This document shows, piece by piece, positions 1 through 64,000 of a DNA stretch of 64,000 nt. The DNA is taken from contig OZ024742.1 in assembly GCA_964016885.1 (NCBI GenBank), positions 109,368,001-109,432,000 on the forward strand, read 5' to 3'. The translations under genes and the position numbers were made by a program. The notes beneath the pieces are model-generated. The model saw nothing but the letters and a program-made list of their open reading frames with translations. It had not been told where the DNA came from and searched no databases. The DNA is from Eledone cirrhosa. Taxonomy: Eukaryota. Numbering within the stretch: the first letter of the stretch is position 1; each line of letters starts with the position of its first letter.

Positions 1-369
1 GCAGAGTCTCGCACAGACGCTACATGTCAGCGCCATAGGAGGACCTTCGCTGTCTGGAAATGCAACAGCAATGCCCTTCCTCACATTCCTTTTTACTTTC
101 TCGTATGCGATTCGAGATGCCTCAAAAGCAACTTTCCCTTCATCCACAGTCTTTCTCCATTTATTACGATCAGCAGCTACGCTTTCCCATGTATCGGCAG
201 AGATGTTAGCGTCTTTCAAAGAGGCTTTCAACGAATCCTTATACCTCTTTTTGGGGTTTGTGTGGAGGTCGTTTTCCTTTAACTAACTCTCCATAAAAGA
301 GTTGTTTCAGTATTCTAGAATCTTTCATCCTGGCAAGGTGACCACTCCATCGGAGTCTTTGCTTAAGCA
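1..369 (-). mobile_element. RTE-clade LINE 3' coding fragment (continues past window start)
   Basis: Reverse complement aligns closely with 22665-23033 (LKQRLRWSGHLARM...CLSKAG region of the RTE copy). Confidence 0.85.
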
Positions 370-1644
370 AAGTATAGATAGTATGATATATTTTAACAGT
401 TGCATTTGTTTATTAATTTATGGTACTTGTCTGTGTACTGGTGGACGATTTCTATATATGATGATAAAGAATAATTTAGGAATGTTAGAGGCACATTTAT
501 TCCGAGAACGGTAGATTAATGTTGAGGGCTAGAGGTAAAGTTATTTAGAAGGACTAGCAGAAAAAATCACCTTTCGGGTGGTTTTTCTGCTAGCATGTGT
601 AGTGTGTATATTGATATTATACGCAGGTACATATACATGTAGATATGATACATCAAATAAAATCGTAATTGACAATATATAATGCATAGAAATTGAACGA
701 AGACTGCGTTACACTGTCTTATTTAATCAGTAACGTAATCCATGATACATTAAAAAAGACGATATTATATATAAACTGCATTAGGAGAAAATTAATGACG
801 GAAAATTAGTATGTTTATTTAAGTGATCGCCACGGGAAGTGTTGACATTTCAGAAATTTAAAAGAAATGGATCTTTAAATAAACAAAATATATTTAATGA
901 GCAGCCACGAAATTTAGTAGATAAATTATGTAATATTCATTCATTATTTATTCAAAGTAATCCAACTTATTTTATTAATGGGATAAAAAAAAATAAACCG
1001 TACGCAATCCCGCAGGCCTTCTTTTATTATAGTTTAGATTTTGGCTAAGTTTAACTACATCTATGCAGTGGAATTGATTATTCAAAGTGTGTCAGGTATT
1101 ACAAGATACGTAAAGATTATCAGGATTTGAATATACAAAGGATTAAGGGTTAGGAAGCAGACCATTATGTTTATTCAGATTAACATTTTCATGATTAACT
1201 GCTGTATTACTGTGAGAAAAATAGTAAGATTCAGGAGATTTACAGATATTTTTGGTTCCTGTACTCATAATATATATTCTCATTTTTATCTTATTAACAC
1301 AATTACTAATCACATGCGTACTTTTGTAAGGCTTATTATTATTTTCTTGTGGAGATATAAGATATTTTCTCACTATAACCAGATCTCACTAAAGCCTCAT
1401 TATAATACCAGGCGTTGCTGTTACAAATACCCTCATTAGCTGACATTTACGCTAAGGCCGTAATTTTTTAAGAATCTACGTAGACATTTTTTTCAAGTTT
1501 TCTAGCCTACGCTGATTAAAAATCTTAATATCAGAAATATATTATTATGATGAGCTGTGATGTACGAGTCCACACATGGAAATTCTCCATCTTGTTTGGA
1601 AGTTATATGTTAGTTATTAGCCACAGAACACTAGATAATAGGAA

Positions 1645-2178
<534 letters not shown>

Positions 2179-2987
2179 CATACATACATATCTATTCATA
2201 TCTATACATACAGTATATTATGACAAATTAAAAAATTCCTAGATTCTCTAAAAGCAATAATCTTAAATTCAGCTTGCTCCCTTAGTAATTATAACCTTAA
2301 AGATTTAACTTCTCATTTACAGAGAACTTGACTCTTTCATTATTTATTTCTCGCTGATGTTATCAAATTCTTTGATATATTACAAATATGATATATTAAA
2401 TTGCTATCTTATTACTTGCCAATATTAATGCCTATTAATTTATTTTTTATTATTTAGGTCTTTCTTGATGACTAATACAACACATATATGTATTAATTCA
2501 TCGTTCGTCACTCGTTTAGATTTGTATTGCGGTATTCTCTCTTCTCAATTTGTTTACCCTTTTAATACTAAACTGCCCTAAACCGCCTCTCCTTATATGA
2601 TTCTAAGCTGTATATTTTTAATTGTTTATATTTATCAAAATTCATCCATCATAATTTTATATAAGAACCTCTGTTAAGTTGTGCGCCAAACACCAGCCTT
2701 ATAATGAGAGAGCTAGGTATATTACTAATCTTTCGAAATTCTTGATTATTTTCAAAATTTAGGTGATGTCTTTAATAAAATATATAGGAACGTAAGGGTT
2801 AAGGAATTGGTGGGGTTTTTTCTCATTGTATTTCAAATTATTTCTATGGCGTCTGTGAGATATTTATAGACGTATTACATTTGCTTATCTTTCACAGGAT
2901 CAGACAAATATCAACTGAAACTCTCTCTCTGTCTCTCTCTCACTCTCTCTCTCTATCTATCTATCTATCTCTATTTCTCTCTCTCTC

Positions 2988-3058
<71 letters not shown>

Positions 3059-3443
3059 TCTCTCTCTCTCTCTCTGCACTGTTTGTATAAATTGTCTAAC
3101 ATCATTATCTAATCACATTTAGCTTTAATCTATCATAATGTTAACGAAATCGATGGGATCAAAGGAGAACATCACATCTCTAATAGTTTTAACATATTAT
3201 AGGAAAGGATGAATATAAACACTGTGATGCATTTTGTCTGACTCGCTTTCTATGGGAACGATAAGCTTCATCATAAGGCGGTGATGAATCGGCAGAGTGG
3301 ATAGTGGGTCAGATTAAATGCCTCGGTATTTATACCGGCTCACTGCACTCTGAATTCAAAATCCCGCAGTGTTCATTTTTGCATTTCGAGGTCGATAAAT
3401 AAAGTACTACTTCATTACTGGGGCCAATATTATCAAATTATAA

Positions 3444-3533
<90 letters not shown>

Positions 3534-3535
<2 letters not shown>

Positions 3536-4262
3536 CTACCATGTTGCTTGTTTATTTCCTTTCTTTGGTTTGTTTTTATCCTTCTATGTTGTTTACTTGT
3601 CCCCCTCGCTTTACGCAATTACTGGTCCCAATAACTTTTTTTAGATTATTGCTCGCACACACATGAGGTATCTGATTTTTAATGCGATGAAATACCAATG
3701 ATGGTTGGAAAATCACTGACGAAGGACTATTTTTATCATATGTAACCCATGTGCAAACCACGCAGTATTCTTCTTTCTTCTCATGTTTTTTTATATATAT
3801 TTACCTCGGCTGCGTTTGTCTGTTTCTCTCTTACTGCTTCCCCGCTCTCTCTGTTTCTCTCACCTTCTTTCGCCCCCTCTGTCAGTTACACTTTCTCTCG
3901 ACTGACCGCTTCCTGGCACTTCCACTCACTCACTGTCTGTTTCTCCCCTTCTCACTTCCTCCCGTTTGGCTAACAGTGGGTCTCTTCTTGCTTACATCTC
4001 ACTCACGTCGGACTGTCTGTACCTTTCGCTCATGAAATCCACCCAGATATGCTGACCAGGACTAACATGCTGCTTGTTTATTTCCTTTCTTTGGTTTGTT
4101 TTTATCCTTATATGTTGTTCACTTGTCCCCCTTGCTTTACGCAATTACTGGTCCCAATAACTTTTTTTAGATTATTGTTCGCACCAACCTGAGGTATCTG
4201 ATTTTTAATGCGATGAAATACCAATGATGGTTGGAAAATCACTGACGAAGGACTATTTTTAT
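3534..4262 (+). mobile_element. Probable PLE-derived non-autonomous element, ~1.4 tandem units of ~526 bp between (TA)n tracts
   Basis: ~200-bp direct repeat (3534-3736 vs 4060-4262), (TA)n on both sides; only a decayed hammerhead-like remnant near 3993-4051. Confidence 0.5.
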
Positions 4263-4634
4263 TATATATATATATATATCGCTCTCTCTCTCTCTCCCCC
4301 TCTCTTTTATGGAAGAAATGTACTGTATTCCGACCTAAAAAAGGATGGGCTCCACCAGCTATAAAATACCCAAGACACGCCATTAGGAGTTAAGAGCCCT
4401 TAACTTTCCTTTCCACCTACATGGTTGGCATATGGAAACGATGGTCCAAACTATAAAGCGTTTAAATGGGATTAAACATTAAATATTCGAACAACTGAAG
4501 CACATAACACGGCGAAGAAGTATTTATGAAGTCATTCAACCTGCTAAAGATAGTGAGCATATTTCATTTAATTCACACTCTGCCCTTTTAGAGAAAGAAA
4601 ACACATGTTAAATGGTGTAATTCTCACTTAAATC

Positions 4635-4850
4635 TAATAATTGTTTCTACTATAGGTACAAAGCTAGACATTTTAAGGGGAGTGTAAAGTCCATTACATC
4701 GACCCCAGTGCATTACTGGTGCTTTATTTATCGACCCCGTAAGGATGAAAGATAAAGCCAACATAGGCGGGATCTGAACTCAGAACGTAAAGCGCCGCAA
4801 CTCTATGCCACGAAACATGTTTCTGACGCTCTACCGATTCTGCCAATCTA
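4635..4850 (-). mobile_element. tRNA-derived SINE (family 1)
   Basis: Reverse complement has box A TGGCAGAATCGG, box B-like GAGTTCAGATCC and the CTTTCATCCTTACGGGGTCGATAA core. Confidence 0.8.
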
Positions 4851-5733
4851 GTTAAATATAAATGTTTGTTTTTGGTGAAAAGAGATAGGAGATTTGGAGA
4901 AAACGAAGTGAGGCTTTGATCAATGTCTACATAACCTTTCATTTCTTGCGAAAACGATAAAAAAACACCAGATATATTACTGTGAATGAGAAACTTGACA
5001 AATAACTCAGCATGGCCGTAGTCCAATTACAGTATTATTGAAAGACGAATAAATGAAGAATGTCAGAAGTATATTATTATGAGAAGCTGTGATGTACGAC
5101 TGGACAAATGGAAATTCGTCATCCTGTTTGGTGGTTATAACTTTGTCATTAGCCACAGAGCATGACATATGATAAAAATAACACATCAAAAATGAAATAT
5201 TGACACGTCTTTGGGTACCATATTTCATATTTCAATTAAACTTTCAGAAGATCCGAATTATTAAACCAGTTGCAAGAAAATTGACATCTAATATATCTGG
5301 GACTTCATTTTTTTTCTCTCTTTTCGTCTAATATATGGTTTATGACAGTTGTGGCAAACTGTTTTAGTTATACAAGAGCTTATTACAGATGTTGTCCCAG
5401 TAAAACTGTGGTCATTAATGTGTAGAGGTAAGGAGACTATGTTTAGCAGTTGACCTGACAAACGCATTTAATAAAAGTACCGTTATCTGCAATAGTATGT
5501 AGTTTGGAGGACATACTTATATATTGCGTCCATGCTAAGACTCAGTCTTATAGTCGATCATATCAACGGCAATGCTTATTTCATTGTCAAATCTGGTGGG
5601 TATTTTATCGATCTCTTTTTGACGAACCACTAAGTTATGTGGCATAAACACAGACGCACTAAAATACGTAATCACTGACACCTGCACACACACATACACA
5701 CACGCAAATATATATATATATGCACACACAAAG

Positions 5734-5809
<76 letters not shown>

Positions 5810-6586
5810 TACATGAATCAAAGTTCTGTTTAAACCATTTATTCGCTTACAATTGTTTCTTCCAAACCGAGGTTTGGAGTCTTCGGAGCAATTTTTCAAT
5901 GATTGTTTACATACATGACCTCCTTTTGAACACAAGAGACATACAGAAACATATGTATATATTGATGCACAGTGGGTTGACATCCATTATAATATTTAGC
6001 ATGGCAATTTACATTCAAAGATTAAAGTCATATCAAAGAACAAAATTAAAGTTAAAATACAACATTGGCAGTTTACGAAGATAATAGTTTGAAGTAGTTA
6101 GTGTATGCAATAGTTACACATGGGGCATGCACGTGTGTCTTGTTTATATAAGATTATAGTGCGGCAGGGTGTTATATGTAATACAAGCACTTTAAGCGGG
6201 CAATCAAGAGTATTATGGGGGTTGTATTGGTAAAGTATTTTTTATATGTATGATATAGAAGCTTGTGTGTAGAGAAATAGTTAAAATATTAAAAATGAGA
6301 AGCAAAACAATGTTATGGTTTTCGTATACACCATTTTCACAATCCAGGAAACGTAATATATAGATTTGGAAGAAACAATTGTAAGCGAATAAATGGTTTA
6401 AACAGAACTTTGATTCATGTAATTTCTATATGACTGCTCTGTAGAACAACTGATGTTATTACATTGAGTTATTTATCTTACTGGTAATAAGGTAGTAATA
6501 AATTACTGTCTTTCCCTATTTAGGGTTTAAAATATATATAACTAAAAAGGTTTTAGTATATAAATAACCATAAATAGTATCCTTAA

Positions 6587-6686
<100 letters not shown>

Positions 6687-6830
6687 TATTTTCCGTTGTG
6701 TTGTAATATAAATATTACACACAGTAGATTGACAGCTCACGTAGAGTTTGCTCGACGGTTCCAGTTGTAGTTCCAAAAGTAATCCGGAGAAAAATAGAAA
6801 GATTTGAATGGATACAGTTTAGTTGAAAGG

Positions 6831-6958
6831 AATTTATTGACACGTGTTTCTATAACAGTTACATAACCTGAAAACAGCTGCTATCTACAAAGTTTTAGTT
6901 ATGCAGACATTCAATATTTCAATGTTATTATTTACTGTCATTTCATCAGAATAATATT
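6831..6958 (-). ncRNA. Type I hammerhead ribozyme (family A), mirror copy
   Basis: Reverse complement of 7591-7718. Confidence 0.7.
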
Positions 6959-7590
6959 ACTGAGGACCTATTTGGTTTTTATAGAGAATATTAGGAGGGA
7001 GGGGTGAAGTTGTTAGAAGAATAGTTGAGGGAGTGGTTTTTTGATAGCAGTGAGAATTTTTGGTGGCAGTGAGTAATTAGATTCCCATCTGTTGTTTTGA
7101 CATTTTTATAGAATATATTATTGGTTATTTTTCTAAATCTATAGAAGGATTAGAGATAGTAAAGATATGCGTGGTTGGTTTTGTGTTTGCACTTAATTAA
7201 CATTCAGACTTAAATTTTTCTTTCAAGTTTACGTATCCTTTCACCCACGCATTCACACACAAATATATTTGCACACCTCTACAAAATACATATACTCACA
7301 TTCACATAGTAACATGTTCATACTTACATACATATACACATGCATACATATATATATACACACATGTATTAATGTACATACATACGCGTTCATCTCTAAT
7401 CCTTCTATAGATTTAGAAAAATAACCAATAATATATTCTATAAAAATGTCAAAACAACAGATGGGAATCTAATTACTCACTGCCACCAAAAATTCTCACT
7501 GCTATCAAAAAACCACTCCCTCAACTATTCTTCTAACAACTTCACCCCTCCCTCCTAATATTCTCTATAAAAACCAAATAGGTCCTCAGT

Positions 7591-7718
7591 AATATTATTC
7601 TGATGAAATGACAGTAAATAATAACATTGAAATATTGAATGTCTGCATAACTAAAACTTTGTAGATAGTAGCTGTTTTCAGGTTATGTAACTGTTATAGA
7701 AACACGTGTCAATAAATT
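7591..7718 (+). ncRNA. Type I hammerhead ribozyme (family A) with ~90-nt branched stem II
   Basis: TTATT-CTGATGA(7600)-A-ATGACAGT...ACTGTTAT-A-GAAA(7699)-CACGTG-TC^-AATAA; palindromic stem III ACACGTGT; GUC triplet at 7708-7710. Confidence 0.72.
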
Positions 7719-7749
7719 CCTTTCAACTAAACTGTATCCATTCAAATCT

Positions 7750-7887
<138 letters not shown>

Positions 7888-8094
7888 AGTTCCACAGCAA
7901 ATTAGCAAACCATACTCGAAGACGTGCGTTTAATGGTACGGATTTTCAACCTGTGTTTGACTGCAGTGATAATGGAAGTATATATGAGCTGACTGGATTC
8001 TGCGCGGCAGACATCGGTAATTTGGTGGCAGGGGAGATAACCCAAATTAGACTGTTGGAAGGGTGGGGAGATAATTTTCATTTGAGTTAGTTTA

Positions 8095-8790
8095 GAACTA
8101 TTCGATGTCTCAATTAGATCATTCGATAGTGCTGATGCATGCGATTTGTTTGGATTATATATATCAGATACGTTGCGAGTCAATTCACAGACTTCCACAT
8201 GGTTTATACCGCGACGATGGTCTGACCCTATCGAGCCATAAAAGCAGTCACGACCATAATCGATTTAGAAAAAAACCTCATAACCAAGTTCAATGAGTTG
8301 GGACTTAAGATCACTGTAGCTACTAATCTGACAAGCGTAAATTATTTAGACATCAACCTAGACCTTCGCACACACATATTCAGAACTTTCCACAAACTTG
8401 ACAAAAAGTTAACTTATATACATAAAGATACATGTCACGCAGCTACGGTCTTTAAGAACAGTTAAATTCATCAGCACTAAGATTTGTAATCTTTCTGCTA
8501 ACAAGGTTATCTTTGACTGAGCGGTACCTGTCTATAACACTGCGTTAACCAACAGCAGCTTCTCCGATAACATTTCTTACTCCCCTCCTAATTACACAAC
8601 AGTAGAAAGAAAAATATAAATAAAAAAAATAATTTGGTTCTGCCCAACCTTCTTGCTCGAAGTTAGAAGTAATGTAGGTAGGACATTCTTGGCACTCCTA
8701 GACAAACACTTACCTATAGGACATAAATACAAACCTTCACCACACGCATGCTGTTTCAGAAAGCCAGAATCATGCCCTTACAAGTCCATA
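8095..8790 (+). mobile_element. Degenerate Penelope-like element reverse transcriptase
   Basis: Frameshifted motifs FDVSIRSFDSADACDLFGLY, GLYRDDGL, GLKITVATNLTSVNYLDINLDL and IIWFCPTF..VRSNVGRTFLALLDKHLP, all typical of PLE RT/thumb. Confidence 0.85.
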
Positions 8791-9194
8791 AATCTTAAGT
8801 TATAAGTTCTTAGTAAGTAGACCTTCACTTAATTATTGATACATTTATTACTGGATTATGCTTCCATAATTTTCTATTGTTTTCCATGATATATCATATT
8901 AATATCAATTTTATATTTTTATTATTTCAAATAATAAGTGTTATTGAACTTATATGCCCTGGTTTTATACCTATAACTCTAAGTTAGTGATTAGTATGTA
9001 TGTATTAGTGTGTAATAGTTTAGTATAATATCTGTAGTTACTGCACGTTACATTTTCATCACTAATAAACTTTAATTGTGTATTTCGGCTTCCATAACAT
9101 TTTAACGTTTTCCCAACAGTATTTGAATTGTTTATACTTTTCGGACGTCTGTGATAGATTTATGGAAAAGTTGGTAAATATTATGTGTATTTAA

Positions 9195-9350
9195 GGGGCG
9201 GTGGATTGGCAGCATTGTATTATGACCCTTTATGTTCTTAGTTCAAATCCCGCCGAGTTTAACTTTTCCTTTCATCCTTACGGGGTCGATAAAATAAAGC
9301 ACCAGTAATGCCCTGGAGTAATTGCTGGCATTGTGCCAAAAGAAGAAACA
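9195..9350 (+). mobile_element. SINE family 1 with 15-bp TSD
   Basis: TSD ATTAT(G/T)TGTATTTAA at 9180-9194 and 9351-9365. Confidence 0.85.
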
Positions 9351-9359
9351 ATTATTTGT

Positions 9360-9442
9360 ATTTAATTGATTCTGATGAGATTATTATAATAGGAATGGAA
9401 TGTTCCAGTTATTTTAACGAAACGATCGTCAATCAATTAAAT
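9360..9442 (+). ncRNA. Type I hammerhead ribozyme (family B) downstream of the PLE RT
   Basis: 12-bp stem I ATTTAATTGATT/AATCAATTAAAT, CTGATGA at 9372, GAAA at 9419, palindromic stem III ACGATCGT, GUC triplet 9428-9430; stem II partly decayed. Confidence 0.85.
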
Positions 9443-9710
9443 GATTTAATTTAAATCCTTGTTAATCCTTATTCATTTATATATATTCGCTGTGATAGTG
9501 TAAAACTACCATGGTTGGAAATTTACTGGTTGGATTAAACTCTGAACTGTCTCTTACCTACATTGTGGTCTATAAAATCACATAGAGCTTTAATATTTTC
9601 TTCATATGGTTGTATTAAAACAACGATGGGTATTATAATTTTTGTTATTAGAATATGGTTAAATAAAGTTTTAATTGTGAGCATATTTTGTTACAAAGTT
9701 AACATATATT

Positions 9711-9816
9711 AATTGTTTCTACTTTAGGCACAAGGCCAGCAATTACCCAGTGCATTACTGGTACTTTATTTTATCGACCCCGTAAGGATGAAAGGCAAAG
9801 TCAACCTCGGCGGGAT
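9711..9816 (-). mobile_element. 5'-truncated SINE family 1
   Basis: Reverse complement of the SINE core and tail. Confidence 0.75.
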
Positions 9817-10428
9817 TAATAGTAACAAATCTACCTCGAATTATTCCCACTGTGTTGGTTATAATTTTCGTAATAGATAATTTAGTCTGATAAAATATTC
9901 ACAACTAATGATTCAAGTTAAGATATGATAAATATACGTTTTGACATCTGGTCTTTAAACCATAACAATATCATAAACTATAAAATCGTTTAGAAGATAG
10001 AATATACCAATCTTCACTATCAGAGTAAATATGCTTGTTATCTTTTGTTTTTTCTGGTGAAAATAAATATATTATTACATAAAACACCCGTTCAGAGCTA
10101 ATAAATTTTGACTATAAATCGAAATTTTATTGAAAAAATATTTTTCAAGGCCTCCAACGTTGGACAGCGAGTAGCATCGTATCATAGTGTTACATGCACT
10201 AAACTAAACAAAAGATTTTCTCATATTCAATAGCTTTTTCTTCATAAATAGACATTTTTGTTGGAATATTCCAAAATACCTATTGGGTGAATGTCGGATG
10301 TACTTGTTGTATAATAATGTTTCACGCTCCAAACAAATAAAAAGAGATTCTATTGTTAACTTGCAACTTGTATTGAACGGTTTTTATTTCGTATATAAAT
10401 ATAAGATATCGGTTGACTCGTTTCTTTT

Positions 10429-10470
10429 ATTGCTTGAAGATCGATAAAACGTGAAACTGAGAGTCGCAAT
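10429..10470 (+). ncRNA. Minimal type I hammerhead with C3>U core change
   Basis: ATTGC-TTGAAGA-TCGATAAAACGT-GAAA-CTGAGAG-TC^-GCAAT; followed by GTATTGAGT at 10521 and then microsatellite. Confidence 0.55.
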
Positions 10471-10529
10471 TTGTGAAGTTTCAGCTTGAAATAAATTCGA
10501 TTATATTACTTTATTCCATTGTATTGAGT

Positions 10530-12120
<1,591 letters not shown>

Positions 12121-12445
12121 TGAGGGGGGAAGAGAGAAAGATAGTTAGATGGATAAGGGGAGAAAGAAGGAGATAAATAATTTACGGAAATTGTAAAGAG
12201 AGAGAGAGAGTGTGATTGTGAAAGTATAAGAAGGTGGGGAGAATATGTGGAGGGCGTAAGAGATGGAGTGAGGGGGAGAGAGAAAAGTAAACTAGAGGGA
12301 GACCGGGGGTGGGGCGATAAACGAACATATGTATGAATGGAATATAAAGCAATGTAATTGATGGTGGGGGCTGGGGGTGGGGAGGAGGAGGATGAAGAAA
12401 AATAATTTTTAAAAATGAATGATAAAATTAAAGGAAGCTGAAGAA

Positions 12446-12481
<36 letters not shown>

Positions 12482-12587
12482 GATGATGATGATGAAGATG
12501 ATGATGATGATGATGATGAAGAAGAAGAAGAAGAAGAAGAAGAAGAAGAAGAAGAAGAAGAAGAAGAAGAAGAAGAAGAAGAAGAAG

Positions 12588-12621
<34 letters not shown>

Positions 12622-12841
12622 ACAACAGCAGCAACAATATCGACATCAACAACAACAACAACAACAACAGCAGCAGCAGCAGCAGCAACAACATCTTCAA
12701 CAACAACAGCAGCATCAACATCAGCAACAACAACATCATCAATAACAACAGCAACAACAACAACAGCAGCAGCAACAACAACATCATCAACAACAACAGC
12801 AGCAGCAGCAACAACAATAACATCATCAACAACAACAGCAA

Positions 12842-12883
<42 letters not shown>

Positions 12884-12958
12884 CATCATCAACAACAACA
12901 GCAGCAGCAGCAACAGCAGCAACAACAACAACAGCAGCAGCAGCAACAACATCATCAA

Positions 12959-12999
<41 letters not shown>

Positions 13000-13063
13000 T
13001 CAATATCAGCAACAACAACAACATCAATAACTACAACAGCAACAACAACATCATCAACAACAA
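12446..13063 (+). repeat. Compound trinucleotide repeat (GAT)n(GAA)n(CAA)n(CAA/CAG/CAT)n
   Basis: Direct reading. Confidence 0.95.
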
Positions 13064-13439
13064 TACGAGGATGGTGAATGCTGAATGGAAATGGTAAAAT
13101 ACTGGAATTGTGAATGGCAACTAAGGAGGGAGGGAGGGTTGGGGAATGTGGCGGGGGTGAGTGGGAGGGAGGGAGGATTGAGGAATGTGAGGGGGTGGGA
13201 GGGAGGATTGAGGAATGTGAGAGGGAGGGGGTGAACACCGACAACAAAAGAAGTGGGGAAAATAAAGGAAGGAAGGAATATCAAGAAAAAGAATGAATTA
13301 AAAACAGAAAGAAAGAAGGGAAGGATAAAGGAAGAAAGAGATAGATAGAGAACGAAGAATGAGAAAGGAATTTGCGAAAGAAGTCTGAGGTATGATACAC
13401 ACACTCATTCACACACACACATACACACACTATATATCT

Positions 13440-13489
<50 letters not shown>

Positions 13490-13662
13490 GTTATTCCGGG
13501 TTGAATCGGAAGTAACCACAGTAAGTAAGGTACTCAATACATTGCAGAGTATAAAAGTTTTAATATAGATGAGATTCTACAGGATTAGAACTGTTTCATT
13601 CTTTAGATGATTTCTAAAGAATGAAACAGTTCTAATCCTGTAGAATCTCATCTATATTAAAA

Positions 13663-13665
<3 letters not shown>
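13490..13665. mobile_element. Tiny fold-back element (53-bp perfect arms plus one-sided tail) in (TA)n
   Basis: AAGTTTTAAT...TTCTTTAGA-TGATT-TCTAAAGAA...ATTAAAACTT; tail carries GTACTCAATAC (13530-13540). Confidence 0.7.
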
Positions 13666-13712
<47 letters not shown>

Positions 13713-13749
13713 AAACGGAGAATCAGTGTTGCGACGAATAAAATTTATT

Positions 13750-13846
13750 AGACATATTACAATCGTTTCTTTGGCCACCAGCTCGAGGCACGATCGATGT
13801 AATGATCGAACCTGACTCTGAAATCGCAAGGCCCTCAGATACATCT
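13750..13846 (-). ncRNA. Decayed type I hammerhead in a ~220-bp (TA)n-flanked element
   Basis: Minus strand AGATGTAT-CTGAGGG...GAAA-CGATTG-TA^-ATATGTCT; stems I and III fit, but the core is not CTGANGA. Confidence 0.4.
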
Positions 13847-13928
13847 CGATATCATACTCTGCCCTGTAAGAGCATCGAGTGCTCAAACGGCCTACCGCTT
13901 ACGGACGCTTTAAGCATCCCACACCAAT

Positions 13929-13976
<48 letters not shown>

Positions 13977-14027
13977 TACATACATATTTATATACATATA
14001 TACATATATGTCTTTATAATACATGGA

Positions 14028-14129
<102 letters not shown>

Positions 14130-14257
14130 AAAGTTCTATTTAAATTGTTGGGATACAACAAGCAAATATTTTTATAACTGATATAAAGCACTCAACAAAT
14201 ATTTGGAGTAAAAATACGATATTAATAAATGGAAACTATATTTATAAAACCATATTT

Positions 14258-14320
14258 ATTTCATTATACATATTTCAAGGACACCAAGTTAAATTATGGT
14301 GTGCTTTCATCAGATAAAAT
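14258..14320 (-). ncRNA. Type I hammerhead (family C), mirror copy
   Basis: Reverse complement of 14505-14567. Confidence 0.8.
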
Positions 14321-14504
14321 ATAATATAGATCATCAGATAAAATATAATATAGATCAGTTTTATAAATAAATATTGACATACCCTTAAAAATGCAACCAT
14401 TACTGTTGGAAGCTCCCGGATAGACTATCCGGGAGCTTCCAACAATAATGGTTGCATTTTTTAAGGGTATGTCAATATTTATTTATAAAACTGATCTATA
14501 TTAT

Positions 14505-14567
14505 ATTTTATCTGATGAAAGCACACCATAATTTAACTTGGTGTCCTTGAAATATGTATAATGAAAT
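14505..14567 (+). ncRNA. Type I hammerhead ribozyme (family C)
   Basis: ATTTTAT-CTGATGA(14512)-AAGCACACCA...TGGTGTCCTT-GAAA(14549)-TATGTA-TA^-ATGAAAT; quasi-palindromic stem III; AUA triplet. Confidence 0.8.
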
Positions 14568-14607
14568 AAATATGGTTTTATAAATATAGTTTCCATTTGT
14601 TAATATC

Positions 14608-14690
<83 letters not shown>

Positions 14691-15119
14691 AGAGAGAGGG
14701 GGAGAGAGTAAAGGAGTTAGATGAGAGAAGGTGAAACAGAACGATATGTAAAGAAAGGAAAAAGAAAATTACAAATAAAATAAGAAAGAAAAGAAATACA
14801 ATAAACAAGAATGAAAGGCGTCTTTAGATGATTTCTCGTTTCTATTTTGAATTAAATCTATAATTGTTACTCTTTCTATCTGATATATATTATGTCGATA
14901 AGAAAAACGAACAACTTTTGAATTGTTACGTAACTCGAGACATGTTCTTTAACAGATAAGTGAGCTGTTATCAGCAGGAGTCATTTCCTGTCCAGTCTTA
15001 CCTAAGGTGAAATCTTCCTACGTTTTACTTCCTGTCCAACTAAGATTAGATTTCATCAAATATGAATACGTAATAAATTTCTTTGCAATTGGCCTTTACG
15101 TTTACCATAGTTGTTACGA

Positions 15120-15570
15120 AGGCGAGTGACTTAATGGTTGTGTCAAGATTGTTCGACTCAAGAACGTAACTTTGTCAGTTCGATTCCTGGCGGAGGCGCA
15201 TTTTGTCCTTGGAAAAAATGATTTGTACTTGTCACACACACGAGTATCACACTAAATCTCACTGAAAACTACGTTAAGTGCTCGTGTTTGTAGAATGCTC
15301 ATGTTTGTAAAATGCTCATGTCTGTAGAATGCTCATGTCTCTACAATGCACGGTAATTTCACGAGTACACGTTAACGTAACACAGTTCAGGTTGTTACAG
15401 CGTGTGTGAGAAGACTAGAACCTTTGTATTACAAGTACAATGCGTTTTTACCAGCTGAATGAACTGGATCAACCTGAAATAAAGTGATTTTGCTCAATGT
15501 GCCGCCGAGAATCGAACTCATCACCTCACGATCGTGAGTTGAAAACCGTAACCGCTAATATACGTGCTTT
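15120..15570. mobile_element. Two decayed SINEs of family 2 in opposite orientations
   Basis: + copy head GGCGAGTGACTTAATGGTT...GTTCGATTCC at 15121; - copy with GAGTTCGATTC box B ending ~15560; related to 25430-25565 and 58958-59260. Confidence 0.55.
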
Positions 15571-16914
15571 TACCAAATAGACATAGGATTTCTCGTGTTA
15601 CTGAATTCATAGAACTATTTCGACTTCAACTTGAAAATATTTAAACTCATTTACGTTGCTAAATCCTTTGAGGAAGAAATGAATGCTATATAATCTTATT
15701 TCCCTCTCGTATAATACTATACTTATCTACCTCTGTATAGAATCAATATTTGACAATAGCCACATTGATGAGAAGGCGATTGATATAGGATATTGAAAAA
15801 AAAGAAGATTGTACAGAATTGTAAATTTTCAAGAATTTAATATTAGTCCTTTCATATCTTTATAGAGGCAATTGATATGTGTTAACATCGTCCTGCTAGG
15901 TCAAAGATTCCTGCAATTATCTCGAGAGGAAAGTCACAGCGAGGCCTAAAACATTTATTTCTATTTGTCTTTATTTCGTACTCAATAAAAATAATAAAAA
16001 AACAGAGAAGAATGTAGAGTAATGATATAGAAATTTTACATGATAAGAATGGAAAACAGGTCAATAAATTCCTAAGCTCTGTCAGTCAAGTAAATACTTC
16101 CAACCGAAATTAGAAATCTGAGAAACAGAAGTCTCCTCCGGTCGTTTCCTGTTAAAGTTTACATCTCATCAATTTTCCGTTGCACAGTAGCACACTCTAT
16201 TGACGAATCCTTTTATTATTTTATTTTATTTATTCTATTTCATTTTAAACCAGATCCGATCATTTTTCACTGGCAAGAATAAGAATAATTTAAAGCCTGA
16301 CTGCAGCATTTCCATCAGCAGTGGTGTAAACGACAATATTTTAACAGTAGCTAGAATAGACGACAGTAATATCAGCAAATGACACTTCAACAGCTGTGAA
16401 TGAAGCAAACAGACGACATTCACTTGTAACAGAGAAGAAGCAGCTTAAGAGGCGGACATTTTCCTTTTCTTTCTCCAGTGAGAAATCGATTTTTGTATCA
16501 GATTCTTTGTTGATACGTTTACACTTTTACTTGCATTCTTTATTCACATTTCTTTTACGGTTTCCTCTCGCTATTTTATTCAAAGATTTTCTTACTGACT
16601 GGAACAGGAAACAGTGAGTGTATTGTGGCTCTGTGTTTACCGAAGTTGTTAGTCCACTTGAAGAGGGCCTATTTATAAAACAACTCGGAATATTCACAGA
16701 TATTTTAAAATATCGCTTGATTAATTTTTTTTTAAACCTAAAAAATATTCAGAACTTGTGTGATTAGCTATCAATGAGAGTCCGGTTTCAGTACTATACA
16801 TACATTCATACATACATACATTCATATATACATACATACATACATAAATACATACATACATACATACATACATACATACATACATACATACATACATACA
16901 TACATACATACATA

Positions 16915-17203
16915 CATTAATGGAACAGTAAAAATATGTAAAACATTCCAAACATTTTGCATCTAATAACTGCATATACACATGTACAGATACAAAGCAT
17001 ATACACATGCACACATACAATTCAAAACATCCACATCCACACATACAATAACATCCATATCTACACATGCATGCATGCAGACATACATACATATCTACCT
17101 AGTTGATGTTGTGTAAATTCCAATGAGAGAGTCATGTGTCTATGTTAGAAACCAACTCTCTCTCTATTGGGAAAAAATTTGTGAAATTATAAAACCAGAA
17201 GAA
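16915..17203 (+). mobile_element. R4/Dong family B 3' end within (CATA)n
   Basis: Encodes INGTVKICKTFQTFCI* then the 3' UTR, as at 54258-54538. Confidence 0.9.
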
Positions 17204-17282
17204 CATACAATCATATGTATGTATCTAGATACATTTATACATACATAAATAGATACACACATACATGCATACATACATATAT

Positions 17283-18490
17283 AAGAACTAAGTGAGATGG
17301 ATGTTAGAACTCGAAAACTTCTCAGTGTTACTGGGAACTTTAACATCAATGGTGATGTGGATAGGCTATACTTCTCACGCAAGGAAGGTGGCCGGGGTCT
17401 AAAATCAATATTAACAACATATGAGACCCGGATAGTGACACTGAAGCAACACCTTCAACAGAGGAAAAAGGTTGGCAACCATCTTGCCCAGGTTTATGAC
17501 CATGAAAAAAGAAATATCATTAGAATAGCGACTGATCTGGAGGAGAGATATGGAATAAAGCCCGATATAAATCTCTCACCCAGAGAAATCGGAAGATCCT
17601 ATTCAATGTTCAAACAAGAAAAAAAAATTGACCAATTTACAGAAAAAGTTGTGCATGGATACTTGAGGCGTAAAACACAGACCATAGAGGGGATAAACCA
17701 CTCAAAAAGCCTGGCATGGAGTTCCGACAAGTTTATGACATCACACCTTGAGGGATATCTCTATGCAATACAGGAACAAGAACTCCCTACCAAATATCTG
17801 CTGCACAAAAGAGGAGGGCCAGCAGCTGACAATAAATGTAGGCTATGTAAAACAAAGATCGAGGATGTAAGCCACATTGTTGCCAGCTGCGAAAGAATGT
17901 CATCTCGCTACTACCTCCCCATGAGACACGATGGGATAGCTAGAACCATCTGGAACGCACTTCGGAAAACAAAATTAACAACAAACGAGGAAGAATATAT
18001 TGAGACAGATGGCACTAAGGAATACTGGTGGAACCTGAAAATAAAAACTGCCACCAGATTAAAGCACAACCGGCCTGATATTGTAGTTTGGGACCACACA
18101 TTGAAAACGTGTTCTGTTGTGGAGATCAGCTGCCCACTTGATGTAAACGTTGTCAGAAAAATACAGGAGAAGGAGGACATCTACGGACCATTGATGAGGA
18201 GTTTACAAATCCAGTATCCAAGATACACCTTTAGCTTCATACCCATCATTATTGGTGCTACGGGTTATATACCAACCCGCTTGGACCAAAGTATGACTGA
18301 ACTTGGATTTGCGGACAAAAAGCGCAGCTCCCTAATTCATAGTCTACAAATGGCTGCGATAGCTGGCACCTTCAAAATTTGCAAAACATTCTTGCGATTC
18401 AAGGGATGACAATTTCTTTTCTTTTACAACCTTGCCACCAGGAAGGTGGCCGGTCAAAAAAATATACTCAAAATTAAGAGAAAGAGAAAA
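17283..18490 (+). mobile_element. 5'-truncated R4/Dong-clade RLE non-LTR retrotransposon (family A), open 370-aa C-terminal ORF
   Basis: ORF 17297-18409: RKEGGRGL, CRLC..EDVSHIVASC (CCHC), RHD, RPDIVVWD..VVEISCP..K (restriction-like endonuclease); 3' UTR hairpin GCCACC/GGTGGC; CATA repeats at both junctions. Confidence 0.92.
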
Positions 18491-18514
18491 CATATACATA
18501 CACAAAAACGTACA

Positions 18515-19030
18515 TGGTGGCTGAAAACTCTGCTAAGAGTATTGCAATCGCTTGTCAGATTACAGGAAATGGTGCACCTTTAGGCTACGGCCAGCCACAC
18601 GAACCTGTAACATATCCTGAACAAGCAATCCCTGTGCTTTGAATGTTTTTTTAAAGTGGGGAAAGGCCTTGTACTCGACCAATCCCACTCTATGAGCATC
18701 GAAAACACTACCCGAAAAGAACTGGTCAACATCATCGAATGCTTCCGAAGCCGCAGGTTTTTTTTTTTCAGAATTTCCCTCTCTTAGAAAGATGTTGTAA
18801 TAACTACTAGGGGACTTTCACTCCCAGGGGGGAAAAAAAGTACTATTTGGATAGCCGTTGACTCTGCTGAGTTCCTCCGCCCTTTGCCCGGTCTTGTATT
18901 TTATCCCGCAGGGTGTCCAAATATCACCCTCCTCACTAAGCAAGCTTGGTGGGGTTACCGATTTAGTCGCCAACAACCCGACCATGAGACGGGTTATACT
19001 GGGTTATGTGTTACCAGTAGCACTCAAAAG
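18515..19030 (-). mobile_element. Diverged subfamily of the bipartite non-autonomous RTE derivative
   Basis: Shares the terminal ~150 bp (…GGGTCG/TTGTTGGCGACTAA…GAGGAGGGTGA) and the CAGCCACCATGT 3' end with the 608-bp element; middle differs. Confidence 0.75.
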
Positions 19031-19092
19031 CATACATACATACATACATACATACATACATACATACATACATACATACATACATACATACA

Positions 19093-19700
19093 TGGTGGCT
19101 GCCAACTCGTTTTCGAGTACGGCCACTACTTTATATCCATGTAGGAGAACTCCTACCGATGCGCTGAACAAGTGTGACTTTTTAGTCCAGCCAGCGACTT
19201 GAAAACTCTGGTACAAACACTACACTTGTGACAATTATTGACACATAGTGCTGGGCCCATAGTACCATGTGATGACAAGTGCAGAAAGATCTCCAGATAT
19301 AAAGCAATGCCTGTGCCGTGAAGCTTTTATAGTGAGCAAAGGCACTGCACAAAGCCAGTCCCACTCTCTTAACCAAGATGATATTTACCAAAAAGAAGAA
19401 CAAGTCAACATCATTGGATACCATCAGGATTGCAGGTGTTATATCAGAGTTTTCCTTCTCCTAGAATTCTGCCTTGACAAAGGTTAAGGGGTCATCTCTC
19501 CTGTTGATTTTGGATGGCCATTGACTCTTAAGAGCTCCTTTGCCCTTTGACAGGTTTTGTTTTTAGTCCTGCAGGATGTCCAAAGTCACCCTCCTCACCA
19601 AGAAACCTTGGTGGGGTTGCCAGTTTAGTCGCCAACGACCCGACCATGGGACAGGTTGTACTGGAATACATGTTACCAGTAGCACCAACTGGTGACCTGA
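19093..19700 (-). mobile_element. 608-bp bipartite non-autonomous RTE-derived retroelement, copy 1, (ATGT)n tail
   Basis: Minus-strand 3' end TGGCCGTACTCGAAAACGAGTTGGCAGCCACCATGT matches the RTE end at 23452-23490; C2H2 remnant [17 protein letters not shown]; RTE-like 5' UTR block CTAGGAGAAGGAAAACTCTG. Confidence 0.85.
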
Positions 19701-19807
19701 CATACAAGCATACATACATACATACAAACATACATACATACATACATACATACATACATACATACATACATACATACATACATACATACATACATACATA
19801 CATACAT

Positions 19808-22404
19808 CAGTCAACGCGATCAGTCACATATTTTGGCGTGGAAGACTATTTATTAAATTTAAGATGAATACTATCTCCGACAGTAATGCCACAACTACAG
19901 CCAGGTTGAATAACTGGTTATTCTTCTAACTATCCCTTCGGAAGACACCTTTTATTCGAATTCGTAGAGATATCCGACTAAATACATAATTCATTTTACA
20001 AGGATTTGCTACAAACAGCATGGCTGAACACAACATCAACAAGAAAGTTAAGGAAGTATCGAAGACAAATAACAAAGACGGTAATCAAACTTTATTCAGT
20101 TGTAGCTACAGAAGAAACCGAAATTATAAATCGCATTTCTCTTGGAGTTGCGAACTTAATAATGATTTATTTAATTGTTATAAAATGGCAAAAAATAATC
20201 CCTCCATTGGCTATATGAATAGAATGAAGCTACACTGGGACGAAATGCACCCAGAGCTAAATTATTTCACAGCGAAACAATTACGCCAACAAGCGACGTT
20301 TGTTGAACGTAAAAATAAGATAAATATTATTTATTGTAAGTCCCCCACAACAAACATGGAATCAACAACACGTGCTACAGATCGCCATGCTACTAGACTC
20401 CCTAGCAGCCAGGTCGAACAGCGCCTTGAAACAACTATGCCTGTACCATCTAAGTCTACCTCGAATGCTGGGGAAAACACTATCGATAATAATAATAATC
20501 GAAGAAATAATAATAATAATAATCGAATAAATGTGACACCACGTATACCATCCGAGTCTACCTCGACTGTTGTGGAAAATACTATCGATAATGATAATCA
20601 AAAGTATAAACAATTGAAAATTTCCCTCAACGAAATCTTCCAGAGAGAAATTAACTCATGTATAAATATCTCTCTGGCTGAACGTGTTAAAATGACAATG
20701 GTGAATAAAAAACCAAATAATGAAATACTACGTGTTATTGACGAAATAGGGGATGAATATTTACGACGGATAAAACCCCAACATTTTGGCAAATCAACGC
20801 CTGTTTATATGCCTTAGCAATGACAGTGAAACATTATCTTGGTGATAGCAGAGATATTAACAAGAACAAAACACCACCAAAAATACCATCATATATAACT
20901 AAAATAGAAAAAAAGAGTGCTGACCTACGAAAAAACATAGGACATGTGATAATGCTCCTTACATGCAAACAAATACAAAAAAACTCACTCGTCACCAACA
21001 GAGAGTGAAAAATAAAATAGAGACGATGTTTGGTAACAGTAGAACCAGAACTCTCCAATATAAGCTGATCACCCTCAAACAAGAATTGAGAGCTGTTAGC
21101 GAAAAACGCCGATACCTGTAGAAGGTAGATGAGAGAAAAATGCTTAATAAAAGATTCAGACGAAACCAAACATCAGTCTATAGAGATATGAAGGGCAAAA
21201 TAATAAGTGTCACTAAGGCCCCATCCCAGAAAGACATAGATTCCTTTTGGAGAAAAATATGGGGTGAAAAGAAGAATTTCAACCAAGATGCAGTGTGGTT
21301 AAGAGAAATCCGAAAGAACTATTGCTCCTACACTACAACAAAAACATACGAAATAAGTGAGGGTACCCTTGAGACTGTGATAGGAAAACTCCAAGATAAG
21401 AAAACACCAGGAAGAGACATGATTGTCGGCTACTGGTACAAAAAACTAATATTCTATCGGAGGTATCTTACTGACCTCTACCAACAAGTTCTTAAGGGAG
21501 AGACACTTATAACAGAATGGTTGACATTAGCACAAACATTACTGGTCCCCAAGAACAAAAACACCTACCTGGCAAAAAACTACCGACCCATTGCATGCCA
21601 GAACCTGATGTATAAGATGTATACAGCCTGCCTCAACCTATTCCTCCAAGATCACTGGGGAAATAATAACATCATCACAGATGAACAAGCAGCTGGAAAG
21701 AAAAGGGTTTGGGGATGTGCTGAACAACTCCTAATCAATAAAACTGCGATGTCGGAGGTGCGACAACTTAGGAGTAATATGGCTACAGTCTGGCTGGACT
21801 ACAGGAAAGCTTTCTATTCTGTTCCCCACTCTTGGATGATAGAGGCCCTCTGACTTGCTAAAGTCCCAGACATTATTATCAGAGCCATAGAGAAGCTGTC
21901 TTCTTCTTAGGCTACTATCCTAAAGTTAAAGACAGAGAAGGAGGACTCTTTTCACTGATAAAATAACATATCGCAGGGGTATATTTCAGGGAGACAGTCA
22001 CTCTGTGATATTATTCATCCTGTCATTAAACCCCTTATCTTTTCTGCTCAAGAAATGTGAAGGATACATCATTGGCTCACAGGAGGACAGAAATATGAAC
22101 CTAACCTATAATTTCTTTGTGGATGATCTGAAACTCTATGCCAAGAACATGGATGGGATGAAGAAAAATCTTGACCTGGATACAACGTTCTCAAAGGATA
22201 TAGGAATGGAGCTTGGCCAAGATAAATGCTCATATATGACTGTAAAGCGGGAAAAACAACAAACCAATCTAGCAACATTTGTATCAATGGCCTAACTGTT
22301 TCACCAATATCTGATGAACACTGCTACAGATATCTGGGGATAGATGAGAACATACGGAACGCGTAACCAGGGAATACTACACCCGATTAAGAAAGATATG
22401 GTCA

Positions 22405-22414
<10 letters not shown>
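19808..22414 (+). mobile_element. R4/Dong family B, 5'-complete and 3'-truncated, frameshifted
   Basis: N-terminal FSWSCELNNDLFNCY..GYMNRMKLHWDEMHP; RT motifs TPGRDMIVGYWYK, NYRPIAC, WLDYRKAF, GIFQGDS, FVDDLKLY, YRYLG; starts directly after (CATA)n. Confidence 0.92.
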
Positions 22415-23490
<1,076 letters not shown>

Positions 23491-23824
23491 TGTATGTATG
23501 TATGTATGTATGTATGTATGTATGTATGTATGTATCATGCACGTATGTATGTATGCACGTATGTATGTATGCATGTATATGTATGCATGTATGTATATGT
23601 TTGTATGCATGTATGTATATGTTTGTATGCATTTATGCATGTTTGTGTGTATGTATGCATGGATGGATAGGTGTGTATATGTGTGTATACATATAGGAGG
23701 AATACACACATACATTTATGCATGTTTATATATAAATATATACATATAGAGAAGGTGTCCCAAAAATGTATACACACTACGACAGAATTCTAATGAATAT
23801 ATGTATACATTTTGGGGGACAGCC

Positions 23825-23928
23825 TGTATATATATATATATATATATGTGTGTGTATGTATGTATATCTATATGTATATATATATATTTATATATCTATA
23901 TACATGTTTATACATATATATATATGTA

Positions 23929-23959
<31 letters not shown>

Positions 23960-24040
23960 GTGTGTGTATGTATGTATATCTATATGTATATATATATATT
24001 TATATATCTATATACATGTTTATACATATATATATATGTA

Positions 24041-24081
<41 letters not shown>

Positions 24082-24154
24082 ATGTATGTATATCTATATG
24101 TATATATATATATTTATATATCTATATACATGTTTATACATATATATATATGTA

Positions 24155-24190
<36 letters not shown>
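23825..24190. repeat. Three ~115-bp tandem units built from microsatellite-like sequence
   Basis: TATATCTATATACATGTTTATACA recurs three times. Confidence 0.8.
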
Positions 24191-24197
<7 letters not shown>

Positions 24198-24781
24198 TTG
24201 TGCGTGCGTTCGCGCGCGTGTGTGTCTGTATGTGTATGCGTATGTATATACACCTGTATGCATGCATGGGGATTATGTATGTGTGCTTCTTATAAACTAC
24301 ATTAATCATAAATTCCTTCTCTTTATTATTTTATTTATAATCAACCTACAAACCTTCCTTTCATTCCGTATACCAAACCGAATTGAAATAGTTTCTCCCC
24401 ACAAATCTCTAGATGATATATTTTTATCACTAAAATGTTGCCCCTACCCCCCACCTAGCATTTAAAGGAAAACTAAATTAGACGAGGAAGTCCAAAATGT
24501 CAAAAATAATATGATTAATTATATATTTTTATCCAGAGTAAATATGTCTATATATATATATATATATGTGTATATATATATACACATACTTATAAATATA
24601 AATATGCATTATATAAAATATATGTGTATATATATATATATAAAGACATTTGTTCGTTTCTCACGGCCTATATTTTCACGTTTCTTTGAAGTGGGCGGAA
24701 AAAATATTAAAGGGTAGAAAGACCGATTTACCTTCTTTAATGAAACCATCGGTGCACTATGTTAGAGACATTTCTAATTAA

Positions 24782-24842
<61 letters not shown>

Positions 24843-24864
24843 ATATTACTACTTCTTCTTCTAA

Positions 24865-25135
24865 TAGTGGTTTTCTGATTTAGGCACAAGACCAACACAT
24901 TTGGAGAAGGGGAAAATCGATAAAATCGACTCCAGTGCACTACTGGTACTTCACCCTTTCGAACTGGTACGGAAGAAAGGCAAAAGATAACCTCTGTTAA
25001 GATCTTCAATAATAAAAGTTTCTGATTTAGGCGCAGGGCCAGCAATTTTGGTGGAGGGGAAAGTCGGTTAAATTGACTCCAGTGCGCTACTGGTACTTTA
25101 TTTTATCGGATGAAAGGCATAGGTGAGCTCTGTTA
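24865..25135 (-). mobile_element. Two truncated family 1 SINEs next to (CTA)n
   Basis: Repeated TTTCTGATTTAGGC..GACTCCAGTGC.CTACTGGTACTT. Confidence 0.7.
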
Positions 25136-26617
25136 ATATCTTTAATTAATAAGAAAATGTATTTATATTTGTTGCTTTTTCACATGCATAAGCTAAGCAA
25201 ACTGCAGCTTAATACCTCAGCATCTTCAGGGGCCTAGATATATTTTAGCGGTATATATGTTTTCAAGTTTTGTGAGTCCTTCTAGTGTCATGTTTTAATA
25301 AGATATGTGTATTTTAGAGCCTTATGAAGTCTATACCCGAAATTGCTTTTAGTTATTATGGGTTAAATATTAAAGACACTGGACATTATGCCAGTCCATC
25401 GTAGGACTAACCCCGGGCTGTCGCTGGAACTCATTTTTAGCTAAGTGAACTGGAGTAATGTGAAAGGAAGTGTTTTGCTCAGGAACACAACGGGCCACCC
25501 GTTCCAAGAATATAACCCTCGACATTACACTCGTAAATCTAGCACTTTAACCCCTAAGCCGAGCGCTTTCTTAAAATTTATCTAACATATTCTGTGCTGT
25601 GCATAGATATTTATCATTGAATAAATTATTACGTATCTCTATTAGTTGTAAGCGCTATAAAACAATGTGTGTCAGCTTTTCGATAGGCAAAACTTAATTC
25701 CGATGTTCAGCAGATACAAGTTTAAGTGACTTATACGTTTTACACTACCGAATAAAACTATGAGCACTACAGCTAACTATTTCACTGTTAATACCTTTAA
25801 TTAATAAATAATATCTTCTTGAACAAGAAACCCGTTTTTATTTAAACCATCAAGCGGTGCAAGACACCAAGTCAGTTTTCTTTATTGCATGTAGATGTTA
25901 CAATTTGCTTTAATTGTTAATTTGAACACCAACGTTTCAACGCCTCTTCTCTCTTTTAATACGGTTTGTTTACTTATTGATGAGACTACACTAATTAAGA
26001 ATAGCTAATAAGGAAAGACAGACATTTGATTAATTAATTAATATAATATTTATTTTTATCTCCTTTTTGATTAGTCGTAGAAACGATATAACCGTGTTGG
26101 ATAGATATTACATGCGATTCTCAGACAGACGAATGCGATTTCACAACAGGCATTTTGTTGTTTATTTGGGCAGAACACTTCATACTACAAACAAAAAATT
26201 CATATGTTGTACTAAAAAAACAAATGTATTGGGCCCCTCTTTACTTGAGGTCTACGCACGTGATTATTTTACTTAATGGTTAACCCATGGTTGCACCTAG
26301 GGAAACTATGTAATGCAATGAAAATAAAGCCAATAGCCGGCCCCATAAAAATCCCTATCCAGCTCAGGAAACATTTCAATTACACACAACTAACGTAAAG
26401 CGGCGTAACTAAATACATCAGAGCTTCCGCACAATTTCTGTCTACCAAATTTCATTCATAAAACTATGGTAGAAAATGCATGCACATTTTTACTTACAAA
26501 AGCAAACAGTTAATGTAAAAAAAAAAGAAATATAGTCAGAGAAAGATGGGGATAGGAGTAACAGAACAGTAGGAGATAGAGAAAAATGTAGAAACGGAAC
26601 AAACTTATGTTTCATTG

Positions 26618-27613
26618 GACTGAGTTCAAATCCCGCCGAGGTTAACTTTGCCTTTCATCCTTACGGCGTCGTTAAAATAAAGTACCAGTAATGAACTGGA
26701 GTAATTGCTTGGCTTGTGTCAAAAGTAGAAACAATTATTAAGTTTAGAAGGGCGGTGAATTGGCAGTATCGGTAGAGCGTCAAAAACCATACTTCGTAGC
26801 ATAGAGCTATGGCGCTTTATGATCTGAGTTAAAATCCTGCCGAGGTTAGCTTTGCCTTTCTTCCTTATGGCGTCGATAAAATAAAGTACCAGTAATGCAC
26901 TGGAGTCGATTTAATCAACTTTGTCTTTCCCTTCAAATTGCTGGCCTTGTGTCTAAGGTAAAATAATTATTAAGCATAGAGAGTGGTGAATTGGCAGAAT
27001 CAATAGAGAGTCGGGTATCATGCTTTGCAGCATATAGTTACCTTCTGAGTTCAAATCCTGCCAAGGTTAGCTTTGCCATTCATCCTTACTGAGTCGATAT
27101 AATAAAGTATTGTAACGCACTGAGTCGATATAATAAAGTACTAGTAACGCACTGAGTCGATTTAATCGACTTTCCCCGCCCACAAAATTCTGTATGCCTA
27201 AATCAGAAACCAGGGTAGAAGGTCGGACGCCATGCTTTGACGTATGGAGTTACGGCCCTTGCCATTCTGAGTTCAAATCCCGCCGAGGTTAACTTTGCTT
27301 TTCATCCTTACGGGGTCGATAAAATAAAGTACCAGTAATGCACTGGATAATTGCTGGCTTTGTGCCAAAAGTAGAAACAATTATTAAACATAGAGGGCGG
27401 TGGATTGGCAGTATCGATAGAGCGTCGGTCAATACGCTGTGTGCCATATAGTTACGTCCCTTTACGTTCTGAGTTCAAATCCCGCTGTGGTTAGCTTTGC
27501 TTTTCATCTTCACAGGATCGATAAATTAAAGTACCAGTAATGCACGGGTGTCGATTTAATCGACTTTCCCCTCCCCTTCAAATTGCTGGCCTTGTGCCAA
27601 ATGTGTAAACTAT
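26618..27613 (+). mobile_element. Head-to-tail array of ~5 family 1 SINEs
   Basis: Repeated GAGTTCAAATCC-GCCGAGGTTA-CTTTGCCTTTCATCCTTACGG-GTCGATAA-ATAAAGTACCAGTAATGCAC units. Confidence 0.9.
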
Positions 27614-27615
27614 TA

Positions 27616-28478
27616 TCTATATATATAAAACTGAGGATATCTGTGTGAGTTTGGATCCCTAAAACTCGAGAAGCACTCAACCGACTGTTTTCAAATTTTA
27701 CACATGTAATACTTATGCTTCAGGGAGTGTTCTGAGCAAAAACAATTTCAAATTTTCAATGCCCTGGGGACCGCATTAGGCGATTTAGCGATCTCTCTCT
27801 ATAATTCTTAGTCTTTCTCTTTTTAGATAGATACATACATATAACGTCGCGCCCTTATAATATCTTCTGTATGTCTGACTGTCTGCATACGCCACTTCCC
27901 TGAGTATGTATGTGTGTGTGTGTGGATGTGTGTGTGTGTGTGTGAGTTTGAATCCCTAAAACTCGAGAAGTACCCAACCGATTTTTTGCAAACTTTACAT
28001 GTGTATTATTTATGTTTCAGGGAGTGTTATGCACATAAAATTCAACTTTTTGATCTCCTAGGGCCCGCATTAGGTGAAAAACTGCGTTTTAAAGCTTTTT
28101 AGGGTTTTTTGACGCGTTACGTCAGACCGATTTCCTTGAAATTGTAACTATATGTTAGTAACTATATGTTAGTCAGTCCGTGAGCAAAGAAAATCGAACT
28201 TTTTTATGGCCTAGGTGAAAAACTTCATTTTTTCAGCTTTTTAGGGCTTTTTGGAGGCGTTACGTCTAGCTGATTTTCCCGAAATTTCAAGGCATATTAT
28301 GCACATAAAAAAAAACTTATTTTCTTGATCCTCTAGGGCCTGCATTAGGTGAAAACCTGCATTTTTCCTGCTTCATCGAGGAAAATCCTAAAGATTATCC
28401 AGCCACCAGAGTATTCGGTTTATTTTCTTTACATATTGTCCAGGCATGCAGTTTTTCCACGCCGGGCACCACTGCTAG
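27616..28478 (+). mobile_element. Non-autonomous Helitron
   Basis: 5'-TC(TATATATATAAAA) start, CTAG-3' end, subterminal imperfect hairpin TGTCCAGGC..GCCGGGCA, inserted at A|T with no TSD; internal ~120-150-bp sub-repeats. Confidence 0.8.
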
Positions 28479-28658
28479 TTAAACATAAAACAATAATCAT
28501 TGCTTACTATAGTCATTGCTTATGTTATTACATCGTTTTGTAACTTTCTATCTCTCACCCCCTCGTTCTGTTTATCTCTTACTTTCTGTTTCTCTCTCTC
28601 TCTCTTTCTTTCTCTATCTCTCTGACTCTATCTTACACTCTCTCAGTCTATTTCACCG

Positions 28659-28732
<74 letters not shown>

Positions 28733-28889
28733 TTTCTACCTCCTTCTCACCCTTTTTCTTTCTTTCTCCCTCTCTCCCATTCTTTCTCTTCACTGCCTCT
28801 TCGCCCCCCCCCCTTCTCTCTCTCTCTCCTTTCTCACGTTTATTTTCGTCCTCCCTACTTTCTTTCATTAGTGTCGCCTCATTTGCCTC

Positions 28890-29272
28890 ACCACCAACAC
28901 AACACTACCACCATCATCTTCTTCACCACCAACATCATCATCATTACTACCACTCCTATCATGACTGCCACTACCGCCAACGCCACAATCATTATCTTTA
29001 CTACCCCCATCCTCACCACTATCACCTGCATCACCACCACTACTATCATTAACACCCCCTTCATAACCCCAACCACCACTACCACCACCATCACAACCAT
29101 CATCATCCTCACCACCACCCTATTATCACCAACACTAAACATTTCCCTCATCATCATCGCCATCATCATCATAATCATCATCATAACCATCGTCGTCATC
29201 ATCATTACCACCACCACCACCATCATCATCATCATAATCATCATCATCATCATAATCATCATCATCATCATT

Positions 29273-29312
<40 letters not shown>

Positions 29313-29420
29313 CATCTATCATCACTACCTCAATTATTACAACCGCTAACACTACCACTGCCATCGACCTTACCAATACTGCTATCATCATCATCGTCAA
29401 CGCCACCACCACTATTATTA
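28890..29420 (+). repeat. Degenerate (CAT/CAC)n triplet field
   Basis: Direct reading. Confidence 0.9.
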
Positions 29421-29425
29421 CATGA

Positions 29426-32400
29426 ACCAGTGCCACCACCAAGGTCACCAGTGCCACCACCAAGATCACCTGTGCCACCACCAAGATCACCAATGCCACC
29501 ACCAAGATCACCTGTGCCACCACCTAGATCACCAATGCCACCACCAAGATCACCTGTGCCACCACCTAGATCACCAGTGCCACCACCAAGATCACCTGTG
29601 CCACAACCAAGATCACCAGTGCCACCACCAAGATCACCAATGCCACCACCAAGATCACCTGTGCCACCACCTAGATCACCAGTGCCACCACCAAGATCAC
29701 CAGTGCCACCACCAAGATCACCAGTGCCACAACCAAGATCACCAGTGCCACCACCAAGATCACCAGTGCCACCACCAAGATCACCTGTGCCACCACCTAG
29801 ATCACCAGTGCCACCACCAAGATCACCAGTGCCACCACCAAGATCACCAGTGCCAACACCAAGTTCACCAGTGCCACCACCAAGGTCACCAGTGCCACAA
29901 CCAAGATCACCAGTGCCACCACCAAGATCACCAGTGCCACCACCAAGATCACCAGTGCCACCACCAAGATCACCGGTGCCACAACCAAGATCACCAGTGC
30001 CACAACCAAGATCACCAGTGCCACCACCAAGATCACCAGTGCCACCACCAAGATCACCAGTGCCAACACCAAGTTCACCAGTGCCACCACCAAGGTCACC
30101 AGTGACACCACCAAGATCACCAGTGCCAACACCAAGTTCACCAGTGCCACCACCAAGATCACCAATGCCACAACCAAGATCACCAGTGCCACCACCAAGA
30201 TCACCAGTGTCACCACCAAGGTCACCAGTGCCACCAACAAGGTCACCAGTGCCACCACCAAGATCATCAGTGCCACCACCAAGATCACCAGTGCCACCAC
30301 CAAGGTCACCAGTGCCACCACCAAGATCACCAGTGCCACCACCAAGGTCACCAGTGCCACCACCAAGATCACCAGTGCCAACACCACCAAGATCACCAGT
30401 GTCACCACCAAGATCATCAGTGCCACCACCAAGATCACCAGTGCCACCACCAAGGTCACCAGTGCCACCACCAAGATCACCAGTACCACCACCAAGATCA
30501 CCAGTGCCACCACCAAGATCACCAGTGCCAACACCACCAAGATCACCAGTGCCACCACCAAGATCACCAGTGCCACCACCAAGATCACCAATGCCACCAC
30601 CAAGATCACCAGTGCCACCACCAAGATCACCAGTGCCACCACCATATCACCAGTGCCACTATCAAGATCACCAGTGCCACCACCAAGATCACCAATGCCA
30701 CCACCAAGATAACCAGTGCCACCACCAAGATCACCAGTGCCACCACCAAGATCACCAATGCCACCACCAAGATCACCAGTGCCACCACCAAGATCACCAG
30801 TGCCACCACCAAGATCACCAGTGCCACCACCAAGGTCACCAGTGCCACCACCAACATCACCAGTGCCACCACCAAGATCACCAGTGCCACCACCAAGATC
30901 ACCAGTGCCACCACCAAGGTCACCAGTGCCACCACCAAGATCACCAGTGCCACCACCAAGATCGCCAGTGCCCCCACCAAGGTCACCAGTGCCACCACCA
31001 AGATCACCAGTGCCACCACCACCAAGATCACCAGTGCCACCACCAAGATCACCAGTGCCACCACCAAGATCACCAGTGCCAACACCAAGATCACCAGTGC
31101 CACCACCAAGATCACCAGTGCCACCACCAAGATCACCAGTGCCACCCGCAAGATCACCAGTGCCACCACCTAGGTCACCAGTGCCACCACCAAGATCACC
31201 AGTGCCACCACCAAGATCACCAGTGCCACCACCAAGATCACCAGTGCCACCACCAAGATCACCAATTCCACCACCAAGATAACCAGTGCCACCACCAAGA
31301 TCATCAGTGCCACCACCAAGATCACCAGTGCCACCACCAAGATCACCAGTGCCACCACCAAGATCACCAGTGCCACCACCAAGGTCACCAGTGCCACCAC
31401 CAACATCACCAGTGCCACCACCAAGGTCACCAGTGCCACTACCAAGGTCACCAGTGCCACCACCAAGATCACCAGTGCCACCACCAAGATCACCAGTGCC
31501 ACCACCAAGATCACCAGTGCCACCACCAAGATCACCAGTGCCACCACCAAGATCACCAGTGCCAACACCACCAAGATCACCAGTGCCACCACGAAGATCA
31601 CCAGTGCCACCACCAAGGTCACCAGTGCCACCACCAAGATCTCCAGTGCCACCACCAAGTTCACCAGTGCCACCACCAAGATCAGTGCCACCACCACCAA
31701 GATCAACAACGCCACCACCAAGATCACCAGTGCCACCACCAAGATCACCAGTGCCACCACCAAGATCACAAGTGCCACCACCAAGATCACCAGTGCCACC
31801 ACCAACATCACCAATGCCACCACCAAGATCACCAGTGCCACCACCAAGATCACCAGTGCCACCACCAAGATCACCAGTGCCACCACCAAGATCACCAGTG
31901 CCACCACCAATATCACCAGTGCCACCAAGATCACCTGTGCCACCACCAAGGTCACCAGTGCCACCACCAAGATCACCAGTGCCACCACCAAGGTCACCAG
32001 TGTCACCACCAAGATCACCAGTGCCACCACCAAGATCACCAATGCCACCACCAAGATCACCAATGCCACCACCAAGGTCACCAGTGCCACCACCTAGATC
32101 ACCAGTGCCACCACCAAGATCACCAGTGTCACCACCAAGGTCACCAGTGCCACCACCAAGGTCACCAGTGCCACCACCAAGATAACCAGTGCCACCACCA
32201 AGATCACCAGTGCCACCACCAAGATCACCAGTGCCACCACCAAGATCTCCAGTGCCACCACCAAGTTCACCAGTGCCACTACCAAGAGCACCAGTGCCAC
32301 CACCAAGATCACCAGTGCAACCACCAAGATCACCAGTGCCACCACCAAGATCTCCAGTGCCACCACCAAGTTCACCAGTGCCACTACCAAGAGCACCAGT

Positions 32401-35400
32401 GCCACCACCAAGATCACCAGTGCCACCACCAAGATCACCAGTGCCACCACCAAGGTCACCAGTGCCACCACCAAGATCACCAGTGCCACCACCAAGATCA
32501 CCTGTGCCACCACCAAGATCACCAGTGCCACCACCAAGGTCACCAGTTTCACCACCAAGATCACCAGTGCCACCACCAAGATCACCAGTGCCACCACCAA
32601 GATCACCAGTGTCACCACCAAGATCACCAGTGCCACCACCAAGATCACCAGTGCCACCACCTAGATCACCAGTGCCACCACCAAGATCACCAGTGCCACC
32701 ACCAAGATCACCAGTGCCACCACCAAGGTCACCAGTGCCACCACCAAGGTCACCAGTGTCACCACCAAGATCACCAGTGCCACCACCAAGATCACCAGTG
32801 TCACCACCAAGATCACCAGTGCCACCACCAAGATCACCTGTGCCACCACCAAGGTCACCAGTGCCACCACCTAGATCACCAGTGCCACCACCAAGATCAC
32901 CAGTGCCACCACCAAGATCACCAGTGCCACCACCAAGGTCACCAGTGCCACCACCAAGATCATCAGTGCCCCTACCAAGATCACCAGTGCCACCACCAAG
33001 ATCACCAGTGCCACCACCAAGGTCACCAGTGCCACCACCAAGATCACCAGTACCACCACCAAGATCACCTGTGCCACCACCAAGATCACCAGTGCCACCA
33101 CCAAGTTCACCAGTGCCACCACCAAGATCACCAGTGCCAAACCAACATCACCAGTGCCACCACCAAGATCACCAGTGCCACCACCAACATCACCAGTGCC
33201 AACACCAACATCACCAGTGCCACCACCAAGATCACCAGTGCGACCACCAAGATCACCAGTGCCACCACCAAGATCACCAGTGCCACCACCAAGATCACCA
33301 GTGCCAACACCAAGATCACCAGTGCCACCAACAGGTTCACCAGTGCAACCACCAAGATCACCAGTGCCACCACCAAGATCACCAGTGCTACCACCAAGAT
33401 CACCAGTGCCACCACCAAGATCACCAGTGCCACCACCAAGATCACCAGTGCCACTACCAACATCACCAATACCACCACCAAGACCACCAGTGCCACCACC
33501 AAGATCACCAGTGCCACCACCAGGATCACCAGTGCCACCACCAAGATCACCAGTGCCACCACCAAGATCATCAGTGCCACCACCAAGATCACCAGTGCCA
33601 CCACCAAGATCACCAGTCCCACCACCAAGATCACCAGTGCCAACACCAACATCACCAGTGCCACCACCAAGATCACCAGTGCCACCACCAAGATCACCAG
33701 TGCCAACACCAACATCACCAGTGCCACCACCAAGATCACCAGTGCCACCACCAAGATCACCAGTGCCACCACCAAGATCACCAGTGCCACCACCAAGATC
33801 ACCAGTGCCACCACCAAGATCACCAGTGCTACCACCAAGGTCACCAATGCCACCACCAAGATCACCAGTGTTACCACCAAGGTCACCAATGCCACCACCA
33901 AGATCACCAGTGCCACCACCAAGATCACCAGTGCCACCAGCAACATCACCAGTGCCACCACCAAGATCACCAGTGCCACCACCAAGATCACCAGTGCCAC
34001 CACCAAGGTCACCAGTGCCACCACCAAGGTCACCAGTGTCACCACCAAGATCACCAGTGCCACCACCAAGATCACCAGTGTCACCACCAAGATCACCAGT
34101 GCCACCACCAAGATCACCTGTGCCACCACCAAGGTCACCAGTGCCACCACCTAGATCACCAGTGCCACCACCAAGATCACCAGTGCCACCACCAAGATCA
34201 CCAGTGCCACCACCAAGGTCACCAGTGCCACCACCAAGATCATCAGTGCCCCTACCAAGATCACCAGTGCCACCACCAAGATCACCAGTGCCACCACCAA
34301 GGTCACCAGTGCCACCACCAAGATCACCAGTACCACCACCAAGATCACCTGTGCCACCACCAAGATCACCAGTGCCACCACCAAGTTCACCAGTGCCACC
34401 ACCAAGATCACCAGTGCCAACACCAACATCACCAGTGCCACCACCAAGATCACCAGTGCCACCACCAAGATCACCAGTGCCAACACCAACATCACCAGTG
34501 CCACCACCAAGATCACCAGTGCGACCACCAAGATCACCAGTGCCACCACCAAGATCACCAGTGCCACCACCAAGATCACCAGTGCCAACACCAAGATCAC
34601 CAGTGCCACCACCAGGTTCACCAGTGCAACCACCAAGATCACCAGTGCCACCACCAAGATCACCAGTGCTACCACCAAGATCACCAGTGCCACCACCAAG
34701 ATCACCAGTGCCACCACCAAGATCACCAGTGCCACTACCAACATCACCAATACCACCACCAAGATCACCAGTGCCACCACCAAGATCACCAGTGCCACCA
34801 CCAGGATCACCAGTGCCACCACCAAGATCACCAGTGCCACCACCAAGATCATCAGTGCCACCACCAAGATCACCAGTGCCACCACCAAGATCACCAGTAC
34901 CACCACCAAGATCACCAGTGCCAACACCAACATCACCAGTGCCACCACCAAGATCACCAGTGCCACCACCAAGATCACCAGTGCCAACACCAACATCACC
35001 AGTGCCACCACCAAGATCACCAGTGCCACCACCAAGATCACCAGTGCCACCACCAAGATCACCAGTGCCACCACCAAGATCACCAGTGCCACCACCAAGA
35101 TCACCAGTGCTACCACCAAGGTCACCAATGCCACCACCAAGATCACCAGTGTTACCACCAAGGTCACCAATGCCACCACCAAGATCACCAGTGCCACCAC
35201 CAAGATCACCAGTGCCACCAGCAACATCACCAGTGCCACCACCAAGATCACCAGTGCCACCACCAAGATCACCAGTGCCAACACCAACATCACCAGTGCC
35301 ACCACCAAGATCACCAGTGCCACCACCAAGATCACCAGTGCTACCACCAAGGTCACCAATGCCACCACCAGGATCACCAGTGCCACCACCAAGATCACCA

Positions 35401-38400
35401 GTGCCACCAGCAAGATCACCAGTGCCACCACCAAGATCACCAGTGCCACTACCAAGATCACCAGTGCCACCACCAAGATCACCAGTGTTACCACCAAGGT
35501 CACCAATGCCACCACCAAGATCACCAGTGCCACCACCAAGATCACCAGTGCCACCACCAAGATCACCAGTGCCACCACCAAGATCACCAATGCCACCACC
35601 AAGATCACCAGTGCCACCACCAAGATCACCAGTGCCACCACCAAGATCACCAGTGCCACCACCAAGATCACCAATGCCACCACCAAGATCACCAGTGCCA
35701 CCACCAAGATCACCAGTGCCACCAGCAACATCACCAGTGCCACCACCAAAGTCACCATTGCCACCACCAAGATCACCAGTGCCACCACCAAGGTCACCAG
35801 TGCCACCACCAAGATCACCAATGTTACCACCAAGGTCACCAGTGCCACCACCAAGTTCACCAGTGCCACCACCAAGGTCACTAGTGCCACCACCAAGGTT
35901 ACCAGTGCCACCACCAAGGTCACCAGTCCCACCACCAAGATCACCAATGTTACCACCAAGGTCACCAGTGCCACCATCAAGGTCACCAGTGCCACCACCA
36001 AGGTCACCAGTGCCACCACCATGATCACCAGTGTCACCACCAAGATCACCAGTGCCGCCACCAAGATCACCAGTGCCACCACCAAGATCACCAGTGCCAC
36101 CACCAAGATCACCAGTGCCACCACCAAGATCACCAGTGCCACTACCAACATCACCAATGCCACCACCAAGATCACCAGTGCCACCACCAAGATCACCAGT
36201 GCCAACACCACCAAGATCACCAGTGCCACCACCAAGATCACCAGTGCCACCACCAGGATCACCAGTGCCACCACCAAGATCACCAGTGCCACCACCAAGA
36301 TCATCAGTGCCACCACCAAGATCACCAGTGCCACCACCAAGATCACCAGTCCCACCACCAAGATCACCAGTGCCAACACCAACATCACCAGTGCCACCAC
36401 CAAGATCACCAGTGCCACCACCAAGATCACCAGTGCCACCACCAAGATCACCAGTGCTACCACCAAGGTCACCAATGCCACCACCAAGATCACCAGTGCC
36501 AACACCAAGATCACCAGTGCCACCAGCAACATCACCAGTGCCACCACCAAGATCACCAGTGCCACCACCAAGATCACCAGTGCCACCACCAAGATCACCA
36601 GTGCCACCACCAAGATCACCAGTGCCACCACCAAGATCACCAGTGCTACCACCAAGGTCACCAATGCCACCACCAGGATCACCAGTGCCACCACCAAGAT
36701 CACCAGTGCCACCACCAAGATCACCAGTGCCACCACCAAGATCACCAGTGCCACTACCAAGATCACCAGTGCCACCACCAAGATCACCAGTGTTACCACC
36801 AAGGTCACCAATGCCACCACCAAGATCACCAGTGCCACCACCAAGATCACCAGTGCCACCACCAAGATCACCAGTGCCACCACCAAGATCACCAATGCCA
36901 CCACCAAGATCACCAGTGCCACCACCAAGATCACCAGTGCCACCACCAAGATCACCAGTGCCACCACCAAGATCACCAATGCCACCACCAAGATCACCAG
37001 TGTTACCACCAAGATCACCAGTGCCACCACCAAGATCACCAGTGCCACCACCAAGATCACCAGTGCCACCACCAAGATCACCAGTGCCACCAGCAACATC
37101 ACCAGTGCCACCACCAAGGTCACCATTGCCACCAGCAAGATCACCAGTGCCACCACCAAGGTCACCAGTGCCACCACCAAGATCACCAATGTTACCACCA
37201 AGGTCACCAGTGCCACCACCAAGTTCACCAGTGCCACCACCAAGGTCACCAGTGCCACCACCAAGGTTACCAGTGCCACCACCAATGTCACCAGTCCCAC
37301 CACCAAGATCACCAATGTTACCACCAAGGTCATCAGTGCCACCATCAAGGTCACCAGTGCCACCACCAAGGTCACCAGTGCCACCACCATGATCACCAGT
37401 GTCACCACCAAGATCACCAGTGCCGCCACCAAGATCACCAGTGCCACAACCAAGATCACCAGTGCCACCACCAAGGTCACCAGTGCCACCACCAAGATCA
37501 CCAGTGCCACTACCAAGATCACCAGTGCCACCACCAAGATCACCAGTGCCACCACCAAGGTCACCAGTGCCACCACCAAGATCACCAGTGCCACCACCAA
37601 GATCAACAATACCACCACCAAGGTCACCAGTGCCACCACCAAGATCACCAGTGCCACCACCAAGATCACCAGTGCCACCACCAAGATCACCAGTGCCACC
37701 ACCAAGATCTCCAGTGCCACCACCAAGTTCACCAGTGCCACTACCAAGAGCACCAGTGCCACCACCAAGATCACCAGTGCAACCACCAAGATCACCAGTG
37801 CCACCACCAAGATCTCCAGTGCCACCACCAAGTTCACCAGTGCCACTACCAAGAGCACCAGTGCCACCACCAAGATCACCAGTGCCACCACCAAGATCAC
37901 CAGTGCCACCACCAAGGTCACCAGTGCCACCACCAAGATCACCAGTGCCACCACCAAGATCACCTGTGCAACCACCAAGATCACCAGTGCCACCACCAAG
38001 GTCACCAGTTTCACCACCAAGATCACCAGTGCCACCACCAAGATCACCAGTGCCACCACCAAGATCACCAGTGTCACCACCAAGATCACCAGTGCCACCA
38101 CCAAGATCACCAGTGCCACCACCTAGATCACCAGTGCCACCACCAAGATCACCAGTGCCACCACCAAGATCACCAGTGCCACCACCAAGGTCACCAGTGC
38201 CACCACCAAGGTCACCAGTGTCACCACCAAGATCATCAGTGCCCCTACCAAGATCACCAGTGCCACCACCAAGATCACCAGTGCCACCACCAAGGTCACC
38301 AGTGCCACCACCAAGATCACCAGTACCACCACCAAGATCACCTGTGCCACCACCAAGATCACCAGTGCCACCACCAAGTTCACCAGTGCCACCACCAAGA

Positions 38401-41400
38401 TCACCAGTGCCAACACCAACATCACCAGTGCCACCACCAAGATCACCAGTGCCACCACCAAGATCACCAGTGCCAACACCAACATCACCAGTGCCACCAC
38501 CAAGATCACCAGTGCGACCACCAAGATCACCAGTGCCACCACCAAGATCACCAGTGCCACCACCAAGATCACCAGTGCCAACACCAAGATCACCAGTGCC
38601 ACCACCAGGATCACCAGTGCAACCACCAAGATCACCAGTGCCACCACCAAGATCACCAGTGCTACCACCAAGATCACCAGTGCCACCACCAAGATCACCA
38701 GTGCCACCACCAGGATCACCAGTGCAACCACCAAGATCACCAGTGCCACCACCAAGATCACCAGTGCTACCACCAAGATCACCAGTGCCACCACCAAGAT
38801 CACCAGTGCTACCACCAAGATCACCAGTGCCACCACCAAGATCACCAGTGCCACCACCAAGATCACCAGTGCCACTACCAACATCACCAGTGCCACCACC
38901 AGGATCACCAGTGCCACCACCAAGATCACCAGTGCCACCACCAAGATCACCAGTGCCAACACCACCAAGATCACCAGTGCCACCACCAAGATCACCAGTG
39001 CCACCACCAGGATCACCAGTGCCACCACCAAGATCACCAGTGCCACCACCAAGATCATCAGTGCCACCACCAAGATCACCAGTCCCACCACCAAGATCAC
39101 CAGTGCCAACACCAACATCACCAGTGCCACCACCAAGATCACCAGTGCCACCACCAAGATCACCAGTGCCAACACCAACATCACCAGTGCCACCACCAAG
39201 ATCACCAGTGCCACCACCAAGATCACCAGTGCCACCACCAAGATCACCAGTGCCACCACCAAGATCACCAGTGCCACCACCAAGATCACCAGTGCTACCA
39301 CCAAGGTCACCAATGCCACCACCAAGATCACCAGTGTTACCACCAAGGTCACCAATGCCACCACCAAGATCACCAGTGCCACCACCAAGATCACCAGTGC
39401 CACCAGCAACATCACCAGTGCCACCACCAAGATCACCAGTGCCAGCACCAAGATCACCAGTGCCAACACCAACATCACCAGTGCCACCACCAAGATCACC
39501 AGTGCCACCACCAAGATCACCAATGCCACCACCAAGATCACCAGTGCCACCACCAAGATCACCAGTGCCACCACCAAGATCACCAGTGCCACTACCAAGA
39601 TCACCAGTGCCACCACCAAGATCACCAGTGTTACCACCAAGGTCACCAATGCCACCACCAAGATCACCAGTGCCACCACCAAGATCACCAGTGCCACCAC
39701 CAAGATCACCAGTGCCACCACCAAGATCACCAATGCCACCACCAAGATCACCAGTGCCACCACCAAGATCACCAGTGCCACCACCAAGATCACCAGTGCC
39801 ACCACCAAGATCACCAATGCCACCACCAAGATCACCAGTGCCACCACCAAGATCACCAGTGCCACCAGCAACATCACCAGTGCCAACACCAAGGTCACCA
39901 TTGCCACCACCAAGATCACCAGTGCCACCAGCAACATCACCAGTGCCACCACCAAGGTCACCATTGCCACCACCAAGATCACCAGTGCCACCACCAAGGT
40001 CACCAGTGCCACCACCAAGATCACCAATGTTACCACCAAGGTCACCAGTGCCACCACCAAGTTCACCAGTGCCACCACCAAGGTCACTAGTGCCACCACC
40101 AAGGTTACCAGTGCCACCACCAAGGTCACCAGTCCCACCACCAAGATCACCAATGTTACCACCAAGGTCACCAGTGCCACCATCAAGGTCACCAGTGCCA
40201 CCACCATGATCACCAGTGTCACCACCAAGATCACCAGTGCCGCCACCAAGATCACCAGTGCCGCCACCAAGATCACCAGTGCCACCACCAAGATCACCAG
40301 TGCCACCACCAAGATCACCAGTGCCACCACCAAGATCACCAGTGCCACTACCAACATCACCAATGCCACCACCAAGATCACCAGTGCCACCACCAAGATC
40401 ACCAGTGCCAACACCACCAAGATCACCAGTGCCACCACCAAGATCACCAGTGCCACCACCAGGATCACCAGTGCCACCACCAAGATCACCAGTGCCACCA
40501 CCAAGATCATCAGTGCCACCACCAAGATCACCAGTGCCACCACCAAGATCACCAGTGCCACCACCAAGATCACCAGTGCCACCACCAAGATCACCAGTCC
40601 CACCACCAAGATCACCAGTGCCAACACCAACATCACCAGTGCCACCACCAAGATCACCAGTGCCACCACCAAGATCACCAGTGCCAACACCAACATCACC
40701 AGTGCCACCACCAAGATCACCAGTGCCACCACCAAGATCACCAGTGCCACCACCAAGATCACCAGTGCCACCACCAAGATCACCAGTGCTACCACCAAGG
40801 TCACCAATGCCACCACCAAGATCACCAGTGTTACCACCAAGGTCACCAATGCCACCACCAAGATCACCAGTGCCACCACCAAGATCACCAGTGCCACCAG
40901 CAACATCACCAGTGCCACCACCAAGATCACCAGTGCCACCACCAAGATCACCAGTGCCAACACCAACATCACCAGTGCCACCACCAAGATCACCAGTGCC
41001 ACCACCAAGATCACCAGTGTTACCACCAAGGTCACCAATGCCACCACCAGGATCACCAGTGCCACCACCAAGATCACCAGTGCCACCACCAAGATCACCA
41101 GTGCCACCACCAAGATCACCAGTGCCACCACCAAGATCACCAGTGCCACCACCAAGATCACCAGTGCCACTACCAAGATCACCAGTGCCACCACCAAGAT
41201 CACCAGTGTTACCACCAAGGTCACCAATGCCACCACCAGGATCACCAGTGCCACCACCAAGATCACCAGTGCCACCACCAAGATCACCAGTGCCACCACC
41301 AAGATCACCAGTGCCACCACCAAGATCACCAGTGCCATCACCAAGATCACCAGTGCCACCACCAAGATCACCAATGCCACCACCAAGATCACCAGTGCCA

Positions 41401-42105
41401 CCACCAAGATCACCAGTGCCACCACCAAGATCACCAGTGCCACCACCAAGATCACCAATGCCACCACCAAGATCACCAGTGCCACCACCAAGATCACCAG
41501 TGCCACCAGCAACATCACCAGTGCCACCACCAAGGTCACCATTGCCACCACCAAGATCACCAGTGCCACCACCAAGGTCACCAGTGCCACCACCAAGATC
41601 ACCAATGTTACCACCAAGGTCACCAGTGCCACCACCAAGTTCACCAGTGCCACCACCAAGGTCACCAGTGCCACCACCAAGGTTACCAGTGCCACCACCA
41701 ATGTCACCAGTCCCACCACCAAGATCACCAATGTTACCACCAAGGTCACCAGTGCCACCATCAAGGTCACCAGTGCCACCACCAAGGTCACCAGTGCCAC
41801 CACCATGATCACCAGTGTCACCACCAAGATCACCAGTGCCGCCACCAAGATCACCAGTGCCACCACCAAGATCACCAGTGCCACCACCAAGGTCACCAGT
41901 GCCACCACCAAGATCACCAGTGCCACTACCAAGATCACCAGTGCCACCACCAAGATCACCAGTGCCACCACCAAGGTCACCAGTGCCACCACCAAGATCA
42001 CCAGTGCCACCACCAAGATCAACAATACCACCACCAAGGTCACCAGTGCCACCACCAAGGTCACCAGTGCCACCACCAAGGTCACCAATGTTACCACCAA
42101 GATCA
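29426..42105. repeat. 21-bp minisatellite, consensus ACCAGTGCCACCACCAAGATC, ~600 units
   Basis: Continuous ~12.7-kb array with recurrent variant units. Confidence 0.98.
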
Positions 42106-42463
42106 GCTCCAGCATCACGTGTCCCTCTCCAACCATTAGAACGACAACTGAAATCAAGCAGTAATAATGTAACTTAGGTGATGACCTTCAATTCGTTGTT
42201 ATTGTTGTTGTTGTTGTTGTTGTTACTGATATTGTTGTTACTGTTGCTATTGCTGTTATTGTTGTTGATATCCTTCTTCTTCTTCTTCTTCTTCTTCTTC
42301 TTCTTCTTCTTCTTCTTCTTGTCGTTGTTGTTATGGTTGCTGACATGTTGTTATTTCTATCCGTGTCGTTATTGTTGTTGTTGTTACTGGTGTCGTTGCT
42401 ATTATTGTTGTTGTTATTGTCGTTGCTCTTGTCATTATTAATATTATTACTATCATTGTTATC

Positions 42464-43470
42464 CAGACTCTCAAACATCAATTCCGCGGTCTGCATGCGG
42501 CCCATAAACTGCTCATCATTTACCCGTGAAAGTACAGGCATTACAGGTGCTGCTTACTGCACTGTGTTGTCAGAGGAGTTGACTAAAACTGCAATGTCAC
42601 TGAAGAATTATTGGATTTACTGCCTGTGAAGAGAACAGTGACGAGGCGAGATATATTTAGTGAACTAGAAAAGGGCATTGAGCATGCAGGATCGAATTGG
42701 ATGAAACTTATATCAGTGGCAACAGATGGTGCACCGGCAACATGTTTTGAAATGGTGAGTATACTAGCCAATCTTAAAGAAAAGCTGAATAGTCTTGGTG
42801 TGTCTATCTCTGCTATCTATCAAATTTTGCATCTGTGTGGGAAAAGGTTGCAAACGGAAAACATTATGAATTTGGTTGTGAAAGCCATCAATTTTATACG
42901 AACAAGTACTCTCAACCACTGATAGTACATTTCTTTTCTATCCACTATGGATAGTCAATATGAGCTTCAGTATAATTCTGGAGTGAGGTGACTCAGTCGG
43001 GGGAATGTTTTGATGTGGGTTGTCCTTTGAGAGAAATAATTGGAATGTTTTTGGTAATAAGCAAAGATTACCCGAGTTAAGTGACCCAATCTGTCTCTAA
43101 GCTAACATTCCTCCCCAATCTGACTGACCATTTTAACGTTCTAAACTTGAAGCTCAGATTATAACAATGATGTATGACAACGTGTAATATTTCTAGTGTA
43201 AACTTTTGTTGTGAACAAAACAACCTGCAGGCAGGAACAGCTCACTTCATGACTTTGCAGTCATTGGAGAGGGTTGAACTACAACGCTTGAAAGAATGCG
43301 CTGATATAATTTTAAAACTACGAGTTTGGCCGGCGTTTTGAAGACATTTTAACATTAAAAACTCAATTTATATCTTCCTACTCCGCACCCACTCCAATCA
43401 TTTCATTTTTGGACCGTTGTGACTCTACACAGAACATAACACTTTTGAGTCTTTGAGTTTGAAACCCCGC
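42464..43470 (+). mobile_element. Decayed hAT (Charlie/SPIN/GTF2IRD2-like) transposon with 8-bp TSD
   Basis: TSD TTGTTATC at 42456-42463 and 43471-43478; imperfect TIRs CAGACTCTCAAAC / GTTTGAAACCCCG; transposase remnants EELLDLLP, LISVATDGAPA, VVKAINFIR..LNH, VR*LSRGNVL. Confidence 0.9.
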
Positions 43471-43749
43471 TTGTTATCACTACCCATGTTACTGTCTTTG
43501 TTATTGTCATTACTGTTATTGCTATTATTGCTACTGTTATATTATCATTGGGGTTGTCTTTGCTAATGTGGTTATTATTATTGCCATTGTTATTGTTGCT
43601 GGTTTTTATTGTCATTGTAGTTGTCATTGTTATTGTTATTGTTATTGTTGTTTTATTATTGTCATTGTTGTTACTGTCGTTATTATGGATATTTCACTGC
43701 CATTGTAATTGCTATTGTAATTGTTTTTGTTGTTATTGTCAATGGTAAT

Positions 43750-44240
43750 AACTGCCTAAAAGGATTGAAGACAAGATCTTCCTCCCCCGCCAAGCCCTCG
43801 TCAACTTCTTCAAGTTCTACATGAAGAGGAATATGAGGATAGAGAGGGAGGTGCTCCCTTCAGGTGGGTTTTATGAAAGATGGATGAGACCGACTAGATT
43901 GAATGGGCCTACTCTGACTATGGTTTTCTAAGTAGGAAGAAGGAAACCGGGAGAGGGCACTTTCAATGCTTGTGAGACAACTGCGTAACCTAGGGTTTTG
44001 TGTGGGATTCAGCCTGGAATTCCTCTAAAGTGCATTTCTCCCCACTATTGGTGAACTGGTCCTTGTTGACATTCATTATTGTTATTGTTTTATATTGTTA
44101 TGTATATTTATTACAAATTTCATTGATTTTTCTTCAGTGCTGTCCCCTTTCCTTCATTTGATGTAAACCTCAACCTGTTGTATTCTTTTGTCTTTCTATC
44201 GTCCCCAGTGTATTAGGCCCTTGTGGCCAACAAAAAAAAG
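43750..44240 (+). mobile_element. Probable L1/Tx1-clade LINE 3' end
   Basis: C-terminal-like peptide QALVNFFKFYMKRNMRIEREVL..FYERW, then a UTR ending in a GGCC..GGCC hairpin and an A tract. Confidence 0.5.
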
Positions 44241-44256
44241 TATCATTATTATTTTG

Positions 44257-44468
44257 GAAGTATCGGTAGAGCTTCTAACACAATGCTTTGCGCCATAGAG
44301 TTACAGCCCTTTAAGTTCTGAGTTCAAATCCAGCCGAGATTAGCTTAGCCTTTCATCCTTACGGGGTCGATAAAATAAAGCACCAGTGATGCACTGGGGT
44401 CGATTTGATCGACTTCCCCCTCCCCCCAAATTGCTGGCCTTGTGCCTATATAAGAAACCATTATTATT
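44257..44468 (+). mobile_element. SINE family 1
   Basis: Box B GAGTTCAAATCC, core and TTA tail. Confidence 0.85.
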
Positions 44469-47400
44469 GTTTCTTCGCTCAGCTTCTAACGTTGGAGGTG
44501 AATGTCAGTGTTAACTGTTCACTACCAGTGAACTGAGGTAACACCCCTTAGTTTTCGAGTACCCTCCGGGGTATTTGAGTGGTTCCACTCAATTCTATTT
44601 TTTGAAGTGTTCCATCCGTATTGCAGTCCCTACTTGTTTGATGTACATCTCAAGATCTCTACTCACATTCCCAAGATTTCAACTATTATTCGTATTACCA
44701 CCACCTTTTTCTCTAACCACAACTGTTTAATCTCCCAAGCTAACCTGTTATATCTATCGTTTGTTTTCCTTCTTTATCGCATACATAATTATCAGCTGTC
44801 CAAGCTATATCTATGATCCAACACTGTCTGCTTTCTTTCTCAATTAATACAATATCTGGTCATGCTGTATTACAAAGTCCTACAGGATCTTTGCATTATC
44901 ATTTTCGATAACGGCCTCGGGGTTATGTTCATACCACGTTTCTGCTCTGTCAAGTGCATCAAGTGCCACAAAGTGTCCAATGCCTTCGCTATGTTGTCGT
45001 GACATCTCTTATATTATTTCTGAACGAACTAGTGCTGTACATTGACTGATAATATGCCTTACAGTTTCTCCATTCATGCCATAAATTCTACACTTACTAC
45101 TTTCTACTGTGTAGTCTACTCTATGCTTGGTGTAGTTAGTTCTTAGCGTTTTGTTCTTGAGTAGCACAGATTAAGGCGTCTGATTCCGGTTTTAGATCCC
45201 CTTTAACCATCCCTAACCACCTTTTTTCTCTATCTGTCCTATCTTCAACATGGAATTGCCCATACAATATTTTTTCTGTCCACCTACTTTCAGTTTCATC
45301 CATTCTCAAATGCTTGTACTGTGTTTTTTTCTTTGCAATCTTCTATTTTGCACATCCCTGACCTTCTTACTTCCAGCAACAACGGTTCTGTGGAATATTT
45401 TATGTACCACGCCATATTGTTTTCTTCTGTTCTAATGCTGTCTTCATATCCAATCAGTCCTCTTCCTCCTATTTTTCTTGGTACATATAATCTGTCTGTG
45501 TCACTCTTTGGGTGAAATACTCCATATCTAGTCAATATCTTTCTTGTCTTTCGGTCTAAATTGTTTACCTCATCCACTATCCACGTGATCCTCCTCGTCC
45601 CATATCTAAGGAGTGATACCGCCCATGTATTGATAGCTTCCATCTTATTCCATCCATTCAGTTTTGATTTGAGAAGTCTCAGTCTTCACATATATTCCTG
45701 CATTATCTTATCAACTTCCAATATCCCTAACCATCCTTTTCTATTTTCTTCATAACCTTTCCTGATGGCACCCCCACCCAATGATTTTAATTTTGGCTCT
45801 GTTCAAGATAAATACATCGCACGTTTTTAATCCGAACTCCATTCTTATGTCAGCACTGTATACATTGTATTAACGAGGGAACTAAGCTGGGATTCATTCT
45901 TACCATAAAGGTTCAGGTCGTCCATGAATAATAAGTGGTTGACTTTTTGCTGGCGACTTTTGAATTCATACCCAGTCATAACTATTCTCAAAATCATTGT
46001 CAGTGGTATCATGCACAGTACAAACATCAGTGGTGACAGGCTGTCCTCTTGGAATATACCTTTCTTGATTTATATTCTTCCTTAATTTCTTCTATGAGCT
46101 GTCAGTTCAGTCTTCCACTCTTTCATACTTTTCCTTAAGAATTGCTCAACATTTGCTGCAATACCAAATAAGTTAACGCATTCCGTAATCCAAGAGTACG
46201 GAATCATGTTATAGGCTTTGTGATAATCGATCATCCACGCCATGGTCAAGTTGGTTTTCCTCTTTTTGCTATCCTTAAGTATTGTTTTATCCATCAAAAG
46301 CTAGTCTTTTGTACCTCTGAACTTGCACCCCTTCTGTTCATCTGTTAGAGCTCTATTGTCTTCAATCTGTCCGTACATTATTTCTGCGATAATTCCAGTC
46401 AATAATTTCCACATAAGTGGTATGCATGTTATCGCATTCCCTTTAGTGATATCTTTTAAGCACAAACCTGTCCTTCCTTTTGTCAGCCACTCCGGTATCA
46501 CTTGATCAGCATTTAGCAATGTGTTGAGTTGTTCTATTATTCGTTCAGGGCATTGACTAAATCTTTTGATCCATGAGCCTTGAACTCCATCTAGTCTCTG
46601 AGACATCCAGTTGCTCATCTTTTTTCTGGCTTCCTTCATGTCTCTGGCTGAAATGACTAGTTTTGCCTGCTGTGAGCAAACTGTTGTTTGTTTAAGTTCT
46701 TCTAACGATTCAGCGTCCTTCTTGTGTTCCTCTTTACTCCAAATGTCGCTCCAAAGCTGTTAGCTTTCATAATTATCCGGTATAATCACTTCATCTGTAC
46801 ACTATCCATTTATTTTTCGGTAAAATCTCTTTTGGTCTACTCTGTATAGTTTATTTTGCTGATATTGCTTTATTCTTTGTTCGTATCTAAGTATCTTTGC
46901 TTTTTTTGCTATTAGACGTTGCTTGAGTTACTCCATTACTACTTTTTCGCCTTTTCTTTCAATACCATACTTTCTTTCCAGTGCTCTGTATTCTTTTACT
47001 TTTCTAAGCTCTCCCTTCTCTTTTCGTACTAAGACAGAAATGTCCTTCAAGAGGGTATCTATACTGGCCTGTATTCTCCTTTTCCACCATCGCTCTTTTC
47101 TTTGGTCTCCCTTGGTGTGTTTCTTTACCATGACATATTTTCTGCTATAACAATGCTTGCTGACTTTATCAAATCATTTGTTTCTGTGTTGTTATTTGTT
47201 TTGATGTATTTCAGAACTTCATTCACCGTATATATTTCTTTGTTCAGCTTGCATTGGTCAACCTTCTTCAGGTTGCAAATACGACTCCTGTTGTCCTCCT
47301 GTAACCTTGCCTTTATTCTGTCGTGCATTGCCTTCTGTTCACCTGTCATATTTTCATTAATTTCATTGTCTTCATAGGGCGGTGGATTGGCAGTATCGGT

Positions 47401-48090
47401 AGAGGATCGGACGCCATGCTTTCCAGCATAGTTACGTCCCTTTACGGTCTGAGTTCAAATCCCGTCGAAGTTAACTTTGCCTTTCATCCTTGCGGGGTCG
47501 ATAAAATAAAATACCAGTAATGCACTGAGTAATTGCTGGCCTTGTGCCAAATATAGAAACAATTAATTTCATTGTCTTCCATACCATCTACATTTCTCTC
47601 ACCAGAGAAACCATCTCTACCCTGTTTCTGTTGGTTACCAGAAATCTCTTCACCCTTCCTCTCTGCTGTAGTTTCCCTTTCCTCAGTAATATCTGTAGTT
47701 TCACCATTTCTTTCACTGTTGTTTTCTGATATCGGTCTTTTGCTAACTTCGAATTCTACATTTGTCAACCATCAATTTTTTCTTATTGCTCTGACTTGGT
47801 GACATAACTTCTGCTCTGTGAGTTGAAACAAGCCTCTTTCTCTACATTTTTTATGCATTCGTTGTCGGTATCCTTTGATAGGGACCCCCATTTTCATCTA
47901 CAGGATTTCTCAACTAGTAACACTCCATGACCACAACATTTACTTATTTACTCCACCTCTGTCATGGTTGCTGGTCCATTGCTGAATAACGACCTGTTGG
48001 AGCCGGACCAGGTACTCCAAGTCGGCCTGGCACGATATCTTCATCAACGAGGGTTCCAGTCCGGTTAATGTCATTGTTCTCAAATTTTTC
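44469..48090 (-). mobile_element. Near full-length decayed Dong/R4-clade LINE (family C) ending at TAA repeats
   Basis: N-terminal VVMECY..GYRQRMHK..TEQKLC; DYHKAY.MIPYSWI, GIFQEDSLSPLMF, HLLFMDDL, IGGRGLI, CCHC remnant, RHDN, PDIVLI..WIIDIA; 3' end abuts AATAATAA. Confidence 0.88.
47377..47561 (+). mobile_element. Full-length SINE family 1 nested in the Dong-like LINE, ~21-bp TSD
   Basis: TSD ATTAATTTCATTGTCTTC(C)ATA at 47356-47376 and 47562-47583. Confidence 0.92.
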
Positions 48091-48407
48091 TTGATTTAAG
48101 GGGTCAATTTATTCAAATGTCCACTTCCCCCAAATTTGCGGCCCTTGTACCAATGTTTCTTCATGATTTCTTCTGTGGAAATTCCTTAAGTGCACCGTTC
48201 AGTTTTCTTTTTTTATCAAAGCTACCACGCTGTTTCTTATGTACGTCATGTTCTTATATTTCTTAGGCTACACTATTATCCACCTTTGTCGTCTTCAACT
48301 ATTTAAGCATCGTCAGATATAATAATCACCATCGAGTCCACCGCAACTATTGTACTCACCAACACCACCGCTAAAATCACCACCATCACCACAACAACAA
48401 CAATCCT

Positions 48408-48970
<563 letters not shown>

Positions 48971-48971
48971 T

Positions 48972-49130
48972 AATTATTTCTACTTTTGGCACAAGGCCAG
49001 CAATTATCTCAGTGTATTACTGGTACTTTATTTTATCGACCCCGTAAGGATGAAAGATGAAAGGGCCGTAACTCTTTGCTGCAAAGCATGGCGTCCGACC
49101 CTTTACCGATACTGCCAATCCACCGCCCTA
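48972..49130 (-). mobile_element. SINE family 1, internally deleted
   Basis: Reverse complement head GGGCGGTGGATTGGCAGTATCGG and tail. Confidence 0.8.
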
Positions 49131-49196
49131 AATACTACTACTAATAATAATACTACTACTACTAATAACACCACTAACACCACCAACACCACCACC

Positions 49197-49249
<53 letters not shown>

Positions 49250-49371
49250 CACAAGATACGATATCACTGCATTTCAACTACGATCACCTTATCGTTATTT
49301 TGGTGAGGTATAGTATAACTGGGACTCCATTATCTAATGTGTGCTTTTTCTATAGGGTTAGTAGATAGCTT

Positions 49372-49435
<64 letters not shown>

Positions 49436-49442
49436 CAGTAGT

Positions 49443-49477
<35 letters not shown>

Positions 49478-49714
49478 TAGTAGTAGTAGGTACGAATTGA
49501 GTGATATTAGGCTGCTGTTTATAACATTCATAAATATTATGCATAACCACCTCCCTCCGTTGTCTCATCTATTAATCAACCTCATATTGTAACATGACAT
49601 AATATATTACACCTAATATACAATTACTGTCTTCTAATCTCCTTATCTTAAATTAATCTCTTCTACTTATTTCACTCGCAGAGTCTTCACGAAGCTGCAA
49701 GAGACATCATTTTT

Positions 49715-50185
49715 TTTTTTAAATAACCAGAGAGTGATATATTTTAATTAACCAGGGTGTTATTGTTTTTAAACAATCAGCGAGTTTTATATAGTTTCCA
49801 ATAAAGAAATAGTTATATTTTTTAAATAACCAGAGAGTGATATATTTTAATTGACCAGAGAGTTATTGTTTTTAAATAACCAGCGAGTTTTATATAGTTT
49901 TGAATAAAAAAAATAGTTATATATAAGCAGCAGGTTATACTTTAAATAAACAAAGAGTTACGTATATTTGTTTAAATAACTACCGCGTTATGTTTTTTCA
50001 GTAACCAGCCAGTTATATATTTAAGATAATCAGTGAGTTATATTTTTTTTACATGACCTTAGTGTTATATTTTTAAATAATCAGTGGGTTATATTTATGA
50101 AATAACCTGCGTGTTATAACTATGAAATAACTTGCAAGTTATATTTTGAAAAAGCGGCGGTTCATAGTTTTAAATAATCAGAGAA
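49715..50185. repeat. Degenerate ~26-30-bp tandem repeat (TTATATTTTTAAATAACCAGNGAG)
   Basis: AAATAACCAG-like motif recurs roughly 15 times. Confidence 0.7.
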
Positions 50186-50370
50186 ATATTTTTCCCCATT
50201 TAGTGATATAAACGCCAACTTCAACACACATACCAATTTCTTGGTAGTCTCTATTATCTTATCTAATCTGAGTATTTATAATCCTGAATACGGAGGTGGT
50301 TGATGAGTTTTTTATCTGGTAATTGTATCCCATTATCTCTCACTATTTCTCATTTTTCATACTTATGAAT

Positions 50371-50453
<83 letters not shown>

Positions 50454-50460
50454 ATATACG

Positions 50461-50492
<32 letters not shown>

Positions 50493-50502
50493 CATACATA
50501 CA

Positions 50503-50532
<30 letters not shown>

Positions 50533-50533
<1 letters not shown>

Positions 50534-50600
50534 CTATGTTAGAAACCCACTCTCTCGCTCTCTATTGCTAAACATTTATAACATTATAAAACTAGAAGAA
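50533..50600 (+). mobile_element. Extreme 3' fragment of R4/Dong family B in (CATA)n
   Basis: Matches 54473-54538. Confidence 0.75.
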
Positions 50601-50670
50601 CTTACATACATACATACATACACTCATACATGCATCCATGCATGCATGCATGCATACATACATACATACA

Positions 50671-51278
50671 TGGTGGCTGCCAACTCGTTTTCGAGTACGG
50701 CCACTACTTTATATCCATATAGGAGAACCCCTACCGATGCGCTGAACGAGTGTGACTTTTTAGTCCAGTCAGCAACTTGAAAACTCTGGTACAAACACTA
50801 CACTTGTGACAAATATTGACACATAGTGCTGGGCCCATGGTACCCTGTGACGACAAGTGCAGAGAGATCTCCAGATATAAAGCAATGCCTGTGCCGTGAA
50901 GCTTTTATAGTGAGCAAAGGCACTGCACAAAGCCAGTCCCACTCTCTTAACCAAGATGATATTTACCAAAAAGAAGAACAAGTCAACATCATTGGATACC
51001 ATCAGAGTTGCAGGTGTTATATCAGAGTTTTCCTTCTCCTAGAATTCTGCCTTGACAAAGGCTAAAGGGTCATCTCTCCCGGTGATTTTGGATGGCCATT
51101 GACTCTTAAGAGCTCCTTTGCCCTTTGACAGGTCTTGTTTTTAGTCCTGCAGGATGTCCAAAGTCACCCTCCTCACCAAGAAACCTTGGTGGGGTTGCCA
51201 GTTTAGTCGCCAACGACCCGACCATGGGTCAGGTTGTACTGGGATACATGTTACCAGTAGCACCAACTGGTGACCTGA
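50671..51278 (-). mobile_element. 608-bp non-autonomous RTE derivative, copy 2
   Basis: Near-identical to 19093-19700; (CATA)n on both sides. Confidence 0.88.
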
Positions 51279-51434
51279 CATATACATACATACATACATA
51301 CATACATACATACATACATACAAACATGCATACATGCATACCTGCATACATACATACATACATACATACATACATACATACATACATACATACATACATA
51401 CATACATACATACATACATACATACATACATACA

Positions 51435-54400
51435 TACGCGTTATTGACGAAATAGGGGATGAATATTTACGACGGATAAAAGCCCCAACATTTTGGCAAA
51501 TCAACGCCTGTTTATATGCCCTAGCAACGACAGTGAGGCATTATCTTGGTGATAGCAGAGATATTAACTAGAACAGAACACCACCAAAAATACCATCATA
51601 TATAACTAAAATAGAAAAAAAGAGTGCTGACCTACGAAAAAACATAGGACATGTGACAATGTTCCTTACATGTAAACAAACACAAAAAAACCTCACTCCT
51701 CACCAACAAAGAGTGAAAAATAAAATAGAGACGATGTTTGGTAACAGTAGAACCAGAACTCTTCAATATAAGCTGATCACCCTCAAACAAGAATTGAGAG
51801 CTGTTAGCGAAAAACGCCGATACCTGAAGAAGGTAGATGAGAGAAAAGTTATTAATAAAAGATTCAGACGAAACCAAACATCAGTCTATAGAGATATGAA
51901 GGGCAAAATAATAAGTGTCACTGAGGCCCCATCCCAGAAAGACAGATTCCTTTTGGAGAAAAATATGGGGTGAAAAGAAGAATTTCAACCAAGATGCAGT
52001 GTGGCTAAGAGAAATCCGAAAGAACTATTGTTCCTACACTACAACAAAAACATACGAAATAAGTGAGGATACCCTTGAGACTGTGATAGGAAATACCAAG
52101 ATAAGAAAACACCAGGAAGAGACATGATTGTCGGCTACTGGTACAAAAAACTGATATTCTATCGGAGGTATCTTACTGACCTCTACCAATAAGTTCTTAA
52201 GGGAGATACACTTATACCAGAATGATTGACATTAGCACAAACATTACTGGTCCCCAAGAACAAAAACACCCACTTGGCAAAAACTACCGACTCATTGCAT
52301 GCCAGAACCTGATGTATAAGATGTATACAGCCTGCCTGAACCTATTCCTCCAAGATCACTGTGAAAATAATAACATCATCACAGATGAACAAGCAGCTGG
52401 ACAGAAGGGGATTGGGGATGTGCTGAACAACTCCTAATCAACAAAACTGCGATGTCGGAGGTGCGACTACTTGGGAGGAATATGACTACAGTCTGGCTGG
52501 ACTACAGGAAAGCTTTCGATTCTGTCCCCCCACTCTTGGATGATAGAGGCCCTCCGACTTGCTAAAGTCCCAGACATTATTGTCAGAGCCATAGAGAGGC
52601 TGTCTTCTTCTTGGGCTACTATCCTAAGGTTAAAGACAGAGAGGGGGGACTTTATTTTCACTGATAAAATGAAATATTGCAGGGGTATATTTCAGGGGGA
52701 CAGTCTCTCGGTGATATTATTCATCTTGTCATTAAACCCCTTGTCCTTTCTGCTCAAGAAATGTGAGGGATACATCATTGGCTCACAGGAAGGCAGAAAT
52801 AGGAATCCAACCCATAATTTCTTTGTGGGCGATCTGAAACTCTATGCCAAGAACATGGATGGGATGAAGAAAAATCTTGACCTGGTTACAACGTTCTCAA
52901 AGGATATAGGAATGGAGTTTGGCCAAGATAAATGCTCATACATGACTGTAAAGCGGGGAAAAACAACAACCCAATCTAGCAACATTGTTATCAATGGCCT
53001 AACTGTTTCACCGATATCTTATAAGGACTGCTACAGATACCTGGGGTAGATGAGAACATATCCTATAATGGTATCTGTAATAAAGAACGCGTAACCAGGG
53101 AATACTACACCCGATTAAGAAAACAAAACAGTGGCTCACAATGTGTTTGCTGTGCCTGTCCTAACACCAACATTTGGAATACTCAATTGGACGATTGACG
53201 AAATCCGAGCAGTTGATGTTGGAACTCGAAAAATACTGAACTACACCGGAAACTTCCACATCAACAGTGACATAGACCGCCTTTACTTGAAACGTAAGCA
53301 GGGAGGCAGAGGCCTAACATCAGTCCAGATAACATTTGAATGTCGCATCATATCTCTCCGACAACATCTACGAACCTTGAAGCGTAGGAGTCAGTTTCTC
53401 GAGCAAGTCTATCTGCATGAAACAGAAGGAACTCCTCGAGAGATATTCCCTGTGTGATAATCAAAAGCTGACACCCAGGGATGTCGCTCAGCAGTATCGC
53501 AGTCAATCCATGGATGGAACACTGCATGCAAAAAAATCGTGCATGGATATGTTGCCAGGAAGCTCCAGAGTGAGGGTAATATACATAAGGAATGTAGTCT
53601 ATCTTGGACCAACAACCACTATATTGGCTCCCCCTTTGAAGGATACGCTTTTACAATCCAGGAACAGGAGATTAACACGAAATACCTGATTCACAAAAGA
53701 GATAGGGATGCAGGCAAAACACCTAGATGTGATAACAAGTGCAGACTCTGCAGAACTAACATCGGGGATATCACCCATGTCATCAGCAGCTGTCCAAAGA
53801 TGTCATCGCGGAACTATCTACCTATGAGGCATGATGTAGTGGCCAAAACACTGTACAATGCAGTTCGCAAAAAAGATAGCCCCGATAATAAACACATTAA
53901 AAGCTACATAATATGAAAGAGTACTGGTGGAATGTTTCAGTAAAATCCCCAATAAAATGCAGGCATAACAGACCAGATATTATGATATGGGACAGGGAGA
54001 AAAAAACATGCACAGTAGTGGAAGTTAGCTGCCCAGCAGATGCCAATATAATATCAAAGATTAGTGAAAAGGAGAATATTTATGCAGAACTGATGAGAAA
54101 TCTGCAGATACTCCACCCTGATTACACTTTCAGATTTATACCTGTGATTATTGGGGCACTGGGATATGTTAGTAACTGCCTCAATACAAATTTTGAGAAG
54201 CTAGGCTTCACAGGAACAGAAAGAACACAACTAGTTAGGAAATTACAAGTTCAATCCATTAATGGAAAAGTAAAAATATGTAAAACATTCCAAAAATGTT
54301 GCATCTAATAACTACAATTACATATGTACAGATGCAAAGCATATACACATGCTCACATACAACTCAAAATATACACATCCACACATACAATAACATCCAT

Positions 54401-54538
54401 ATCTACACATGCATGCATACATACATATCTACCTAGTTGATGTTGTGTAAATTCCAATGAGAGAGTCTTGTGTCTATGTTAGAAACCGACTCTCTCTCTC
54501 TATTGGTAAAACTTTGTGAAATTATAAAACCAGAAGAA
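51435..54538 (+). mobile_element. R4/Dong family B, 5'-truncated and 3'-complete, frameshifted
   Basis: Near-identical to 20729-22394 in the overlap; continues with KQGGRGL, CRLC..THVISSC, RHD, RPDIMIWD..VVEVSCP and the 3' UTR; both junctions in (CATA)n. Confidence 0.93.
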
Positions 54539-54580
54539 CATACATACATACATACATACATACATACATACATACATACA

Positions 54581-56389
54581 TCGTGGCTGCCAACTCGTTT
54601 TCGAGTACGGCCACTATCTTATATCCATGTAGGAGAACCACTACCGATGCGCTGAACGAGTGTGACTTTTTAGTCCAGCCAGCGACTTTAAAACTCTGGT
54701 ACAAACACTACACTTGTGACAATTATTGACACATAGTGCTGGGCCCATGGTACCATGTGACCACAAGTGCAGAGAGATGTCCAGATATAAAGCAATGCCT
54801 GTGCCGTGAAGCTTTTATGGTGATTTTGGATGGCCATTGACTCTTAAGAGCTCCAGATATAAAGCAATGCCTGTGCCGTGAAGCTTTTATGGTGATTTTG
54901 GATGGCCATTGACTCTTAAGAGCTCCTTTGCCCTTTGACAGGTTTTGTTTTTAGTCCTGCAGGATGTCCAAAGTCACCCTCCTCACCAAGAAACCTTGGT
55001 GGAGTTGCCAGTTTAGTCGCCAACGACCCGACCATGAGACGGGTTGTACTGGGATACATGTTACCAGTAGCACCAACTGGTGACCAACATACATACATAC
55101 ATATATACATACATGGTGGCTGCCAACTCGTTTTCGAGTACGGCCACTACTTTATATCCATGTAGGAGGACCCCTACCGATGCGCTGAACGAGTGTGACT
55201 TTTCAGTCCGGCCAGCGACTTGAAAACTTTGGTACAAACACTACACATGTGACAATTATTGACACATAGTGCTGGGCCCATGGTACCATGTGACGACAAG
55301 TGCAGAGAGATCTCCAGATATAAAGCAATGCCTGTGCCGTGAAGTTTTTATAGTGAGCAAAGGCACTGCACAAAGCCAGTCCCACTCTCTTAACCAAGAT
55401 GATATTTACCAAAAAGAAGAACAAGTCAACATCATTGGATATCATCAGGGTTGCAGGTGTGATATCAGAGTTTTCCTTCTCCTAGAATTCTGCCTTGACA
55501 AAGGCTAAGGGGTCATCTCTCCCGGTGATTTTGGATGGCCATTGACTCTTAAGAGCTCCTTTGCCCTTTGACAGGTTTTGTTTTTAGTCCTGCAGGATGT
55601 CCAAAGTCACCCTCCTCACCAAGAAACCTTGGTGGGGTTGCCAGTTTAGTCGCCAACGACCCGACCATGGGACAGGTTGTACTGGGATACATGTTACCAG
55701 TAGCACCAACTGGTGACCTGACATAATATATGCATACATACATACATACATACATACATACATACATACATACATACATACATACATACATACATACATA
55801 CATACATACATGGTTGTGGCTGCCAACTCGTTTTCGAGTACGGCCACTACTTTATATCCATGTAGGAGAACCCCTACCGAAGCGCTGAACGAGTGTGACT
55901 TTTTAGTCCATCCAGCGACTTGAAAACTCTGGTACAAACACTACACTTGTGACAATTATTGACACATAGTGCTGGGCCTATGGTACAATGTGAGGACAAG
56001 TGCAGAGAGATCTCCAGATATAAAGCAATGCCTGTGCCATGAAGCTTTTATAGTGAGCAAAGGCACTGCACAAAGCCAGTCCCACTCTCTTAACCAAGAT
56101 GATATTTACCAAAAAGAAGAACAAGTCAACATCATTGGATACCATCAGGGTTGCAGGTGTTATATCAGAGTTTTCCTTCTCCTAGAATTCTGCCTTGACA
56201 AAGGCTAAGGGATCATCTCTCCCGGTGATTTTGGATGGCCATTGACTCTTAAGAGCTCCTGTGCCCTTTGACAGGTTTTGTTATAAGTCACCCTCCTCAC
56301 CAAGAAACCTTGGTGGGGTTGCCAGTTTAGTCGCCAACGACCCGACCATGAGACAGGTTGTACTGGGATACATGTTACCAGTAGCACCA
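54581..56389 (-). mobile_element. Three tandem copies of the 608-bp RTE derivative (54581-55085 rearranged, 55114-55721, 55811-56389)
   Basis: Copies separated only by (CATA)n; the first has an internal deletion plus a ~73-bp tandem duplication. Confidence 0.88.
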
Positions 56390-56457
56390 TACATACATAC
56401 ATACATACATACATACATACATACATACATACATACATACATACATACATACATACA

Positions 56458-56488
<31 letters not shown>

Positions 56489-57006
56489 GTGTGTGTGTTT
56501 GTGTGTAACGTCTACCAGGGTTTGTTACCGGCAGTTAGTAGCAACAATTGAGTGATTGACTAACAAATGGAAACATCGTTTCCTTGGTTCGATCTGAAGA
56601 TCAGCGTCTTTTTGCCTTTCCTTTCCATTTTAGTAAAAACCAAAATGAATTTTATCCAACTAACAACAGAGCCTAGTAGATCCTAGCATCGCTAGACACC
56701 AACGCCTCCAGTCATCAACACCAGCCCCAACCAACACCAGCCCCAACCAAATCCCACCCCAACTCTGCCCAAATAATCAATTCCTCACGGACAGCCACTT
56801 AATGTCTGTCATAAAGCAGGATTAGACCGATGTCAACGCTAGAACATTGTCTTACTGTTTTTAAGGCCTTGTTGATTATTAAACAAGTTCTGTCATATTG
56901 CTTTTTATATTTTCATATGTACTTATGTATGTATGTATGTATGTATGTTCGTGTGTATGATTATACACACTCCCTACATATGTATATGCATTTATATATG
57001 TATATA

Positions 57007-57116
<110 letters not shown>

Positions 57117-57545
57117 TGTGTGTGTGTGTGTAAATGTGGATGCGTGTATCTATGCATCAATGTATATACATAGGTGTAGTATGCATACTGACTCATCGAA
57201 TAAATAAAATAGAATATATATGCATATACATATTCACAGACACACACGCACACCCAACCGCATGCACACGCACACATACACATACATTTATGACTGTTTT
57301 TATAAAGTATTTTTTTGTCTTATTATGTTTTTAACCAAGGTCATGTAGTGCATTAGTTTTATCTGAAACATGGCGGTAATAATCTGCGTCTAATTAATTT
57401 TGTACATGCAAGCATATGTGTGTGTATGTATGTGTGTGTGCGTGTGGTGCGGATGATGGCTGTATGGCTATCAACTTGCTCTCGTGTATGACCAGCATTT
57501 GTTTTAGGCCAATATATATATGTGTGTGCGTGTTTATGAGTGTGC

Positions 57546-57628
<83 letters not shown>

Positions 57629-57768
57629 TATAAATATATAAGAAGAAGAAACAGGGGCTGTGTAGTTGGTGGATAAGGTGTACTTATAAATAAGAGGAAA
57701 GCAAGAACGGGAGAAAATTTCCCTTGATCAGTTGTCCGCTGGGGGTCATGGATATTTCTACGCAATAA

Positions 57769-57889
<121 letters not shown>

Positions 57890-58173
57890 GTATCCATACG
57901 TACATAAGAATGAACTAACATAACATACACATATATAAATGCATATACGTATATATAAATATATATATACATGCATTAGCCTGCAAAGTTAATATTTCTT
58001 TGCGTGTATAGATCTGTGCATGCATAATCACAACAGACATACAAGAAGATGTACACGCACGAACACAGACACACATTCACAGATCTGTATATATATATGT
58101 GTGCGTGTGTGTGTGTGAGAGTGGGGGGGTGCGTGCATGAGTGCGTGGTGTGTGTGTGTGTATGTGTGTGTGT

Positions 58174-58237
<64 letters not shown>

Positions 58238-58240
<3 letters not shown>

Positions 58241-58503
58241 AAATACAATGGTCTTGTCATTTGTTCATCACTGAAGCTTGCAACGATTGTCCAAAACCAA
58301 TCTAGCGCTATGCCAAAGGCTGCAGAATGCCACGTATAGAATGGTATTCTTTGAAGTTAGATATGCTGTAATTACTGGTACCGACATTAAAAGCTTGTTA
58401 ATTCTCATCAAAGGTATCCAGTAAGTTGTCAGGAAAGTTTGCAGAAAATATTCGGTGTTCAGTGAGCAGATCAAGGTACAAGAGTTTGTTCTTATTAATC
58501 ACC
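58238..58503 (-). pseudogene. AREL1: AREL1-like HECT E3 ligase retrocopy, inverted 5' segment
   Basis: Minus strand VINKNKLLYLDLLTEHR..FPDNLLDTFDEN*..LDWFWTIVASFSDEQMTRPLYLT resembles the AREL1 HECT as I recall it (VTNANKIFYLNLLAQYR..VPENLLAIFDENE..WFWTVVSSLTQEELARLLQFT); stop and frameshifts present. Confidence 0.78.
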
Positions 58504-58506
58504 GAA

Positions 58507-58695
58507 GTCTTGGAGCCAGGAGGATTTCCAGCGCTGAAACCCAAGTTTCAAACAACTACTATTCTCAACACATTACCTCCAGTATATACATGTTTCAGTC
58601 AACTGTGTCTACCAGACTATGATTCTATCGACAAATTCCACAAGACTCTAATGATAGCGACTAATGAAAGCAACTAAGTTAGTGGGATGGTTTAA
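58507..58695 (+). pseudogene. AREL1: AREL1-like HECT retrocopy, C-terminal segment
   Basis: LEPGGFPALKPKFQ..TLPPVYTCFSQLCLPDYDS..LMIATNESN*VSGMV* versus the recalled LPPGGFAAL.P.FQ..TLPTAHTCFNQLCLPTYDS..LAISEGCEGFGML*. Confidence 0.82.
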
Positions 58696-58957
58696 TGAAG
58701 GGGAGTGTATGTGTGAGTGAGAGTAAGAGAGGAAGAAAGATTGTTTTATATTAAATAAGATAGGAAGGTGAAAAAGAGAGAATGGATGGTGGTAGTACAT
58801 CATTCAGTAAAGTTGTTCAATTTCATGAGTTGGAGTTGGAGTTGGAGCAAAAAGGATTTGTTGATATATCATATATAAGCTGAAGAAGGGCAAACATGGA
58901 GTACGATCATATCTAACTCTACACAACTATCTGTTCACAGGTAAATCTACTTGTTAA

Positions 58958-59262
58958 GGCGCATGGCTTAGTGGATAGGCTGTTTAGCTTACGATCGTAA
59001 GGTCATATGTTCAACTTACGATGGCACGCTGTGTTCTTGAGCCAAACACTTTATTTCACATTACTTTAGTTATTCAACTCGCAACTGTACCTGTAATTGA
59101 AAGGCCCAGCCTTGTCATTCAATGTACTATGCTAAAGTTCCTTAAAAGCTACATTAACGGTACACGTGTCTGTGAGATGTTCAGCCATATGCAACTTAAT
59201 TTTACTAACAGGATGTTCCGTTGATTTAATTACCCGGGACAACTATCGTTGGAACCCATGGA
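58958..59262 (+). mobile_element. tRNA-derived SINE family 2
   Basis: Head GGCGCATGGCTTAGTGG, body TGTGTTCTTGAGC.AAACACTTTATTTCAC. Confidence 0.65.
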
Positions 59263-59267
59263 GATCC

Positions 59268-59301
<34 letters not shown>

Positions 59302-59441
59302 GGAAACTTCCTCGTTATTGGGCGGATGTTTGAAACAAATCTTAGCAATTTTTTTTTTTTTTTTGCATAAATATATTTGGAAGGTTTTTAGATAAATACA
59401 AACACTTTAACCCATTCATTACCATTATTTGTAATATGATT

Positions 59442-59605
59442 GGGTGGTGGTTTGGCAGTATCGGTAGAGGGTCGGACAACATCCTTTGTAGCACAGAGTT
59501 ACGCCCCTTTTTGATCTGAGTTCAAATCCTGCCTTACGGGGTCGATAAAATAAAGTACCAGTAATGCACTGGGTAATTGCTGGCCTTGTGCCAAAAGTAG
59601 AAACA
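59442..59605 (+). mobile_element. SINE family 1 with 18-bp TSD
   Basis: TSD ATTATTTGTAATATGATT at 59424-59441 and 59606-59623. Confidence 0.9.
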
Positions 59606-60619
59606 ATTATTTGTAATATGATTTTCAAATTATTTTTTAATATTCAAGAATCTAGATGGCTTTCTCACTGTTAGGCTTATGCTTGGAACAACACTTAAAA
59701 TAAAGATTTTTACATAAAATTATAATGGTATGCTTTGTAGATAAGACAGTCTTGTATCGTTAACATACGATCGGTTTCAGTCGATTGGCATGAAAATGGT
59801 TTAAAAGGTGTACTTTCTATTGTGACATAGCCCATCATTGAGCCATCCCTTTAAGGTTTAAAAATGTTCTTTCCTGTTTCGTGGCGATTATAATCGTTCT
59901 AAGATACCTTGCTATATTTTGTTGAGTGCTTTGCATTCATCTCCATTGCTGCAATTAAATTTCTTGATAGCGTTCATTGGTGATGCTTTATCTTACTTGA
60001 TTTGTTTAAATCTTATCACACACTATCATACACAGACACAGGCACATGTAGATACATACACACAGGCATTCGTACATACACACACACATGCATTCACACA
60101 TACATACACACATACATACAGATACTAATGAAGATCATGTTATCATTAGAGATATTTATTTATTTAATTATTCCCCTTTAGGAAGTGGACGTAATTAATG
60201 CTTGCTGCGTTGTTTTAATGATTTTTTGTGTAATTTAAGTAATTTTATCTGTTCTCCTCATCCTTCTCTCTTATCTGAGCATTTTTTCCCCGATCTTTCT
60301 GCTGATTACAAGATTTTGCCAAAGAAATGAAACGCCAATACTTTCTATACACAGGAATAGACAACGCAAATAGGCAGACAAATGTTGCAATTTCTTTCTT
60401 CTCTAACTTGGCTTTTTAGTGCCAAGTAAGTTTTGCTTCTTTTTCTTTTAATCTTTTTGATGTCAAACATTTTCAAACTGCCCTGGTTTTATGATAGAAA
60501 GCTGTTTAGTTTATAACATTCATATTTATTTTTTTAAATATATTCCATCTTAAGAACCTATAAAATGTAAGAACCTATAAAAGAGGATTTCCATGTAAGA
60601 ACCTATAAAAGAGGATTTC

Positions 60620-61250
60620 TTTAGTTCTCCAACAAGGCTCAAACTCTACAAGTCGCGGGTGACTTCGGTCATTCTGCATAAGTGTGAGAGCTGGACGCAT
60701 CCGACATGGAACGAAGAATCCAGGCACAAGTGGTTCAGAAGTGAGACGGAAAGAGAGAGTGAAAGAGCATCTATTTGTGCTTTCACACATTTCATACATA
60801 AAACACAGGGTCAGGCAAAAAACTCTGCTTGTGATATTAAAAAGAGGACATCTTTCATAATACGGTCAGATATCTCACTACGACTCCCTGTCCAGAACCA
60901 TTCTTCAAGACACAGTTAAAGGAGTATGAAGAAGAGGTAGATAAAGAAAATCATAGCCCAATAGAGGCCATTCGGGGAGGGAGTGACAGAGAGATGAAAG
61001 AATGGCAGTGAAAAATAACAGCCAGTCTGTTGAGCAGAGGCCGTTGGAAGAAGAAGAAGAAGAAGAAGAAGAAGAAGAAGAAGAAGAAGAAGAAGAAGAA
61101 GAAGAAGAAGAAGAAGAAGAAGAAGAAGAAGAAGAAGAAGAAGAAGAAGAAGAAGAAGAAGAAGAAGAAGAAGAAGAAGAAGAAGAAGAAGAAGAAGAAG
61201 AAGAAGAAGAAGAAGAAGAAGAAGAAGAAGGAGAAGAAGAATAAGAAGAA
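60620..61250 (+). mobile_element. Old RTE-like LINE 3' fragment followed by (GAA)n
   Basis: TRLKLYKSRVTSVILHKCESWT and LSRTILQDTVKG.*RRGR*RK remnants. Confidence 0.65.
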
Positions 61251-61491
61251 CCACCTCCATCACCAACAAAGAACATTAGCTACGTCAGTAACACTAACAA
61301 AGTGTTATCTTTTCAAATGAATTTGTCTTGCAAGCGAAGTTTTTATGGAAACGCAGGTCGTATAAAGTTCATAGGCACTTGTTAACAGATAGATGCACTT
61401 TCACTCCCTCTTTCTGTAGCACTATTTCTCTCTCACTCTCACTATCTCTCTCTCTCTTTCTTTCTTTATATATATATATATATATATATAT

Positions 61492-61529
<38 letters not shown>

Positions 61530-61661
61530 CGAGGTTTCATATTAATCAATAAAGACCGTAATGTGAAAGCTCGCTTTGTTTTCAAAATATAAACTCTGCC
61601 TTAGCATAGAGTTCTGATTTTGGTACCCACCTCAGTAGACCACAAATCTACTGAAACACCC

Positions 61662-61965
61662 AGTATCGGTAGAAGGTCGGACGCCATGCTTTGCGGCATA
61701 GAGTTACGGACCTTTACAGCCTGAGTTCAATTCCTGCCGAGGTTAACTTTGCCTTTCATCCTTACGGGGTCGATAAAATAAAGTACCTGTAATGTACTGG
61801 GTATTTGCTGGCCTTGTGCCAAAAGTAGAAACAATTATTACGTTCCGAGTTCAAATCCCGCCGAGGTTAGATTTGCCTTTCATCCTTACGGGGTCGATAA
61901 AATAAAGTACCAGTAATGCAGTGGGGTAATTGCTGGCTTTGTACCCAAAGTAGAAACATTATTAT
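61662..61965 (+). mobile_element. Two tandem family 1 SINEs
   Basis: Core and tail repeated twice. Confidence 0.88.
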
Positions 61966-61973
61966 TATGAGTT

Positions 61974-62094
<121 letters not shown>

Positions 62095-62225
62095 ATTGTA
62101 ACGTCGTCACTGTTGGTTCACTAAAGTGAACATTCGATGTGTAGGATAGTCTGGAGCTTCCAACAGTAATGGTTGCATTTTTTAAGGGTATGTCAATATT
62201 TATTTATAAAACTGATCTATATTAT

Positions 62226-62288
62226 ATTTTATCTGATGAAAGCACACCATAATTTAACTTGGTGTCCTTGAAATATGTATAATGAAAT
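62226..62288 (+). ncRNA. Type I hammerhead (family C), third copy, in (TA)n-flanked element 62091-62419
   Basis: Same sequence as 14505-14567; CTGATGA at 62233, GAAA at 62270. Confidence 0.8.
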
Positions 62289-62417
62289 AAATATGGTTTT
62301 ATAAATATAGTTTCCATTTGTTAATATCGTATTTTTACTCCAAATGTTTGTTGAGTGCTTTATATCAGTTATAAAAATATTTGCTTGTTGTATCCCAACA
62401 ATTTAAATAGAACTTTT

Positions 62418-62465
<48 letters not shown>

Positions 62466-62521
62466 GTATATATACATATAGTTAGTTTTCTGTTTATCTA
62501 TCTATCAATCTATATATATAT

Positions 62522-62712
62522 AACGGAGGAAATGTGGTAAGAAACCAGGTGGACCATAACGCACCAAAGTACTCAATACTTAGGGTAGTAGAGTGGGTAA
62601 TAGGAACGAGTAGCACCCCGACGGCTGAGCTCAAGCCGTTTCGACGGCTAATTCTGGACTCAGAATTACCCGTCGAAACGGCTTGAGCTCAGCCGTCGGG
62701 GTCCTACTCGTT

Positions 62713-62717
<5 letters not shown>
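62522..62717. mobile_element. Tiny fold-back element (~57-bp arms plus one-sided tail) in (TA)n
   Basis: ATAGGAACGAG...TAATTCTG-GACT-CAGAATTA...CTCGTTCCTAT with two mismatches; tail carries GTACTCAATAC (62569-62579). Confidence 0.75.
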
Positions 62718-62752
<35 letters not shown>

Positions 62753-62769
62753 TATATTTATATATACAT

Positions 62770-62937
<168 letters not shown>

Positions 62938-62983
62938 CGTAAAATAAGAAAATTATCAAATTAACTTACTTACTAAAATATCA

Positions 62984-63063
62984 CTTCCAACTAATTAGTT
63001 TCTGAAATGGAATAAATATATTTTCTGAAGAAAACATAAAGAATCATTTCTTCGTCAGGGAAG
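62984..63063 (-). ncRNA. Type I hammerhead ribozyme (family D), unit 1
   Basis: Minus strand CTTCC-CTGACGA-A-GAAATG...CATTTC-A-GAAA-CTAATTAG-TT^-GGAAG; palindromic stem III; GUU triplet. Confidence 0.8.
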
Positions 63064-63507
63064 ACTATTCTCATCTAAGTATCCAGGCAAAGCGGGGACT
63101 CTGGAAACTTATTCAAAAATAATTCAGTGGATAGAAAATAGCAAAGCGTGGACTGAATTCCTAGCCATTGAGAAAATCACTGCCTCTGCGTCGGTGGCAA
63201 ATTCAAAAAGAATCAATCACGTGACATCGAGGTCAATCAGTGGAAAGTGGTTTGCTAATAAGACAGCGGCCTGCCTGCTACCATAGCAGCAGTCGTGGCC
63301 AATATTGCTCGACAAATAATTTTTGGAGATAATTATAAAGAATTAATATCTAGTAACATATATATACATACAGATGCATATCAATGCTAGCAAATAAATA
63401 GGTTTTGTCTTAGTAACTTTGTGGTTCAATGCATGGGGTTGCAGAACAATAATATGAGAGACGTAAAATAAGAAAATTATAAAATTAACTTACTTACTAA
63501 AATATCA

Positions 63508-63587
63508 CTTCCAACTAATTAGTTTCTGAAATGGAATAAATATATTTTCCGAAGAAAACATAGAGAATCATTTCGTCGTCAGGGAAG
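63508..63587 (-). ncRNA. Type I hammerhead ribozyme (family D), unit 2
   Basis: Same fold 524 nt from the first; a third copy on + starts at 63948 (CTTCC-CTGACGA) and runs off the window. Confidence 0.8.
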
Positions 63588-64000
63588 ACTATTCTCATCT
63601 AAGTATCCAGGCAAAGCGGGGACTCTGGAAACTTATTCAAAAATAATTCAGTGGATAGAAAATAGCAAAGCGTGGACTGAATTCCTAGCCATTGAGAAAA
63701 TCACTGCCTCTGCGTCGGTGGCAAATTCAAAAAGAATCAATCACGTGACAACGAGGTCAATCAGTGGAAAGTGATTGACCTCGATGTCACGTGATTGATT
63801 CTTTTTGAATTTGCCACCGACGCAGAGGCAGTGAATTTCTCAATGGCTAGGAATTCAGTCCACGCTTTGCTATTTTCTATCCACTGAATTATTTTTGAAT
63901 AAGTTTCCAGAGTCCCCGCTTTGCCTGGATACTTAGATGAGAATAGTCTTCCCTGACGACGAAATGATTCTCTGTTTTCTCCAGAAAATATATTTATTCC

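What the first reader, a model, noticed from the sequence alone, without database searches (positions are those of the whole stretch)
58238..58695. AREL1-like processed pseudogene with twin-priming inversion geometry
Seen: the upstream HECT segment reads leftward and ends at RPLYLT next to (TG)n. The downstream segment reads rightward from xLxPGG, only about 4-5 codons further along the protein. The two 5' ends meet at ~58505, and no introns are apparent. Known: this is the geometry of twin priming, described mainly for mammalian L1. Inference: twin-primed mRNA retrotransposition in an invertebrate, possibly with the (TG)n target annealing to ACA in the mRNA.
Basis: partly seen in the sequence, partly recalled or inferred. 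Interest (0 to 1): 0.7.

Follow-up and report, generated by a model that had tools for sequence, protein, structure and literature searches.

The report
Flipped, tailless AREL1 processed pseudogene
A dead, intron-free copy of the ubiquitin-ligase gene AREL1 has its front half flipped and no poly(A) tail, likely because both ends of one chromosome cut copied the same messenger RNA, an accident described mainly in mammals and seen here in what is likely an invertebrate.

Summary
Confirmed and extended. Window 58238-58902 is a single decayed retrocopy of the AREL1 gene on contig C21. The left arm (58517 to 58238, minus strand) crosses two exon junctions; the right arm (58516-58902) crosses one and runs about 205 nt into the 3' UTR. 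The arms meet head to head on a 2-nt microhomology, 19-22 nt of mRNA are missing at the inversion point, both arms are 16% diverged, and no upstream remnant lies beside them. That is twin-priming geometry. But poly(A) and a target duplication were looked for and not found, so it works like, but does not fully qualify as, a canonical L1 twin-primed pseudogene. The (TG)n may be the target or may have grown from the copy's own end. The enzyme is unassigned: sampled Tx1-type LINEs showed 0 of 41 such inversions; Penelope-like loci often carry head-to-head arms (15-20 of 40) but mostly end in (TA)n, which this copy lacks. The scan's earlier, unchecked notes report two-sided priming on other DNA of this genome (retroelements, not a host mRNA like this). 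One non-functional copy: modest interest.

The parts
58238..58517 (-). Inverted arm: AREL1 mRNA from inside exon B (C21:4100857) through exon C to exon D (C21:4102525); frameshifts, stops and a ~40-nt internal deletion
   Evidence: 45 differences in 280 aligned bases
58516..58517 (.). Inner junction, 2-nt microhomology (CC) shared by both arms, no inserted bases
   Evidence: chance of 2 or more shared bases 0.167
58516..58698 (+). Forward arm, coding part: rest of exon D (from C21:4102548) spliced to exon E; catalytic-Cys codon kept, premature stop at 58675-58677, original stop at 58693-58695
   Evidence: 30 differences in 183 aligned bases
58699..58902 (+). Forward arm, 3' UTR; ends without an A tail, about 560 nt before the parent's first AATAAA/ATTAAA downstream
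58098..58239 (+). TG-rich tract abutting the inverted arm; near-pure run 58149-58238; 58145-58150 is the exact complement of the mRNA's CACCAC. Either target/primer or an expansion inside the copy's end
58903..58951 (.). Right flank: 49 nt not matching the parent, not A-rich, not repetitive
58952..59270 (+). Old SINE-like repeat downstream, probably an independent insertion (25% from the majority of its 24 closest relatives, which lie at a median 10%)

Best explanation
A spliced AREL1 mRNA was reverse-transcribed into this site, and the flip likely arose in that same event because both DNA ends at the cut each primed a cDNA on the one RNA. Shown: spliced template, head-to-head arms, adjacency of the two arms on the mRNA (19-22 nt apart), 2-nt inner microhomology, equal decay, no upstream remnant, no tail. 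Inferred: the first cDNA started in the 3' UTR (internally, or on a tail later deleted) and ran back to exon D; the other DNA end, probably TG-rich, annealed at the CACCACA just upstream in exon D and copied ~330 nt to exon B; the two cDNA ends were joined through CC. The copy was dead on arrival (differences spread over all three codon positions). The retroelement enzyme is not identified.
For: Three exon junctions crossed. Outer end of the inverted arm and inner end of the forward arm lie 19-22 nt apart on the mRNA; in human L1, 46% (132/287) of 5' inversions have these ends within 20 bp (PMC12016303 section 8). No foreign DNA between the arms. No sense remnant: spliced exons vs the 64-kb window gave only the three known hits at E<0.4; 90 kb of the parent region vs window+20 kb gave only those exon/UTR hits plus repeat-like pieces; exon A matched only its own place in the genome (1 of 1). 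Arms equally diverged, 45/280 vs 30/183, Fisher p=1. Differences by codon position 29/156, 17/154, 29/153 (summed). Outer-end complementarity to CACA/CACCAC; about 70% of 5'-inverted L1 have 2-5 bp there (PMC2912911). Head-to-head arms are common in this genome's GIY-YIG elements.
Against: No poly(A), no significant target duplication: the best candidate (9 of 11 columns) is matched or beaten by 5 of 27 other TG tracts and by 7.6% of random stretches; human processed pseudogenes show poly(A) in 95.7% and a duplication in 69.6% of 23 (PMC12016303). The inner microhomology is not rare by chance (0.167). Equal decay of the arms is also expected after a later inversion. Internal inversions do occur here: 1 of 40 GIY-YIG loci (L175) has the same adjacency but with a sense remnant on the left. 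Sampled Tx1-type LINEs gave 0 single-RNA inversions in 41 clear truncations. The empty site was not recovered.
Confidence: 0.68

Rival explanations
1. An ordinary colinear 5'-truncated retrocopy was inserted first; a later DNA-level inversion flipped ~330 nt, and any upstream remainder and the tail were deleted or overgrown by microsatellite.
For: No tail or duplication survives, so the ends may have been reworked; the arm carries a ~40-nt later deletion; L175 shows an internal inversion in this genome; an earlier unchecked note (e1-10319091) reports a late inversion in a retrogene of this genome.
Against: Needs one breakpoint at the very 5' end of the copy (no flank trapped) or complete loss of the remainder (none found); L175 does keep its remainder.
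Confidence: 0.17
2. A free AREL1 cDNA fragment or RNA was captured at a chromosome break without an element endonuclease, and the inversion came from a strand switch by a repair polymerase or the RT rather than from a second target primer.
For: Tailless, duplication-less ends with short microhomologies; ends match neither the (ATT)n of the sampled Tx1 family nor the (TA)n of 12 of 20 inverted GIY-YIG loci; host retrocopies look rare (0 in RPL3 and HSP90).
Against: A fold-back switch would duplicate sequence in both arms; here the arms do not overlap and abut on the mRNA, which two primers on one RNA predict directly. Break-primed twin priming is counted under the best explanation.
Confidence: 0.13
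3. Assembly artefact or chance resemblance.
For: The locus abuts microsatellites, where assemblies can err.
Against: 84% identical to the parent with independent decay; one short-read contig spans the junction with 0 differences in 3 of 3 whole-genome runs of one sample.
Confidence: 0.02

Closest known systems
5'-inverted (twin-primed) L1 insertions and mRNA retrocopies of mammals (PMC2912911, parts 1-3 of 5 read; PMC12016303, passages and section 8 read; Ostertag and Kazazian 2001 and Kojima and Okada 2009 not held, known only as cited or recalled)
   Same: Spliced mRNA template; inverted upstream arm joined head to head to a forward arm; small loss at the inversion point; short microhomology at inner and probably outer junction; arm lengths of a few hundred bases
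   Different: No poly(A), no detectable target duplication or TT/AAAA site; host is not a mammal; enzyme unknown. In cell assays 5' inversions were seen almost only with human L1 in human cells, plus one Nimb-2_DR insert in chicken cells (PMC4245944, passages)
Tailless retropseudogenes (as described in PMC2912911, part 2-3)
   Same: 3'-truncated, no A tail, presumably primed internally by microhomology
   Different: Those are small non-coding RNAs with target duplications and no inversion; this is an mRNA with an inversion and no duplication found
Penelope-like elements with inverted pLTR arms (PMC3846280, passages; PMC11167929, parts 1-2 of 4)
   Same: Head-to-head arms, tails out; in vitro the Anolis enzyme extends both strands and starts inside the RNA at an AC-rich site, as the inverted arm here starts at CACCACA
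   Different: No pLTR or element sequence in this copy; known host-gene mobilisation by Penelope needs pLTRs and keeps introns; ends here lack (TA)n
Antisense RNA/LINE-1 chimeras attributed to twin priming on two RNAs (PMC13174262, passages)
   Same: Two primers at one cut give opposite-orientation pieces
   Different: Here both pieces come from one mRNA and abut on it

Membership tests
Processed pseudogene | Introns precisely removed relative to a parent gene elsewhere | tested here: met
   3 of 3 junctions within the copied span are fused; parent on C21
Processed pseudogene | Disabled, decaying without protein constraint | tested here: met
   Frameshifts, premature stop, differences at all codon positions
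Twin-primed 5'-inverted retrocopy (L1 type) | Upstream part inverted, 5' ends meeting, arms adjacent on the RNA with small loss or overlap | tested here: met
   19-22 nt missing
Twin-primed 5'-inverted retrocopy (L1 type) | Microhomology at the inner junction | tested here: inconclusive
   2 nt present; chance 0.167
Twin-primed 5'-inverted retrocopy (L1 type) | Microhomology between target end and internal RNA site | tested here: inconclusive
   2-6 nt fit to CACA/CACCAC, but target and later repeat growth cannot be told apart without the empty site
Twin-primed 5'-inverted retrocopy (L1 type) | No sense remnant outside the inverted arm, no flank between arms | tested here: met
Twin-primed 5'-inverted retrocopy (L1 type) | Poly(A) tail at the 3' end | tested here: not met
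   Copy ends in mid-UTR at 58902, followed by non-A-rich sequence; loss by later deletion not excluded
Twin-primed 5'-inverted retrocopy (L1 type) | 10-20-bp target-site duplication around both arms | tested here: not met
   Only a chance 7-mer away from the ends and a degenerate 10-mer not above null; 16% decay lowers power
Twin-primed 5'-inverted retrocopy (L1 type) | Made by an L1-clade ORF2 protein | not testable with these tools
   Tx1-type elements are present but the sampled family is (ATT)n-bound and showed 0 of 41 such inversions
Penelope-mobilised sequence | pLTR or element sequence framing the cargo; (TA)n at outer ends as in this genome's loci | tested here: not met
   No element sequence inside 58238-58902; neither end has (TA)3 within 50 nt

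The most novel reading that the evidence does not exclude
A non-L1 reverse transcriptase, most boldly a Penelope-like one, can grab a spliced host mRNA with no element sequence and prime it from both sides of one cut at two internal AC-rich sites, making tailless, inverted gene copies in an invertebrate germ line.
Probability: 0.15. Interest if true: 0.7.

Novelty: new variant of a known kind. Interest (0 to 1): 0.38.

Why it matters
5' inversion by twin priming is treated as nearly peculiar to mammalian L1 (PMC4245944; PMC2912911). A host mRNA copy with this geometry in a probable invertebrate, and without tail or duplication, suggests that two-sided priming is a general option of target-primed reverse transcription and that tail-based retrocopy searches miss such copies. 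As one old dead copy with no assigned enzyme it is a data point, not a demonstration; a genome-wide count would turn it into a test.

Tried and rejected
Poly(A) or more UTR hidden behind the downstream repeats: three right-flank pieces aligned to 22 kb of parent downstream sequence scored at shuffle level for 2 of 3; the third, a 59-nt match 14 kb past the parent's stop, is a dispersed repeat with 44 matches. Target duplication: rejected as not above chance. Co-insertion with the downstream SINE (lead from e1-8816641): not supported; 49 unrelated bases lie between, and the SINE is 25% from its family majority against 16% for the copy, though an older subfamily could inflate that. Fold-back: arms do not overlap. 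Other host retrocopies: none in 2 of 2 families searched, RPL3 (5 matches, all exons of one gene) and HSP90 (23 matches, judged from coordinates to be exons of 4 loci); too small to give a rate. Expression: no RNA holder listed. Related species: the run search listed holders of one organism only, and the one reduced-representation run laid does not cover the locus, so no empty site. A protein-homologue search for the parent was not run, so its full length and nearest named relatives are open. A Pfam accession that I recalled for Penelope was not in the library. Two key papers were not held (the first DOI was recalled and may be wrong).

Full report
Observation. The window holds, between a TG tract and an old SINE, two decayed pieces of a HECT ligase in opposite orientation. 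The plus piece is closest to human AREL1 among solved structures (E 7e-12; next ligase 1e-4) and matches Pfam HECT. A search of the window's genome with 58238-58735 gave 6 matches: itself and five pieces of one locus on contig C21, on both strands. That locus has five consecutive GT-AG exons, A to E, with an open frame to the stop. Its last 55 aligned residues are 37 identical to human AREL1 (my count), far below what a mammalian orthologue would give (own knowledge). With the repeat landscape this makes an invertebrate likely; 'octopus-like' comes from my recall of such repeats and from earlier scan notes, not from a taxon look-up.

Anatomy. The minus arm runs from window 58517 (inside exon B, C21:4100857) across B|C and C|D to 58238 (C21:4102525). 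The plus arm runs from 58516 (C21:4102548) across D|E, through the stop and about 205 nt of UTR to 58902. Introns of 1,064, 279 and 1,043 nt are absent. The arms share two bases at the joint, with nothing inserted; random pairs share two or more bases in 16.7% of trials. Twenty-two mRNA bases lie between the aligned outer end of the inverted arm and the start of the forward arm, 19 if the arm's end is placed at 58145. The arms differ from the parent at 45 of 280 and 30 of 183 coding positions (p=1), spread 29/156, 17/154 and 29/153 over codon positions: one age, no protein constraint. Using the rate quoted for octopus repeats (distance 0.2 = 56 million years; PMC13282606, part 1 of 3) the copy would be some 40-50 million years old; this is a rough inference. 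A single short-read contig spans 58249-59260 with no difference in each of three runs of one sample; the fourth run laid, a reduced-representation library, does not cover it (4 of 6 listed runs laid).

Test against a later inversion. A later inversion should trap flank between the arms or leave the upstream part in sense on the left. Neither is seen: spliced exons against the whole window gave three hits at E below 1e-15 and otherwise E of 0.44 or worse; 90 kb around the parent against the window plus 20 kb gave 514 hits, of which 14 were single-copy on both sides, five being the known pieces and nine repeat-like (only one of the nine was checked further); exon A matches only itself in the genome. 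Exons upstream of A were not mapped, so they were tested only as far as they lie in those 90 kb. For contrast, one GIY-YIG locus (L175) has an inversion with the same adjacency and does keep a sense remnant, so such inversions happen here and look different. Loss of a remnant by deletion cannot be excluded.

The ends. But the six bases at the far end of the pure TG run (58145-58150) are the exact complement of the mRNA's CACCAC, and 0 of 27 other TG tracts in the held DNA start that way (a small control), so the pure run may have grown inside the copy's own end. Right: homology stops at 58902 with no A tail; the parent's first AATAAA/ATTAAA downstream is about 560 nt further. A degenerate 10-base candidate duplication is matched by 5 of 27 control tracts and 7.6% of random stretches and was rejected. 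The SINE 49 nt downstream is more diverged than the copy and seems independent.

Which enzyme. A zf-RVT search gave 44,775 first-look candidates, 150 scored (the domain also hits an unrelated LINE in the window, so this is no family count). I took 100 of the 150 loci. They are two-ORF elements with intact 1,073-1,150-residue second ORFs (the Tx1 label is recalled from motif and layout, no tree), ending in and inserting at (ATT)n. Of the 100, 18 reached the locus edge, 4 were full length, 78 were scored truncated; I kept 41 as clear truncations by hand and dropped 37 whose apparent end coincided with divergence from the reference. A GIY-YIG search gave 10,598 candidates, 150 scored; of the first 40 loci, 15 by a strict reading (including L175) and 20 by a looser rule have an inverted arm abutting the body's 5' end, 12 of those 20 with (TA)3 at the outer end against 13% background. 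This is the known Penelope layout (PMC3846280, passages), and an Anolis Penelope protein extends both strands from an internal AC-rich site in vitro (PMC11167929, parts 1-2 of 4). The idea to look at these elements came from earlier scan notes. The AREL1 copy has neither (ATT)n nor (TA)n at its ends, so neither family can be assigned; RTE, CR1 and R4-type elements were not surveyed. Host retrocopies seem scarce: none for RPL3 or HSP90.

Mechanism. Most likely (0.68) both ends of one cut primed cDNA on the same spliced mRNA, one in the 3' UTR and one at the CACCACA in exon D, and the two products were joined at CC. Template, geometry and decay are shown; priming, timing and enzyme are inferred. 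Rivals: later inversion with loss of the remnant (0.17), capture at a break with a polymerase strand switch (0.13), artefact (0.02).

Comparison. In humans about 30% of species-specific L1 and 13% (3 of 23) of polymorphic processed pseudogenes are 5'-inverted (PMC2912911 parts 1-3 of 5; PMC12016303 passages and section 8); in cell assays inversions were almost confined to human L1 in human cells (PMC4245944 passages). Two defining marks, poly(A) and target duplication, were tested and not met, so I file this as working like a twin-primed retrocopy, a tailless variant, not as a full member. Ten literature searches (seen as listings) showed no invertebrate 5'-inverted processed pseudogene, but the two founding papers were not held, subscription journals are missing and no supplements were read, so absence from print is not established. 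Also seen as passages only: PMC9115989, PMC2246262, PMC13174262; reference lists only: PMC5389967, PMC6007223. Earlier unchecked scan notes describe a twin-primed Tx1 copy, two-sided Penelope and retrozyme insertions and a late-inverted retrogene elsewhere in this genome.

Verdict. Real, correctly spotted, a known mechanism in an unexpected host with atypical ends; one dead copy, enzyme unknown. Interest 0.38.

Noticed in passing
L040-L044 (e.g. G000:C2:108508500-108518400): Young Tx1-type LINE family, copies 98-99% alike with intact second ORFs of 1,073-1,150 residues, ending in and inserting at (ATT)n, often stacked directly behind older relatives; probably still active.
   Followed up: partly
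L044 ~4500, L086 ~4615, L137 ~4657 (oriented coordinates): Head-to-head joins of two different 5'-truncated Tx1 copies (72-87% alike), tails pointing outward, no remnant seen within the fetched stretch: priming of two RNAs at one cut, or deletion between inverted neighbours.
   Followed up: partly
L175 2683-5388 (G000:C1:267119500-267125700): GIY-YIG element with an internal inversion: sense piece, inverted 865-nt piece, sense body; 13 nt lost at one end, ~125 nt duplicated at 99% at the other.
   Followed up: partly
L174-L213: 15-20 of 40 GIY-YIG (Penelope-like) loci carry an inverted arm abutting the body's 5' end, outer ends mostly in (TA)n; L200 has an 81-nt inverted copy of its own 5' end at 99%.
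   Followed up: partly
G000:C1:97887800 (-) and C1:97889741 (+): Two GIY-YIG hits of equal score and equal 402-residue open frame facing outward 2 kb apart: probably a young palindromic Penelope-like insertion.
   Followed up: no
window 29500-42150: About 12.6-kb array of ~21-bp GC-richer units with strong strand skew and very long open frames in several phases; probably satellite DNA, mucin-like coding not tested.
   Followed up: no
window 17285-18409, 19990-22295, 51572-54308, 22647-23300: Decayed LINE pieces: restriction-like-endonuclease type (labels recalled) and an RTE-like C-terminus with C2H2 fingers that runs into a (TG)n tract, a possible TG-associated element worth checking as the mobiliser.
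   Followed up: no
L007 7850-8450 (parent 3' UTR, C21:4103850-4104450): The parent's 3' UTR holds three diverged tandem units of about 200 nt; the retrocopy shares features with units 1 and 3 and may preserve an older state.
   Followed up: partly
G000:C22:22763980-22767276 and C22:30957112-30959660: Two intron-containing HSP90 genes 8 Mb apart in opposite orientation on one contig; no processed copies seen.
   Followed up: no
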